This document shows positions 1-64,000 of a DNA stretch of 64,000 nt, in pieces. The notes beneath the pieces were generated by a model, which worked only from the letters and a program-made list of their open reading frames with translations, searched no databases and was not told where the DNA came from. Position 1 is the stretch's first letter. Each line of letters opens with the position of its first letter. A program made the translations under genes and the position numbers. Location of the stretch: positions 608,001 through 672,000 of the forward strand of contig JAVJNR010000004.1 in the NCBI GenBank assembly GCA_040217195.1. Direction: 5' to 3'. The stretch is from Leptospiraceae bacterium (GTDB lineage: Bacteria > Spirochaetota > Leptospiria > Leptospirales > Leptonemataceae).

Positions 1-1845
1 TGATTTCAATGCCCGGTAGAATTGTTCACTGATTAAAATGGGACTTCCAAAATCCCGGGTCAGACGCTCTATTCTGGAGGCTGTATTCACTGCATCGGAA
101 ATCACTGTGGATTCCATTCGGTCTTCAGATCCAATGGTACCTAACATTAGCCTTCCATGATGAAGTCCAATGCCCACTTTTATGGGATCGAAGCTCTGCT
201 TCTGTCTATGCTGATTGAAAATTCGAACTTCCTCCTGGATTCTGATAGCGGACTGCAGAGCCTGCTCCGGCGGGCCCGCAAATAGAGCCATGATGGCATC
301 TCCAATATATTTATCTACGAATCCACCGTGTTCGGTAATACAGGGGACCACCCCTTTTAGATAAGCATTGAGGAACTGAAAGTTTTCTTTCGGGCTCATC
401 TTCTCAGAAAGATTGGTAAATGCGCGAATATCAGTAAAAAGAATACTCATCTCCGATTCAATCTGATCGCCCAGACGAACATCGCGAATGTCGGTGCGAT
501 TTAGATGATTCAAAAAATCGGTGGGAACGAATCGAGCATAGGCCTGATTTGTTTCCAGCAATGTATCGCTAAGGCTTTTGCTCTGGCGAAATGCCATGGA
601 AAAAATCCTGGCAAGCAAATAAGACTGAGCCAGAAGAAACACAATCAAACCGAATCCAGCCAGGTTCCCGATTGTGGTGATATACACTTCGCTTGCATAG
701 AGCATATCATGAATGGCTGTCAGAGCGAAAATAGTGCCACCTAACAGGGAAGCTACCGCTCCCGGATGGTGGCGCCTGATTGCCCGTATCCAGAGAATAA
801 TACCGAGAATCAGACAGAGCGCAAAGAAAACGAAAAAATAGACCAGAGTAAGCGAATAGACGCCTACAGGAAAAAACAGTACGGCCAGGCCAAAGATGGT
901 TGCTGGTGCCCAGACCATAAATGGCAAAATGCTTTTCCAGGGATCATCCAGAGCCAAAAGCAAAAATGTGATGAATGCAGGAACCGCAAGATAGAACGAT
1001 AGGAATTCTAACTTTCGCATGAATTCGAATCCGATTTCCGGATAGAGAAATTCAACCAGGTGCTCGCCAGTGGAGGCCACCCGCACAGCAATAATCAGAC
1101 ATACTATGGAAAAGGCCAGGGAGGACAAATCTTCCCGGCGACTCAGAAAGAGGGCCAGGTGATACAATCCTATAGCCAGGATTGCCGACATGGTAAAAAC
1201 ATCAAAAATCAATCGTCCGAGCCACAGACGTCGAATATCTTCCTGCTTGCCCAGAAAGAATGGATTCCACATTCCTCCGCTGCGATCGGTGAAATTGGAA
1301 ATCTCAACCCGAATGTTAATTTCGCCATCGGCGCTGAGCGATTCCGGGATGTCCAATGGCTGAATAAAAAAGGCCGGTCGATGACTGCGAGAATCACTGC
1401 CTGCCTGCCCCGACTGTCCGATCAATCGCTCATCAACATAAACTTCCCAGGCCGTACCCTGCCTGGAGCTATAGAGTCCCAGAGCTCCCATCTGCTCGGG
1501 CAGTTTAATGGTCTTTGTATAAATACCTTTTCCGTAAGAGGGATACTTGCCTCCCTTCCAGGTCTGATTGTTCCAGGCACCCGGGACCTGAATTGTGCGA
1601 ATCTCATCTGGCTGGCCGGACCAGCGAAAGCTCCAGGGCCCATCCAACTGAACAGGTTCTGCAAAGTCCAGGGATGGAGCCTCTTGAGTAGCTGGAATTT
1701 TCGCTTCGCCACAGCTCGAGGCACAAAGAAGCATGATAACTAACAATGGACCGGCTACTGCGTATTTCCCCGGCCAGGTTTTTCTGACCGAGCCCCTACC
1801 CCGCAGAGCTACATTGACATCTGCATAATTTGCCCGGATTTTCAT
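1..1845 (-). CDS. Membrane-bound class III adenylate/guanylate cyclase with N-terminal extracellular (7TM-DISM-like) sensor; 3' end runs off the window
   Basis: Not in the ORF track because its stop lies outside the window. Manual translation from ATG 1845 (MKIRANY...) gives a signal-like segment, an extracellular domain, several TM helices, then cyclase motifs SILFTDIRAFT, GFVDKYIGDAIMALF, GIGLHHG and RMESTVISDAVNTASRIE. Confidence 0.9.
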   Translation of the reverse strand, partial: MKIRANYADVNVALRGRGSVRKTWPGKYAVAGPLLVIMLLCASSCGEAKIPATQEAPSLDFAEPVQLDGPWSFRWSGQPDEIRTIQVPGAWNNQTWKGGKYPSYGKGIYTKTIKLPEQMGALGLYSSRQGTAWEVYVDERLIGQSGQAGSDSRSHRPAFFIQPLDIPESLSADGEINIRVEISNFTDRSGGMWNPFFLGKQEDIRRLWLGRLIFDVFTMSAILAIGLYHLALFLSRREDLSSLAFSIVCLIIAVRVASTGEHLVEFLYPEIGFEFMRKLEFLSFYLAVPAFITFLLLALDDPWKSILPFMVWAPATIFGLAVLFFPVGVYSLTLVYFFVFFALCLILGIILWIRAIRRHHPGAVASLLGGTIFALTAIHDMLYASEVYITTIGNLAGFGLIVFLLAQSYLLARIFSMAFRQSKSLSDTLLETNQAYARFVPTDFLNHLNRTDIRDVRLGDQIESEMSILFTDIRAFTNLSEKMSPKENFQFLNAYLKGVVPCITEHGGFVDKYIGDAIMALFAGPPEQALQSAIRIQEEVRIFNQHRQKQSFDPIKVGIGLHHGRLMLGTIGSEDRMESTVISDAVNTASRIERLTRDFGSPILISEQFYRALKS

Positions 1846-1892
1846 TTATCAGCTTCCATCTTAGCGCGCCGATTAGAACCGAATGCCCGGTA

Positions 1893-2273
1893 CTACCGGG
1901 GATACGTATGCCCGTAAATGGTGGTCTTCATTGGAGTGATGATAATTGGCAGTATGGTAAGACCTAGAATACCCATGCAGTAGTTTTCTGCATCTACATT
2001 GGTTATCTCAAATTTCGCAGCGCCAATCTCCCTTGCCTTTTCGGTAAAGCTTTTCACGCTACCTTCCATAGAGGCATCCCCCCAGAATGGGAAGTAACCG
2101 CAGCCCAGATGGATGGCCCAGGTGGTTGTAGATTGAAAACTGGAAGGTCTTCCCGCCGGTGTAATCATTCCATTGCGCGACCAGCCCCGATCGACTGTGG
2201 TGCAGGCAACGAAGGAAGTGCCTATGAGAATTATTGAAAGCAGGCCTATAGTTGGCAATCTTAAGGATTTCAT
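1893..2273 (-). CDS. Small lipoprotein, TRL-like family candidate
   Basis: Start at ATG 2273 (MKSLRLPTIGLLSIILIGTSFVAC) gives a spirochaetal lipobox. GDAS motif and C-terminal T-T-I-Y-G resemble TRL-like proteins. Confidence 0.55.
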   Translation of the reverse strand: MKSLRLPTIGLLSIILIGTSFVACTTVDRGWSRNGMITPAGRPSSFQSTTTWAIHLGCGYFPFWGDASMEGSVKSFTEKAREIGAAKFEITNVDAENYCMGILGLTILPIIITPMKTTIYGHTYPR

Positions 2274-2305
2274 GATACATGGGGAGAATTCGCCCGGACC
2301 ATGCC

Positions 2306-2338
2306 AAATAAAAAATGCCAGCCCGGAGGCTGGCATTT
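2306..2338 (-). terminator. Rho-independent terminator downstream of the thiolase
   Basis: Hairpin AAATGCCAGCC-cgga-GGCTGGCATTT followed on the minus strand by a T-rich tract. Confidence 0.75.
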
Positions 2339-2367
2339 GAAAAAGATTCCAATGGAATCTTCAGGTT

Positions 2368-2411
2368 TTGATCAGATGTTAATCAGATATTAATCCGATC
2401 TTAATCCGGCT
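2368..2411. repeat. Four imperfect 11-bp tandem repeats (TTAATC(A/C)GAT-like) ending in the thiolase stop codon
   Basis: ttgatcagatg / ttaatcagata / ttaatccgatc / ttaatccggct. Confidence 0.7.
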
Positions 2412-3678
2412 TACCTATTACGAAGGTCATGTTGGTTGTAGCACTGCCGCCAATATTCAGCATCACACCATTTTTGGCACCTTCCACCTGGTATTCGCCG
2501 GCTTCACCAGTTACCTGCTTATTAATGTCCAGGGCCATTCGTACTCCAGAAGCGCCCACCGGATGACCGGCACCGATGAGTCCACCAGATGGATTGATTG
2601 GCTTGCCGCCTTTAAAATCAATCTTACCGTCTTCAATGGCCTGATATTCCTCTCCAGGACCGCTTATGCCAAAGGCAGAGATAGCTGCATATTCGCTGGA
2701 AGTGAAACAATCATGAGTCTCGATTACATCGATTTTATCCACATCCAGTTTAGCTCTGTCGTAGGCCTCTTTTACGGCCCGGCGAGTCCAGGGCAGAAGA
2801 TAGGGATCATCCTTGGACTCTTCCATTTTCTTATCGAAAAGAATGGGAGCGACTCGATGGCCCCAGCCCTTGATAACTGCATAGTCGGAGATCTTCTTGC
2901 CCTTTCTGGAAGCAAATTCCTTCGCATACCCGGGATTGGCAATAACCATCAATGCAGCACCGTCGGTTACTTGAGAGCAGTCGGTAATGGCCAGAACGCC
3001 TCCAACCTCTGCGTTAAAATCTCCGCCCCGGGTCTTTGCATGCTCGCCGCTCATGTACCAGCTTCTTGTCTGAGCTTTAGGGTTTCGTTTTGCATTCGCA
3101 TAGTTGATCCGGGAAATCTCTCCCAGGTCATCCATAATGCGAGATTCGCCAACAGACTTGCCATATCGCTGAAGGATATTGTCCGCCAGCTTGCCGAACA
3201 ACTTGGGAAAAGGAAAAGAAATTCCTTTGGCCTCTTTTTCATAGTAAGCTGCCGTTCCCAGGAAGTCCCCGCCAATTGCGGAGCTCACGGTTTTCATAAC
3301 TTCGATTCCCACCACCACTGCAACATCGTAGTCGCCGGCTCGCAGTTTGGTGTTGGCCGCATCCAGAGCCACGGAGCCAGAAGCGCAGGCTGCTTCATAA
3401 CGAGCTCCAGGCACACCATAGAATGCAGGATTCACTTCAGTCAGGAAGGCGCCCAGGTGACCCTGGCTTGCATACTGTTCGGCGTCAAAGTTACCTACGA
3501 AAACGCCGATGCGGTTTTCCTGATTTAACTTCTTGATTTCATCGTAGTCCAGCCCTGCCTGAGCCAGGCCATCGTCTACTACCTCACGCATCATGGACAT
3601 GAAGGTTTTTCCTTCCTTGCTCCAGTTACGGGCAAAATCCGTCTGGGCTCCGCCCAGGATAACGGTTTGATCTGACAT
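2401..3678 (-). CDS. Acetyl-CoA acetyltransferase, SCP2-type thiolase
   Basis: Nucleophile EAACASG, ETHDCF (SCP2-type motif), INPSGG and [16 protein letters not shown] upstream. Confidence 0.92.
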
Positions 3679-3882
3679 AAATGCTTCTCCTTTCTTTAGC
3701 TATGCCTCCACCCGAAAGCGGAAGCATCGGTCTCGAACTCATGCGTGGCTGCCACCACATTTGGGCTCGATTATCAGGTAACCAGGTCAGGGCCACACTG
3801 GCCATGAGCATTCTGGAACCGCTGAAACAGTTTTTTTACCGGTTCATGAGAGGCAAGAATAGTTTGGGAGGAGCCGCGCCCC

Positions 3883-4884
3883 TCAGAAATCCCGGGCCCC
3901 ATCCGTCCAGAAGCCTATGGCGCCGCATCCTCGCACCGGATCCAGAAGCTCTGGCATCCACTCTTTGATGGACGGACAATTTTCCGGGGTCTGGGCCAGA
4001 ACCTTGTATTGCTGACCATTGCTTATATAAAGATACTGCTCCCGGGGATCCTCCCCGGACCTCCGGTCCACAGGCAGAGTTGCAGGCACAACAGTACGAA
4101 TTTCAGGAATCCAGTCGGTTCCTGCTGCACCATCCGAATTAAAAAGCTCACCCTCCGAGCCTGGAAACCGGCCCCTGGCTTGCTGAAAGGTTTCCAGACC
4201 TATTCGGATTTTAATCAGATCTTCGACTCGCAGAAAATCGCTTCTGGAGGCCTGAGCCAAACCTTCCATCCTGGAGTAGGTCTGCGGATCCAGGACTGAT
4301 TTTAAAGGCTGCAGATGTTTTCTGGCAAATTTCTGATCTGGCTGAATTCTGTAGACTCGATAGCCTCCAAAAACTCCAAGAATTACCACTGCCAGGGTTA
4401 TCCATCCGATGCGACGCAGCCTTTGCATGTATCTATCCCTGGATGTAAGATAGGCCGGGCGGATTTCCTTCCATGATTGCTCCAGATAGTCCAATCTTGC
4501 GGCAGCCTGGCGCAATGCATCCGAAAGATGCGAAGTACTCTCACCGGATTCGGAGTAGAAGCTATGAAGCACTTTCAGATTTTCCGGGTTTCGGCTACGA
4601 AACTGTCTCTTGAGCTTCTCAAACAAATTCCCGGCTTTCTTCGATTCTCCGGGAATAGCACCGAGCTCTTGCATTCTGCTGGAGAGATGCTCCAGGTCCT
4701 TTTCCAGATATTCAGCCAGCAAGCGGCTGTCTCTCAGGGAAGAATCCGCAAGTGTCTCCACCGACTCCAGTCTCTGTCTTGCCCGGTTAATCCCATCTTC
4801 CAATTCTGCAGCCAGGGAGCTATTCCGGGCTTCCTCCTCGCTCAAAGAGGGAAATCCTGGCAGTAGTCTCTGTAATGATAGCAT
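3883..4884 (-). CDS. Hypothetical single-pass membrane protein (coiled-coil N-terminus, GspG-like C-terminal domain)
   Basis: 333-aa ORF with a helical charged N-terminal half, TM segment IGWITLAVVILGVFGGY, and a C-terminal LETFQQARGRFP...LPVD...QYLYISNG pattern. Confidence 0.65.
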   Translation of the reverse strand: MLSLQRLLPGFPSLSEEEARNSSLAAELEDGINRARQRLESVETLADSSLRDSRLLAEYLEKDLEHLSSRMQELGAIPGESKKAGNLFEKLKRQFRSRNPENLKVLHSFYSESGESTSHLSDALRQAAARLDYLEQSWKEIRPAYLTSRDRYMQRLRRIGWITLAVVILGVFGGYRVYRIQPDQKFARKHLQPLKSVLDPQTYSRMEGLAQASRSDFLRVEDLIKIRIGLETFQQARGRFPGSEGELFNSDGAAGTDWIPEIRTVVPATLPVDRRSGEDPREQYLYISNGQQYKVLAQTPENCPSIKEWMPELLDPVRGCGAIGFWTDGARDF

Positions 4885-5078
4885 GGTAAGACTGCAAAGC
4901 CACTGGATTCATTGTCATTCAGGTTTTTGAGTCTAACCACAAAGCGTAGTCTGCCCGGATACTGGTAATCCGATAAAAACCACTTGCCTGTCTTCAGGAT
5001 TCGGACCAAAGCCTAAAACATCATCAGGTTGCCTTAAATGGGGCAACTCGAGTCGAAAGCAAATAACAGGGGGAATAA

Positions 5079-6218
5079 ATGAAGAAAGTAGCAAGCAGCC
5101 TTATGGCTTTTTGTTTTCTGGCATTGGCCGGGCCGCTGAGCGCGGAAGAGCCAGGCTATGGGGCTCTGGAGGTACAGACCGATCTGGTTTCTAACTATAT
5201 CTGGAGAGGCCAGGATGTGATGGCCCTTTATGCTCGTCAGAACTCAGAGCAATACGGTGCGAATTCTGGCGCCTGGACCCTTCAGCCCAGCGTTACATGG
5301 ATAGCACCCACCGGAGGATTCTTTGTCAATATCTGGGGATCCTTTGCTCTCGAGGGAAGAGAGGATGTGGATTCGGATCAGAGAATTCAGACCGGTCCTG
5401 GACAGTCCTTCGTGGGCAATTCCAACTGGTTCGATCCTGCACTGGGAACCGCAATTGCCGGCGCAGGTCCAAATGCCAATACCGCTCCCATAACGGCCTT
5501 TAGTAGTTTACCCGGATTATACCCGGAAGCCAACGGCACTCGCAGAGTGGATGAGCTGGATTTAACCATAGGCTATGAAATGGATTCCACCATCGGTGTT
5601 ATTGGTTTTGGCCTCATTCATTATGCGTATTCCAGCCCACTTGTGAAATCGGACTATGGAAACTTGAATGGGTACTACGGAAATGAGGCCTATGTTACCT
5701 ACTCGCCTGCATTCATGCGAGAGCTCACTTTCAGCTACTATTCTGAGCTAACCAATATATGGCAGTACATTCAGCTGGGTTATGCAGACTCATACGGCAT
5801 CAGCGATACCATCGCAATAGATTACGGACTGAGTGCTGCCTATTCAGTTTACAATCAGGTGCAGGGGATGAATGATATTTCGGCCAACCTGGGAGTGTCT
5901 GCAACCATGGGAAACGGCACGTTTCTGATTTCCTACAACGTTAGCTACAGACCAGAGCTCAAGTTATATGAATGGCTTTATGATGCAGATGCCTATAACA
6001 ATCTACCGGTCTGGATTGATGGAGGAAGTACAGGGTTCGATGGCATGGTTACAGATCCGTCCAGAAGTCAGGGGATCATAAACGATTATGTGAATAATAC
6101 AGTGACTACTCAGATTCAGAATCAAACGGGAAATGCAAACTACACCTACACTCCTAGAATGAAAATACCTCGATTCGTGCACTACGTTAAGTTCGGGTAC
6201 AAATATCTGATCGAATGA
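5079..6218 (+). CDS. Outer-membrane beta-barrel, TorF/Gcw_chp-like putative porin
   Basis: Signal peptide; SNYIWRG and ELDLTIGY motifs typical of TorF-like porins; aromatic alternating C-terminal strand YVKFGYKY; RBS GGGGGA. Confidence 0.7.
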   Translation: MKKVASSLMAFCFLALAGPLSAEEPGYGALEVQTDLVSNYIWRGQDVMALYARQNSEQYGANSGAWTLQPSVTWIAPTGGFFVNIWGSFALEGREDVDSDQRIQTGPGQSFVGNSNWFDPALGTAIAGAGPNANTAPITAFSSLPGLYPEANGTRRVDELDLTIGYEMDSTIGVIGFGLIHYAYSSPLVKSDYGNLNGYYGNEAYVTYSPAFMRELTFSYYSELTNIWQYIQLGYADSYGISDTIAIDYGLSAAYSVYNQVQGMNDISANLGVSATMGNGTFLISYNVSYRPELKLYEWLYDADAYNNLPVWIDGGSTGFDGMVTDPSRSQGIINDYVNNTVTTQIQNQTGNANYTYTPRMKIPRFVHYVKFGYKYLIE

Positions 6219-6276
6219 TCCAGAGCTTAAGAAACGTTACTATAGATTTGACGGCAGAATGATCAGGGAAGACTCA

Positions 6277-6306
6277 GCCGGAGCCATTGAGCTCCGGCAT
6301 CTTCTT
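6277..6306 (+). terminator. Probable terminator hairpin
   Basis: GCCGGAGC-cattga-GCTCCGGC then ATCTTCTT, between convergent genes. Confidence 0.5.
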
Positions 6307-6418
6307 AATGGCTTTGGCTGCCCCTTCTGCGCATAGCATTCCAGATAGATAGAACAATACTAGCCCGGGAAACAGGAAAAGGAACCGACCAGGAGATAAT
6401 CATGAATCGAATCAGAAA

Positions 6419-6973
6419 TCAATGTATCCTATCAAAAATAGATTGGACTCTTCGATCATAGTCAACCGCCCAATCATTGACAGCATCCTTGTCGATCGTG
6501 CCTCTTGTGACATATACCAGACCATAAGCAAAGCGCCTGATGGTTTCTCTTTTTACATGAACATCCCTGTCCTTTGTCAGAATTTCCACCACTTCATCTG
6601 ATGTATTGAATCTATACTGATCCAGTTGACTATGGTATGTAGAAGAGAACCAGCCTTTCTCCAGCTTGCTTTTTGCTTTTTCAATTTGCGCCAGAACATC
6701 ATTGTACATGGAGTCGGCAGTAAGACCATCCCTGGCGATCCATAGTTTCAATGTTGTGCCATCGTCAGACCTCAGCTCCAATTCGCATTGGTACTCGAAA
6801 GCGTATGAGGACCTACCGGATCCACGTTCTCCTTTCACCTCAAGCCCTGATCCTGCGGCCTCTGCCAGAAGATATTTCTTGTAGGTAGAACAAGCTTCAT
6901 CCGCCGTGTGGCTGTGTCCTGCCGCCATAGGAAGAAACAAAAATAGGATCAGATAGTTTAGCCTGGTTTTCAT
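6419..6973 (-). CDS. Hypothetical secreted protein
   Basis: 184 aa, signal peptide MKTRLNYLILFLFLPMAAG, RBS GGAGG. Confidence 0.75.
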   Translation of the reverse strand: MKTRLNYLILFLFLPMAAGHSHTADEACSTYKKYLLAEAAGSGLEVKGERGSGRSSYAFEYQCELELRSDDGTTLKLWIARDGLTADSMYNDVLAQIEKAKSKLEKGWFSSTYHSQLDQYRFNTSDEVVEILTKDRDVHVKRETIRRFAYGLVYVTRGTIDKDAVNDWAVDYDRRVQSIFDRIH

Positions 6974-7321
6974 GGCCTCCAGGTATCCAGGCGAAATAAC
7001 CTTGGCAATATAAAAACCTGGACTCTCCGGCGATTGGGATTCCTGAAAGTTAGTAATCAGTCTTCCCGGGCTCTACGTTATCCATCGACTCTATTATGGA
7101 AGAGAAATTAGCGTGAGAAGCGATTACAGCCAGACTTTCTGGTGTCCAGAAATGCCTGGCTCCGTGGAGGTCAGGCGTTCGACCGTTCACCCGGATCAGG
7201 CTTTCGCCATCCATTGCAAAAAATTTTTCGGCCAGGAAAATACTGGGTGACAGTCCCATGGCATAACCCCGGATTATTGCCTCCTGAATGGATTTGATCT
7301 TAGTATTCAAAAGACTCCACA

Positions 7322-8299
7322 ATGAAAAAATCAATCTGGTCTTTGCTCCATATTCTCTGCGCCTGGCTCTTGATAGGAGCGTGCTCGACCCCGGGTGGTA
7401 GCGAAACAGGCCAGGAATCTACGGAGCCGGAGGGTACTCCTGTTTTCCAGTATCAGGTTATTGCCGAAGGAGGCTTGCGGCTTCGCTCCAGGCCAACGAT
7501 TGATTCCGATGTACTTGAAACCATACCACGCTGGAGCGTTTTTCAAACGGAAGGAAGGAGCCCCCACGCCGAAGAAACCATCGATGGCCGCAGAGGGGAA
7601 TGGATTCCATTAAAGAACGGGTGGCTCTTCAGCGGGTTTCTTACCTCCAGTGCCACAGTATTCTATCCCAGGACCGGAACAACCGCTCATTCTTATTTCA
7701 AGCCGAGCACTGCAGCAGAGAAATTTCCGTGGAAAGATGGATTCAAATTAGTCAGTAGCTATGACCTGCGACATACCGATTCGAATGGAGAAACCTGGCG
7801 AAAAGTGACCTACGAATTCGGATATGCCATAAGGTGGTTTCGGGAATCGGAAATGGAGGCAGGGGTTCCGGCCACCGATTATTGTAATTCAGAAAGTAGC
7901 GAAAACTGTCTACACCCCGGTCTGCGCCAGTATGTAAATGGCGGATCCATCCAACCTATGGGTTGCGAGTGTTTCGGGCCTATCCAGCTGTTCCCTCGGG
8001 GGGAAGTAGAAGGGTGCGGCCAGAGCGTGGGATCCTGGAAAACGAATGCCGACGGATCCATTCGCATCGAAATGCGGCAGAGCAATTACAGGTGCGAAGA
8101 TATACAGGGCCACATCTGCCAGTTTCGCTACCCGGGCAAAATGTTCGTAAAGAAAGTAAACTTGAATCGCTTCTCTCTCAAGCAGAGCCATCGCGAAGAG
8201 CTGAAGGCACGAGTGCACGGATACGATGAGGGATTCTTGCCTGTAACTCTGGACGGGCAACTGCTCAATCCAAGTATCTGTCAACCAGTGGGCCGATAA
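7322..8299 (+). CDS. SH3b-domain lipoprotein
   Basis: Lipobox LIGAC; GGLRLRSRPTIDSDVLETIP...GEWIPLKNGWLFSGFL fits bacterial SH3; Cys-rich C-terminal half. Confidence 0.75.
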   Translation: MKKSIWSLLHILCAWLLIGACSTPGGSETGQESTEPEGTPVFQYQVIAEGGLRLRSRPTIDSDVLETIPRWSVFQTEGRSPHAEETIDGRRGEWIPLKNGWLFSGFLTSSATVFYPRTGTTAHSYFKPSTAAEKFPWKDGFKLVSSYDLRHTDSNGETWRKVTYEFGYAIRWFRESEMEAGVPATDYCNSESSENCLHPGLRQYVNGGSIQPMGCECFGPIQLFPRGEVEGCGQSVGSWKTNADGSIRIEMRQSNYRCEDIQGHICQFRYPGKMFVKKVNLNRFSLKQSHREELKARVHGYDEGFLPVTLDGQLLNPSICQPVGR

Positions 8300-8317
8300 T
8301 CAATCAATGCCTTTGGA

Positions 8318-9553
8318 TCATGCCCGGGCCTGCCTTTTTCTATAACTTCGCAGCAGCGCGAAACCCAGGATCAGCAAAGCTGCTACCAGCAATGCCAGCC
8401 CCGCCCCTTCGTAGAGTACATCCAATCCTGTAGCCCCCCTGAGGGGCTCGGTTATTACCGGAGAGAAAAACTGACCCAGGAAAATGGCCGCTCCCAGGGC
8501 ACCCACCACCCGGCCCCGAAATGCCTCCGGAGTCACGGCAACCACCCATAGATTTAGATTTGGCATTAGCATTCCAAAACCCAGGCCGCAAATAGCCAGG
8601 CCAATCCAGACCTGAATCAAAGTGGTGGCACTTCCAAAGATAACGTAACCGGTGCCCATAAAAACGCAGATTAGAACACAGATCATTAGATGAGAAAAAT
8701 GCTTTCGCACATGTCCAAAGTTAAGAGAACAAAGAGAGGACACGAATGTAGCCAGTGCAATGGAGGCACCGCTTATGAAACCGCTGGCCTGAAACTCTTG
8801 CTCAAGAAAAAATGGAAGCTGCACCGGAATTAAATAGAATACTACCATCCCTCCGAATGCGAAGAATAGCAAAAACGTAATTACTGGTAGATGCAGAGAT
8901 TCTGGATCCCCCGGTATTGCAGTTTCGTAGGACTTTCTCTCTGGCTCGAATACAGACATGGCTGCGATGGGGGCAAGTATCAGGGCAAAAGAGTATACCA
9001 GGAATGGTCCTCTCCAGCTCCATTCGGAAAGCGCTCCACCGGCCAGCAAAAATACGACACCTCCAAGCCCCATGAAGGCAGCCTGGTAGCCCAGGAATCG
9101 AGCGCGATGGGGTCCATAGAAGTAATCAGATATTAGTGCCGTTGCTGAGGTTATTACCCCGGCAACGCTCATTCCGAGGATGGCCCGGGACACCAGAATA
9201 GAAGCAAGTGAATCAAGAAAGAATCCGGCAGTTCCGCTAATGCCATAGAGCACTGTGGATAGCACCAGCAGGCGCTTTCTTCCAAATCGGTCTGCAATCC
9301 ATCCTGCAATCGGAGCCGTAAGAGCGATGAACAATGCAGGCAATGTCAAAAGCAGCTTCACCCAGAAAGCAACATCCGGAACATCAATGAAGTGTTTCTT
9401 CATGGCCGGAAGAGACGGAGACATGGTGGCTCCGGCCATAACCGTAAGAGAACTGGCAGCCAGCAGAGAAAATTGGAGCCATCGATTCAGTCGATTATCC
9501 GTTTGCTGTGGCGGAGACTCCTCCTTCGATTGGCTGGAAGTATTCAATGTCAT
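8318..9553 (-). CDS. MFS transporter
   Basis: About 12 hydrophobic segments and MFS motif A GWIADRFGRKRLL; overlaps the 3' end of the upstream gene by 59 bp. Confidence 0.92.
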   Translation of the reverse strand: MTLNTSSQSKEESPPQQTDNRLNRWLQFSLLAASSLTVMAGATMSPSLPAMKKHFIDVPDVAFWVKLLLTLPALFIALTAPIAGWIADRFGRKRLLVLSTVLYGISGTAGFFLDSLASILVSRAILGMSVAGVITSATALISDYFYGPHRARFLGYQAAFMGLGGVVFLLAGGALSEWSWRGPFLVYSFALILAPIAAMSVFEPERKSYETAIPGDPESLHLPVITFLLFFAFGGMVVFYLIPVQLPFFLEQEFQASGFISGASIALATFVSSLCSLNFGHVRKHFSHLMICVLICVFMGTGYVIFGSATTLIQVWIGLAICGLGFGMLMPNLNLWVVAVTPEAFRGRVVGALGAAIFLGQFFSPVITEPLRGATGLDVLYEGAGLALLVAALLILGFALLRSYRKRQARA

Positions 9554-11609
9554 ATAAAGTACCTGCTCGTTGCTCCCGGGGCTTCCAGACAGCCTCCACT
9601 CTCAGACCGGTGCGAATATCATCCACTTTCAATCCATCTACAAGATGATATAGATGTGTATTGGTTCCATCCAGCTTGATATAACCGTAGGTGTAAGGCG
9701 GCTTTCGCGGCTGTCCAGGATACTCCAGATGAACCGTGGTGAAGCTTTCCAGGACTCCGGTGCGGGGGACTTCAATATATTCCGTACATTCTACAAAGCA
9801 AATGCCGCAATAGATCTTGGGCGGAACCTGGATCTTCTTGCATTCCGGGCAACGTGTACCAAAGATTTTTTCCTCATTCTTGAGGCCAGTGTAAAACCTG
9901 GTGAGCGCCTTTCCATAGACCCAGCGATATTCAATATCCACTTTTCCAGGTATTCGATTGAGTAGCTTCTGATTCCGGAGATAGTCTTCAGCCATTCGTT
10001 TCTTCTGAATAGTAAGGTGGCTACTACGAGGAAAATTTGCTACATTGACGATCTTTCCTGGCACAGATTCCACCGGTAGCTGATTTCGCAGTCTGTTTTT
10101 CAATTCAGATACATCCATTGAGGTTGTTTCAACCATACGAACAAAGGCCAGGATCTCCTGGCCCATTTTTGCATCTGGAATACCAATCACCGCCACTTCC
10201 TGAATTTCCGGATAGGAAAGCATTGCCTGTTCAATTTCAGTTGCAAAAACGTCTATGTCATTTCTGCGAATTCGATCCCAGGATCTGCAATGAAAGAACA
10301 ACTGACCCTCTTTTAAATAACCCAGGTCTTCTGTGCGAAACCAGCGCTCCCGGTCTTCCGCGAAATCTTCGACTGCTGACTCATAGGAGGTTGGATTCGT
10401 TTCTACGTTCAAATTGCTTTCCAGATCAATGCTGCGAATCCAAATATCGCCGATCTGCCCGGCTTTCGCCTCCTGAAATGAGGGAGAATCGGGCGCTAGC
10501 ACAGAGTAGCTGGAAGGCTTTGTTCTGGAACTAACAGAGGAATCAGTTTGCAACGATCCTATGCGAATCTCCGTGCCTGGAAGCGCCTGGCCACAGGAAC
10601 TGGACTTTCCTGGAGATTTGACCAGAGAAACAATCCCTGCCAGTTCAGTCACATGGTAGCCCCGGTACAGCACCCAACCGTTTTCTTTGATTCTTGCATA
10701 GCTTTCTGGCGACGGACCATTACCTGAAATCACAACCTTATTCAAAGATTCCGGGTCTACTGAAAGTTCCCCTTCGAGCTGACTGGATGACTGCACATCC
10801 GTTGAACCACGATTCAGGTATGAGTTTAGTGATTTTGAGCAGGCGAATAGTACAGTAGATCTATTACTGTTGCCAGATATTCGCATAGATGCGCCTGCAT
10901 TCATTGCCGACAGAGCAAAAGAAACCACATTGTGAATACTGGAGAGTTCATCCCAGAGTAAGAGCTCATCCCGAGAGTCCAGTTCCAGAAATACGGCCAG
11001 ATCCCTGGCTCTTTTCCAGAGCCCGCAACCAAATCCAATAGGTTTTGGCTGGTTTTCTGTGCCTGCCGTAAATGCGATGATTGCCGGTAAACGATCACCG
11101 GGCATCCCCGGGGTTGCCTGCTTCTCACTACTGAAGGCAACGTGACTGTCAGAGGCGGATTGAGATTCTCCTGGACTATTTTCTTCGCTGTCTTTCCATG
11201 ATTGGTTTTCTGTTATCAGTCCGTCCAGGGACTGAATTACGGACCATACAGGCTCCAGATTGGAATCAAGGGATTTCGAATAACTCAAAAACCGGGCCGA
11301 ACATTTCTGCAGACTTCGCGCGATTTGCTCTCCATTCCAGCGATGGGACAGCAACACCGGGGTGGAATTGGCCATGGAAATGGCAAATAGATCCAGCAAG
11401 ATAGGTAGCTTCTCTGAGTGATAGATACCTGCCGCTGTGCCAGGCTTCAAACCCATTCCTTGAAGCTCCAGGGCCCTTTTTCGCACCAGATCCAGAAAAT
11501 CATTGTAGCTAATGCTACCGTCCTCTGTATTCAAGAAAGGTCTGGAGTTATGCGTCCTGGAAGAGAATTCCAGCATTTCAGATAGCGATACGGGCATTGT
11601 TTCGTTCAT
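9495..11609 (-). CDS. AMP-binding (acyl-CoA ligase-like, degenerate) domain fused to a C-terminal DUF35 Zn-ribbon/OB-fold domain
   Basis: Adenylate-forming fold motifs FTAGTENQPK, YHVTE, WFRTEDLGY and EVAVIGIPDAKMGQE. C-terminal CPEC...CGIC ribbon plus PYTYGYIKLDG...GLRVEAVW OB fold. Start placed at ATG 11609. Confidence 0.85.
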   Translation of the reverse strand: MNETMPVSLSEMLEFSSRTHNSRPFLNTEDGSISYNDFLDLVRKRALELQGMGLKPGTAAGIYHSEKLPILLDLFAISMANSTPVLLSHRWNGEQIARSLQKCSARFLSYSKSLDSNLEPVWSVIQSLDGLITENQSWKDSEENSPGESQSASDSHVAFSSEKQATPGMPGDRLPAIIAFTAGTENQPKPIGFGCGLWKRARDLAVFLELDSRDELLLWDELSSIHNVVSFALSAMNAGASMRISGNSNRSTVLFACSKSLNSYLNRGSTDVQSSSQLEGELSVDPESLNKVVISGNGPSPESYARIKENGWVLYRGYHVTELAGIVSLVKSPGKSSSCGQALPGTEIRIGSLQTDSSVSSRTKPSSYSVLAPDSPSFQEAKAGQIGDIWIRSIDLESNLNVETNPTSYESAVEDFAEDRERWFRTEDLGYLKEGQLFFHCRSWDRIRRNDIDVFATEIEQAMLSYPEIQEVAVIGIPDAKMGQEILAFVRMVETTSMDVSELKNRLRNQLPVESVPGKIVNVANFPRSSHLTIQKKRMAEDYLRNQKLLNRIPGKVDIEYRWVYGKALTRFYTGLKNEEKIFGTRCPECKKIQVPPKIYCGICFVECTEYIEVPRTGVLESFTTVHLEYPGQPRKPPYTYGYIKLDGTNTHLYHLVDGLKVDDIRTGLRVEAVWKPREQRAGTLYDIEYFQPIEGGVSATANG

Positions 11610-11654
11610 GGATTTTTTAGCTCCGATTCCTGGGCGATGGACTGAGCAATTCAA

Positions 11655-12188
11655 TCAGTCGGAAGTTCCTTCGGTCAATGGCTTCGATTCAGGCTTAAAA
11701 TACAGGATGTCTCGAATGCTGCCGGAACTGTGTTCGGCCCAGACAGTAAGTAATGCATCGCCAGGTTTTGTATTCTTCAGAGTTTCCAGAGAACCTACAA
11801 TTAAATGAATCAATTCCGTTTCTACACCCGGATAGAAAATGGCCGCAAGCATATACGGGGGCTGAACACCTTCGGGCAGATTATGCGGGCTGCGATGTAC
11901 AATGGTTCCGGCCTTCAACACAGGATTGTCCTGCACAGACATTAGCTCATCGCATCGTCCTCCAAAGGGTGAGCGAGACTGGGCCGGAAGAAATAGTTTT
12001 CCGGTACGTTTGCATCTTCCTGCCTTGAGCTCTCCCTCTCTCAGTGAAGTCAAAAATGCGCCGATGACAGAGCCCGGATTCCATTGATAGTCCAGTTGCA
12101 CACTACCCTGCATGACCATGGGCTGTATCGTTTCCCATTCGTTTTCCCTGGTGCCAGACAAGGGAGGTTTCCCATCGTTTTGACTCAT
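11655..12188 (-). CDS. DUF35 / OB-fold protein (ChsH2/Rv3521-like)
   Basis: FLTSLREGELKAGRC...PYMLAAI...VWAEHSSGSIRDILYF pattern; 4-bp overlap with the upstream thiolase-like gene. Confidence 0.8.
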   Translation of the reverse strand: MSQNDGKPPLSGTRENEWETIQPMVMQGSVQLDYQWNPGSVIGAFLTSLREGELKAGRCKRTGKLFLPAQSRSPFGGRCDELMSVQDNPVLKAGTIVHRSPHNLPEGVQPPYMLAAIFYPGVETELIHLIVGSLETLKNTKPGDALLTVWAEHSSGSIRDILYFKPESKPLTEGTSD

Positions 12189-13384
12189 TGTGCCTTTCCT
12201 GAGGTAGATTCACGGATCTCCATATCCCGGTCTGAACTGAGAATCATCACTGTGTGGAATTGGATAGCTCCGCCCCATCCCTGGGCCAGACCGATCTTCG
12301 CCCCGGGTACCTGTCTATCGCCGGCTCGGCCCATTACCTGAAGAGCTACTTCTGCCTGCCTGATGATTGCGCTGGCTCCGATTGAATTGTTGGACAATAC
12401 TCCTCCAGATGGATTCACCGGTAGTTTCCCATCCATGGCCGTGGTTCCGTTTTCAATAAGTTTATAGGATTCCCCTGGTTCGCATAGACCCAGAGCATCA
12501 TACCAGAATAGATGCTGGCTGGAAAAAGCATCATACAGCTCCATAACGTCCAGTTGTTCCAGCGGATCCGTAATACCCACAGCACGATAGCAACGCTGGG
12601 CGGCTTCTCGCAAAGCCACAGGATCGCCCCAGTCCCGGTCTGGATAATTGACCCCGTCCGATATCGTGGCTGCGGCCTGAATCCAGGCCAGAGGTTGATC
12701 CAGTTTCTCGGCTACCTTTTCGCCCACCAGAACCATGGCACAGGCTGCATCGGAAGTGGGACAGGCATCCAGCAAACGCAATGGGGTGGATAACCAGTTC
12801 ATGGATTTCATTAGCTCTTCAGATATCTGCGGTAGCTTCAGTTGTGCATTGGGATTCTTCAGAGCATTCTTTCGCATCATGGTGCCAATCTTTGCGAAGT
12901 GGTTCTCATTTACTTCCGGATAATGACTCATATAAATTCTGGTCTGGTTGGCTACCGCCGATGGAGCCCCCCCGGCGAAATCCCGGCCCATGGTGGGCGA
13001 ATAAACCAGAGACAGGCCCTGCTGAACCGAGGATTCGCTCAATTTATCGCCAGAGACAACAAGAACTATGTCAAACATACCCGAAGCCACAAGATTGTAG
13101 CCGGCAATGGTGGTGGCTGCGCCCACTGTTCCCCCGGTTTGAATTCGAAAGTGACTGTTTAAAACACCCACAGAGTAATCTGCCGCCCAGTGTTCCGGTT
13201 CGCCTACCCCCTCGAAGAATTCCGGACCGCTTCCCATGACGGTGCAATCGATCCGATCTTCGCCTATGCCGGCATCATCCAGTGCCAGATCGCAGGCTTC
13301 GCCGATCAATTCCGGGAAATTTACATCCCTTCGCTTGAGCTTTGTCCTTGTCTGTCCAATTCCTGCTATGGCTACCTTTTGCAT
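12185..13384 (-). CDS. Thiolase-fold protein, Ltp3-like (probable acyl-CoA aldolase subunit)
   Basis: GIGQT...PEFFEGV..PE, QTGGTVG (no nucleophilic Cys), CPTSDAA, ELYDAF, VNPSGGVLSNNSIGAS; resembles actinobacterial Ltp3 as I recall it. Confidence 0.85.
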   Translation of the reverse strand: MQKVAIAGIGQTRTKLKRRDVNFPELIGEACDLALDDAGIGEDRIDCTVMGSGPEFFEGVGEPEHWAADYSVGVLNSHFRIQTGGTVGAATTIAGYNLVASGMFDIVLVVSGDKLSESSVQQGLSLVYSPTMGRDFAGGAPSAVANQTRIYMSHYPEVNENHFAKIGTMMRKNALKNPNAQLKLPQISEELMKSMNWLSTPLRLLDACPTSDAACAMVLVGEKVAEKLDQPLAWIQAAATISDGVNYPDRDWGDPVALREAAQRCYRAVGITDPLEQLDVMELYDAFSSQHLFWYDALGLCEPGESYKLIENGTTAMDGKLPVNPSGGVLSNNSIGASAIIRQAEVALQVMGRAGDRQVPGAKIGLAQGWGGAIQFHTVMILSSDRDMEIRESTSGKAQ

Positions 13385-13421
13385 ATCATGTCCACCTATC
13401 TGTTCTTTTCTGCGCCTTCAC

Positions 13422-14549
13422 CTAACGTTCCAGGAAGAAAACTATGTTGGATTGCATGGCAAGACCGGCCTGAGCATGAACCAGTGCGCGGTCCGCTTTC
13501 TTCAGCTGAACCGGTCCGGCTTTTCCCTGGATCTGCAAATGGGCCTCCAGCATTCGCATTAATCCGGTGGCATAGGGAACATGGGAGCAAATAGTTCCCC
13601 CGGACGGATTGACCTGGATCTGATTCGCATCTGAGCGAAGCCACCTGGGCCCGGATAAACTTCCAGTGAGTTGCAAGGCCTCGTACAACATCAATTCTTG
13701 ATGAGCATAGATTTCCTGAACCTCTGCAAAATCCACGTCCGTCGATTTCATTCCTGCTTGAGCAGAGGCCTTTTCCAGCGCCACTCTTGCAGAGGCCACT
13801 GCCCCCAGATTACGAAAGGTGGGATAATATGCATCGCTGGCAAATCCCACGCCTTGAACGAAGGACGCTGCCAGTGAGTTTTCCTTTATGTATTGCTCGG
13901 ATGCCAGAAAAAGCACCACGCATCCGTCTCCGGCTCGGGCGATGCTCAATTCTCTAAGAGGATCTGCCACGGGCTGCGAATCTATTATGTCCCGGGCAAC
14001 TAGATCCATGCCCTGTCCTTGCATGCATCGTGGGTTCAGACTTCCTTTTCTTCGATTCCGGGCCGCGATCTCTGCGAAGTCCATTTCGTTGGCGCCGCTG
14101 GCTTGCATATAGAATTGGGCCTGGAGAGCTGCAATGGAATCCCCATCGGCACCTACAGGCCTTAGATAGAACGGGTCTGCACTCATGGCGCTAAAGGCAG
14201 AATAGCCCACCTGGCTGGCCTTGGAATAGGCAACTACCATCGCGGTTTGAAATTTGCCGGTAAGAATCTTCGCCATGGCATACATGGCTCCCCAGGCACC
14301 GTCCCGTTCCACCTTGGACTCGTCTTTCAGAAAGGAACCGGCCGCCTCCACCTGGTAAACGTGATTTATGGATATACCATCCAGGACGTCATCGGCGCAC
14401 TGAACTACTGTATCAATGTCAGATCTCTGGAGGCCGGCCTCTTTCATGGCCTGGCGCACCGTCAAAAAGACAGTCTCCTCCACCGACAATTCCAGGTTCT
14501 CAGGCTCAATGATTGAAGCCCCACCGATGATCCCCACTCGATTTTGCAT
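13422..14549 (-). CDS. Thiolase-fold protein, Ltp4-like
   Basis: DVLDG, ESKVERDGAW, KILTG, DPFYLRP, IAALQA and VNPSGG; no nucleophilic Cys. Start placed at ATG 14549 (MQNRVGIIG). Confidence 0.82.
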   Translation of the reverse strand: MQNRVGIIGGASIIEPENLELSVEETVFLTVRQAMKEAGLQRSDIDTVVQCADDVLDGISINHVYQVEAAGSFLKDESKVERDGAWGAMYAMAKILTGKFQTAMVVAYSKASQVGYSAFSAMSADPFYLRPVGADGDSIAALQAQFYMQASGANEMDFAEIAARNRRKGSLNPRCMQGQGMDLVARDIIDSQPVADPLRELSIARAGDGCVVLFLASEQYIKENSLAASFVQGVGFASDAYYPTFRNLGAVASARVALEKASAQAGMKSTDVDFAEVQEIYAHQELMLYEALQLTGSLSGPRWLRSDANQIQVNPSGGTICSHVPYATGLMRMLEAHLQIQGKAGPVQLKKADRALVHAQAGLAMQSNIVFFLER

Positions 14550-14567
14550 AGCCTGTCCGAAGGCAGT

Positions 14568-14593
14568 ATTGATTGACAAATCAGTCAATCAAT
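14568..14593. promoter_or_regulatory. Perfect palindrome (candidate repressor operator) overlapping the likely promoter of the ltp4-ltp3-DUF35 operon
   Basis: ATTGATTGAC-aaatca-GTCAATCAAT, 10-bp perfect arms, 18 bp upstream of ATG 14549; contains TTGATT/TTGACT -35-like hexamers on the minus strand. Confidence 0.75.
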
Positions 14594-14650
14594 TTTCACA
14601 GATTGCCTGAATCCAGGGGAGTTCACCGTTTGCAGCGCGGAAAAAGGCGG

Positions 14651-14682
14651 AAAGAAAAAGGCCGGACCAATACGGTCCGACC
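14651..14682 (-). terminator. Rho-independent terminator after the LURP-one-like gene
   Basis: Minus strand GGTCGGACC-gtatt-GGTCCGGCC followed by TTTTTCTTT. Confidence 0.75.
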
Positions 14683-14693
14683 ATCCACAGGGT

Positions 14694-15266
14694 TTACTGC
14701 TGTCGGCCTTCGATGACCTGTAGCAATACAGCCGAAGCAAGGCCCAGACGTCTGTCCAGAGAGGTGCCCGGATGAAAGGTAATTGTGATTTGAGGCACAA
14801 ATGGATTGAATGCCTGTTTGAAGTTTGCGGCTTCCTGACCATTGGCGGTTACAGTGAAAGCCTGAGGCACAAGATTGGAAAGTAGCCGGCGCACCAGAGC
14901 CAGTGCCATACTATCCTCCTGAATCGTGCCGATTTCATTCTCAGCTGAATCCAGAATAATCCATGAATCCCGCAGAATGGATTTCAATCCCTTGCGACGT
15001 AGAGTACCGATTCGTTCACCGGTTTTTGCATCATCCACATCGTAGGATGCTCCAAAGTCGATAATACTTCGGGCATTAATTTTTAGAAGCTCCTCATTGC
15101 GAGACTCGTCAGCGTAGACGGTAATAGCTTCCTTGAGCTTAAAGGCTTTTTGTTTCACGAACAAAAGCAGATTCTGGCGATTTCCATCATAGATTCGGAT
15201 TTCATTTCCGAACAATTTCCAGAATTTCATTCTGCAGTAATACTGGTCGAGAGAGTAGCGATCCAT
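14694..15266 (-). CDS. LURP-one / scramblase (Tubby C-terminal-like) family protein
   Basis: FVKQKAFKLKEAITVY...ARSIIDFGASYDVDD...IGTLRRKGLKSILRDSW pattern. Confidence 0.75.
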   Translation of the reverse strand: MDRYSLDQYYCRMKFWKLFGNEIRIYDGNRQNLLLFVKQKAFKLKEAITVYADESRNEELLKINARSIIDFGASYDVDDAKTGERIGTLRRKGLKSILRDSWIILDSAENEIGTIQEDSMALALVRRLLSNLVPQAFTVTANGQEAANFKQAFNPFVPQITITFHPGTSLDRRLGLASAVLLQVIEGRQQ

Positions 15267-15456
15267 TTTGGTTTCCTGATTCTTAATCCTGGATCTGTCC
15301 AGGTTAGCCCAGTTTGAACTGCCATCACCGTTAATCCAGCCGAATTCAAAATTGCAGGGTACACGGAATTTCTGCAGGTCATTTTCAATTTAGGAGGCGA
15401 CTGAGTCCTGGTGATGCCTGCCTGGGCCACAGACTTCTGGTCAATGCAGCGGCATA

Positions 15457-15486
15457 CCCTGGACAACAAATAAACGTCGTCCAGGG
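15457..15486. promoter_or_regulatory. Inverted repeat in a divergent intergenic region
   Basis: CCCTGGACAAC-aaataaac-GTCGTCCAGGG (10/11 match). Confidence 0.4.
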
Positions 15487-15530
15487 ATTTTAATGGACAT
15501 CTGACAGGACGGGATGTTGTCTAATTAGTA

Positions 15531-16325
15531 ATGAATCCAATGTCCTTCGATCCTCATAATCTAGCTCTGGCACTAATTGTATCTATGGCATTACAGGCCG
15601 TTTTCTTTGCTTTCGCGGCTGCTCTTAAGACAGACAAAGTTACAGACCTTTCCTATAGCCTGACATTTTTGATCCTGGCTCTGGGCCTGCTCGCAATCAA
15701 CCATTCTGCAAGCAAGGCCCATTACTTTCTGGCCTTTATGGTTGCACTCTGGTCTGTTCGGCTAGGGGGTTACCTGCTGGTTCGCATCATTCGCATGGGT
15801 CGGGATCAGAGGTTCGATGGGATACGAGAAAGCTTTGTTGCTTTCCTGCTTTTCTGGGTATTTCAGGGCATTACGGTCTGGGTCACCATGCTTCCTGTGA
15901 TTTATGCATTGAGCCAACCGGAACTGCCTGCGGGAACTGCATTTATGTCTGGCGCAGGTTTATGGCTTCTGGGTCTTGCCTACGAGTCCATTGCAGATCA
16001 GCAGAAGTTTTCCTTTAAGAATGATCCGGCAAATGAGAATCGCTGGATAGATACCGGCCTGTGGAAGTATTCCAGACATCCAAATTATTTTGGCGAGATA
16101 CTGCTCTGGTGGGGCCTTTTTGTGGCAGTGCTACCCACCCTTTCCGGATGGGCCTATCTGCTAATAGCTGGACCTATCTTCATAACTTGCATTCTTCTGT
16201 TCTTCAGTGGAATACCACCTCTAGAAAGACGATACGCCAGAAAGTACGGAAACAATTCGCAATTCCAGAGATACAAAAAGGGAACGAGCCTGCTGATACC
16301 CTGGAAGCCTGCTCGCATCGGCTGA
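15531..16325 (+). CDS. DUF1295 family membrane protein (steroid 5-alpha-reductase/ICMT-like superfamily)
   Basis: KTDKVTDLSY, WSVRLG, DQRFD, ESIADQQKF, GLWKYSRHPNYFGE, SGIPPLE. Confidence 0.92.
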   Translation: MNPMSFDPHNLALALIVSMALQAVFFAFAAALKTDKVTDLSYSLTFLILALGLLAINHSASKAHYFLAFMVALWSVRLGGYLLVRIIRMGRDQRFDGIRESFVAFLLFWVFQGITVWVTMLPVIYALSQPELPAGTAFMSGAGLWLLGLAYESIADQQKFSFKNDPANENRWIDTGLWKYSRHPNYFGEILLWWGLFVAVLPTLSGWAYLLIAGPIFITCILLFFSGIPPLERRYARKYGNNSQFQRYKKGTSLLIPWKPARIG

Positions 16326-16340
16326 CTTGCCCCGATACCC

Positions 16341-16402
16341 GAGTTGCGAAGCTCCAGAGTTGCGAAGCTCCAGAGTTGCAAAGCTCCAGAGTTGCAAAGC
16401 TC
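16341..16402. repeat. Tandem 16-bp repeat x4 (GAGTTGC(G/A)AAGCTCCA), each unit a mini-hairpin
   Basis: Units start at 16341, 16357, 16373 and 16389, between convergent genes. Confidence 0.95.
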
Positions 16403-16421
16403 TGAAATTCTACAAAGGACT

Positions 16422-18800
16422 TCAGTCAGCTACAAATAGTAGGGTCCCATTGGTAAATTCCCCTGGTTCCAATTCTCGCAGCTGAATGTACCGACTGTTC
16501 TGAGAACGAACAAATTGAAATCCGGATGCATTTTGAATCAGACTGCCGGCTGGAGCATTCAGGACAAACTTCCTGGTCCGATCTCCATTCAATGTGGCCT
16601 GCACTCCATTGCCAGTTTCCTGTAGACGAAGCTTGTACTCTATGAGTTTTTCACCGCGCCAATCCACGGCTGAATACGTTTTGTGTTTCAACCAGGGACT
16701 TTCATCATCAAGACCAAACCATCGCTCTTTTTTGGGCTCTGGATTTAGAAAAGCCACCACAGGTTCGGATGCAGGCGAAACAGAGGGTCCTGACTTTGCA
16801 ACAATTCGAATACTATAAGCGCCGGGTTCATCCAGTAGAAAATCCTGGGATAGTAGCGCTGCACCGGACGTTATAGTCTTCTTCGTTTGATATTCCTTTC
16901 CTGGCAATTGCGCTATTAGAATTTCATAGGATGTGGCATCGCTCTGGGCTTTCCATTTCAAGTTAACCTTTCCTTGATCGGAAGCATGAGCGCCCAGAAT
17001 TTCCGGAGCCTTCAGTTCCTTTATGGATCTCTCTGCTGTAAGAGAAACCGATGTTCGGCCATAAACCAGAGGACTGGTGGGCCCACTGCCAGCCTCATTG
17101 ATGGCAACAATTCGATAGCCATACCATTGACCGGGCCTCAAGGAGTTGGTGTCTTGAAACGCTGCATCTTTTGTGCGAAAAGGGCCTTCCCATTTCTGGC
17201 TGGATGGATCATAACGGTAGATCAAGTATTCCTGAACTCCGGGAGATTCATCCCATTGAAGTTTTATCTTTCCCTGGAGGCTTCCGCGACTAACCTGAAC
17301 ACCGGTTACCATGGCCGGCGGCAAATTCTCATCTGCAGCTGTAAGTACGAGAGGACGACTCCACATTCCTTTTATATTTGTATCTACTTTACGAATACGA
17401 TATGTATACCGGGCCCCTGGAGATACCCGATAGTCTTTAAATTCTTGCTCCCGGCTTGTGCCCAGCGATTGCCAGGTGGCCGACGTTTCATTCCATCTTT
17501 GAATCTCAAAGGCTGCCGCAGAAGACTGCCAGCTCAAATGGGCATAGATCTGGGTGCCTTTTTGAATCATCTTACCGCCCAGGATTTCGATTCGAGTAGA
17601 CGGATCCGGATTTCTGGAGGCAAACCCCTGGACCACCGGCGCATTCTCCTGGGGAGTGCGGCCCTTTTCATCCATACTCAAAACTCGATAGGCATAGGGA
17701 CGGCCCGGATCTACACTTGCATCCCGGAACAGAGTACTTGTTGAATACCCCACAGTCTGAAACTTCAGCGAATCATCATGGGGGGCCCGCTGAATCTCAT
17801 AGGCCAGGGCAGACGGTACAGGGCTCCAGGAAATTTCCACATGCCGAGCAGACTCTCCACGGGAGGCAAGAATCTGCTCCGGCGCCGGCAGATTTCCAGG
17901 AACATCGCCCGAATCTGGCGGAGCGCTATCCTCAATGATAAGTGCTGTGCGAATCAGCTGACTCATGGCATCGTAAGATATCCAGCCATAGCCGTCGGCG
18001 CCCCATTGCCGGCTCCAGGAATTCATTATCTTGAAGGCACCATTTTCGCGATCATCATCGTAGCCCACGATGACTACAGAATGACCGCCCATAAAGGCAC
18101 CATCCGGGCCTGCATATACTCCATCCTTCAGATCCAGAAGGTTTTCATAGAGAAGGATACCCACCATCACTGGATGGCCGGCTGCGATCTGGCGTTTGAT
18201 TCCATCCGGTGCATGGCTGGATAGAACTCTGTATCCTTCAATTCGAAACTTACCTGCAATTGGATGCAGCCGGGCAGACGGTCGGATGCCTGTCTGGCCC
18301 GGTTCGTAAGGCATTTCGCTCCAGGGAACCGCCCCTTTTCGCAGAAGTACGTCCAGAGCCTCCGGAAACGTGGCCCCTTTTGCACCGGATTGAAGCAGAG
18401 CTTCGCTATAGGCCGGTGAAAATACATGATGGCCGGGCCCCCCGCTAAAAGGACTGTCAAAGCCCCAGCCTCGGTGCAGATTTTCGTAGTACGATTTTAC
18501 TGCATAAACAGCAGCCCAGGAAATACAACTGGCCTGGTCTCCCTGATAGCCCACGGGCGGCATCTGCGAAGAAAGATCAATTTCTGAAGGTAGAGGTGCA
18601 GGCTGCATCTGTCCCGGTAGATCCGCACCCGGTATTGCAGAAAGCTGCTTCCAACCAGCCTGGCGATAACCGCAGTTCTTACATGGATCTGCGACCAGAG
18701 ATCCAAAGGATGGAAGGATCAGTAAGAAAGTCAGCCCGGCGGATTGCCAGGCTTTCCCGCTCCATAGGCGGTTTTCTCTTTCAGTTGCATGGTATTTCAT
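16422..18800 (-). CDS. Secreted C1 (papain-like) cysteine peptidase with fibronectin type III repeats
   Basis: QGDQASCISWA (Gln/Cys), GGHSVVIVGY (His), NSWSRQWG (Asn); FN3 repeats (ISWSPV, LQWDESPG, LKWKAQ). Confidence 0.9.
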   Translation of the reverse strand: MKYHATERENRLWSGKAWQSAGLTFLLILPSFGSLVADPCKNCGYRQAGWKQLSAIPGADLPGQMQPAPLPSEIDLSSQMPPVGYQGDQASCISWAAVYAVKSYYENLHRGWGFDSPFSGGPGHHVFSPAYSEALLQSGAKGATFPEALDVLLRKGAVPWSEMPYEPGQTGIRPSARLHPIAGKFRIEGYRVLSSHAPDGIKRQIAAGHPVMVGILLYENLLDLKDGVYAGPDGAFMGGHSVVIVGYDDDRENGAFKIMNSWSRQWGADGYGWISYDAMSQLIRTALIIEDSAPPDSGDVPGNLPAPEQILASRGESARHVEISWSPVPSALAYEIQRAPHDDSLKFQTVGYSTSTLFRDASVDPGRPYAYRVLSMDEKGRTPQENAPVVQGFASRNPDPSTRIEILGGKMIQKGTQIYAHLSWQSSAAAFEIQRWNETSATWQSLGTSREQEFKDYRVSPGARYTYRIRKVDTNIKGMWSRPLVLTAADENLPPAMVTGVQVSRGSLQGKIKLQWDESPGVQEYLIYRYDPSSQKWEGPFRTKDAAFQDTNSLRPGQWYGYRIVAINEAGSGPTSPLVYGRTSVSLTAERSIKELKAPEILGAHASDQGKVNLKWKAQSDATSYEILIAQLPGKEYQTKKTITSGAALLSQDFLLDEPGAYSIRIVAKSGPSVSPASEPVVAFLNPEPKKERWFGLDDESPWLKHKTYSAVDWRGEKLIEYKLRLQETGNGVQATLNGDRTRKFVLNAPAGSLIQNASGFQFVRSQNSRYIQLRELEPGEFTNGTLLFVAD

Positions 18801-18806
18801 AGATTA

Positions 18807-21344
18807 TCAGTCGGATCGTGCGATACTAATGCTGCGACCGGATAGTCCTGGTACAGACTCATCGCTTTCTATAAGTAGAAAATCTTCCGAGTCAGCCAGC
18901 ACTCGCAATTTGCCGGCCTCCAGCACATCACTTTTTGCTGCATATAGGCCAGAATAGTTGCTGGAACGACCATCTACGGACAGAGTGATTGTGAAGCGAT
19001 CCTGCTCGGATTGAATCTTGACCTCAACCGCACGCATCTTTCCATCAAAAAATTCCCCTTTCCAGGTCCCTGTAAATCGTTCCAGGCCTGTGCCTGGAAG
19101 AAATCGATGCCTTTTCTGCACAGGTTCGGGGTTGCGAAAGGCGGTCACTGGCCTGGAGTTTTCTGATTCAGACCCCAGCTGAGCTTTGGTTCGAATCACA
19201 TAGAAGAACAGATCCCCGGCTTCTCCAGGTATCTTCTCGGAATAGCCAGTTTTATTTCCAGGAACCGCTGCCACAAATTCATAGTCGGCGCTGGAAACCA
19301 TTGAAGCCAGGCCTCGGCCACGGGTCTGCGCCCTGAAAACATAGTACTCGGCGGCTCCTTCGACAGCATCCCACTGGATGCTCACATTCTCACCTTTCAG
19401 ATTAGATTTAACATTCTCTGGTGGAGGCAGAACCAGCCCGGCTCTTTTTGCATTTGGATTGGCCCTGCCCAGAGCAGGATGGCTATACCCACTGTTTCCG
19501 GCCTGATTCGCTGCGACTACAACGTAAGCAAACCATCGACCGGATCGGACGCTGGAGTCACGATCAATAAAAGTGGTACCGGTAACCTTTTGAGGACCCT
19601 CCCAGACCTTGCGGCCGTAGTCGTACCTAAAAATGGCATAGGCGGTAGCACCAGGTACACCGTTCCATTCCACTTCAATACGATCATTGTATATACCTTT
19701 GGAGGCCTCTATAGAACCGGGCTTTTCTGGCTTTGTAGTTCTACCCGGCAGATTCACCTGCACTGGTTCGGACCAATCTCCTGCACCCTTGCTATTGATA
19801 GCTCGCACAGCATAGGCCGTTACCTGATTGTTTCCAGGGTTGGCATCGTTGTAAGATGGACTGGTGGACGTACCCAACACCGCCCAGGAATCGTTGGAGG
19901 CATTGTACCTTGCAATTTGATAACGACTGGCTCCGGACACAGCATTCCAGTTCAACGATACACTTACGCCGGCCACTGCGCGAAGGCTAGCACGAAGACC
20001 ACTTACCTGTTGCGGAGTCGTTGTTCCGCCCTGCTGAGCGTATCCTTCAACAATAGTTGATCTTTCCGGGTCTGAATAGTTTTCTTCCGAGGCAACGGCT
20101 ACAACAAGATATTTATAGGCGACGTTGGCCTGAACCGTGCGATCTGCATGTACTGTAGATTCTGCATAGGCAATCTGTTCGAATCCAGTCCCTCCTGGAT
20201 CGGCGCGAAATACGATGTATACTACGGCTCCGGACACAGCAGACCAACTAATTTCCACACGATCGCTGTAAGTACCCCGGCTGGCTGTTACATTCGATGG
20301 CGGCTCAATCTTTTCAGATTCTTCAGGACCGGGGTTGGGTCCAGGTGTAGGTCCCGGACCGGGCTCGGATTCCTGAATATCATACATTACCAGAATATAG
20401 GGATTTAGCTTTCTCCACATAGAATAGGAGATCCAACCGTAACCACTGGTTCCCCAGGAAGTGCCCCAGGAGTTGATCAGTTTAAATGCTCCTACATCAC
20501 CGTTGGGAGAACGTTTGCTATCATCGTAGCCTACAAGGGTCATTGCATGTCCGCCGTAGTTCTGACCGGCTTTTCGATCATAGACCTGTCCGGACCGCAG
20601 ATTGTAAAATGCATCGTCTACAGGAATTCCAAATACCACTGGATTTCCGCTTGCAAGTTCAGCCTTTACGGCGTCCAGATTATTCGCTGGAATTCGCTTG
20701 AAGGACCGGGCTTTGAAACTTCCTGCCTGCTGGCGAGCGCCCGAGTTGGGTTGTCTGCGGAAATCATTTGGATTGTAAGGCATGGCCGCCCAGGGAGCAA
20801 TTCCCTGCTGTACAGCCAGCTGCATGGCATCATCCAGAACGGAACCATCGTCGCGACCACCGTTGATTTGATTATATACGTAAGCAGGTGAAAAAACTCG
20901 CTGGCCGGAGCCCCCGCTCATGGGTGAGTCATATTGCCAGTTTCTTTCAATTCGTTCCTGGTAACTTTTAGCTGCATAAGCTACGGCCCATGCTACACAA
21001 CTTCCCTGTTGCCCCTGATTTCCCACCGGAGGCATTCGAGAACTAAGATCCACGCTGGAAGGAAGACCGCGATGCCGGATCTGGGTGGTTGGAGCCAGCT
21101 CCACAGATCGCATGGCTGCAGGAGACGTCGGGTTGAATCCGCAATCCATTTCTTTCCCATCGCAACCTCGTGGGCGCACAGAGGAGGGATCAAAATCGCC
21201 TTCAGCCGGTAATCCTGTTCCCAGAAGTACCAGTGTAATGATCGCTATCCAGAAAGACCAGTTTCTGTAGGTGCCTGAAGGCTTACTGCTGAACCAGCCT
21301 GAAGTATTCCTGGTTTTTCGCAAAGACTTATCCTGCTTTTTCAT
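18807..21344 (-). CDS. Secreted C1 (papain-like) cysteine peptidase with fibronectin type III repeats
   Basis: QGQQGSCVAWA, GGHAMTLVGY, NSWGTSWG; PG-rich linker; four FN3-like repeats. Start placed at ATG 21344. Confidence 0.92.
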   Translation of the reverse strand: MKKQDKSLRKTRNTSGWFSSKPSGTYRNWSFWIAIITLVLLGTGLPAEGDFDPSSVRPRGCDGKEMDCGFNPTSPAAMRSVELAPTTQIRHRGLPSSVDLSSRMPPVGNQGQQGSCVAWAVAYAAKSYQERIERNWQYDSPMSGGSGQRVFSPAYVYNQINGGRDDGSVLDDAMQLAVQQGIAPWAAMPYNPNDFRRQPNSGARQQAGSFKARSFKRIPANNLDAVKAELASGNPVVFGIPVDDAFYNLRSGQVYDRKAGQNYGGHAMTLVGYDDSKRSPNGDVGAFKLINSWGTSWGTSGYGWISYSMWRKLNPYILVMYDIQESEPGPGPTPGPNPGPEESEKIEPPSNVTASRGTYSDRVEISWSAVSGAVVYIVFRADPGGTGFEQIAYAESTVHADRTVQANVAYKYLVVAVASEENYSDPERSTIVEGYAQQGGTTTPQQVSGLRASLRAVAGVSVSLNWNAVSGASRYQIARYNASNDSWAVLGTSTSPSYNDANPGNNQVTAYAVRAINSKGAGDWSEPVQVNLPGRTTKPEKPGSIEASKGIYNDRIEVEWNGVPGATAYAIFRYDYGRKVWEGPQKVTGTTFIDRDSSVRSGRWFAYVVVAANQAGNSGYSHPALGRANPNAKRAGLVLPPPENVKSNLKGENVSIQWDAVEGAAEYYVFRAQTRGRGLASMVSSADYEFVAAVPGNKTGYSEKIPGEAGDLFFYVIRTKAQLGSESENSRPVTAFRNPEPVQKRHRFLPGTGLERFTGTWKGEFFDGKMRAVEVKIQSEQDRFTITLSVDGRSSNYSGLYAAKSDVLEAGKLRVLADSEDFLLIESDESVPGLSGRSISIARSD

Positions 21345-21427
21345 TTTGCGCTCCCCAATTCCAGCACGGAATCCTTTGGTTATGAGACGACAGTAATAGG
21401 GGGGAGGTTTCCCATTGCGCAACCGTT

Positions 21428-21874
21428 TTATGGTAGATTGCGAATTTCTTCGCTTAGTTTCTCATCAAATGGATGAAATGCGAATGCTTCCGGGGAATAA
21501 AGCACTGGAATGATGAAGCTACGGTTATCCACAGTCTGCTCTTTGAGGCGCAGAAAGATAATCCAATGACCCGGTCCTGGAGCTTCTCGCAATCCGGATT
21601 CGTACGAGCCAGGGGTGATCAGGAAATTCAGGGAAGTTAGCTTCTTTGCCTTGAAATTGGCCGGGGATTTCAAAGTGCCCTGTACTGTAATACTAAGTTG
21701 TATAGCGCTAACTACACTGTTCAGCGCCGTTTGCTGCTGAGCTGTGATCACAGCATGAATGACCACATCGCTATTTCGGGCTCGATCCAGAGGCGATTCC
21801 ATTGGAGGCAAAGCCTGTGAAATCCCTGGAAGTAGAAAAAGTAGCAGAGCAGCACACTGTAGTGGGATTCTCAT
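21428..21874 (-). CDS. Hypothetical secreted protein
   Basis: Signal peptide MRIPLQCAALLLFLLPGISQA; 4-bp overlap with the upstream ORF; co-oriented with the proteases. Confidence 0.7.
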   Translation of the reverse strand: MRIPLQCAALLLFLLPGISQALPPMESPLDRARNSDVVIHAVITAQQQTALNSVVSAIQLSITVQGTLKSPANFKAKKLTSLNFLITPGSYESGLREAPGPGHWIIFLRLKEQTVDNRSFIIPVLYSPEAFAFHPFDEKLSEEIRNLP

Positions 21875-22125
21875 GAGTCCGCAGAATCCGTGGTCTGAAA
21901 AACGTAATCGCTGAACTGTTTTAGAAGTTCCTGGGAGCCTGTGAACAGCACTTCCACCTGATCCTTTTCCAGGTCATATAGCACCGGAGTTTTTAAAGAA
22001 CTGGCAAACGCTTCCTTGGAAAGGGTGCCGGCTTTATCTTTTAAGAATGAATACCAGGTTGCCAGTACAATCTTCAGCTGGGCCAGATCCTTGATAGGCA
22101 TGGAGATTAGTTTTTCGTTTTCCAT
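21871..22125 (-). CDS. Small hypothetical protein
   Basis: 84 aa, protein-like composition, coupled to the next gene by an ATGA overlap. Confidence 0.65.
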   Translation of the reverse strand: MENEKLISMPIKDLAQLKIVLATWYSFLKDKAGTLSKEAFASSLKTPVLYDLEKDQVEVLFTGSQELLKQFSDYVFQTTDSADS

Positions 22126-22246
22126 TGGGAAGTGCTTAACACAGGGAAGGTCAGTTACAAGCGAAAATTGATAGTTCTATTCAAAATGCGCTGCACGATA
22201 AAATGTCCATAGTTTCATGCCATGCAACATACTGAATGGGCCTGTT

Positions 22247-23083
22247 TCAGAAACGGAATCCAAAAGATACAAATAGTCCCAGACTGCCAAACGTTACCCT
22301 GGTCCTTTCTCGGATGGCCGAATTGGTGAATACATTTGTGCTGGCTTCCGCAAGCCTCTGGTTGATGGTAGCCAGGTCTGCAATATCTGGAAGCAGTGCG
22401 ATACTTCCATCGCCCAGAGTATAGTAATCAGCCCCGGAGTCCCTTAGATTTCCTCGGAAATCTCCCAGCAATGCATAGTCCCATCGCAGCCCTATTCGAA
22501 AAACGGAAAACTGGTAGGGACGGCTAAGAGCAAATTCCAGACGAGCCATGGTTCCGCTTCGGGCCCTGTGGGTAGCAGAATAGTCCCTCAATTCAAATCC
22601 GGTACGCTGCACTCCGCGAACCCTCCATACGGCTGTGGGGATAAGGCCGAATCCACCCCCTGCTTCCCAGCGCCAACCTCGAAGAAATTGACTCATTGGA
22701 CGTACATAGTGATAGCCCAGGAGAAAATAGGTGAGATTGAAGTCCATGCTGGAAACCAGAAATCGCCCGGAGCTTTCTACATGCTGAACTGAGAAGGAAG
22801 GCATGGAGTAGGAACCGATGGTAATCCCTGTGTAATGTTCCGGACCTATGAAATCGTTGAATCGAAAAAAGAACTCCGTCTGATACATTCGGTCCATGGG
22901 TTCCGCTTCGCTGTATCTTACTGGCTCAATAAAAATGGATGTGCGGAATTTCTGAATTCCTCGGCTGAAAGAATCTTCGAATCTCTCATGAGCTGAAAAT
23001 TGAAGCCCCAGTTCGAAGCTCTGGGCCGAGATCGGAGAAGGCCAGGCGAAGAGACAAAGGAAATAGACAACAAAGCCAACCAA
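22247..23083 (-). CDS. Putative outer-membrane beta-barrel protein
   Basis: Signal-like LVGFVVYFLCLFAWPSPISA-Q, alternating beta-strands and terminal ...LFVSFGFRF. Start uncertain (TTG 23083 chosen to avoid overlap with the gene at 23106). Confidence 0.65.
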   Translation of the reverse strand: MVGFVVYFLCLFAWPSPISAQSFELGLQFSAHERFEDSFSRGIQKFRTSIFIEPVRYSEAEPMDRMYQTEFFFRFNDFIGPEHYTGITIGSYSMPSFSVQHVESSGRFLVSSMDFNLTYFLLGYHYVRPMSQFLRGWRWEAGGGFGLIPTAVWRVRGVQRTGFELRDYSATHRARSGTMARLEFALSRPYQFSVFRIGLRWDYALLGDFRGNLRDSGADYYTLGDGSIALLPDIADLATINQRLAEASTNVFTNSAIRERTRVTFGSLGLFVSFGFRF

Positions 23084-23105
23084 CGCTGTTCTGACCGGAA
23101 GCGTT

Positions 23106-25370
23106 ATGGTTTTAGAAGTATTAAGTGTTCTTGCAGACAATCTATCTCTGGTACTGGCGGGCATGTTAGCTCTGGCCGGCATTGTGCTAACCATATATCT
23201 GAAATTACCGCAGCTAAGATACCCATTTTTGAGCCTGAAATTGATTCTGGGAACGCTGGATTGGTCCGGCTCCCGGGGAAAAATTACACCCGGTCGATCG
23301 TTTGCAACAAGCTCATTGAGCGCCATGGTACCCGGTGCATTTCTGGGAACTCTGCTCGCTGTGTTAATTGCAGGGCCAGGAATTTTATTCTGGATTTGGA
23401 TTGTATCTTTCTTCTTATCGCCTATCCATTTTGTTCTTTCTACGGCTGCACATCGAAGCCGAAAACGCACAGCTTCAGGATCCATGGTAGGTTCCAGCTC
23501 TGAGGCAGTCGCTCAAATCACACGGGCCCGATGGCTATCCATTCTTGCGGCAACCTTCTTTATTCCAGCCGCATTGATTGGCGGGGCAGCCCTGCCTGTT
23601 GCTTTTCTATCAGGAGGCCTGTCTGGAACCTTTGGCCTCAGCGGAAGCGATACCAGCTTGCTGCCGGGCCCTACAGCAGTGGCCATAGCGCTGGCATTGG
23701 GACTGGTGGCATTGTCTGCAGGTGGAATCAAGCGAATCGGCTTTTTTGCCAAGTTCGCCTTCTACGGAGGTCTTGCGCTCATCCTGCTGTCTCTTATTCT
23801 GGGCCCTTTTCCGGATGTATCAGGAATTCTGGACGATGTAGTGGCTGCTTTCCAGGATTCATTCTCCATGCAGGCCCTGCCCTCTATGTTACTGGCCATG
23901 ACCGTCTATTTTGCATTCACAGAGGTTGGTTCCGGAAAGGCAGCTTCCATTTCTGCAGCGATTCGCACCGATTACCCGGCCAAGGCCGGTCTTTCCATGC
24001 AGCTAACCTTGCTTCTGGAATCCGGCATATCTGCAGTGGTACTACTTCTTCTGGGTAGCATCTCCGGGGCCGGCCAGCTCTATGAGTGGTATCTTACTTC
24101 TGGAGGACCATCCCGATCCCTGGTACAAATCTTCGATCCTTCCCTGTATGACCTATTCCGAGCTTTCTTTTTCAGGGCACCGGATTCCAACGTTTCTGGA
24201 ATCCTAATGTTTGGAGCCTGCCTACTATTGATTGTTCCAGGTATGACCGGATGGTGGTATTCTCTATATAATAATGCTTATTCCATGGGTGGCCGGGCCG
24301 CTTCGGTGGCGGCCAGTTTGCTCTTTTTTGCAGTCATAGTAGGTACAGGCCTGGCCCTTCAATTCCTGGGCAACGAAGTATTCACAGGATTGCTGCTATT
24401 GACTGTGGTTGTGATGATGGTAGCCAGCCTTTCAGGTACGATTGCATCTTTGCTTTTGATGCGTTCCAGTCGAAACGAGCTGGGATTTTTTCTGGAGTCC
24501 AGAGAAGCGAAAGCTGCCATTGCCGGAGATTTCTTTCTGATTCTAATTTCCGTACTACCTCAGAACCTGATCAGCAAGATGTTCGGATGGTTCAGCCTCA
24601 TACCTTTTCCGGGCCCCATTCGACGTCCACTGATTAGAACCTTCGCACGAATCTACAAGATCAATCTGGAGGAAGCAGAAAAGCCGCCGGAAGAGTACCC
24701 TTCTTTGAATGCATTCTTCATTCGCCGTCTGAAAGAAGGCCTGCGCCCCATAGACTCGGATCCACGAAGTATTGTAAGCCCGGTGGATGCGCGGGCTTCT
24801 CGTTTCGGTAATATCACGGAAGGATTGCTCATCCAGACCAAAGGTATTGTTTACACTCTTAAGGACTTACTGGGAAGTCAGGAGATGGCCGAGCCATACC
24901 TGGATGGAAAGTATGTCGTGCTTTATTTGAGCCCACAGGACTACCATCGAATGCATACTCCCATTGAATGCAAGGTGGAAGGTTTCAACTACGCCCCTGG
25001 TAAATTGTTTCCCGTGAACGATATTGCTGTAGAAGGATTGCACGGACTGTTTCCCAAGAATGAAAGGCTTACCTCATTTCTGCTTTCTCCCAGAGGGCGA
25101 ATCGCAATGATCAAGGTAGGGGCCACAAATGTAGGCAAGATTCGAGTTACCTACGATTCCATTCGCACCAACAAATTCTTTCGCAGGAAGAGAGATATTA
25201 AATATACTCCTCCTGTAGAGATGGCTAAAGGGGCAGAGATTGGTCGATTTGAGATGGGATCCACCGTCATTCTTTTATTCGAAAAGGATACAATGGAATT
25301 CGCCGAGCATATGTATGAGGGAATCAGGGTTCAGCTGGGTCAGCCTATTGCTTACTTCCTGCGTAAGTAG
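23106..25370 (+). CDS. psd: Fusion: alanine/glycine:cation symporter (AGCS/AlsT-like) N-terminal domain + phosphatidylserine decarboxylase
   Basis: N-terminal about 480 aa multi-TM with GPGILFWIW, GGIKRIG and TEVGSGKA...AAIRTDYPAKAG (AGCS-like). C-terminal YPSLNAFFIRRLK, SPVD, YLSPQDYHRMH, KNER, VGATNVG and FEMGSTV (self-cleavage/pyruvoyl motif). Confidence 0.9.
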   Translation: MVLEVLSVLADNLSLVLAGMLALAGIVLTIYLKLPQLRYPFLSLKLILGTLDWSGSRGKITPGRSFATSSLSAMVPGAFLGTLLAVLIAGPGILFWIWIVSFFLSPIHFVLSTAAHRSRKRTASGSMVGSSSEAVAQITRARWLSILAATFFIPAALIGGAALPVAFLSGGLSGTFGLSGSDTSLLPGPTAVAIALALGLVALSAGGIKRIGFFAKFAFYGGLALILLSLILGPFPDVSGILDDVVAAFQDSFSMQALPSMLLAMTVYFAFTEVGSGKAASISAAIRTDYPAKAGLSMQLTLLLESGISAVVLLLLGSISGAGQLYEWYLTSGGPSRSLVQIFDPSLYDLFRAFFFRAPDSNVSGILMFGACLLLIVPGMTGWWYSLYNNAYSMGGRAASVAASLLFFAVIVGTGLALQFLGNEVFTGLLLLTVVVMMVASLSGTIASLLLMRSSRNELGFFLESREAKAAIAGDFFLILISVLPQNLISKMFGWFSLIPFPGPIRRPLIRTFARIYKINLEEAEKPPEEYPSLNAFFIRRLKEGLRPIDSDPRSIVSPVDARASRFGNITEGLLIQTKGIVYTLKDLLGSQEMAEPYLDGKYVVLYLSPQDYHRMHTPIECKVEGFNYAPGKLFPVNDIAVEGLHGLFPKNERLTSFLLSPRGRIAMIKVGATNVGKIRVTYDSIRTNKFFRRKRDIKYTPPVEMAKGAEIGRFEMGSTVILLFEKDTMEFAEHMYEGIRVQLGQPIAYFLRK

Positions 25371-25575
25371 TTCGAACCGATTTAGCGATTTATATTTCTG
25401 GGCCGGGCTTCCGGGCTTCCGGACTATCGATCAAATAATAAACCGTTGAAACCAGTGTCCGAGAATTAATCCGGATAACCTGAATTTCAACGCCATCCAG
25501 ATGCAGGCCTGAAAGTTCGGCGATGGGAGTTTCTTCAGTAACTCAATCGGTAACTCAATTCGACGTAGTTCGCCA

Positions 25576-26256
25576 TTATTTCTCGGAGCTATTCGAATCC
25601 TGGTCCGAGCCTTTGGAGTCCTCCGAGTTTTCCTTCTGCGCATCGGTCCTGGAGTTCTTTTTATCTTCTCGCTCTATTCTTCTGCGCTTCTCATGGACTT
25701 GCGTCAGATGGTCGGTGATTTCCCGGAATCCTCTATAAAGACCAATGGAATAATGCCTCTTTTTGAGCTCAGGCAATATGGCTCGCCCCAGGACATCGGC
25801 GGAGACAGATTCAGGCAAATCTTCTTTCATTCCGCCGGAGGTCTGTATTCGAACCCTTTTTTCCTGTACCGCAAGCAGAATGAGCACCACTCTTGTTGGA
25901 GACGCTTCGGTGCCGGCCAGATCCCACTGGGCCAGGACCCTTTTTGCGAAATCTTCAGCATCGTTGCTCTTCAGAGAATCGATTGTTAAAAGAAGGACTC
26001 GATCTCCATATTCTTTCTCATGCTGAAAGGATATGTGCTCTAGAATTAGTTCCGAATCATGACTCAGTCTTCCGGCATAGTCATTGACTCGGCCCTTGTA
26101 CTCCGGAACCTCCCGGGAGCGAACATCCTCCTGTGCACTCAGTTCCAGTCCAGATAGCAACACCAGAAGAACCGATGCAACCATCCAGCGGCTCCAGCCC
26201 GGATTTCCCGGGTTCTGCTTCCTAAACAGCCCATTAACTTTCAATCCTGATGGCAT
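25576..26256 (-). CDS. TPM domain-containing protein
   Basis: GRVNDYAGRLS...LLTIDSL...QWDL...LILLAVQEKRVRIQTSGG; acidic tail. Start uncertain. Confidence 0.8.
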   Translation of the reverse strand: MPSGLKVNGLFRKQNPGNPGWSRWMVASVLLVLLSGLELSAQEDVRSREVPEYKGRVNDYAGRLSHDSELILEHISFQHEKEYGDRVLLLTIDSLKSNDAEDFAKRVLAQWDLAGTEASPTRVVLILLAVQEKRVRIQTSGGMKEDLPESVSADVLGRAILPELKKRHYSIGLYRGFREITDHLTQVHEKRRRIEREDKKNSRTDAQKENSEDSKGSDQDSNSSEK

Positions 26257-26463
26257 CCCCGTCCCTCGATCTACATTTTCGGAGAAGCAGGATCGATATT
26301 GTTGCATATAAGAGAGGAAAATTCGGCTCGCCAGCCGGCTTCCGGGCAAGCTATTCCAGAGGTTTACTAACACAACAGAAGCCTGACATCGGCAATCTCC
26401 GGGGCAACCCTTTTCGTGCTGCCTGCATTAAGGCCGCTCAGAGCCTGAAATATAGAGGTACAT

Positions 26464-26493
26464 AAAAAAAGAGCGCTTTTCAGCGCTCCTTTT
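26464..26493 (-). terminator. Terminator of the 5S rRNA transcript
   Basis: Minus strand GAGCGCT-gaaa-AGCGCTC followed by TTTTTTT. Confidence 0.85.
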
Positions 26494-26516
26494 CGGTTAA
26501 CAATGTAATAGTGCTG

Positions 26517-26633
<117 letters not shown>

Positions 26634-26638
26634 AGGAC

Positions 26639-26685
26639 AGAGTGCTCGGCCGGCCGGACCGGTCAATCAAAAATAGAAAAAAAGT
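26639..26685 (-). promoter_or_regulatory. Putative 5S rRNA promoter
   Basis: Minus strand T-rich UP-like tract TTTTTTTCTATTTTT, then TTGACC (26666-26661) and a weak -10 (CACTCT) just upstream of the 5S 5' end. Confidence 0.45.
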
Positions 26686-26720
26686 TACCGTCAGTCGGAG
26701 AATTTTTCCGGGCTTTACGG

Positions 26721-27680
26721 ATGCTGCCTTGCTTGCAGGATTGGGCCGTGAACGCAACCCAGGACCGGACCACAAAACGCAAACTACTAATTTTCGCCGG
26801 CATCCTGCTGGCACTCATCGGTGGAGCTCAGCTATTCATTCATCTCTTTCCGGGTATCATACTCAGCGCCATGACTCGCTATTATGCCTTTCAGGCAAAC
26901 GTTGAGCAACGCTTCGTGGACATAGAAGGATACAGGATTCCGTATTATCGCGGAGGAGAAGGTCCTACTCTTGTGCTGGTCCATGGTTTTGGAGACAGCA
27001 AGATCAGCTTTTTACAAACGGCCTCTTTTCTCACCGATAGTTATGATGTAATTCTGCTGGATTTACCTGGATTTGGTGACACAGAACAAATCGCAGATCG
27101 CAACTATTCAATTCGCAGGCAGGCAGAGACTCTAAATAAGTTTCTGGAAACAATTCAAACAGGCCCTGTATATCTGGCTGGCAATAGTATGGGAGGACAT
27201 ATTGGCGCTGCATTAACTCTAATGCATCCAGATCAGGTCCGAAAGTTAGTTCTACTGAACGCCGCGGGCTTGCGAGTGGACGATCCAGTTCCCTACAAAC
27301 CAGCCGAGGCGCCGCTTCGCACGGTAGATGATTTTGATAAATCCATAGGAGAGATGTTCAAGCGAAAGCCATACATTCCCACAGCATTCAAGATTCATTT
27401 TGTTGCCAACTCTCAGAAGAATTTCTTATGGCTAAATCGAATTCGTCAGGATATTCGAGAAGGAAAAGACTATATACTGAATGATCGAGCGGCCAGTATT
27501 CTAACCCAGACTCTGATCATCTGGGGAGATTCCGATACCGTTGTCAGTCCGGCCCATGCCCAGGTTTGGTCCCGGCTGTTGCCCAACTCCACATTAATCA
27601 TTCTGGACCAGACTGGGCATGCTCCTCAATATGAACGACCGGAAGACACGGCCCTAATTCTAAAGAGCTTTCTCCTCTAG
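26721..27680 (+). CDS. Alpha/beta hydrolase (lipase/esterase) with N-terminal membrane anchor
   Basis: VLVHGFG, DLPGFG, GNSMGG nucleophile, WGDSD, TGHAPQYE. Start trimmed to ATG 26721 because the ORF-track start lies inside the 5S gene. Confidence 0.9.
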   Translation: MLPCLQDWAVNATQDRTTKRKLLIFAGILLALIGGAQLFIHLFPGIILSAMTRYYAFQANVEQRFVDIEGYRIPYYRGGEGPTLVLVHGFGDSKISFLQTASFLTDSYDVILLDLPGFGDTEQIADRNYSIRRQAETLNKFLETIQTGPVYLAGNSMGGHIGAALTLMHPDQVRKLVLLNAAGLRVDDPVPYKPAEAPLRTVDDFDKSIGEMFKRKPYIPTAFKIHFVANSQKNFLWLNRIRQDIREGKDYILNDRAASILTQTLIIWGDSDTVVSPAHAQVWSRLLPNSTLIILDQTGHAPQYERPEDTALILKSFLL

Positions 27681-27732
27681 CGAATTCCCGGTCCGGGCTA
27701 CTGCAGACTCATTTCTAAATATTGCTACTGGC

Positions 27733-30186
27733 TCAGGATAAAACCCTGTATTCACCGCCTTTCATCCTCCTTCGCACAGATTTATCCTCCGGATTAATCT
27801 GTAATAGCAGCAACCATTCATTTTCCACCAGATCATGTACGACCTGGTGTTTGCGAATGATGGACTCTATGGCTTCTTCCGGAGCTTCGATAAATACACT
27901 GAGACGAAGGGGCTCGTGTACCAGACGCTCTCCATCGTGCACAGACTGAATGGGAAGACCTACACGCAGATCGCCACCGTTGCCTTCCTGAACACCGGTT
28001 TCACATACCAGGTTGTGAAGGATTTTGGAACCGGAACCGTAGACGCCGGGAGCCACCGACGATGCATAGTATTGCATATTAATCCAGTTAGTAACCACCA
28101 TGGGAGCGGTCATAATCAGTTCCAGGCTTTCAAATCCTTCATCGCAGGAGCAATCGTAATTGTGCAGGAAGGAACGACCATGTAGATTCATCCCTCGAGT
28201 TCTCTCTCTTGGAGCCACAATGAAGGATGCATTTCCGGTAAGCCCCCATTCCGGACGAATTTCGGCCCAGTTTCTGGGACGACGATTGAAATGAGGATCC
28301 AGGACAGGCGATCGGGCTACACTTCGTTCTTTCCTGGCTTTCTTCGAGGCCCGGTCCATAGTTTTCTGTAGCTCTTCTACTTCCGTTCTTTTACCATCCG
28401 GAATACGATGCATATCCAGGATGTAAATGTTGTCGGTTACGGTTTCATGGATAGCCGGTACAAACAGGGTAGAAGCAGGTATGTCTACTCCCTGGTTCTT
28501 CAGCTCTCTTCTGATATCTTCATCGTTCAATAACGATGCAAGTAATCTGGCATTTATATCTCCTGCATGTCCACCGCAGGCGCCGCAATCCAGAGAAGAA
28601 CCGAATGCATTGTTCGTAGTATCCGCCCCGTGTCCTACCAGAAAAACAATATCTCCCATGCCATTTAAGAGACCCATATGCCTCAAGGGACCTCTGGCAA
28701 GGGAGGCTTTCGCAGAGATGTCCATGGGTTTCCCATCGGCACCAATTAAATTTTTGTGATCCGGTATGGTTCTGCCATCATCGAACCTCTGGGGCAAATT
28801 GTTACCCCGGAATCTTCGCATAAGCGAATGAAAAGTCTGACGAACTACCTTCTCAACGGATAGAAGGCCAAACAACTCTACGAACAGAAATGAAGAAAGG
28901 GGAGCTTTTCGAAGATTGCGAAAGTAACTCAAGATCATTACAGTGTTCAAGGATTTCCGTCCCACCCGAGCATTTTTTCTGGGCTCTTCGGTTACAGTGA
29001 ATCCTGGCTTGAGCAGTACAGGTAATCGGCTAGCTGCATTCTTTTCGCTAATCTGCTTATAGGCAAATGGCAGCCCGAAGAATCCGGCAAATCCAATGGT
29101 GGAAATCTGTGGGTCTTCTGCCTCCAGGCGTCTGCGGATTACTTCAGAACGAACATCTATACAAAAGACCATCTGATAGCGCGAAGGCTGCCCGGGACTG
29201 TCATTGTCCACAAAGCCGGAGGCAATTCGCTTCTGGAAGGATCGCTCCTGGGCACATTGCCAGACATAGTGCAGCCTGTAGCCAGGAACCATTCGATCCG
29301 GTTGGCTTCCCAGTTCATTATATGTAGTCTGCCAGAAAGATAAAGCCGGCGCGAAATCTGTATCCTGGGAAAATCGAAACAACCCGTAGTCATAGAGTAA
29401 TCGCACAGCCAGTAAATCCAGGACGCTAGTCTTCCTGGAGACTTCATATCCCAGGGAAGTCTGCCATTCCAGATACTTGAACTGAGAGGCCCAGCCAAGC
29501 ACAGATGCAAGCAGTCGCTGCAGGTAGAGCTTCTGCGCATCTGCAGAAACCAGACCCATTTCGCTCAGTGCTTTTTCAATTGCCTGCTGCAAAGGCAGAT
29601 CCTTTAACTCGCTTACATACTGGCGAAATCCCAGAGCACCATACGCTTCCATGGATCGATCATAGATAATGGCTTCACCGAATGCATCCCAGAAGCTACC
29701 ATCCTGCCCCGGAAAGGGGGCCAGAGCCTGCTGATCGTCCAGATAGGCGGCCACCATTTTGCCCAGGTCCTGCTGCACACATCGATGCCAGTATTGATTG
29801 GCCTGGATTTGTTCGGCCACCGATGGATAGCGGCGAATCATTGCATCTGCACCCCGGGAAAGTTGAATCAGATCATCCACATTTCGTGGCATTTCTTCCC
29901 AGTCTGACCGAAAATCGTCCAGAACGGATTCCAGGGAGGAGTCCGTAATATTGCCTCGTGCAAACTCTTCCAGGTAGTATTGCAGAGGCATAAGAAGCGA
30001 AGCATGCAGGATGGGCGAAAGCTCTGTAAGCACCTGGTAAAAGGAACGATCCCTTAAAAACCAGAAAGGATTCACAGCTGCAACACTCTGAAGCGGCCAG
30101 GATGGGGTGACCAGTGTCAGAGTTGTCTCCGGTGAAATGGCCAGGGAGGATTGGCTGTTTTGTTCATTCATCGGTTGATCTTTCAT
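27733..30186 (-). CDS. dabA: DabA/MpsB (DUF2309, UPF0753) inorganic carbon transporter subunit, beta-carbonic-anhydrase-like
   Basis: WPLQSVAAVNPF, FCIDVRSE, VGHG, SLDCGACGG, RPEWGL, SFLHNYD, WINMQYY, HEPLRL. Confidence 0.93.
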   Translation of the reverse strand: MKDQPMNEQNSQSSLAISPETTLTLVTPSWPLQSVAAVNPFWFLRDRSFYQVLTELSPILHASLLMPLQYYLEEFARGNITDSSLESVLDDFRSDWEEMPRNVDDLIQLSRGADAMIRRYPSVAEQIQANQYWHRCVQQDLGKMVAAYLDDQQALAPFPGQDGSFWDAFGEAIIYDRSMEAYGALGFRQYVSELKDLPLQQAIEKALSEMGLVSADAQKLYLQRLLASVLGWASQFKYLEWQTSLGYEVSRKTSVLDLLAVRLLYDYGLFRFSQDTDFAPALSFWQTTYNELGSQPDRMVPGYRLHYVWQCAQERSFQKRIASGFVDNDSPGQPSRYQMVFCIDVRSEVIRRRLEAEDPQISTIGFAGFFGLPFAYKQISEKNAASRLPVLLKPGFTVTEEPRKNARVGRKSLNTVMILSYFRNLRKAPLSSFLFVELFGLLSVEKVVRQTFHSLMRRFRGNNLPQRFDDGRTIPDHKNLIGADGKPMDISAKASLARGPLRHMGLLNGMGDIVFLVGHGADTTNNAFGSSLDCGACGGHAGDINARLLASLLNDEDIRRELKNQGVDIPASTLFVPAIHETVTDNIYILDMHRIPDGKRTEVEELQKTMDRASKKARKERSVARSPVLDPHFNRRPRNWAEIRPEWGLTGNASFIVAPRERTRGMNLHGRSFLHNYDCSCDEGFESLELIMTAPMVVTNWINMQYYASSVAPGVYGSGSKILHNLVCETGVQEGNGGDLRVGLPIQSVHDGERLVHEPLRLSVFIEAPEEAIESIIRKHQVVHDLVENEWLLLLQINPEDKSVRRRMKGGEYRVLS

Positions 30187-30187
30187 C

Positions 30188-31687
30188 TTAAGCCCCTCCT
30201 CTGGAAGTTAGCGGAGTATTCTTTTCCATCCAGCGATCAGATAGAGCAGAAAAGTAGCCTCCATTGAGCAGAAATACATACAGGCGGCGAGTCATTCGGT
30301 CGCCCCTTTGCAGAGATCTGGTAAGCAGAAGGCCAATAAAGAATAACCCAACAGCTATCAAGCTTGCGAATAAATAGGAACTATTGGGAACAGGAGAGCC
30401 TGTGTCAGGAGCCAGACCTTCCAGATACAGACCAAGGGAATATTCCACAATACCGTACAGACCAATTGCAAGAGTCATCAATGTCAGGACGCCGGCCCAG
30501 ACGCGAATTCGTGAATAATCCACCATACTATGCCCGGCATTCTGGATAAGTCCCAGCCATAGCACGGTTCCGTAAATAAAGAGCGCAAAATGATTTCCGC
30601 CCCTGAACTCCAGGGCGATATAGATAAGCAAACCAGTGCCGGCCAGAGCCAGCAGAAGTCCAGGCCAGGAAATGGGCCTTAATTTGAAACCAGATTTTCG
30701 CGCCTCCTCCACAAGAGCACCGGTGGAAAGAAATGCATGGGCTTTGTAGAAACTGTGCGCGAAAATATGGAATAATGCGATGCTGTAGGCACCGAGACCG
30801 CAGGCAAATAGCATCATTCCCATTTGACTGATGGTGGAGTATCCCAGCTTTTTTTTGATGTTGCTCTGAGTAATCATAGATAGCGCTCCATACACCGAGG
30901 TAAGCGCACCTGCAAAAATCAGTAGCGAAGGACCATACTGGACTTCCAGCAAAGGACTCATTCGAATCATAAGAAACCCGCCAGCATTGATAATGCCTGC
31001 ATGCATTAAAGCCGACACAGGAGCAGGCGTTGCCATAGTATCCGGTAGCCAGAAATGAAAAGGAAACTGAGCTGACTTAATCATCGCTCCAATCACAAAT
31101 AGAAGTACTATGGCTTCCATCCTGAGCGAAGATTGACGATAGGCTGGCCAGCTCTCATAGAGAGCAAAGATTCGTTCGAATTCCAGTGTATTGAATGTGT
31201 CAAAAACCAGCAGAATTCCAGCAATAAGAGCCAGGTCTCCGAATCGACTTACTACAGCCTTTTTCCTGGCAGCATTCAGAGCTTCCGGCCTGTCATTGAA
31301 ATACACAAGCAGTCTGTGCAACCCGTAACTGGTAAGGAGCCAGGCAGCAAACAGCATCAACAGATTACTCGAAAGTACAAATAATGATACAGCGAAAACA
31401 GTTAGAAGAAGGTACTGGTAATAGTACCATTGACGCTCTTCGCCATCCAGATGCCTGATTGCAAATCGTCCAATGGCTGCCGCAAGTACGGAAATCATGA
31501 AAAATAGAATCGTAGAAAGCGCATCAAAGCGCAGAGATAGAGCTACCTGAAAGCGCAGAATCGTAAATCGAATTACCTGAAGCGTATCCGGGCCCTGAAT
31601 TAGAACCCATAAGCAAGACAATAGGGCTATGAGTGCAAGAAACCAGAGCAGACCATGGACGACTCGAATGCTAATGTACCTTCGCAT
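30188..31687 (-). CDS. dabB: DabB/MpsA NuoL-like proton-conducting membrane subunit
   Basis: KSAQFPFHFWLPDTMATPAPVSALMHAGIINAGG, YSTISQMG, HSFYKAHAFL; 1 bp from dabA. Confidence 0.92.
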   Translation of the reverse strand: MRRYISIRVVHGLLWFLALIALLSCLWVLIQGPDTLQVIRFTILRFQVALSLRFDALSTILFFMISVLAAAIGRFAIRHLDGEERQWYYYQYLLLTVFAVSLFVLSSNLLMLFAAWLLTSYGLHRLLVYFNDRPEALNAARKKAVVSRFGDLALIAGILLVFDTFNTLEFERIFALYESWPAYRQSSLRMEAIVLLFVIGAMIKSAQFPFHFWLPDTMATPAPVSALMHAGIINAGGFLMIRMSPLLEVQYGPSLLIFAGALTSVYGALSMITQSNIKKKLGYSTISQMGMMLFACGLGAYSIALFHIFAHSFYKAHAFLSTGALVEEARKSGFKLRPISWPGLLLALAGTGLLIYIALEFRGGNHFALFIYGTVLWLGLIQNAGHSMVDYSRIRVWAGVLTLMTLAIGLYGIVEYSLGLYLEGLAPDTGSPVPNSSYLFASLIAVGLFFIGLLLTRSLQRGDRMTRRLYVFLLNGGYFSALSDRWMEKNTPLTSRGGA

Positions 31688-31920
31688 AGAGAAATAGCAA
31701 CTCCTGTTGGATTCAGCTCACAGAAAGAAATCATGCGAACGTTTTTTCGGCAATAGAATTCTTGCGCAAGCCAGTTCAGGGCCAAGGTCTCCAGTGCGGC
31801 AGAGCAATAAAGTAGAATCTTGAGAAAACCTGAGACAGAAATCCGTCGCTGCAATACCAGTGGCTGTCCGAACGATTCTAATAGCTCATCGAACAGCCGA
31901 AGTTAGTGACAGAGCATCAA

Positions 31921-32781
31921 TCAAGGTATTAGTGGATGCTCCGGCATATCCTGATCAAAGCTGCAGTAAAATGTTGCAATGGCTTCCTTGCGAAGGGTCC
32001 AGTGTCCCCGGGTTACGATTACAACGGTGCGTATCTTATCTTCTTGTTTGGCTCCCCCTACAAACCATACAGTTTTATTCCAGGCTCCGGTCTTACCATA
32101 CAAATGCAGATCCGGATTACTGCTTCTATCCATTGCCGTTCTGGGCCATTCAATTAAAGGAAGTAACTCTGTGGATTTCGGAAGTTCTTCATTGAGAATC
32201 CGTTCCATAAACATGAATTGATGCAAAGGCGTGGTTTTCATATCCCCGCCATGAACGATTTCTTCCATCTTCTCTGGCCATTGCGCAGGTAACTTGCCGG
32301 GAAAGTAATCCAGAGCCTCCAGGGAATTACGAAAGAACGATGTACCTTTTTTTCGAGTGAGCTCTATAAAATAATCGTTACTGGAATACAGAAGGGCCTC
32401 TGAAAGATTAATTTTCCGTGGAGTACCTTTGATGTATGGATCTTTCACCAGGATTTGAGTGTCTGGACTGAATCCATCTTTCAGCAATGCAAGTGCCAGG
32501 GCGGGCTTGATTGTGGAGGCCGGGTCCAGAAGAAGTTTCTCCAGGTCAGTGTTGCCGTATCTTTGAACCGAGGAGCCTTCCTTGACCAGCACCAGAAAGC
32601 TGGATTCTACCGGTGGACAGGTGGAGACGGGCAGAGACCGGGCCGAAGGGCTACAGGATGAGACCAGTAGCCAGAGCAGAATTAGAGTGACATAACCCGG
32701 GATCTCATATGGCCTCTTACCCGATTGGGCCTTTAAGGTTGACCGCTCACCGGGCAAATTGCAGTTTCGAGTTGCGTTCAT
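31921..32781 (-). CDS. Penicillin-binding (class D beta-lactamase/BlaR sensor-like) lipoprotein
   Basis: PASTIK (SxxK), YSSNDYF (SxN), YGKTG (KTG), WFVG; lipobox LVSSC. Start uncertain. Confidence 0.75.
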   Translation of the reverse strand: MNATRNCNLPGERSTLKAQSGKRPYEIPGYVTLILLWLLVSSCSPSARSLPVSTCPPVESSFLVLVKEGSSVQRYGNTDLEKLLLDPASTIKPALALALLKDGFSPDTQILVKDPYIKGTPRKINLSEALLYSSNDYFIELTRKKGTSFFRNSLEALDYFPGKLPAQWPEKMEEIVHGGDMKTTPLHQFMFMERILNEELPKSTELLPLIEWPRTAMDRSSNPDLHLYGKTGAWNKTVWFVGGAKQEDKIRTVVIVTRGHWTLRKEAIATFYCSFDQDMPEHPLIP

Positions 32782-35700
32782 GGAATTGCCATCCTTCATA
32801 CAGCTGAACTTTCATGCTATAAGCTCCAGTACGGCAACTGCATTCACTTTATTCGCAAGCCTTTTCTTTCTAATTTCCGTGCCGCGACGCTCAGCGGCCA
32901 CTATGCATCTGGGACTGGGCCTGATGTTCATAGGCATTGCCAATGTGGCCTACATTGTTACCTCCACAGTGTACCATCCCATGGCAGCATTTCATCGCTA
33001 CCTGACTGTGTCCTTTGTTCCCCTGGCCGCACTTCATTTTGGGCACTTCTTCTGGAATTTTCCGAACAACCCGCACAAAACCCTTTCTCGCTGGTTGCTC
33101 TTATCTCAGTGGACCGTCACTCTCCTGCTAACGGGGCTCTTCATTCACTCCACCGCCGGCGGAGATCGCTGGTTTCGCTTCAGTGCCCATTACTGGGATT
33201 TCGCGGAGTGGGAGCTCAGTTCCTACATCGCCAATCTAATTGCACTCTTTGTTCTAATGGTGCCGGCCATTGCTGTCTGGAAGATGATTCGAAATGACCG
33301 TAAACTGCGCTGGACCATTTTCTGGATGATGCTCGCCTTCCTGGCTGGCACCCTCCTTCCTGCAGTGGCCAACAAGCTCAGTCATGCCGGCCGAATGAGT
33401 CGCGGCACTTTTCAAGTACTCTATAACCTGATGACGATTCTGGGCTTTTTTGCATTAATTGTAATCTACGTTAATAAAACTCTGGATCGCACTACGTTTC
33501 TGGCGAAAATCGTGGGGATTAGCCTGGTTACCATCCTGGTCATCTTTCAGTGGTTGAGCTATGCATCTTATTTGCAGGCAGAAAACGCTTATAACAGGCT
33601 TCGCATCAAAGATATAAAGCTATCCATTGCAACCGGGGAGCATTCACCGGATCTACAGTATCTAATTAAATATGAGCCCGAGCAAGGAGTCTCCTTCGTC
33701 TACCATACAGGGCCACCTGAATTACCGGACAGAATTCGAGATATGTTTAGGGTCGCTTCTTCTGTGGATGTGAAAGCAGCTCAAGGGGTTGCAACCCCCT
33801 TCAATCATGAAGAGTGGGCGGATGGCTATCTGCAAGGGTATGCCCATTATCTAACTTCGGAGGACTCAAAGACTACGGAGGAGAGATTCAAGGATTTACA
33901 GAAGCAACTTCGCATTCGGCGTATTCAAATACGAATGATGCCTCAACGTAAATCGGACCAACTGGAAGCAAATTTGCAGAAGTGGTCTGAATCAGATGGA
34001 ATTCTACAACCGTTCGACCAGGCCGCCTATAACGCCTGGCGGAGAATCAAAGAAGGTTCCAGTACTTCCGAAGAAAAGAAAGAGGAGCTTTTTCGCTATT
34101 ATCTTCCGGTCCATCCAGCCGGGGAACGCTACTACAGGGATGATCCAAATTACGGGCATCTGGTTTGTTTTGCCATACCTGGCTCAAGACCAGGGGAATA
34201 CTATGAAGCCGGGTTTTCCTATCTGGCATATAGACAGCAACAGATGGATGTTGCCCAGGCAGAATTCTGGATGCTCATCGGATGTTTAATCATCGTTCTG
34301 GCAGGTTTCCGGGTATTTTTTAAGCAGACCTTGATCGATCCTCTGCAGGCCCTGCTTAGAGGTGTACAGAAAATCAATACAGGGGACTTAAACATTCGAC
34401 TACCTGTTCAGGTTCAGGATGAAATCGGTTTTCTTACCGGTTCCTTCAATCGCATGGTTACTTCCATTCGGACAGCCCGGGGCCAACTTCAGGATTATGC
34501 CACAACTCTGGAAGATAGGGTACAGGAGCGGACACTGGAACTTCAGGATACAGTAAAGAGAATCCAGGAATTAAAAACCAGACAGGACGGAGACTTCTTT
34601 CTGACCAGCCTGTTAATCCATCCTCTAACGTCCAACCAGGTTCAAAGTCCTGGAATCCAGACCGATATGCTTCTTCTACAGAAGAAGAGGTTTTCTTTCC
34701 GTCGATGGAATGGAGAGATCGGCGGCGATTTTTGCAGCACACATACGATTGAACTTAGAGGTCGAAGATGTATTGTCTTTTTGAACGGCGATGCGATGGG
34801 AAAATCCCTGCAGGGTGCGGCCGGAGCACTCATTCTGGGAAGCGTTTTTGAGTCTATAATTCAGCGAACTGAGCTAAGCCAGGAGATTCAAACACTATAT
34901 CCAGAAATGTGGCTCAGGGATGCATACCTGGAACTTCAAAAGATATTCTGTACATTTGATGGGTACATGATGGCATCTATGGTTCTGGGTGTGGTTGAGG
35001 AGGATTCCGGGCTGATGTATTTCCTGAATGCGGAGCATCCCTGGCCGGTGCTCTATCGAAATTCGACTGCAACCTTTCCAGTAGTTGAACAGGATCGGAT
35101 TATTCATAAACTTGGAATTCCTCATTCAGAGAAAAATTTGCGAATCTACACTCTTCAGCTTCTTCCCGGCGATGTATTCATTTCCGGAAGCGATGGAAGG
35201 GATGATCTAATTATCGGTGCAGATTCAGAAGGAAATCGTATCTACAATATGGATGAGTCCGCCTTTCTTTCCGTTGTGGAGCAAAGCAAGGGTCATCTGC
35301 CTGCCATTCAGGACAATCTGCAGCAGAGAGGCCAGATTTCCGATGATCTTTCCCTGCTTCGCATTGAACTACAGGGACAGCAGGCCATTCCCAGAGTGGA
35401 AATATCGAAACAGGAGCTGGCATTAAAAGCCAGCGACCCATCCAGCTATGAGAGCGCCATAAATGAGCGAATTTCAGATCTACAGAGAAGCGGTGAACCC
35501 GTCCCGGCCGACCTGTATCGCGAGTTGTTTGAAATTTCATTTCGCAACCAGGACTATGAAAAGGCGGCTCGTATCAGCGATGAATGGTTACTAAGGCAGA
35601 ATGGCGATACCAGGTATCTTTATCTGTCTAGCTATGCACTTAAGAGATCGCAGAGAATCGAAGAAGCTCGTATCCAGGCCGAACGAGTGTTGCTTCGAGA

Positions 35701-35866
35701 TCCCCACCATGCAAATAATCTGGTAAACCTTGCAGATATCTATCGAATGCTTGGTCTGGTGGATAAAGCAGAGAATTGCATTGAAAGAGCTCTGGAATTG
35801 AGACCCGGGCATAAGAGCGCTGAATTAATCAAGAAAGCCTTGAGCGAATTGAGGGCCGAACTCTAA
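32780..35866 (+). CDS. Membrane sensor with HAMP, SpoIIE/PP2C phosphatase and TPR domains
   Basis: About 8 TM helices, HAMP (PLQALLRGVQKINTGDL...DEIGFLTGSFNRM), PP2C motifs IGGDF, GDAMGK, NAEHP, GSDG and DDLSLL; C-terminal TPR helices. Confidence 0.92.
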   Translation: MELPSFIQLNFHAISSSTATAFTLFASLFFLISVPRRSAATMHLGLGLMFIGIANVAYIVTSTVYHPMAAFHRYLTVSFVPLAALHFGHFFWNFPNNPHKTLSRWLLLSQWTVTLLLTGLFIHSTAGGDRWFRFSAHYWDFAEWELSSYIANLIALFVLMVPAIAVWKMIRNDRKLRWTIFWMMLAFLAGTLLPAVANKLSHAGRMSRGTFQVLYNLMTILGFFALIVIYVNKTLDRTTFLAKIVGISLVTILVIFQWLSYASYLQAENAYNRLRIKDIKLSIATGEHSPDLQYLIKYEPEQGVSFVYHTGPPELPDRIRDMFRVASSVDVKAAQGVATPFNHEEWADGYLQGYAHYLTSEDSKTTEERFKDLQKQLRIRRIQIRMMPQRKSDQLEANLQKWSESDGILQPFDQAAYNAWRRIKEGSSTSEEKKEELFRYYLPVHPAGERYYRDDPNYGHLVCFAIPGSRPGEYYEAGFSYLAYRQQQMDVAQAEFWMLIGCLIIVLAGFRVFFKQTLIDPLQALLRGVQKINTGDLNIRLPVQVQDEIGFLTGSFNRMVTSIRTARGQLQDYATTLEDRVQERTLELQDTVKRIQELKTRQDGDFFLTSLLIHPLTSNQVQSPGIQTDMLLLQKKRFSFRRWNGEIGGDFCSTHTIELRGRRCIVFLNGDAMGKSLQGAAGALILGSVFESIIQRTELSQEIQTLYPEMWLRDAYLELQKIFCTFDGYMMASMVLGVVEEDSGLMYFLNAEHPWPVLYRNSTATFPVVEQDRIIHKLGIPHSEKNLRIYTLQLLPGDVFISGSDGRDDLIIGADSEGNRIYNMDESAFLSVVEQSKGHLPAIQDNLQQRGQISDDLSLLRIELQGQQAIPRVEISKQELALKASDPSSYESAINERISDLQRSGEPVPADLYRELFEISFRNQDYEKAARISDEWLLRQNGDTRYLYLSSYALKRSQRIEEARIQAERVLLRDPHHANNLVNLADIYRMLGLVDKAENCIERALELRPGHKSAELIKKALSELRAEL

Positions 35867-35934
35867 TCCTGCTGGGCCATTCCCGGCCTTTTAGCCCTGG
35901 ATATTTGGTAAAACTTTCGGATAGAACGGGCGAA

Positions 35935-36378
35935 TCAGGACTGTTCTTCCAAATTCTTTATGCTCTGTATTTGACGCAGGTTCCACTCATCCTTGCTTAA
36001 TGGAGTGGAAAACCAGGCTTCCAGAATTTCACGGGCCAGAGGCTCGGAGGTTTTTCGCATACTGAGAGCCAGGACGTTGGCATGATTCCATATCCGCGCT
36101 CCCCGGGCGGTTTCCGCATCAGCACACAGTGCTGCACGAATTCCGACTACCTTGTTTGCAGCGATGGTAGCTCCTGTGCCGGTCCAGCACATTACGATAC
36201 CTTCATCGAATTCTCCGGCGGCAACTTTTCGCGCTGCTTGCGCCGTTACATCGGGCCAGTCCTTTTCCTCTCCCGGAGAAGGACCAATATAGACACATTC
36301 ATGGCCTGATTTCTTCACCGCTGCTTCCACAACGGGTATCAGACTTCCGTATTCATCGCTGGAGAAAACAATTCGCAT
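35935..36378 (-). CDS. rpiB: RpiB/LacA/LacB family sugar-phosphate isomerase
   Basis: GIVMCWTGTGATIAANKVVGIRAALC, ARIWNHANVLALS. Confidence 0.85.
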   Translation of the reverse strand: MRIVFSSDEYGSLIPVVEAAVKKSGHECVYIGPSPGEEKDWPDVTAQAARKVAAGEFDEGIVMCWTGTGATIAANKVVGIRAALCADAETARGARIWNHANVLALSMRKTSEPLAREILEAWFSTPLSKDEWNLRQIQSIKNLEEQS

Positions 36379-36398
36379 AGACACACTTCAGACTAGCA

Positions 36399-37520
36399 TT
36401 AATTCTTAATACTTGCAAGCATCAAGTTGGATGTCCCTTTTCGATAATTATATCCGATACCAAAAGGCAGAGGTTCGGCAGACTTTCTGTAAGCGGAACG
36501 AAGGTTTGCCTGGTATCTTTTATGGAATAAAGGAATGGGCCTGGTGTAATTACCATAAAGGGTAATGTTCCATTTCTCTGCGGAAAAATAGCCATATGGA
36601 ATGCCAGAATCCGTTTGAAGCACATGCTGACTTTCTTCCAGGATTAGACCACGAATTCGATTAAAGCTGGCATAATGCATCAGATAGGAAGCGGCCTTTA
36701 GATAGGTAACAACGCCCTGCTGCCTCTTAATAAAGGAGTGCAATCGTTTGTTTTTACCGTATGCAGAATCGGAAACATCCAGAGAAAAGTAGATCACTTC
36801 CTGAGGAGCGGCATCGCTGGACTTGCGAAAGTAGAATCGAATGCCGTGGATCGGTCCGCTATAACCCGGAGAACCCGCCGGGGCCTGGACCGTAACAAGG
36901 TTGCCCTCCGCATCCAGCTCCACGTAATCCACTTTAAGTATTTCATTACCGGAGCGGGCAATAAAGGATAATATCAAAGGTGCAGCTCCCATTTGACTGC
37001 GAATCAGATCTACTTTCATATCGTTTGTGCGAAAGAATGACCATTCCAGCACTGCAAACAAAGATTTGCGAATCAGAGTAAGCATATCCGCGGTTTCTTT
37101 CTGAGTCATGGTTAGCAGATCTGGCATCACTCCTGCCGGTTCCAGACCAAAGTGAATGTAGCGATTGGCATTCGGGAAGAAGGTAAATGCATGAAGAAAG
37201 TCCGGGCCTCCAAATGGGTAGAATACCGTTTCTGCATCCTCTCTGGCTTGCTTGAGCTCTGAATCAGCCCAGCTTCGCATGGGATCCAGCCTCTGAGGCT
37301 CCAGTTCAGACCAGCGGCTTTCAAAGAACTGGCGCTGAGCCTTAAAGGCAGCAAGGTTTCGAAGAGAAGAAGGAAGAGCGTCATCCTCCACCGGAAGTCC
37401 GGAGATATATCTGGCCACAGTATCTGCAGTGATAGAAACCTCCGGTGCTGCCTTCAGGTGCGCAGTAGGAGAGCCTAATAATAGAAGAAATAATACCGGG
37501 ACTAGAATTCTTGAATGCAT
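36399..37520 (-). CDS. Conserved hypothetical secreted protein
   Basis: Signal peptide from ATG 37520; motifs FYPFGGPDF, TYLKAASYLMH, LQTDSGIP, LPFGIGY. Confidence 0.8.
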   Translation of the reverse strand: MHSRILVPVLFLLLLGSPTAHLKAAPEVSITADTVARYISGLPVEDDALPSSLRNLAAFKAQRQFFESRWSELEPQRLDPMRSWADSELKQAREDAETVFYPFGGPDFLHAFTFFPNANRYIHFGLEPAGVMPDLLTMTQKETADMLTLIRKSLFAVLEWSFFRTNDMKVDLIRSQMGAAPLILSFIARSGNEILKVDYVELDAEGNLVTVQAPAGSPGYSGPIHGIRFYFRKSSDAAPQEVIYFSLDVSDSAYGKNKRLHSFIKRQQGVVTYLKAASYLMHYASFNRIRGLILEESQHVLQTDSGIPYGYFSAEKWNITLYGNYTRPIPLFHKRYQANLRSAYRKSAEPLPFGIGYNYRKGTSNLMLASIKN

Positions 37521-37684
37521 GTAATCCTTTTCAGGACTGCGTCTGCACAGTAAACCGTTTTCGGTTGGGCTGCCAGGAAATCCCCGGGTGTACGACTCAG
37601 AGTAGGAATGGCCGGGCAGTTGCCCCATACAGCTCCATCGGGAAAATGAATGACCGGACGATCCATGATTGAGTCTCTGTAAAT

Positions 37685-38638
37685 GTGCGACTGGCTTATT
37701 TCATTCTGGGAACCATTCTGCCTCTGTCTGCATTCTTTTTGCCACTGTTCAGACCAATCCAGCCTACCGGTCAGATTGCAGTTTTTTTCATCGCATCGGT
37801 GGCTTCTGGATTGCTACCTACGATTGAATCCATACGACCCAATAGCCGCTTCAGAATCATGGATCCCTTGATACTGTGGCTCCTATATTCAACTACAGTT
37901 GTTCTAATCTTACTGGCAAACCCAGAAAACATCGCACTGAATCTTCCGGATCAGATTCGCGTAGATGCCCTGGAATATAAAAAGATTTTCTGGCAAGATG
38001 CAATCCCATTCGCACTGGGTATCCATCTATTCGTAGATCTGGTAGTATCCTTTGGGCTGGGTATTGGTATTCGTCGTCGAAGATTCATTATTCGCAAAGC
38101 AGCGGCCCATGAGAATATGGCTCAGAGACTGCAGGAGGTTCGAGAAAGGAGCGGGAAACCCACCGGTTTTTCCGAATTTTTTTATAAGAAATTAATGAGC
38201 AAGGCCATAGTATTTATGGGAGAGCGATTTGATATACTTCACTATGCAATATCGGCCTTTACTCTTTCGCAGAACAATGCGATCTATTTTTTTGATTTCC
38301 TGGATGCGCAAGAAGATCAAAGCCATTGGCCAAGGATAATTACCGCCGAACAATTTCTGCATAACCTGTGGCAGACTTCCGTTTTTCAGGGAAAGAGCCT
38401 CTACTACATTCAGCGTCCCGGGGAAATAGACTTTGCTTCCAGCATTCATGAAAATGATGAAGCGAAGCCTGTAGAAGAAGAAAAAGCAGCCGAAATCATT
38501 GCCGAGCTGAATGTTCGCTATCCATTACTGGAAACAAGTATTCCCTCCGCACGCGAAATACCGAACGCTCTGGAAAAGGATTGCAGAGTCATTGAGCTTT
38601 TTCCTTCTCCGGGAGCACGCGATCAGGGTCAACTGTAG
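37685..38638 (+). CDS. Hypothetical membrane protein
   Basis: 317 aa, four N-terminal hydrophobic segments followed by a soluble domain. Confidence 0.7.
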   Translation: MRLAYFILGTILPLSAFFLPLFRPIQPTGQIAVFFIASVASGLLPTIESIRPNSRFRIMDPLILWLLYSTTVVLILLANPENIALNLPDQIRVDALEYKKIFWQDAIPFALGIHLFVDLVVSFGLGIGIRRRRFIIRKAAAHENMAQRLQEVRERSGKPTGFSEFFYKKLMSKAIVFMGERFDILHYAISAFTLSQNNAIYFFDFLDAQEDQSHWPRIITAEQFLHNLWQTSVFQGKSLYYIQRPGEIDFASSIHENDEAKPVEEEKAAEIIAELNVRYPLLETSIPSAREIPNALEKDCRVIELFPSPGARDQGQL

Positions 38639-38647
38639 CCAGCAGAC

Positions 38648-39370
38648 CTATCTGCGAAGCCAGCCCGTAATACAATAGCGATCCGAATAACATGGCAGTA
38701 CTTCATGCTCCAGATCCGGAGCATAGAAAACAACCATCCGACCTGCCACCGGTTCTACATCCAGAAAGCATTCCTGCCACTTCAAGGAAGCTCCGTTTTC
38801 GCAAGGCAATGACTCCTCTTTAAGCCCCAAATCCATGGTGGATTTGCCGGAACTTCTGCACTGTTTATCCGTGTCCAGATGCGGCGAAGTCAGAGCCCGG
38901 GATGGATCCCAGTAAACTCTGAGCTGCCCGCCATTTTCTTTTTTCCAGTTTCTATTTAAATAGAGAATGAATGTTACGATTCGGTTGTTTCGCCCCTGAA
39001 AATTATCCACATGCCGGCGATAGTGACTGCCTGGCCGGTAAACAGAATAGAAGGCTTCCCATTCTTTGAGGCCCATGAATAGATTTCTATTCAATTGATC
39101 CTTCAGATCTGAAATTAGATTCAGGAAGATCTTTGAAGCCCGGGGCGGTTTGCCTGGATCCAGCCATATCAATTCGCTTTTCCGAATCTTTTGCTTCAGC
39201 TCTGCCGAAGAGCCCACACCTGCATCCTGGAATTCGCCGCGAAGCCGCCGTCCATCAAAGTCTTGAATGATCTTCTGGCAAGATTCATCCTCCAGCACAT
39301 TGTCCAGAATGAAAAATCCTCTGCCTTCCAGGGCAGCCAGTGAAGAAGACCAATCGGCGATGGCTGTCAC
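38648..39370 (-). CDS. 2OG-Fe(II) oxygenase (prolyl-4-hydroxylase-like)
   Basis: YRRHVDNF (HxD), GGQLR, HEVLP, RYCITGW. Confidence 0.9.
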   Translation of the reverse strand: MTAIADWSSSLAALEGRGFFILDNVLEDESCQKIIQDFDGRRLRGEFQDAGVGSSAELKQKIRKSELIWLDPGKPPRASKIFLNLISDLKDQLNRNLFMGLKEWEAFYSVYRPGSHYRRHVDNFQGRNNRIVTFILYLNRNWKKENGGQLRVYWDPSRALTSPHLDTDKQCRSSGKSTMDLGLKEESLPCENGASLKWQECFLDVEPVAGRMVVFYAPDLEHEVLPCYSDRYCITGWLRR

Positions 39371-39509
39371 AGAGCCGAAAAACGGAGGTATAAGAAGAAA
39401 AGTAAACTCAAATGCTCAATTCCTGCGAAAAAGACAATTTCTGTCAGCCGATGGCCCCCGGAATTCAGGTCATGAACGGGCATGATTCCCTGGCCGCCTG
39501 CCTGAAAAT

Positions 39510-39914
39510 CTAAGTTGCTTTTCGATTCTGATGGTGCCTTCGGTACATTTGCCGGCTGAGAAAAAACAGTCCAAAGGAGACAATAAAAATCAGCACCCAG
39601 ATCAGAAAGGCCAGATCAATCCGGGTTGGAATTCCGGGAAAGAAACTGTAAATCAAAAGTCCCAGTCCGGCCCCCAGCAAGCCTCCGGGAAGAGTATACG
39701 ACATACAATCACGGAGGGAATCTTTTCGGGCCATTCGAAAGGAAATTCCCAGTCCCAGAGTGGCTGGAATCATGATGGCTAACCCCAGGAATTGAAAAAA
39801 CAAATAAGAAGGAGGATCTATTCTTAGAAGGGAGAATAGAAAGACTACATGGATGAGCACCTGGGTTAGGGCCAGGCTACCTAAATACAGGGCTGTCCAG
39901 CTAATTGATCCCAA
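39510..39914 (-). CDS. Small 4-TM hypothetical membrane protein
   Basis: Four hydrophobic segments and a basic C-terminal tail; TTG start. Confidence 0.55.
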   Translation of the reverse strand: MGSISWTALYLGSLALTQVLIHVVFLFSLLRIDPPSYLFFQFLGLAIMIPATLGLGISFRMARKDSLRDCMSYTLPGGLLGAGLGLLIYSFFPGIPTRIDLAFLIWVLIFIVSFGLFFLSRQMYRRHHQNRKAT

Positions 39915-40013
39915 GTTCAGTCATAATGCGACAGGGACTCAAGATCGAAAGCGAAAAAGGATTTCAATTTCTACTTTTCTACAGAACATGAATCTGCAAA
40001 GTGGAGGCCTATC

Positions 40014-40445
40014 ATGAAACGCTTCATTAAGAAAATCCTGATCCCCGTAGATGGATCTGACACATCCAAGAAAGCCCTGGAGATGGGCCTGGCCATAGCC
40101 GAGGCGGCTGGTGGCAGCGTCACTGTCCTGGAAGTAATCGAAGAATTTGGCCCTCTGCCCGGTTACTACGAAGCAGCACCGGCAGGTGCCAATCGGGTGC
40201 AGTGGGTGGCTGAACAGAGGTTTGAAAAGATCCACACTCCGCTGGACAATACCAGCGTACCCTGGGAAAGAAAGGTGGAAGAAGGCTATGCAGCAGAGAC
40301 CATCTGCAAGGTAGCCGAAGAAGGAAAGTATGATCTGATCCTGATTGGTAGCCGTGGACTGGGCGTCCTGGGGCGCTTCCTACTGGGTTCTGTTTCTGAT
40401 CGTGTTGTACACCACGCTCCTTGCAGCGTAACTGTGGTTCGCTGA
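40014..40445 (+). CDS. Universal stress protein
   Basis: [20 protein letters not shown]...[29 protein letters not shown]. Confidence 0.95.
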
Positions 40446-40489
40446 ACCAAAATCTTGCAGTCATTCGTATTCAATAGCAGGAGGAATAG

Positions 40490-41485
<996 letters not shown>

Positions 41486-41506
41486 TTTTCGAAGCCCTGT
41501 TTCTGT

Positions 41507-41540
41507 AAAAGCCCGGGGCTAGCTCCGGGCTTTTCTATTT
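41507..41540 (+). terminator. Terminator between gap and pgk
   Basis: AAAAGCCCGG-ggctagct-CCGGGCTTTT-CTATTT. Confidence 0.8.
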
Positions 41541-41679
41541 ATACATTGCAGGTTGCCCGGGCCAGATTTAGAAGCCCTGAACAGGGGCTTAGATTGGAAT
41601 AGACAGGTCTGCATATCGGGCTGTGGACTTGAAACCCAGGAAAGGCGGATTGCTAAAACCATTAGAACAAGAGGAAATC

Positions 41680-42903
41680 ATGGCAGGATTTGCAAGAAAG
41701 ACTATCGAAGACATTGACGTGAAAGGTAAACGAACCCTGGTTCGCGCCGATTTTAATGTGCCCATCAAAGAAGGCAAGGTAACCAACGACAAGAGACTGC
41801 GAGCCACACTCCCTACGCTAAAGTATCTTCTGGACCATGGCGCAAAGATTATTCTAATGAGCCACCTGGGACGTCCCAAAGGTCAGGTAAAACCAGAATA
41901 CTCCCTGCGCCCGGTGCGCGAAGCCCTGGCCTCCTTGCTCGAGCAGGAACTGGGAAAGAAATTTAACGTTCTGTTCTGCTCGGAAAGTATAGGACCGGAT
42001 GCAGAAAAAATGGCCCACAGCCTTAACGAAGGTGAAATACTACTCCTTGAAAACGTTCGATTTCATGCAGGGGAAGAAAAGAATGATCCGGAGCTGGCAA
42101 AATCCCTGGCAAAATTGGGTGAGATATATGTAAACGATGCCTTTGGAACAGCCCATCGAGCACATAGCTCCACTGCAGGGGTGGCCGACTATATTCGGCC
42201 TGCAGTATGTGGTTTGCTTCTGAGAGATGAACTGGTTTATCTGGGTGGAGCGATTACCGAGCCTGCTCGTCCATACGCTGCCATTATTGGTGGCGCGAAG
42301 ATCTCCGGTAAGATAGACGTAATTGAGAATCTACTTCCTCTAGTGGACAAGCTTCTAATTGGCGGAGCAATGATGTTTACTTTTTTCAAGGCCAAAGGGA
42401 TGGAAACGGGAAAGTCTCTGGTAGAAGCGGACAAAGTGGATCTGGCAAAGAGGCTTTTAGAAAAAGCAGGCAGCAAGATTGTGCTACCTGTGGACACTGT
42501 AATAAGTAAAGAGTTCAATCCAGATGAGATGACTGCCGGCAAGCTCGATACCATTCAAGTAAGTGATATGCCGGTAGACGGAATCGGGTTGGATATTGGT
42601 CCCAAAACGATTGAAGAATTCTCTGGCATTCTATCCGGATGCAAGACTATAATCTGGAATGGACCCATGGGAGTCTTTGAGTTGAATGCAACTGCAGTGG
42701 GCACCTTTGCAGTTGCAGGTGCTCTGGTCCGGGCCACGGAAGCAGGCGCTACAACCATAATCGGAGGCGGAGACTCGGCCGCTGCCATCGAAAAGGCAAA
42801 CCTGGAGGACAAGGTGTCCCATGTTTCCACCGGTGGAGGCGCATCCCTGGAGTTGCTGGAAGGTAAGATCCTTCCAGGAGTGGCAGCTCTGGACGAAAAG
42901 TAG
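41680..42903 (+). CDS. pgk: Phosphoglycerate kinase
   Basis: [56 protein letters not shown] before ATG 41680. Confidence 0.99.
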
Positions 42904-43013
42904 CTGGAAGGACCTGGCCTCTGGATGCCAGGACCCCGGTTCTTTGGTACATAATTGTCCGCCCCTGGTGTAGTTTGCAGGGGCTTTGTACGAAAATACC
43001 CTGCGAAAGGAAA

Positions 43014-43073
43014 TTTTGTCCAATGATGACCAGGCATGGACAAAAAGTACCAATCCATGTTGTGCTTGCACAA
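43014..43073. promoter_or_regulatory. Two inverted repeats upstream of the cyclase-carF operon
   Basis: TTTTGTCCA-N14-TGGACAAAA (43014-43045) and TTGTGC-tt-GCACAA (43060-43073). Confidence 0.4.
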
Positions 43074-43095
43074 TGCATCCAAATTCGCTTAAGTA

Positions 43096-44946
43096 ATGTG
43101 GGTGCTTCATTTGGGGTCTGTCAGACGTTACATTCCAACTGTTTTCTTCGTTTTCGCAGGGTCTCCGCTGCTTTTTGCAGAGGCCCCTGTCTGGAATTTA
43201 GAATCCCATAGATTAGTTTCCGCACCAGGCATTGTCCAGGCGGCTCCGGCCCCCCTGCATCGCACCTATCCTACCTCCACTACTACCTGGAAAGAAGTCA
43301 GTCTGCCTGGAGATCTTATCCGCCAGGGACTTGGGAGCCAGACCTCCTCGGCCTATTATCGATTTAAGGTCGGCCTGGATTCACAGCAAAATAGATACAG
43401 TATTCGAATCGGAGAGATTAGCGATCGAGACCAGGTATACTTCAATGGGCAGCCTCTTGCTTCGACGGGTGAGTGGGATGCAGAAAGTCCTCAGGCATAT
43501 GATCGAATTCGTATATATGATATTCCTGCAGGTGCTGGCCCTGGACCACATGAAATAGTAGTTCAGGTAAGGAATCTCAATAACGATGAGCTGGGGATCT
43601 ACAGAGGACAGATAATAGCCGGCCCATCGTCCATGATCTGGGAACAATACTACCTGGAAATGCTGGGTCAAATTGCCTTGCTGGCTGCCTATCTAACAAC
43701 AGCCGTCTACTTTCTATTTTTATTTGTTCGTCGTCGAGTTGAAAGAGAGTATGCCTATTTCGGTTTCTTTCTGATTTCTCTTGTAATCTATCACTTCTTT
43801 CGCACACAGTTGAAGTTCGAGTTGCCCCTGGACTTTGCAACAATGAAACGAATTCAGTATGCCTCTCTGTTTGGCATGGTGCCTTCATTCTATTTCTTTC
43901 TGGACTCTTTCTACCGACCACAGCATATTTCGTTTCGCATTTCTCGCATGGCGATGACAGCTCTATTGATCGTTCCGGTAGTCTGCATACTATTGATTCT
44001 TAATTCGCACAAAGCAACCGATTGGGAATGGGCAAATCAAAGCCTGGCACAACCGTCCTGGATCCCCCATACCATCCTTTGTTTTGCAATTCTGGTTGCC
44101 AATCTGCATAAGAGAGATGCCCGATTGATGATTCTTGGATTTCTGGCGCTTCTGATCTGCATGATTCTGGATATTCTACAATCCCAGGGATTAACCAATC
44201 TACCTACTCTAACCCCTATTGGCCTGGCCGTTTTTATCCTTGGCATTGCAGGCGTTCTGGCCAATCGATTCGTTCGTTTGAATCAGGAGCTGGCAGAAAC
44301 CAACGCTTCTATACAGAGATTCGTACCAGCCGGTTTCTTGAACCTGCTCGGTAGAAGTGATATCAGGCGAACGTTCCTGGGTGATCAAGTGGCCGTTGAC
44401 CGGATTACTGTCATGTTTACTGATATCCGCGAATTCACCTCCCTTTCGGAAACCATGAGCCCTTCGGAGAACTTTGCTTTTATCAATTCATACTACAAAC
44501 GTGTGGGTCCGGTTATTCGAGCAAACGGAGGCTTCATTGATAAATACCTGGGGGACGGATTCATGGCCCTATTTCCTGCAGGCGCAGACAGGGCGCTGGA
44601 CGCTGCTATTGAAATGCAGAAAACCTTGATAGAGTATAATAGATCCAGAACGGAAAGGAACTTCCGTCCCATCGCGGTGGGTGTGGGTATTCATTCCGGA
44701 CGTTGCATACTGGGTCTTGTGGGCGAAGAAAAACGAATGGACGGCACGGTGATATCCGATGCTGTAAACGTAGCCTCCAGGCTGGAAAAGCTTACTCAGG
44801 AACATGATTGTTTTGCAATTGTTTCAAAGGAAGCCACTGGAACACTAAAGGAAGAGAAAAAGTACAAATTAAAGGATCTTGGATCGGTTCAAGTTCGAGG
44901 GAGACAGGAATCAGTAAGTATCCTGGGACTGGAAGGTACTCTATGA
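43096..44946 (+). CDS. Membrane-bound adenylate/guanylate cyclase with extracellular beta-sandwich and 7TM (7TM-DISM-like)
   Basis: TVMFTDIREFT, GFIDKYLGDGFMALF, GVGIHSG, TVISDAVNVASRLE; extracellular IGEISDRDQVYFNG domain; seven TM helices. Confidence 0.92.
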   Translation: MWVLHLGSVRRYIPTVFFVFAGSPLLFAEAPVWNLESHRLVSAPGIVQAAPAPLHRTYPTSTTTWKEVSLPGDLIRQGLGSQTSSAYYRFKVGLDSQQNRYSIRIGEISDRDQVYFNGQPLASTGEWDAESPQAYDRIRIYDIPAGAGPGPHEIVVQVRNLNNDELGIYRGQIIAGPSSMIWEQYYLEMLGQIALLAAYLTTAVYFLFLFVRRRVEREYAYFGFFLISLVIYHFFRTQLKFELPLDFATMKRIQYASLFGMVPSFYFFLDSFYRPQHISFRISRMAMTALLIVPVVCILLILNSHKATDWEWANQSLAQPSWIPHTILCFAILVANLHKRDARLMILGFLALLICMILDILQSQGLTNLPTLTPIGLAVFILGIAGVLANRFVRLNQELAETNASIQRFVPAGFLNLLGRSDIRRTFLGDQVAVDRITVMFTDIREFTSLSETMSPSENFAFINSYYKRVGPVIRANGGFIDKYLGDGFMALFPAGADRALDAAIEMQKTLIEYNRSRTERNFRPIAVGVGIHSGRCILGLVGEEKRMDGTVISDAVNVASRLEKLTQEHDCFAIVSKEATGTLKEEKKYKLKDLGSVQVRGRQESVSILGLEGTL

Positions 44947-45650
44947 AATATCTACGAATTCTGGATGCATTTTCGATTACCAGCTATGCCGGCCTGAGCA
45001 TCTGGTTGCTGATTCGTTCTGCAGAAACGTTCCAGTCTCATCCCAATCCAGGTTTCTTCATCTATATCCCTTTGATTCTTATCCTGGCCTATCTGGCTGC
45101 AGACCTGCTTTCCGGGGTGGTGCATTTCCTGGCTGACAACTTTGGAAGTGCGAATACATTTATTCTGGGCCCTGCCCTGGTTCATCCATTTAGAGATCAT
45201 CATGTTGATCCCGAAGGAATCACCAGGCATGGATTTCTGGAAACGAACGGAAACAATTGCCTCATATGTGTTCCCATTTTGCTGGGCATGCATTATGCTT
45301 ACGATTCGCTGCGACCGGGCTGGGCCTTTATAATGGCCCTGGCAGTGAATGCTACGCTATTCTTTATTTTTCTCACCAATCAGTTCCACAAATGGGCGCA
45401 CCAGACGTTTCCTCCGGCTGCGGTGAGAACTCTTCAGCGAATGGGGCTGATTCTGAGTCCATCCCATCACTCGGTGCACCACAGGGCCCCCCATCTCAGA
45501 AACTATTGTATCACCTCCGGCTGGTTAAACCCGTTGCTCGACAGATCCGGGGTCCTCACAGCCATTCTGAGGATTTCTGGCAAATTGAGCGAATCCACAG
45601 AAAATCAGCTTGAGCAAACAGAGGACTCCAGGCGCAGATTCAACGCCTGA
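44943..45650 (+). CDS. carF: CarF/TMEM189 (PEDS1)-family lipid desaturase
   Basis: ADLLSGVVHFLADNFG, FRDHHVDPEGITRHGFLETNGNN, TNQFHKWAH, HHSVHH, NYCITSGWLN; ATGA overlap with the cyclase stop. Confidence 0.9.
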   Translation: MKYLRILDAFSITSYAGLSIWLLIRSAETFQSHPNPGFFIYIPLILILAYLAADLLSGVVHFLADNFGSANTFILGPALVHPFRDHHVDPEGITRHGFLETNGNNCLICVPILLGMHYAYDSLRPGWAFIMALAVNATLFFIFLTNQFHKWAHQTFPPAAVRTLQRMGLILSPSHHSVHHRAPHLRNYCITSGWLNPLLDRSGVLTAILRISGKLSESTENQLEQTEDSRRRFNA

Positions 45651-45760
45651 TGCGGGCACTGTGAAGCCCATTTTGAGCTCAGAATCTTGCTCGCCCATTT
45701 TTCTCCGGGTCGGATTTATTTAGTTGCAATATTAAAACTAAGCAGTAGCCTCCCACCCCG

Positions 45761-46393
45761 ATGGGGTTACTCCAAAAGGATCTACCGGTTTCCTTGATGC
45801 CGGAAAAGGATAACCCCGAGGGGAATCGATTTCAGGGAAAACTTCATGGGGTAAATGCAAAGTTTATCCTGATCGCCACCGAAGAACAGTCCGGAATTAC
45901 AGAAGGACACCCGGTTACAGTGGAGTTCTGGATTGATCGGTCCGCCTACAGGTTTGAATCAAAAATAGCTCGAATCCTTCCTTCCGGAATTGTGGCTGTA
46001 CAGAAGCCAAAGGTCATCCATAAGTCCAGGATTCGAGAAGGGAATCGAGTCTTTCTGGATATGAAGATCCACTTTACTCCCTGGTCCGATAGCGGCCGAT
46101 TTGAAGCTCAGCTACTGGACATAAGCGAAACAGGCGTTCGAATGGTGGGCCGTAAACAGCTTCAAAAAGATGCATTGATCAGCCTGGACTTTTATGTAAA
46201 GGAAGCCAGAGCCAGGATAATTTCTCAGGGGATGGTGATCTGGTCTCAGCCCACCGAGGAAAATGATTACCTATTTGAAAGCGGAGTCCAGTTTACCACC
46301 CTGTCCAATGAGAATCGCAAGAAGCTCGGACGATATTTAAAACAGCTACCAACCACAGAAGGCGAAACGGAGCAATCTGCCTTTTCCGGATAA
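45761..46393 (+). CDS. PilZ-domain protein (YcgR-like flagellar brake)
   Basis: IREGNRV (RxxxR) and DISETG (DxSxxG) c-di-GMP motifs; N-terminal YcgR-like domain. Confidence 0.85.
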   Translation: MGLLQKDLPVSLMPEKDNPEGNRFQGKLHGVNAKFILIATEEQSGITEGHPVTVEFWIDRSAYRFESKIARILPSGIVAVQKPKVIHKSRIREGNRVFLDMKIHFTPWSDSGRFEAQLLDISETGVRMVGRKQLQKDALISLDFYVKEARARIISQGMVIWSQPTEENDYLFESGVQFTTLSNENRKKLGRYLKQLPTTEGETEQSAFSG

Positions 46394-46440
46394 TCAATGA
46401 TTTTGTTTACAGCAGTAAGGCATTGCATCTCCCTGTTGGC

Positions 46441-47016
46441 ATGAAGAGATTCAAAATTATTGCTGGTATTGTTGCCTCCATGATGTTCGCAACGCAATGT
46501 GCATACCTGCCCGTATTGAACGGCGGTAGCGAATCCGGGGAAACCACCTCACCTTCCGAATCCGCCACACGCACAGCTCTATTCCTTGCAGAGGCTAGAC
46601 TGAAAGGGCATTCGATTGCAATTCTAGGCGAAGAAAGTGCGGATGGAGTGCGTAGATTTTCCGTTCTGAATATATCCGGTAAAACCATTAATAAAGCCAC
46701 GATTAGCTTCTTTGCTCTGGACGAGTCTGGAAATAAGATCTTTAACGATAAGTCTGCCGGGAAAGATGCCCTGGAAGAAAACCTGGTTATTTCCGAACTG
46801 GAAGGGGATATCAAACCGGGTGCCTGGGGCGATGTTGAAATCCAGGAAAGTGAACTGCCCAACTGGGAATCCACCAGGTTCAGGAGTTATGAAATTACAT
46901 TTACCGATGGTAAAAGTGCTCGTTCCAGCGCACCGGCCTCGGAGTATGTACTGGGTGGCGTGGATGCGGCCGAGGCCAGCCGGGCCCTTCGCATGTATGA
47001 TGAGCGTAACAAATAG
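46441..47016 (+). CDS. Hypothetical lipoprotein
   Basis: MKRFKIIAGIVASMMFATQC lipoprotein-type signal. Confidence 0.7.
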   Translation: MKRFKIIAGIVASMMFATQCAYLPVLNGGSESGETTSPSESATRTALFLAEARLKGHSIAILGEESADGVRRFSVLNISGKTINKATISFFALDESGNKIFNDKSAGKDALEENLVISELEGDIKPGAWGDVEIQESELPNWESTRFRSYEITFTDGKSARSSAPASEYVLGGVDAAEASRALRMYDERNK

Positions 47017-47073
47017 GTTGTTCAAACCAGGCTTCGGGTCATGCTGAATCGACCCGAAGCAAATCTATAAAAG

Positions 47074-47922
47074 ATGAAAGAAGAGTCCCACCAGGTCAGC
47101 TGGAGAAGCAAGCTTTATGAGATTATATTTCTCTCGGATACACCTTCCGGCAAAGCTTTCGATCTAATCCTTATCGGAATCATATTGCTCAGCATTTTTG
47201 TGGTGAGCATTGAGAGTGTAACCGGCTTATCTCCAGACATCTACAGAACTACACGAATCGTGGAATGGGTACTGACCGGTGTATTCACGGTTGAATATCT
47301 GGCTCGCATTCTTTCCCTTCGCAATCCCCGGCACTATATCCTTAGCTTTTTTGGAATAGTAGACCTTCTCGCTCTATTACCTACTTACCTGGCTCTAGTA
47401 TTTGTGGGATCGCAGTACTTGATTGTTATTCGAGGATTACGCCTTCTTCGAATCTTTCGAGTATTGAAGCTGTTTCGCTTCATGGGAGAAGCGAATCTAC
47501 TGTACAATGCTATGCGATCTTCCATGCCCAAGATTATAGTATTCTTAATTACCATAATCAACGCTGCCATTATTTCGGGTACAATCCTGTATCTGGTAGA
47601 AGGGGAAGCCTCCGGTTTCACAAGCATTCCCAGAAGCATTTACTGGGCCATTGTAACCATGACCACTGTGGGCTACGGAGATATTTCTCCCGCCACTCCC
47701 CTGGGTCAGACCATAGCCAGTGTCATTATGATCATGGGTTATGCAATTCTGGCTGTTCCGACGGGCATTGTTTCTGTGGAATTGGCCCAGGCTCAGAATG
47801 CAGGCAGGCTGGCCATTCGCTGCCCGGCCTGCGCACGAGATGGGCACGATTCGGATGCAGAATACTGCAAACATTGTGGTCATGGACTGGAACAGTACAA
47901 AGAGCAGTCACAGAAACCCTGA
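47074..47922 (+). CDS. Voltage-gated potassium channel (6TM ion transporter)
   Basis: S4 IRGLRLLRIFRVLKLFR, selectivity filter TTVGYGD, C-terminal CxxC...CxxC. Confidence 0.95.
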   Translation: MKEESHQVSWRSKLYEIIFLSDTPSGKAFDLILIGIILLSIFVVSIESVTGLSPDIYRTTRIVEWVLTGVFTVEYLARILSLRNPRHYILSFFGIVDLLALLPTYLALVFVGSQYLIVIRGLRLLRIFRVLKLFRFMGEANLLYNAMRSSMPKIIVFLITIINAAIISGTILYLVEGEASGFTSIPRSIYWAIVTMTTVGYGDISPATPLGQTIASVIMIMGYAILAVPTGIVSVELAQAQNAGRLAIRCPACARDGHDSDAEYCKHCGHGLEQYKEQSQKP

Positions 47923-48009
47923 GACCCCCTTTATTGGCATTGCTCCCGGTGAAAATCTATCTCATTGAATTGCTCTATTCCATACAGGGCGGCCGGGTCC
48001 GAATTGTAC

Positions 48010-49068
48010 CTAGGCCACAGACAGGGTTCGCCTGGCTCTGCGAAAGAAGTGGCCGAAACCTGCAAGCAATCCTGGAACATGATGAATAGAACCCAGAACA
48101 CTGGTCTGGTCCCCGTGAGATAGTAGAGGAGTGATTGTGAGCCGAACGTCTCGGCCCGAGTCCTTAAGCATTCGATGCAATTGCCTGGATTCAGAAGCAG
48201 GCACAACTCTATCATCCTGTCCATGTATGAGAGTTACCGCGGCCTTCAAGTTCTGGATCACTGAAGAATTGGCCACACTCAAATCGTCCGGGCTATGCCC
48301 GCGGACCCTTCCCTGCTTTTCAATAACATTCCAGTGAAATCGTCGCACGGCAACACTGGAACGAATCGATTCAAAAAGCTTTCGATCTGAAGGAGCCATT
48401 CTTTTCAAGCAGGAGGGCAGTTCCGGCTCTCTGTAATGAAAATAGCTATCCTCGATGGCTATCTTTAGAGCCCTTTCCAGTTGCGGATTATGGCCGATGG
48501 AAAGATGCAGATAGTTTAGAAGCAGGATGAGTCTTCCGTACTCATCCACATCGGAATCCACAAAAAGTTTTTCGATTACATTTGGTGCGCTGGCAAAAGA
48601 TCCCAGAGCACAGATGGCATCCACTCCCTGCCTTACGGCCGGGTCCGCCGCCGCAATAAGACTTACAGTCCCGGCGAAAGAAGGCGCGAAAATACTTACA
48701 TGACCATCAGGACACAGATCCTGTTTATTCTGAGCGGCTTCAATGAATGATCGCACCTGCCTGACATTCTGAACGCCAATGCGATAGTTGCAAAGATCCT
48801 GCATAAAGGGCGATATCACTCGATACCCGATGCCGGCCATTGCCTGGTTCAATCTCTGAAACCTGGGGTCCTTGTTCCCCAGAGGCGCCAGGCCATTAAT
48901 GGTTAAAATCACTCCACGACACCGGGAGGCAGGCAATGGAGCACCTCTGAGTAAAGGATCGTATATATCGATGCGAACCTCTCCATCATCCGTATCTAGA
49001 ATATCCTCCGAAAGACGATGAGGACGAAAACGGCCGGTAAGCATTTGAAAAAGAAATCCAGCGGACAT
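48010..49068 (-). CDS. Alpha/beta hydrolase-fold protein
   Basis: APSFAG (nucleophile elbow variant), LIHGQDDRVVP, LLSHGD. Confidence 0.75.
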   Translation of the reverse strand: MSAGFLFQMLTGRFRPHRLSEDILDTDDGEVRIDIYDPLLRGAPLPASRCRGVILTINGLAPLGNKDPRFQRLNQAMAGIGYRVISPFMQDLCNYRIGVQNVRQVRSFIEAAQNKQDLCPDGHVSIFAPSFAGTVSLIAAADPAVRQGVDAICALGSFASAPNVIEKLFVDSDVDEYGRLILLLNYLHLSIGHNPQLERALKIAIEDSYFHYREPELPSCLKRMAPSDRKLFESIRSSVAVRRFHWNVIEKQGRVRGHSPDDLSVANSSVIQNLKAAVTLIHGQDDRVVPASESRQLHRMLKDSGRDVRLTITPLLSHGDQTSVLGSIHHVPGLLAGFGHFFRRARRTLSVA

Positions 49069-49118
49069 GCATCCAGAGAGCCCGATCTCATGTCAATTGC
49101 ATGGCAGTAATATGAAGA

Positions 49119-50303
49119 TTAGCTGGCTTTCCGTCTCCATTCCATGGGTGTCCCTCCCTTGTATTCTTTGAACAATCGATTGAATGTAGCCTTGGAGCTA
49201 AACCCGGATTCCAGGGCCACTCTAATGACCGGCCAGTTAGAATAACCAGGGTCCGCAAGGAGCTCGGAGGCATGTTCTACCCGAAGTCCATTAATGTAAC
49301 GATAGAAGTTCTGGTTTATGCCCTGGTTCAGAAGGAAACTTACCTGATGACGGCTCCGACCAAGCATCCTGGCCAGACTTTCCAGGGTTAAGTCCGAATC
49401 CAGATATAGTCTCTGACTTTCAATAGAGTTTCTTAACTCTTGAACCTCCTGGTCGGATGGTCCTTCCGGGACATCTTCCTTCCATTCAAGATTGGCCTCA
49501 CGGGCTGGAATTTGATCGTTCTGAAATATTAGATTCTCTGGCTCAGTTGGCCGATCGTCTGTACCGCCGGAATCGTCGGATTCGGAGTAAACTGGCCTCT
49601 GCCGGGCAAGAAACAGAGAAAAAGATACAATAAGTAATAGAAAGCCAGATCCATGTAGCTCTTGATTCAACTCCGGACCCGATGGCCAGATCGTCCCTGT
49701 GGTACGATGGATGGCTAGAAAAAGGTTAATAAACAAAAACAAAGCCAGTAGCACATAGGCAGATCGCAGGCTTTTCATCTCATTGATTTGCGAAAGTTTT
49801 TCGGCTATTCTCCGATTGTGTTTACGAAGCAGAATAAAGATCAAAGCGCTATATAAAACGGTCATCCCGACGTCCAGAAATGGCATGAAGCCCGGGCCGC
49901 GAGGGGCCGGAGGTCCGGGCGGACCGGAAAGACCGGGGGCTGGTGGCCCTCCTCCGAAATAAGGGATCAATGCGATGACTACAAAGAGCAGGGCCGGCGG
50001 AAGCCACTCGATCATTCGTAGCCTGACATCTGGTCGGGTAAGCTTACGAATAAAAAGATAAAACAGTGGTCCATAGATCAGGGGTATGGCAGGTAAAAGC
50101 AGAAATCGGGGCAAATGCTCTATGAGACCAGCGTTCACCAGAAGAGGCTGCACCAGAGGTCGCAGCATTGTAAATAACCAGACGAAAGCCAGAAAATCCA
50201 GAACCGGTCGCTTCTCCTGCGATGGCCTGGTTAGAATTATCAATGCGGAAAATACAAGGATTGCAAGTCCGGCAACAATTGCATATTTCGTATCGGGAAA
50301 CAT
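49119..50303 (-). CDS. Membrane-anchored AraC-family transcriptional regulator
   Basis: Multi-TM N-terminus; C-terminal YLDSDLTLESLA...NFYRYINGLRV...SGFSSKATFNRLFK...GTP. Confidence 0.93.
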   Translation of the reverse strand: MFPDTKYAIVAGLAILVFSALIILTRPSQEKRPVLDFLAFVWLFTMLRPLVQPLLVNAGLIEHLPRFLLLPAIPLIYGPLFYLFIRKLTRPDVRLRMIEWLPPALLFVVIALIPYFGGGPPAPGLSGPPGPPAPRGPGFMPFLDVGMTVLYSALIFILLRKHNRRIAEKLSQINEMKSLRSAYVLLALFLFINLFLAIHRTTGTIWPSGPELNQELHGSGFLLLIVSFSLFLARQRPVYSESDDSGGTDDRPTEPENLIFQNDQIPAREANLEWKEDVPEGPSDQEVQELRNSIESQRLYLDSDLTLESLARMLGRSRHQVSFLLNQGINQNFYRYINGLRVEHASELLADPGYSNWPVIRVALESGFSSKATFNRLFKEYKGGTPMEWRRKAS

Positions 50304-50333
50304 AATGCATCCCCGGGATTGTCTCTGGACTGA

Positions 50334-51077
50334 TTATTTTTCCTGATGCAGAAGTCGAATATCTGCTACAAGACGTTTAAGATCCCCGGATCCTCTTACG
50401 TTGTAAATTCCGCGTAAATATCCATTCCGGTCCACTAGAAAAGCTTCCTCTGAATGCAGAAAGTCCTGGGCTCCTTTTCTGGATCTTAATTCAGTGTCTG
50501 CGCCAAAGGTATCCCTTGCAAGGGAATAGATCCGTTCTCGGTTACCGGTGAGCAAATGCCAGTTCACTTCCTGAATTCCCAATCGCCCAGCATAGTCCTT
50601 CATTACTTTTGGAGTATCCACATCAGGTGTTACTGATAGTGAAATCATTTCAACTTTCTGCAGATCGGAAATGTCATTTTGCACCTGACGGAGTCGAGGC
50701 ATGATCATGGGACAGATGCCGTTGCACTCAGTGAAAAAGAAATTCGCCAGGTAAATATTTCCAGATAGTTCTGAACTACCAAAGCCCTGCCCATTTTGAT
50801 CCACAAAGCTAAATCCAGGAACTCTTCTGGCATCTTCTGGCAATTCCTGTTTTTTCCATACAGGCTGAAAGTCCGAACCCGCCAGGTAGGGCAGTCGATT
50901 GGGATCCCCTTCAGCGAAGCTGCGAATATCCTCTCCGTAACGTTCCCTGGGGTCGAAGTCCTGATTTTCCCTTTTACAGCCTGCAAATGCTATTAGCAAA
51001 ACCACAGCCATGATCGGCGAAATCGTAACTGCCAGGCATTTCGGAAAAAAACGAATCTCTGATTTGATTCCTTTCAT
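50334..51077 (-). CDS. SCO1/SenC family copper chaperone lipoprotein
   Basis: FFFTECNGICP (CxxxC), SVTPDVDTP, FLHSE; lipobox FAGC. Confidence 0.93.
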   Translation of the reverse strand: MKGIKSEIRFFPKCLAVTISPIMAVVLLIAFAGCKRENQDFDPRERYGEDIRSFAEGDPNRLPYLAGSDFQPVWKKQELPEDARRVPGFSFVDQNGQGFGSSELSGNIYLANFFFTECNGICPMIMPRLRQVQNDISDLQKVEMISLSVTPDVDTPKVMKDYAGRLGIQEVNWHLLTGNRERIYSLARDTFGADTELRSRKGAQDFLHSEEAFLVDRNGYLRGIYNVRGSGDLKRLVADIRLLHQEK

Positions 51078-51109
51078 ATAATCACTCCTTCTGAGGCCGA
51101 TCTGGACCT

Positions 51110-51682
51110 TTAATTGCGGCTAGCTTTTATGAGCTCAGGAATGGTTGCTTCTACTCCATTGCATAGATCGCTACCTATCAAGCCCACAATTCGATGAGAT
51201 CCTACCTGTACATAGTTGGAGTATATCTGGCCTGTGTATCTCCAGGTCTTATGACCTATTGGCTTTCCGGAAACAAATTGCGAATAGGTATAAAGCTTCC
51301 CGTTTTCATGCCAGGAATAGGCTTCTCCATGCTGCACTCCATCTTCGTATTCTATGAAGAATCGCATCTGCCCGGACCGATACCAGCCGCGATGAATTCC
51401 TGTGCGTTTTCCCATTTCATGGGGGCGCTCCGAGGCCAGCCGTCCATCGTTGTACCATTCCCGTTCAATGCCATGGATCTTTCCGTCTATATACGGAGTC
51501 TCCCGCCAGCCCCCTGGGAGTTCTGTTCGCATGATTCCTTGATAGACATCGCCCTCAAAAAGCATGATTCCATTGCTGATCTGAAAACCGGGATGGGAGT
51601 TCAACACTCCCTCCCGATTCCTTCTACAACCGGGCCCTGCTGCAAGCAGAACCACCAGTAAAATCCAACTGGACGCTCGCAT
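51110..51682 (-). CDS. MORN-variant repeat (YwqK-like) lipoprotein
   Basis: Repeats GKIHGIEREWYNDG, GKRTGIHRGWYRSG, GVQHGEAYSWHENG; signal ending GPGC. Start at ATG 51682. Confidence 0.85.
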   Translation of the reverse strand: MRASSWILLVVLLAAGPGCRRNREGVLNSHPGFQISNGIMLFEGDVYQGIMRTELPGGWRETPYIDGKIHGIEREWYNDGRLASERPHEMGKRTGIHRGWYRSGQMRFFIEYEDGVQHGEAYSWHENGKLYTYSQFVSGKPIGHKTWRYTGQIYSNYVQVGSHRIVGLIGSDLCNGVEATIPELIKASRN

Positions 51683-51692
51683 TAGAGCTACC

Positions 51693-52535
51693 TCAGTTGC
51701 TAACCGTGCCTTTGGTACCGTGAAAATCCTGCTTGAGCACAAGATAGCCTCCGGAACCTGCATCATAGTTCACATGATAGTGGTAAACACTGGTGCCCAG
51801 CGTTGAGTGAGTATGCGTATGTCCGCCATTGGCATCCAAAGCCGGTGTGCCTGTGCCTGGAGGATTACCGCTGGGATCGTTACGTCCGAAAATGGCGTAT
51901 CCGTCCAGCGCGATTCCAACTAGTTCAGAACCATTGTTGGTAATCTTATAGGGTTCAGTATGATGGTGATACTGTCCGATGTCTGTGGGATGCCCATTGC
52001 CGGAATCCATTGTATCCAGTTCGGCTGCCAGGGTATCTCCGGGCGCGGCTGCATTGTTATAAACCGCCAGACCATTCGTAGTTACTCCCATGGCTCCAAA
52101 GTCGGTGGTACTCCCGCCTGTATCCGGTGTGGCTGGAATGGTAAGTGTAATATTCTGCGAAGAGATGGTATTCGGATTGGCTGAATTTCCTGATGGAAAG
52201 TCATTCAAATAGCAGCCCGAGATCTGACTGTAATATCCATTCTGATACGGTGGAAGGTTACTTGTTTGAAATACGTAGTTTCCTCCGCTGGATGTAATGG
52301 TCATACAGGTGAAGTTATCTTTGATCCAGGAAGGTAGCGATGTATCGTTGTTTGTTACACAGGAGTTACATCCTGCAGAAGAAGATGCAAGAGCCAGCAC
52401 TCCCAGAGCTACTACATCATCGTTACCGTCATCGGATTGAAGCAAATCGCAGCTTCCCACCGAACCTATGGTCAGCGACAACGAAAGTAGCGTTGCCCAT
52501 AGAATGCCTGTTTTTCTATTCTTTAAATCTTTCAT
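51693..52535 (-). CDS. YHYH-domain lipoprotein
   Basis: NGHPTDIGQYHHH, GIALDGYAIFG, LDANGGHTH, VYHYH; lipoprotein-type signal VGSC; RBS GGAG. Confidence 0.9.
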   Translation of the reverse strand: MKDLKNRKTGILWATLLSLSLTIGSVGSCDLLQSDDGNDDVVALGVLALASSSAGCNSCVTNNDTSLPSWIKDNFTCMTITSSGGNYVFQTSNLPPYQNGYYSQISGCYLNDFPSGNSANPNTISSQNITLTIPATPDTGGSTTDFGAMGVTTNGLAVYNNAAAPGDTLAAELDTMDSGNGHPTDIGQYHHHTEPYKITNNGSELVGIALDGYAIFGRNDPSGNPPGTGTPALDANGGHTHTHSTLGTSVYHYHVNYDAGSGGYLVLKQDFHGTKGTVSN

Positions 52536-52666
52536 GGGAAATCTCCAAATCTTTTGGAACAGCCGAATTCAAAATCCAGCTGCTTTCTACACTCAACAGA
52601 CTGGAAAACGGTCCAGAATCTACAACTGCAAATGCGCCCATGGGGCCCCTAACCCCCTAAAACAGG

Positions 52667-52688
52667 GTCTCATTCGATCCAATGAGAC
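52667..52688. promoter_or_regulatory. Palindrome upstream of the YHYH operon (candidate regulator site)
   Basis: GTCTCATT-cgatcc-AATGAGAC, 8-bp perfect arms, about 130 bp upstream of the YHYH start. Confidence 0.6.
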
Positions 52689-53104
52689 AGGGAAGCCCCC
52701 TAATTCGCCTGCATCCTGATTATATGATCCATGGATCGACCTAACGCATAAACTCCATCCCTCCGGGAGTTTCCTGGTTTCGATTAGTGATGGCTTTCGC
52801 CCCCCGGGCCAGGCAGTAGAATAACCTGGCTTATTCCGGTGCCAGGATTACCTTGCCTAAAGCAAAGGAAGGCAAGAGCCATCAGATGCCAGAACGTCGG
52901 GTGAGCATACATCCCGTATGTATGCTGGTACAGGAATTCGGCCTTGCCCCCGGAGCAACTGTACCGGCCAGAATTAACCTCGAATTGATCGCAGAGGTAC
53001 TGCGAGATTGGAACAGGCATGATGCAGGTCTATCTTAGCGCGGTGCATGCACCAGGACTCTCCGGAATCCATCTTCTTAAGAGACCGGCACTTTCCCGGG
53101 AAGC

Positions 53105-53656
53105 TCATGTGGATTGGCCTTTCCGCTGCCTTACCTTGCGGATATAGATTTTCTTTTCTACTCTTGATACCACTCGATCCTGTTCATCAAGAATGGATAC
53201 ATGAAAGGTCTCTATGGTCTTTCTTTTGATGGCTACCTCTTCTCGGATCCTATCCAGTGTGGACTCATCCAGACTGAACTCGGCCCGCACCTTTCCCTGA
53301 CCTGGTCTCACAAACTCAATACTTCCAGCCTGATCCCAGACAATGTAAGAAGGACCCAACCGTTTCATCAGAAGGAACATATAAAATGGATCACACATCG
53401 CATATAGAGAGCCACCAAAATGGACGCCTACGTAATTGGTATTCCAGAATCTCTGCTTCATCTCCACAATAATACGATCGTAGTTCTTGCTCAAATGAGT
53501 CAGCCGAACCCCGGCTCCCAGATAAGGTGAGTACAGCATTATAGCCCATCTCAGCCCAAAGACTTTTTCAGCCCATCGCCAGAGAAAGTACGGCTGAAAA
53601 TCAGTTTCTCCATCTCCAGTGAGTCTTCTCTTTCGGTTTTCAGATTGCTTTTTCAT
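53105..53656 (-). CDS. DUF4442/YiiD-like hotdog-fold thioesterase
   Basis: YSPYLGAGV, NTNYVGVHFGGSLYAMCDPFYM, YIVWD...IEFVRPG. Confidence 0.9.
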   Translation of the reverse strand: MKKQSENRKRRLTGDGETDFQPYFLWRWAEKVFGLRWAIMLYSPYLGAGVRLTHLSKNYDRIIVEMKQRFWNTNYVGVHFGGSLYAMCDPFYMFLLMKRLGPSYIVWDQAGSIEFVRPGQGKVRAEFSLDESTLDRIREEVAIKRKTIETFHVSILDEQDRVVSRVEKKIYIRKVRQRKGQST

Positions 53657-53657
53657 A

Positions 53658-54119
53658 TTAATCTGGATAGGGCAGATAACCCTTCTGCTTTAACTGAATG
53701 TAAAATCCTTCCAGCACAGAAAGGATTTGAGTGGAGTCCGACAGGTTCGACTGCAGTTCCTGTTCTACCTTGCGGTACAGTGCAAGACATCTTCGAGCCA
53801 GAGCCTTTCCTTCTGGTTTGAGGCGAACCGAGTAAGTCCTTCGGTTCTCAATTGAGGCATTACGATCCAGCAAACCCTTCCTGTACAGTGCCTGTACCAC
53901 AGTCGTCATGGTACCCGGGTCCTTTTGTAGATCCCGGGCCAGGGAGCTCATATCGGCATTCTTTCTTCTCTCCAGCAGTAGCAGCACTTCCGCCTGAGCC
54001 CGGCTCATTCCTGGAATACGATTTCGCAATTCTCGACTGATTTGAAGATCCAGAGCTTCTCCGATCCTAACCGAATAGGCCAGCAGACCGGGCATTGAAA
54101 CCTTAGATGTTTGAGCCAC
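53658..54119 (-). CDS. MarR family transcriptional regulator
   Basis: AQAEVLLLL...MSSLARDLQKDPGTMTTVVQALYRKGLL...ENRR...LKPEG. Confidence 0.9.
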   Translation of the reverse strand: MAQTSKVSMPGLLAYSVRIGEALDLQISRELRNRIPGMSRAQAEVLLLLERRKNADMSSLARDLQKDPGTMTTVVQALYRKGLLDRNASIENRRTYSVRLKPEGKALARRCLALYRKVEQELQSNLSDSTQILSVLEGFYIQLKQKGYLPYPD

Positions 54120-54129
54120 AAAACCATTT

Positions 54130-54161
54130 TACTTGGAGATCCAATTATTGGCAATCCAAGT
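54130..54161. promoter_or_regulatory. Candidate MarR autoregulatory operator
   Basis: TACTTGGA-GA-TCCAATTA (54130-54147), 10 bp upstream of the marR start, followed by a second TTGG-caat-CCAA. Confidence 0.6.
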
Positions 54162-54202
54162 TTCAATCGTAGAACCGGGTATGTATTGGCCCGATAAAAA
54201 CA

Positions 54203-54718
54203 TCAGGCAATGGGATCAGGACAGACAGATCGTAGCTTGCAGGGCTTACAGAATTCACCCATACAAAGTGCATCCAGTCTATCCATCATGGATTGAATTT
54301 GAACTGCATCCGTGGTGCGAACTGCCATTTCAAAGTTCCGTTTATGAATTCCTTTAGCGCCCAGGCCAGCCCCGGTAAGATTCGCAGAGCCAAGCAAAGC
54401 AGATTTACCATCTACGATTACGCATTTGGAATGATTTCTGGGGCACAGGAAGCGCTCAAATCGATCCGATTCCAGTAATTCAGGAAAGCGGTCAAATTCC
54501 TTGCGAAAGAAAGGCCCAGGCTCCTTTGCATGAATTAGCCTTACTTCCACCCCATTTCTTACCAGACCTGCAAATATCTCCAGAATTGAACGGAACTTTT
54601 TCCCGGATTCGATATATGTAGATTTAATGTCTGCCGTAGCAATCCATACAAATCGTCTGGCCTGAAGCAAGTCCTGCTGAAAGGAGGAATAGATCTGCTC
54701 GGAGAAAAGAAGCTCCAC
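54203..54718 (-). CDS. Single-HKD phospholipase D/nuclease-like protein
   Basis: HSKCVIVD (HxKxxxxD), GSANLT, RNFE; C-terminal C-x4-C-x2-C-x5-C. Confidence 0.85.
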   Translation of the reverse strand: MELLFSEQIYSSFQQDLLQARRFVWIATADIKSTYIESGKKFRSILEIFAGLVRNGVEVRLIHAKEPGPFFRKEFDRFPELLESDRFERFLCPRNHSKCVIVDGKSALLGSANLTGAGLGAKGIHKRNFEMAVRTTDAVQIQSMMDRLDALCMGEFCKPCKLRSVCPDPIA

Positions 54719-54783
54719 GTTTCATTCTCGGTGATTTACCGAATATTCTGGACAATCCGGCAATTTTGCACGTAATTCTATCT

Positions 54784-55488
54784 ATGAATCTGCCAACTGA
54801 AGCCATCCTGTATGTGGGCGATCCTATGTGTTCCTGGTGCTATGGATTCAATCCTGTATTGTCCAAAGTGGAGGAAGTTTACAGCGATCGAATGCCGGTG
54901 AAGGCTGTGATGGGTGGTTTAAGACCGGGAGATCTTGCCGAGCCCCTGGATGAAAGACTCAGCAAATTCTTGCAGCACCACTGGCAGCAGGTTGAGCAAG
55001 CCACCGGTCAGCCTTTCAACTATGAATTCCTGAATCGTCCTGGATTCGTATACGATACAGAACCGTCCTGCAGGGCCGTAGTAAGCTTTCGTAATTTTCT
55101 GCCCCAGAGGGAACTATCCTTCTTTTCTGATTTGCAATCGTCCTTCTACCGGGACGGCCAGGATCCCTGCAACACAGATACCTTTGTGAATCTTGTAGAG
55201 AAATACGATCTGGATGGGGAACAATTTCGTGAATTTTTCGACAGCGATGAGGCCAGGTACCAAACAAGCCTGGATTTTCAGCTGGGTCGTGCGGTGGGGG
55301 TCACAGGGTTTCCAGCACTGGTGCATCTAAAAGATCAACGAGCCATGGTCATCTCTTACGGATACACTCCATTTGATCGAATCCAGGATGTGATGGACAA
55401 CCTGATTTTAAAACCGGCCACTGGAGGCGACCGCGATGACGAGGCCTCTTCAGGAGAAGCTTGCGACATAGACTCTGGAGATTGCTAG
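54784..55488 (+). CDS. DsbA-family (thioredoxin-fold) protein
   Basis: YVGDPMCSWCYGF, GVTGFP. Confidence 0.9.
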   Translation: MNLPTEAILYVGDPMCSWCYGFNPVLSKVEEVYSDRMPVKAVMGGLRPGDLAEPLDERLSKFLQHHWQQVEQATGQPFNYEFLNRPGFVYDTEPSCRAVVSFRNFLPQRELSFFSDLQSSFYRDGQDPCNTDTFVNLVEKYDLDGEQFREFFDSDEARYQTSLDFQLGRAVGVTGFPALVHLKDQRAMVISYGYTPFDRIQDVMDNLILKPATGGDRDDEASSGEACDIDSGDC

Positions 55489-55561
55489 AATCGCATGTGC
55501 GATAATCCGCAAATCGCAATGTTTGCCTGACTTCCTTCAGCCTGGCCTTTTTCAAGCTCAT

Positions 55562-57595
55562 CTACTGTACAAGAAATTCGAAACTTCTTGTTGGTGAAGG
55601 ATTACCTGCATAGTCACGCACCTGCACAGTGGCTGTGTATCGGCCCGGTTTCAATATCTCCTCCGGATAAAAGATTTCATAGCCATACCGGTCCGGATTC
55701 CACTCAGCAAGGGCCGGTTTGCCGTTCACTTCCAGCTGGATACTGCTAACATTGACTCCAGTTCCATAGTCTGCAAAGAAACGTAATGAAAGAAGAACCG
55801 GTCGGCCTGGACTTGTACGGAGAAGTGGAATTCTGCGAATGACCGGGGCAGATAAATCCTTCAGCACTACATACTTTTCTATTGTTCGAATGTAGCCTGT
55901 AATCTTTCCGTTCCGGCTGAAAGCCACAGGATACAGAGCACCCGAATCCGTAATGCGATATAGACCATCGTTATCTTCAAAGCCCTCCAGAGTAATTTGC
56001 AGGGGATCCAGAACAAATATCCTGTTGCGAAATACCATACCAGTCAATTCGTCCAGGTTACGAGCCTTGATCGAATATACCGAGGATAGTCGCTTTAGCT
56101 TTCCAGTGGCAGGCGCCTCTTCGCTTTGAATCACCTGAAATCGAACGGCTCCTGTAAGACTATGAGGACCTACGTGCAATTTCATCTTTTCATCGGAACT
56201 TTCAAGTATCAGATCCTTGCCCGGCCGACCCACTCCGGAGGATGAATCCATGGCATCCTTCAGACGTTCATCCATTGAGTAGGGTGCCCAGCCCAGATTC
56301 TCATGGGACACATTTAGCAGGGACAGAGTAGCCGGCCCACCTTTGAGTTTGAGGTCCACCGTCGAGAGGTTACCCACTGCGTCCTGAAGCTCCAGGCGAA
56401 TTTTTGACTCCTCCCCTGGATCTGGATCTGTGAGTCGGCCAAAATCACTTGATTCCAGAAAAGGATACTTTCCCGGAAGGAGATCGAATGCATTGTGAAT
56501 ATACTGAGTCCCTCCACCGATTCGGGAGGATTCGCTATAGAGCATCAAATGCCTGAAGGATCCATGATGCTTCAAAGTAAGAAAAGAAGAGGAGTATTTG
56601 GAGCGATCATCCTGCAGCAAGCGAAGACTGGAGATCCCCAGACGTGCATACTTGCCGGAAGGATCGAAGTATCGCACTTGCAGACAGGTCTTACCTTGAA
56701 CGATAACCGGCCTGGGCACTTCGTAGATCCGGGAAGAACAATCCTGAATCTTATCCCCGCAACTGGATCGCTCGGCCACAGAAATAACCTGAGGCGCCTC
56801 TTTTCCATTCACGGTTGCGCCAGATTCGCAGGGAATCAACACAATGGACTCCACCAGAGGTGCCCGGCGGTCTTCCAGGGTCAGTCCGTGCTTTAGAGGA
56901 TTCAGAACCAGGTCGCCTTCTAGATATTCAAAATGTAAATGCGATGGACCAGAGCCCGTATCTCCGCTCAGGGCAATCTGTTCGCCTCTCTGCACCGGAA
57001 CCTGATTCGCAGAAAAGCGTAGATCGAATCGCTTTCGAAGCTTGATCCAGTCCTTTAGCTCGGGATGCAGTTCAAATAGCCTTTTCAGAAGCTCAGGGGC
57101 GTATTCAGATAGATGACCATATTTTGATTCACGACCGTCCGGATGCCTTACCCAGATACCATATCCCAGCCCATATCCATCATACAAGATGCGCGAAACA
57201 TAGCCCACGCGAACCGAATAGACGGGATCCCCTTTCTCACTTGAAAGATCGATTCCATAATGAAAATGACTTCTTCTGTACTCTCCTGTGGTCCCGGTTA
57301 ATACCAGAGGAAGATCCAGAGGCGGATGAAGGTTTTGGGCTTCATGTTCAGGCTCTTTGCTGGTGGCTTTACGCTCAGCCTCGGAACCCTGCCCCTCCTG
57401 AGAAGTCTCGGATTCTCCTGCCCGGGGCTGCCTGTCAGGCTTGGCCTCCACCGATTTCTGCTCAACCGGCTCCTGACGCTGGACTCCTCCCTGACACAGG
57501 GCCGAAAAGGAATACAATAATACTAGTGCCAGAAGAATTGAGAATCTATCACGGCTGGTTCTTAACCGTCGAAAAAATGCGACATAATCTATCAT
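55562..57595 (-). CDS. M23 family metallopeptidase
   Basis: HFHYGID (HxxxD), YGHL, GPSHLHFE (HxH); N-terminal TM/signal. Confidence 0.9.
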   Translation of the reverse strand: MIDYVAFFRRLRTSRDRFSILLALVLLYSFSALCQGGVQRQEPVEQKSVEAKPDRQPRAGESETSQEGQGSEAERKATSKEPEHEAQNLHPPLDLPLVLTGTTGEYRRSHFHYGIDLSSEKGDPVYSVRVGYVSRILYDGYGLGYGIWVRHPDGRESKYGHLSEYAPELLKRLFELHPELKDWIKLRKRFDLRFSANQVPVQRGEQIALSGDTGSGPSHLHFEYLEGDLVLNPLKHGLTLEDRRAPLVESIVLIPCESGATVNGKEAPQVISVAERSSCGDKIQDCSSRIYEVPRPVIVQGKTCLQVRYFDPSGKYARLGISSLRLLQDDRSKYSSSFLTLKHHGSFRHLMLYSESSRIGGGTQYIHNAFDLLPGKYPFLESSDFGRLTDPDPGEESKIRLELQDAVGNLSTVDLKLKGGPATLSLLNVSHENLGWAPYSMDERLKDAMDSSSGVGRPGKDLILESSDEKMKLHVGPHSLTGAVRFQVIQSEEAPATGKLKRLSSVYSIKARNLDELTGMVFRNRIFVLDPLQITLEGFEDNDGLYRITDSGALYPVAFSRNGKITGYIRTIEKYVVLKDLSAPVIRRIPLLRTSPGRPVLLSLRFFADYGTGVNVSSIQLEVNGKPALAEWNPDRYGYEIFYPEEILKPGRYTATVQVRDYAGNPSPTRSFEFLVQ

Positions 57596-57748
57596 AGGAT
57601 CTCCTGCCCGTTCATCTGCTCGAACCGTCCGGCTTTGCCGCTCGCCGGGCCGGAAACAAAGAATCTGTGGTTATTTTACCTGCCAGAGCAGATTGGAAAG
57701 CGCAAAAATGAGTGGCATCCCCGGGCTATCTGTATTAGGTTTTTTATC

Positions 57749-58492
57749 ATGATTGGACATAGATTCAAAGGCTCATTTCTGACTATTTCCCTGACGTTGC
57801 TCATGGCCACAAGCTCGGCTCTGGCTCAGAATGTGGTTCGATATCGTTCCAATGCTTACGATATCAAATCCGGTAAGTACATGTACACCGAGAATCATGC
57901 CGAACACTGGCAAAATGGAAAACATGCATATAGCATTGTTACCTACACTGACCCTCAGGGGAAGCTGATGGCGATCAAGAAGATTGTGTTCACAGCAAGC
58001 AAAACATCGCCTAACTACGATCTATCGGACAAGCGGTCCGGTCTGGAAGAAGGGGCTCGCATCAACGGCAACTCGGCCACACTATATCACAAGAGCTCCT
58101 CCTCGGATGCCAGGCAGTCCAGGACTTTGAATGTCCCCTCTCCCATGGTTGTGGATGGCGGATTCGATTACTTTGTACGATCCAATATGCAGAGCCTCAT
58201 GGCAGGCAAAACACTAACCGGTAACTTCACTGTTTCCCATCGATTGGACTACTTCCCCTGCAGAATCTACAAAGTGAAAGATCTTACCTTCCTGGAAAGG
58301 GATGCTGTTATGTTCGTGATGGAGCCTACAAATATTGTCATTCGTCAGCTGGCCGATCCAATCTATATAATCTATGATAAGAAAACTGGCCGGCTGCTCC
58401 GCTTCACAGGAGTCTCCAATCTGGAAAAGCCGGATGGAAGCAATTATCGAGTACACATAGTTTTTCGCTATCCGGATGAGCTTCTGAAATAG
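57749..58492 (+). CDS. Hypothetical secreted protein
   Basis: Signal peptide from ATG 57749 ending ALA-Q; beta-rich; VDGGFDYFV motif. Confidence 0.75.
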   Translation: MIGHRFKGSFLTISLTLLMATSSALAQNVVRYRSNAYDIKSGKYMYTENHAEHWQNGKHAYSIVTYTDPQGKLMAIKKIVFTASKTSPNYDLSDKRSGLEEGARINGNSATLYHKSSSSDARQSRTLNVPSPMVVDGGFDYFVRSNMQSLMAGKTLTGNFTVSHRLDYFPCRIYKVKDLTFLERDAVMFVMEPTNIVIRQLADPIYIIYDKKTGRLLRFTGVSNLEKPDGSNYRVHIVFRYPDELLK

Positions 58493-58504
58493 ATCCCGTC
58501 CGCT

Positions 58505-60097
58505 ATGGCGGATCAAAAGAAAAGATCTCAGAGCGCAAATCGAAACCAGGCAGTGCGCACTCGAAACTGGAAGCCGGAAGATATTCCGGCCCTGGTAGAG
58601 CTGCAAAAAACAGTCTATAGTAGTGCCTACGAAGAAGGGATGTACGGCGCCCGGGTCTTTGAACTGGAACTGGCCGCCTTTCCAGAAGGGCAGATTCTTG
58701 CTGAACTGGACGGTAAGATTGTGGGCTACACGGCCACGCTTATTGTGAACCTGGAAAAAGATACTTATTACACCTTTGTAGAGATAACCGGAAACGGCAC
58801 TTTCACCACACATAATCCAGCAGGAGACACACTCTACGGTGCTGACATGGCTGTTCATCCAGATTATCGCGGAATGGGAGTGGCGCGCAAGTTGTATGCA
58901 GAAAGAAAAAGGCTCTTGCGACGTTTCAATCTCAGACGGATGATTGCAGGCGGACGAATCCCTGGCTATAGATCTTATGCTGGAAAGTTAACTCCGGAAC
59001 AATATGTTGAGAAGGTTGTGGCTCGAGATATTCAGGATCCCACCCTTACGCCTCAGCTAAAAGTAGGCTATCATGTAAAAGAAATTTACATGGATTACAG
59101 TAAGGATCTGGAGAGTTTAAACTATGCAACACTGATAGAATATATAAATCCGACCTTTAAGCCTGAAAGGCATCGGATCTCTTCAGCTCCTGTCACTCAT
59201 CCGGTGCGAAAGGTTCGCATCTGCGCCGCCCAGTATTTCATGCGTCCTATTAAGTCCCTGGATGAATTTGTTCGCCAGGTAGAATTCTATGTCGATACCG
59301 CCAATGAGTACCACTGTCATTTTCTGGTATTCCCTGAACTATTTACGGCTCAATTATTTCTAATACTTGCACCGGAAACTGATGACCGGGAAGCTATGCG
59401 ACGATTGGCCGGGTTTACAGAATCTTACATAGAAATCTTCAAGGAGAAGGCGCGAAAGACAGGCATCTTCATAATCGGCGGATCGCATCCTATAATTGCA
59501 CCGGAAGGAATTCGTAATGTAGCCCATTTGTTTACCCCGGATGGAGCTGTTTTTACCCAGGATAAGCTTCATATTACACCGTCCGAGAGAAAGTACTATA
59601 ACATGATTCCAGGAGATGGACTGAAAGTCTTCGATACTGGTATGGCCCGAATTGGAATTCAGATCTGCTATGATGTGGAGTTTCCAGAGTTGGCCCGCCT
59701 GCAAACCTTTGCAGGTATGGAGACTCTGTTTGTACCATTTTCTACGGAGCACCGAAAAGCTTACCTGCGTGTGCGATTCAGTGCTCAGGCCCGATCCATT
59801 GAGAACTGGTTGTACACCGTGCTTGCAGGTAATGTGGGAAACCTGCCCCAGGTAAAGAGCTTCTTAATCAACTATGGCCAATCCGCCATTCTGACACCAA
59901 GTGATCATCCTTTTCCCAATGAAGCGGTACTTTCGGAGGCGGAGCCAAACACAGAAACAGTGGTCATCTCAGAAGTGGATTTAAGCGATTTGCAAAGACA
60001 GAGAGAATATGGAAGCGTACGACCATTACGTGATCGGCGAATCGATATGTACGAAGTATTGAGCAAAGTGGAAGTAGAACGGATAAAGGTTTACTGA
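58505..60097 (+). CDS. Bifunctional GNAT N-acetyltransferase / carbon-nitrogen hydrolase
   Basis: GNAT: AFPEGQ, VHPDYRGMGVARKLY, GGRIPGY, DPTL. Nitrilase triad: FPE, QDKLH, ICYDVEFPE. Confidence 0.93.
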   Translation: MADQKKRSQSANRNQAVRTRNWKPEDIPALVELQKTVYSSAYEEGMYGARVFELELAAFPEGQILAELDGKIVGYTATLIVNLEKDTYYTFVEITGNGTFTTHNPAGDTLYGADMAVHPDYRGMGVARKLYAERKRLLRRFNLRRMIAGGRIPGYRSYAGKLTPEQYVEKVVARDIQDPTLTPQLKVGYHVKEIYMDYSKDLESLNYATLIEYINPTFKPERHRISSAPVTHPVRKVRICAAQYFMRPIKSLDEFVRQVEFYVDTANEYHCHFLVFPELFTAQLFLILAPETDDREAMRRLAGFTESYIEIFKEKARKTGIFIIGGSHPIIAPEGIRNVAHLFTPDGAVFTQDKLHITPSERKYYNMIPGDGLKVFDTGMARIGIQICYDVEFPELARLQTFAGMETLFVPFSTEHRKAYLRVRFSAQARSIENWLYTVLAGNVGNLPQVKSFLINYGQSAILTPSDHPFPNEAVLSEAEPNTETVVISEVDLSDLQRQREYGSVRPLRDRRIDMYEVLSKVEVERIKVY

Positions 60098-60174
60098 AAC
60101 GCTTTTAGCAGCCCGTTTAATCCCTGAATCGAAATACTTCTGATTGTACCGACTGCTCACCGCTCCCTCAGTTG

Positions 60175-60525
60175 AAGCGGAGGATTCAGTCACGGGTTTC
60201 TATTCACCCATCTAAGCGAAGCAATGAGTCACGGACTTCTATTCACTCATTTAAGCGAAGGAATCAGTCACGGTCTTCTATTCACCCATCTAAGCGAAAA
60301 AATCAGCCACGGGTTTTTCTTCACCCAATAAAACTAAGAATCTGGCCAGGGTTTGGATTCGTCTATGAATGCGAAGAATCCGGTCACAGGATATGCTTCG
60401 ACCATAAAAACTAAGACTTTTGTCCCAGGTTCTATTTCGCGCATGAATAATAAGAATCTGATTCCAGGATTGGCTTCACCCGGGAAATCAAAGATAACGG
60501 TCATAGGATTCCATTCGCAAATTGT
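60175..60525. repeat. Degenerating 39-bp tandem repeat, about 9 units
   Basis: Units at 60175, 60214, 60253 and 60292 (consensus AAGCGAAGGAATCAGTCACGGGTTTCTATTCACCCATCT), a 38-bp unit at 60331, then more diverged 39-bp units to about 60525. Confidence 0.85.
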
Positions 60526-60778
60526 GACCAGAGGATCGGGCTTACGAATTCTGCGTCTTTTTGCATCATAGATGCAGCAACCTGAACTGCATGGCGAGAC
60601 ACCGGTCTACCCCCCCGGAAGCCGCATCTCTGCTGCAGGTCCAATTTCCATTCAATCGTAAAAACATCCCCGGGCGAACCCTGTACCTTGAATATACCTT
60701 CCCCTTTTCTTTTCTTAATACTTTAATTATATTTACAATAAGTTCGTCCATTACTACGGTAATACTGGAGCAAACGTA

Positions 60779-61270
60779 ATGCCCTTGAATGATCTAGAAA
60801 GGGAACTGGCAGAAAAAAGCGTCTGGCCTACAGAGAGGTTGGTTAAGCAATTAATCAGCGATCATGAGACTTTCTTGAAGAAGAGTCTTCCTGCAATGCA
60901 TGAAAGCGCCCGGTTAGCAGAACACGAGCCGCTCATTCAGTTCGTAAAGACTCTGGATGCAGAGCTAAGAGGCCATTTTCGCACAGAAGAGAATATTGTA
61001 TTTCCGGTTCTAGTATCTCTGGAGCATGAAGATCCGGGCTCTCTAAAGCAGGCCCTACAATATGCCTGTAGACATATGGAGGCCGACCATTCCATGCATG
61101 AAAAGCATCTACGGTTGCTTGCAGCATTTCAACATGAGCTTGAAGATCAAATGGAACGGCCCGAGGTGCTACCTTTAATTCATTGTCTGGATGATTTTGC
61201 CAGAAGGATGTTTCTACACATGAATATTGAAAATCGATTCCTGTTTAAACGATACCTCAATTCAATTTAG
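60779..61270 (+). CDS. Hemerythrin-domain protein (RIC/YtfE C-terminal-like)
   Basis: ISDHETFL...LP, HFRTEENIVFP, MEADH, HMNIENRFLF; RBS GGAG. Confidence 0.85.
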   Translation: MPLNDLERELAEKSVWPTERLVKQLISDHETFLKKSLPAMHESARLAEHEPLIQFVKTLDAELRGHFRTEENIVFPVLVSLEHEDPGSLKQALQYACRHMEADHSMHEKHLRLLAAFQHELEDQMERPEVLPLIHCLDDFARRMFLHMNIENRFLFKRYLNSI

Positions 61271-61525
61271 TCCTTCAGCGGAAATAGCTCTGGCCGGACA
61301 TTCCAGAGCTTCTCTGGGTATGCTCACGTCGGGCACCCTGGACTGAAACATATGATCCTTTCCGCGGGCATGCCTTAGAACCGCTTTTCCATCCTTTTCA
61401 TTCATGATCCAGCGATCCGGAGCGATGGAAGCGCATAGTCCGCATCCGATGCATTTCTTTCTATTATACTGAATGCGATAAAATCCGCCCGAGCTTCTTG
61501 CTTCGAATGCATTGTTGTTATTCAT
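61262..61525 (-). CDS. Single-cluster ferredoxin
   Basis: CIGCGLC...ECPARAI; 4-bp overlap with the U32 gene. Confidence 0.88.
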   Translation of the reverse strand: MNNNNAFEARSSGGFYRIQYNRKKCIGCGLCASIAPDRWIMNEKDGKAVLRHARGKDHMFQSRVPDVSIPREALECPARAISAEGLN

Positions 61526-62877
61526 GATTGATGCCGGGAGGACTCAAGAGAATCAGCGTAAACGGTATCCAATCGATAGACCTGGTCTCCTCTTCGCACG
61601 CGGCTCGAAACAGGAAACGTTATTACGCAGGGCCCCTTCGCCTCATCCAGGGATTGCCCGTCCCGACGTAAATCCTTCAGCTCCTGTTTGTGGGCTCCAG
61701 TAGTTTTGCCAAAAAATGCCAGTTGATCCCCGGATTTTAGAATGCCAGTCCTGACTTCAACTTCAGCCACCGAAATCTTAGAATAGAAGTTTCTTACCTC
61801 GCCCACAAATACTTTTCGCACAGAGGACTGATTTCCATCACTGGCTGCCCAGCCCTGACGCTCTCCCAGATAATACCCGCTGCTGAAGCCCCGATGGTAT
61901 ACCTGCTGCAGCCTATTCATCCAATCCGGTATGGCTGCTTTATACGATTCAAAGTCTCCCTTCGCGGCCATTTCAAGGGCTTCTCTGTACACCTGCACTG
62001 TATTTTGTACATAGTCCGGCCCCCGGTTTCGCCCTTCCAGCTTTAACATCTGAATTCCGCTCTCCACCATCCTGGGAAGAAAAGGAACCGTGCAAATATC
62101 GTTAGGTGACATGATATACTCATTATCTATTTCCAGTTCCACTCCCCTTTCATCGATAACCCTGTACTTTCGCCTGCAATTCTGGCGACAGGCTCCTCGA
62201 TTAGCGGAAGCCAGGTCCGAGTAAAGGCTCATCCCGCAACGCCCGGACACTGCAATGCATAATGCTCCATGACCGAACACTTCAATCTTTACCAGCTCTC
62301 CGGAAGGCCCTCTTACCTCCTGATGTTGAATCGATTGCACAATTCTTTGAATCATAGTCAGATCCAGTTCTCGGGCCACAACAATTACATCGGCGAACCT
62401 GGACCAGAATCTTACAGCTTCAATATTTGATACGGATACCTGGGTAGAAAGATGTATGTTCAGGCCACGCTCTATAGCTTTTTGAATCACTGCAGGATCC
62501 GAAGCGATAATAGCATCTATCCTGGCTGCTTGCGCCTGGTCCAGCACCGTATCCAGCAGTCGCATATCCCGATCATATATAACCGAGTTCAACGTCAGGT
62601 ATGCTTTTGCTCCGAAACGATGGCACTTTCTGGTCACATAATGCATATCCTGGAGCGAAAAGGCTCCGCTGGCCTGATTTCTTAGATTTAGATTCTCAAC
62701 TCCAAAGTAAATACTGTCCGCACCGGCCTGCAAAGCGGCCGCCACCATAGCCATTGTGCCTGCAGGAGCTACGATCTCAACTGGTCTACTACCCTTAATG
62801 GTACTGGGGGAATTGGAGATTTTTGGTGCCGGAAATGCACGGTTCCTTACTACAGGAATACCAGAATCGGATGCCAT
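61522..62877 (-). CDS. Peptidase U32 family protein (Fe-S-dependent hydroxylation factor, TrhP/RlhA-like)
   Basis: APAG, GADSIYFG, HLSTQ, ARELDL, HGALCIAVSGRC, ANRGACRQNCR, LKLEGR; RBS AAGGA. Confidence 0.92.
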   Translation of the reverse strand: MASDSGIPVVRNRAFPAPKISNSPSTIKGSRPVEIVAPAGTMAMVAAALQAGADSIYFGVENLNLRNQASGAFSLQDMHYVTRKCHRFGAKAYLTLNSVIYDRDMRLLDTVLDQAQAARIDAIIASDPAVIQKAIERGLNIHLSTQVSVSNIEAVRFWSRFADVIVVARELDLTMIQRIVQSIQHQEVRGPSGELVKIEVFGHGALCIAVSGRCGMSLYSDLASANRGACRQNCRRKYRVIDERGVELEIDNEYIMSPNDICTVPFLPRMVESGIQMLKLEGRNRGPDYVQNTVQVYREALEMAAKGDFESYKAAIPDWMNRLQQVYHRGFSSGYYLGERQGWAASDGNQSSVRKVFVGEVRNFYSKISVAEVEVRTGILKSGDQLAFFGKTTGAHKQELKDLRRDGQSLDEAKGPCVITFPVSSRVRRGDQVYRLDTVYADSLESSRHQS

Positions 62878-62927
62878 GATTCCTTATTTTTCGCAGGCTA
62901 AATTGACGCAAATGATAATCGCAGAGA

Positions 62928-63755
62928 TTATAATGTGATGGGCTCAGCAATCTCCCGGGAGAACTCAGGATGAGCCCGGTTTCTGGTCAGGACGCTTTCC
63001 ACCGGTTTAAACATCCGATAGTACTGCCAATCCTCCTGCGAAAAGTAAGCTGGCTTTAACCGGAGTATTTCCGAATTGCGATTCTCTGGATCCAGGTCCC
63101 GTATCCACCGGAACATATGATTCCAGCTCATTACTTCAAAAATTAGCTCATCCGGAGATGTAGAATGGATGCTGGCCCGGGACTGCTCATTGCCCCTGAC
63201 CGTTTCGGGATCTTGCGCGGCCCCTGGACTCTCTCTGGAAGTTTGTGTATGGTCCTTTTCGGGGCCTGCGAAATGAAAATCCATGGGCTGATGGTCCACG
63301 CCAAACCTGGAAGGATCGTAGTTTCTGGCTGTTTCGAAATGTAGTGAACGAACCCTGTATTTTTCCGGGTCTGCTGCCTGGTCCAGGACCAATGTAATTA
63401 CTTCTACATCCCCCGGTCCGAAAAGGATACTCTGCAAGGAAAGGCCCCCCGTGTAAAACATTCGACTGAGGAAGGCCCCCATTCCCGGAGCATCGTTTCT
63501 TTCAAAGGGCCAAACAAAAAAGTAAGCTATATGTATGTACCCTTCGCTGGAGCGACTCATTCTATAGAGTAGCTTATCCGGACCCAACCCTTCAGAAATC
63601 AGACCAGGAGCGAAACGATGGGCCAGAGAATCATCCCGGATAGGATGAAAACCGGAAACTTCGGAGGTATTCCTTTTCAAACTAGAGGCATAGAAACTGC
63701 CCAGAGCGAGCAATAGAAATGCCATAACTATTGTAGACCAGAGTTTTCGATTCAA
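62928..63755 (-). CDS. Hypothetical secreted/membrane-anchored protein
   Basis: 275 aa, N-terminal hydrophobic segment; TTG start. Confidence 0.65.
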   Translation of the reverse strand: MNRKLWSTIVMAFLLLALGSFYASSLKRNTSEVSGFHPIRDDSLAHRFAPGLISEGLGPDKLLYRMSRSSEGYIHIAYFFVWPFERNDAPGMGAFLSRMFYTGGLSLQSILFGPGDVEVITLVLDQAADPEKYRVRSLHFETARNYDPSRFGVDHQPMDFHFAGPEKDHTQTSRESPGAAQDPETVRGNEQSRASIHSTSPDELIFEVMSWNHMFRWIRDLDPENRNSEILRLKPAYFSQEDWQYYRMFKPVESVLTRNRAHPEFSREIAEPITL

Positions 63756-63789
63756 AAGGCAGTCCCCGAAAGAGATCCGGTATCAGACC

Positions 63790-64000
63790 CTATTTTTTAC
63801 TTACCAGCCCTTTGAACGCTTCCAACAAATCAACCGGAAAGGGCAGGATAATGGTAGAAGCATTCTTCTGAGCCATATCGCTCATGGTTTGCAGATATCG
63901 CAACTGAAGTGCAGCCGGATTTTCGCTCATAACATTCGCTGCACCCAGGAGTTTCTCAGAAGCCTGTAGTTCACCCTCTGCATGGATTACCTTGGCCCTC
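63790..64000 (-). CDS. Stomatin/slipin (SPFH, band 7) family protein, C-terminal fragment (5' end outside the window)
   Basis: Manual translation: RAKVIHAEGELQASEKLLGAANVMSENPAALQLRYLQTMSDMAQKNASTIILPFPVDLLEAFKGLVSKK*, a typical stomatin C-terminus. Confidence 0.9.
   Translation of the reverse strand, partial: RAKVIHAEGELQASEKLLGAANVMSENPAALQLRYLQTMSDMAQKNASTIILPFPVDLLEAFKGLVSKK

Follow-up and report, generated by a model that had tools for sequence, protein, structure and literature searches.

The window, a stretch of 64,000 nucleotides from a Leptospiraceae bacterium (genome G000), carries five linked minus-strand open reading frames running from 14549 to 8318. The first two encode thiolase-fold proteins with thiolase-like domains in Pfam: subunit A, which is Ltp4-like (375 amino acids, 13422..14549), and subunit B, which is Ltp3-like (399 amino acids, 12185..13384). 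These are followed by a free DUF35 protein of type X (177 amino acids, 11655..12188), for which Pfam returned only a zf-ChsH2 match below the cut-off, by a 704-amino-acid fusion protein (9495..11609) with AMP-binding, AMP-binding_C, zf-ChsH2 and OB_ChsH2_C matches, and by an MFS transporter (MFS_1, 411 amino acids, 8318..9553). In this order, the genes are spaced by a 37 bp gap, a 4-bp overlap, a 45 bp gap and a 59-bp overlap. Within the fusion protein, an acyl-CoA ligase-like domain (residues 1-548, 9966..11609) precedes a type Y DUF35 domain (9495..9965). Upstream, an intrinsic-terminator-like hairpin on the minus strand (14682-14660; 10 pairs, 7 of them GC, then a T-run) ends a 190-amino-acid gene and separates it from the operon; it is a match to the consensus only, and such sites are in general not uncommon (12 against an expected 7.1). 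A palindrome at 14569..14592, of which 0.01 are expected per shuffled window, holds an 18-bp operator, TGAYTGA-N4-TCARTCA (14570-14587); the first ATG follows 20 bp downstream. This ATG, preceded by GGACAGG, is the start of subunit A; the longer frame proposed in a previous sequence-only reading begins within the palindrome. No sigma-70 consensus promoter was found in a search upstream of the operon. The five linked genes, the terminator and the palindrome described in that reading were all recovered, and every motif it quoted is present.

Active-site columns were read from an alignment of 116 rows, including 18 outgroup rows. G85 of B and G84 of A occupy the nucleophile column, which holds Cys in 13 of the 18 outgroup rows, confirming that neither protein has the nucleophilic Cys. 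The thiolase at 2401-3678 of the window carries the nucleophile Cys, the HDCF Cys and the GHP His, whereas A and B lack all three; as previously read, B has YDAF (284-287) in place of HDCF, and NNSIG stands where GHP would be. Conservation across the 50 rows of the B clade is nearly complete (G85 50/50, Y284 50/50, N333 49/50), while residues in the Tyr column differ within the A clade, and A lacks a conserved catalytic Tyr. B thus combines Gly for the nucleophile Cys with Tyr at the first HDCF position, as in Ltp2 and Sal. According to the available portion of PMC12329534, the equivalent Tyr acts as catalytic base in Sal and Ltp2, and a Gly replacing the nucleophile Cys rules out thiolysis. 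The general acid of Ltp2 (Tyr344) or of Sal (Cys of YDCY) is not matched in B, which has Asn333 and Ala286 instead; the Ala286 column is His in Ltp2 and the catalytic Cys in Sal.

In a quick tree with SH-aLRT supports, A and B formed sister clades separate from Ltp2 and from the Cys-thiolases. A clustered with Ltp4 in a 27-row clade (SH-aLRT 99) and B with Ltp3 in a 26-row clade (90) nested in a 45-row clade (97), bearing out the proposed Ltp4/Ltp3 kinship. This placement, together with the invariant Tyr284, makes a retro-aldolase likely; from the residues, B is likely the catalytic retro-aldolase subunit and A likely its non-catalytic partner. Against the NCBIfam models, Ltp3 PRK08313 was the best family for B, at 368 bits under the 514-bit cut-off, compared with 713-750 bits for actinobacterial controls, and A reached 182 bits against Ltp4 PRK07937 (cut-off 419), scoring slightly higher with archaeal PRK06066 (201). 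The nearest relatives lie in Hydrogenedentota, Syntrophomonadaceae, Thermodesulfobacteriota and Acidobacteriota. Since these belong to other phyla, the description of the operon as an actinobacterial module is not supported, and direct transfer from actinobacteria was rejected.

The two DUF35 proteins had been read as the separated halves of an Rv3521-like protein. Free X, whose zinc ribbon is degenerate, indeed falls with the N-halves of double-DUF35 proteins from actinobacteria (SH-aLRT 99). Fused Y, which is strongly conserved and retains an intact CxxC...CxxC ribbon, scores best against the C-halves, but the tree, a rapid reconstruction from few columns in which many forks stay open, does not settle its grouping with them. 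At this locus, the DUF35s lie on two genes, one of them ligase-fused, with no adjacent single double-DUF35 gene. A split as a new event was rejected: two DUF35s on separate genes are a frequent arrangement beyond the actinobacteria, present at 14 of 40 related loci from many phyla.

The ligase-DUF35 fusion is real and family-wide, and its ligase is intact elsewhere, yet in this genome the ligase domain appears catalytically dead. Active ANL acyl-CoA synthetases carry a P-loop TSGTTGxPKG, GYGxxE, TGD, GRxK and the catalytic Lys of GKI. The corresponding P-loop, A5, A7, A8 and A10 motifs here are degenerate (FTAGTENQPKP, RGYHVTE, TED, CRSWD and PRSSHLTI), predicting a pseudoenzyme, whereas they are intact in 7/7 comparison genomes outside the genus. 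This loss had been overlooked previously. An apparent A8 match of the fusion in a motif scan proved false, as the alignment reads CRSWD. The loss of ATP-binding motifs, with the frame kept, is new here and confined to one five-genome clade that includes G000; the MFS gene has the same place in all five genomes. Because synonymous sites were saturated (pS about 0.6-0.8), identity by domain was used rather than dN/dS, and the decay of the ligase within this clade (26% versus 66% identity) has left the frame open. The domain was probably kept because the DUF35 tail is essential. That it was instead retained for a new non-catalytic role, such as binding acyl-CoA or CoA, or spacing or stabilizing the complex, we consider rather doubtful: the frame is open in 5/5 clade genomes despite the saturation, and the C-terminal ligase subdomain is better kept than the N-terminal (45% versus 26%), but the N-domain has diverged almost to background with indels (protein lengths 631-775 amino acids), and translation of the DUF35 tail needs an open frame anyway. 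Deletion of the ligase domain in genome G015 was counted in favor of such a role. A ligase at G000:C5:449353-450900 was set aside as a replacement, having no operator.

The operator provides a link to further genes. In G000, it occurs at four perfect sites, all in front of genes, and it also precedes a tetR gene and an acyl-CoA dehydrogenase (ACAD) pair on another contig (C3); the TetR encoded at G000:C3:75903-76559 likely binds it. All 7 genomes of the genus carry 3-6 operators each, while a reversed control gave 0. With one mismatch, it also precedes a 2,4-dienoyl-CoA-reductase-like SDR in G000, and this SDR shares the operator in G002, G004 and G005 as well; in G015, it precedes a cholesterol-oxidase-like gene (599 bits). 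These two associations fit other substrates. No operator was found in G000 at the MaoC gene, at either carboxyltransferase gene or at the flavin monooxygenase gene. Relatives unite the operon, the ACAD pair and MaoC: G040 has A-B-X-ligaseY-MaoC-ACAD-ACAD-SDR in a single run, and locus L035 reads operator-tetR-ACAD-ACAD-A-B-X-Y. The G000 orthologues are 71% (MaoC), 77% (ACAD1) and 52% (ACAD2) identical. Orthologues of B and ACAD1 occur together in 17 of 41 genomes, B alone in 1, ACAD1 alone in 2 and neither in 21, although kin among these genomes are not independent. Both ACADs have a Glu in helix G but lack one at the MCAD position, as does LCAD, an enzyme that acts on branched and bulky substrates (PMC10925408, in the part available). 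The geometry TGAnTGA-N4-TCAnTCA resembles the box of Bacillus FadR (YsiA), a TetR-family fatty acyl-CoA sensor (accessible text of PMC5397183), which likewise stands before acyl-CoA catabolic genes. The likeness is drawn from operator geometry and TetR family, and the regulon here, unlike that of Bacillus, is small and specialized. This conserved FadR-box-like operator, linking the operon to the tetR-ACAD pair, is new here.

Our preferred reading, which we hold to be just about probable, is that A, B and the two DUF35s form one heteromeric, TetR-controlled retro-aldolase that splits C3-branched 3-hydroxyacyl-CoAs derived from a non-steroid lipid, alongside a decayed ligase. A ligase would convert the acid to its CoA ester; in relatives, this enzyme would be tethered to the aldolase via its DUF35 tail, whereas in this clade, since the fused ligase lacks catalytic motifs, another ligase would perform the activation. 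The co-regulated dehydrogenase pair would then desaturate C2-C3, and the MaoC hydratase (contig C2) would add water. Because the resulting tertiary alcohol cannot be oxidized, normal beta-oxidation would be blocked. Tyr284 of B would take the hydroxyl proton, breaking the C2-C3 bond and releasing acetyl- or propionyl-CoA together with a ketone, or with a 3-oxo acid in the case of prior carboxylation of the branch, so that the block would be bypassed. The TetR repressor, with its FadR-like box, would allow expression of both operons once acyl-CoA accumulates. Counting against this reading are the absence from B of either known general acid, the lack of an operator at the MaoC, carboxyltransferase and flavin monooxygenase genes, and the two operator associations that fit other substrates.

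Alternatively, the same aldolase would act on the C24-branched phytosterol side chain, with the rings unopened; phytosterols were proposed in the sequence-only reading. Several observations suit this: Ltp3/Ltp4, the only genetically tested members, serve such a role in the available parts of PMC6678751 and PMC6273163, the former, a review, assigning cleavage of C24 branches to a heteromeric Ltp3-Ltp4 aldol-lyase; sterol chains are among the substrates of LCAD-type dehydrogenases (PMC10925408, same portion); a cholesterol-oxidase-like GMC protein is encoded in G000 (646 bits, cut-off 850) in addition to the one behind the G015 operator; in G012, the operator precedes an ACAD and a carboxyltransferase, as needed by the C28-carboxylation model; and other spirochaetes have SCP2-DUF35 fusions. 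However, KshA, KstD, HsaA/C, IpdAB and CYP125 were not detected in the G000 genome, which is 93.7% complete. KshA passed the cut-off in 0/41 genomes and in 0/14 control genomes, so the sensitivity of this search lacks positive proof; PF01144 CoA-transferases were not found, with 6/14 controls positive; and Nocardia HsaA and HsaC queries gave no tblastn match. The three full-length FAD_binding_2 proteins correspond to NadB, SdhA and PRK12834 rather than KstD, CYP125/142 are absent from the best PDB matches of the three P450s, and FadD19 and the adjoining Nocardia ACAD pair gave matches of 26-40% only. Close homologues, moreover, occur in Syntrophomonadaceae, which are fatty-acid oxidizers. With genes for sterol C26-oxidation and ring degradation not found, the phytosterol reading is weakly supported, and we regard it as unlikely; the substrate is probably not a sterol, and the branched lipid that was named as an alternative fits better.

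A bypass of the Sal kind for fatty acyl-CoA that is unbranched or unsaturated, in which a secondary 3-hydroxyacyl-CoA would give an aldehyde and acetyl-CoA within a general fatty-acid regulon, would agree with the geometry of the FadR box WTGAATGAMTANTCATTCAN (PMC5397183, as accessible), with the SDR sharing the operator in four genomes and with intact fused ligases scoring above the PRK06187 long-chain ligase cut-off. It seems improbable to us, even more so than the phytosterol reading, as the regulon has only 4-5 sites, none of which belongs to the seven ~650-amino-acid ligases, the Cys thiolase or the remaining ACADs of G000, and no aldehyde dehydrogenase is among the annotated neighbors. 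Very unlikely is another Cys-free thiolase-fold activity, whether a non-canonical thiolase via Cys208, a decarboxylase or an acyl transferase. Cys208 of B is kept in 26/26 core B rows, but the Ltp2 orthologue, an aldolase, has the same Cys; SCP2-type and archaeal thiolases are the best fold matches (TM 0.83-0.91), ahead of Ltp2 (0.79) and Sal (0.83), and neither known general acid is present, but the nucleophile Cys, HDCF Cys and GHP His are all missing. The core clusters of G040, G014, G417 and L035 also contain no 3-hydroxyacyl-CoA dehydrogenase, which argues against such an activity, yet G040 has an SDR and L132 a full beta-oxidation set.

The retro-aldolase we propose can be set beside three known kinds of system. 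Actinobacterial Ltp4-Ltp3 with an upstream double-DUF35 gene (Rv3522/Rv3523/Rv3521 type), represented by Tsukamurella L110, Streptomyces L111 and Nocardia L112, shares the orthologous A/B clades, the A-B order, the lack of nucleophile Cys, the conserved Tyr (YVPF there, YDAF here) and two distinct DUF35 types, the first zinc-less. The present system differs in identity (39-41% for B and 28-30% for A, below NCBIfam cut-offs), in its DUF35s on two downstream genes, one CoA-ligase-fused, in its MaoC and IVD/LCAD-type ACAD partners in place of EchA19/FadD19, and in having a FadR-like operator and no sterol cluster. The steroid side-chain retro-aldolases Ltp2-ChsH2 and Sal-Shy (PDB 6OK1, 9MYR; PMC12329534, available portion) likewise have a Cys-less thiolase fold, a catalytic Tyr at the HDCF position and a DUF35 partner that is joined to a further enzyme of the pathway; they are homodimers with one hydratase-fused DUF35 type and a general acid (Ltp2 Tyr344, Sal Cys304) that is absent here, whereas this operon encodes two paralogous subunits, two DUF35 types and a ligase fusion. 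Archaeal thiolase/HMG-CoA synthase (6ESQ), BbsAB (7PXP) and PhlABC (5M3K) are alike in fold (TM 0.85-0.91) and DUF35 partner, but these complexes use an active-site Cys for thiolysis or acyl transfer, and that nucleophile is missing here.

To our knowledge, gene knock-outs are the only source of information on Ltp3/Ltp4, and the route of branch removal is contested. The literature found contained no assay for any member of the Ltp3/Ltp4-type group, and the accessible parts of PMC13599519 and PMC13753135 hold nothing on Ltp3/4. The compact, sterol-free set described here, comprising a ligase, two dehydrogenases, MaoC, the aldolase, a regulator and an operator, offers a way to find the reaction and its natural substrate, with the intact fused ligase and the TetR as direct substrate sensors. 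Tentatively, and with a good deal less confidence than in the reaction itself, the Ltp3/Ltp4 type may act across the prokaryotes as a general debranching retro-aldolase, with a general acid of its own and with sterol chains as an actinobacterial special case; DUF35 tails would serve as plug-in tethers that recruit a ligase, SCP2 domains or an enzyme cleaving beta-keto acids, and the ligase of this clade would have become a subunit that binds acyl-CoA or acts as a scaffold without catalysis, a pseudoenzyme at the point of its origin beside an intact sister lineage. The paired intact and dead ligase fusions represent a clean natural case of a domain kept after catalysis, tied to a needed scaffold, and cleavage of C3-branched acyl-CoA by a retro-aldolase would account for the way in which diverse bacteria overcome the classical block of beta-oxidation.

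The genome from which the window derives (G000:C1:608001-672000; 4.6 Mb, 93.7% complete) is that of a spirochaete, as the sequence-only reading had supposed, because the named genomes nearest to it, all from metagenomes, carry the labels Leptonemataceae, Leptospiraceae or Spirochaetaceae. Five minus-strand genes, A (Ltp4-like, 13422..14549), B (Ltp3-like, 12185..13384), X (free DUF35, 11655..12188), ligase-Y (a CoA ligase-DUF35 fusion, 9495..11609) and MFS (8318..9553), were confirmed together with their spacing, the upstream hairpin (14660..14682), the palindrome (14569..14592) and ribosome-binding-like sequences. The MFS gene directly follows ligase-Y in five genomes with a degenerate ligase and had no match above 50% identity at any other locus; in the related genome G001, the contig stops short of its position.

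Phylogenetic analysis bore out the proposed kinship of the thiolase-fold proteins with Ltp4 and Ltp3 rather than with ordinary thiolases, with A grouping with Ltp4 (27-row clade, SH-aLRT 99) and B with Ltp3 (26-row clade, SH-aLRT 90). In a quick IQ-TREE analysis of 116 rows from fetched loci, all A-type and B-type proteins formed two sister clades (98 rows, SH-aLRT 96), separate from a Nocardia Ltp2 orthologue and the Cys-thiolases, and their nearest non-spirochaete kin were from Hydrogenedentota, Syntrophomonadaceae, Thermodesulfobacteriota, Acidobacteriota and Planctomycetota. The best NCBIfam family for B was PRK08313 (368 bits versus a cut-off of 514), and those for A were PRK06066 (201 bits, cut-off 516) and PRK07937 (182 bits, cut-off 419); control proteins from Tsukamurella, Streptomyces and Nocardia scored above these cut-offs. 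The nucleophilic Cys was indeed missing, its column holding Gly in 50/50 B rows and no Cys in any of 48 A rows, in which the Tyr column is variable. The first position of HDCF is Tyr in all 50 B rows, and the His of GHP is Asn in 49. In Sal and Ltp2, the Tyr at this HDCF position serves as the base, and Cys304 (Sal) or Tyr344 (Ltp2) as the acid (PMC12329534). B shares the base Tyr but has neither acid (Ala286 and Asn333 in B); its conserved Cys208, His377 and Lys114 are candidates for that role. An AlphaFold2 model of B (pLDDT 89) matched SCP2-type thiolases, an archaeal thiolase, BbsB, PhlC, Ltp2 and Sal with TM scores of 0.79-0.91, and these matches of a predicted structure confirm the fold, not the reaction.

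The split of the DUF35 halves, previously put forward as a new architecture, proved not to be one: two separate DUF35 genes already lie beside the A/B pair in 14 of the 40 loci found with B (L035, L042, L044-L049, L051-L055 and L057), and the double-DUF35 gene occurred, among fetched loci, in actinobacteria only. X with the ligase-Y fusion was found at 15 of the 40 loci, all labelled Spirochaetota, and PRK08313-like genes (E <= 1e-70) in 48 of 401 sampled Spirochaetota genomes. The earlier assignment of halves is reasonable, since X clusters with N-halves of the double DUF35 proteins of actinobacteria (27 rows, support 99) and BLAST favours Y with the C-half; the tree joins Y to the free DUF35s that stand second in other phyla (support 94) and does not resolve the latter link. 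In other spirochaetes, DUF35s are fused to a beta-keto-acid cleavage enzyme (BKACE) or SCP2 domains. At loci of other Spirochaetota families (L136:14209-16829, L137, L138 and L145), a second A/B pair has DUF35s in fused form, one as SCP2-SCP2-DUF35 of about 395 aa and the other as DUF35-BKACE of 474 aa; its neighbours include a CoA-transferase and a ligase, as well as another A/B/X/Y set. The fusion partners of DUF35 named in the SSO2064 paper are thiolase, Rossmann, SCP2 and hot-dog domains, with CoA ligases absent from that list (PMC2954200), and a search of open literature listings turned up none describing a fusion of DUF35 to a ligase.

The ligase domain has decayed in G000. All five scored ligase motifs are kept in 36 of 53 fusion proteins, three or four in nine (three of these <600 aa), and two or fewer in eight, including the G000 protein and a 99% identical copy; the G000 protein reads FTAGTENQPKP, RGYHVTE, TED, CRSWD and PRSSHLTI at these positions. 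Across the 10 pairs of the five degenerate genomes, B averaged 88% identity, Y 79%, the C-part of the ligase 45% and its N-part 26%; the corresponding means were 74, 66, 74 and 66% across the 21 pairs of seven intact genomes that are less closely related. The motifs were lost once, because the five degenerate genomes form one clade (100/99) whose sister, G001, retains an intact N-part. A sequencing artefact was excluded, as the same decay recurs across five assemblies. An eroding module was observed in G015 (L140:8558-12524): its A protein has disrupted motifs and a very long branch in the tree, neither X nor the ligase turned up within the 20 kb fetched, B and Y alone are well kept, and the predicted operator persists.

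The 18-bp core of the palindrome (14570-14587) also lies upstream of tetR-ACAD1-ACAD2 (ACAD, acyl-CoA dehydrogenase; G000:C3:76541), and is a predicted operator that would tie two G000 operons into one pathway. Perfect matches to the pattern, TGAnTGA-N4-TCAnTCA, number four in G000. Two head the A-B-X operon and tetR-ACAD1-ACAD2; of the others, one precedes a gene for a metallo-beta-lactamase-fold protein together with an SDR, and one a further tetR. Another 12 sites have one mismatch, one at a dienoyl-CoA-reductase-like SDR. Each of the seven genomes of the genus has 3-6 sites, and the reversed pattern gave none. The pattern shares its geometry with the Bacillus FadR box (PMC5397183). Among 20 stretches chosen for bearing a site, 10 run into tetR-ACAD1; at locus L035, a single run holds the site and tetR, then the two ACADs followed by A, B, X and Y, and in G016 the module is broken into three parts, all of which have a site of their own. 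MaoC and both ACADs immediately follow ligase-Y in G040 and G014; these genomes and several others have no site upstream of the module. Among 41 genomes, 17 contain orthologues of both B and ACAD1, and 3 have only one of the two. The metallo-beta-lactamase-fold/SDR pair (G000:C1:102363-104389), the former without a Pfam match and a lead only, is retained with its site in G001, G002 and G004.

Several neighbours were also recorded. A 190-aa protein without a Pfam match (14694-15266, minus strand), separated from the operon by the terminator, keeps its position throughout the genus at 86-91% identity. The intact Cys thiolase (2401-3678, minus strand; PRK06289 above cut-off) lacks the operator; in G002 and G005, counterparts of 94-95% identity lie a short distance downstream. 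DUF1295 (steroid 5-alpha-reductase-like) membrane proteins are encoded near the operon (15531-16325, plus strand) and downstream of the second operator-bearing tetR (G000:C5:48710-49732). Further along lie two proteins encoded in tandem (16422-18800 and 18807-21422, minus strand), which combine fibronectin III repeats and a papain-like C1 peptidase domain, and a 754-aa single ORF joining a sodium:alanine-symporter-like membrane domain to phosphatidylserine decarboxylase (23106-25370, plus strand).

Membership of the actinobacterial sterol system, as first proposed, did not hold: the G000 search found no KstD, CYP125/142, PF01144, HsaA or HsaC, and no KshA there or in 41 relatives, although no control passed in the KshA search. 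A cholesterol-oxidase-like gene scored below cut-off. In both ACADs a Glu is present in helix G but absent from the MCAD position, an arrangement also seen in isovaleryl-CoA dehydrogenase. LCAD has it too (PMC10925408). The clusters combine a ligase with a dehydrogenase, a MaoC hydratase and a Cys-less aldolase, and most of the core ones lack a dedicated 3-hydroxyacyl-CoA dehydrogenase; such a set is what a C3-branched chain would require. The lineage-specific regulon members differ yet point the same way: G012 has a carboxyltransferase, G015 has a flavin monooxygenase and a GMC oxidase, and other clusters contain beta-keto-acid cleavage enzymes. These would be consistent with a ketone or 3-oxo acid as product, as in the model published for the action of Ltp3-Ltp4 on sitosterol (PMC6678751).

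Collectively, the module is real, conserved and of the Ltp3/Ltp4 kind. G000 adds a single-origin loss of catalytic motifs from a ligase domain that nevertheless stays in frame, and a predicted operator that would join two operons into one pathway.
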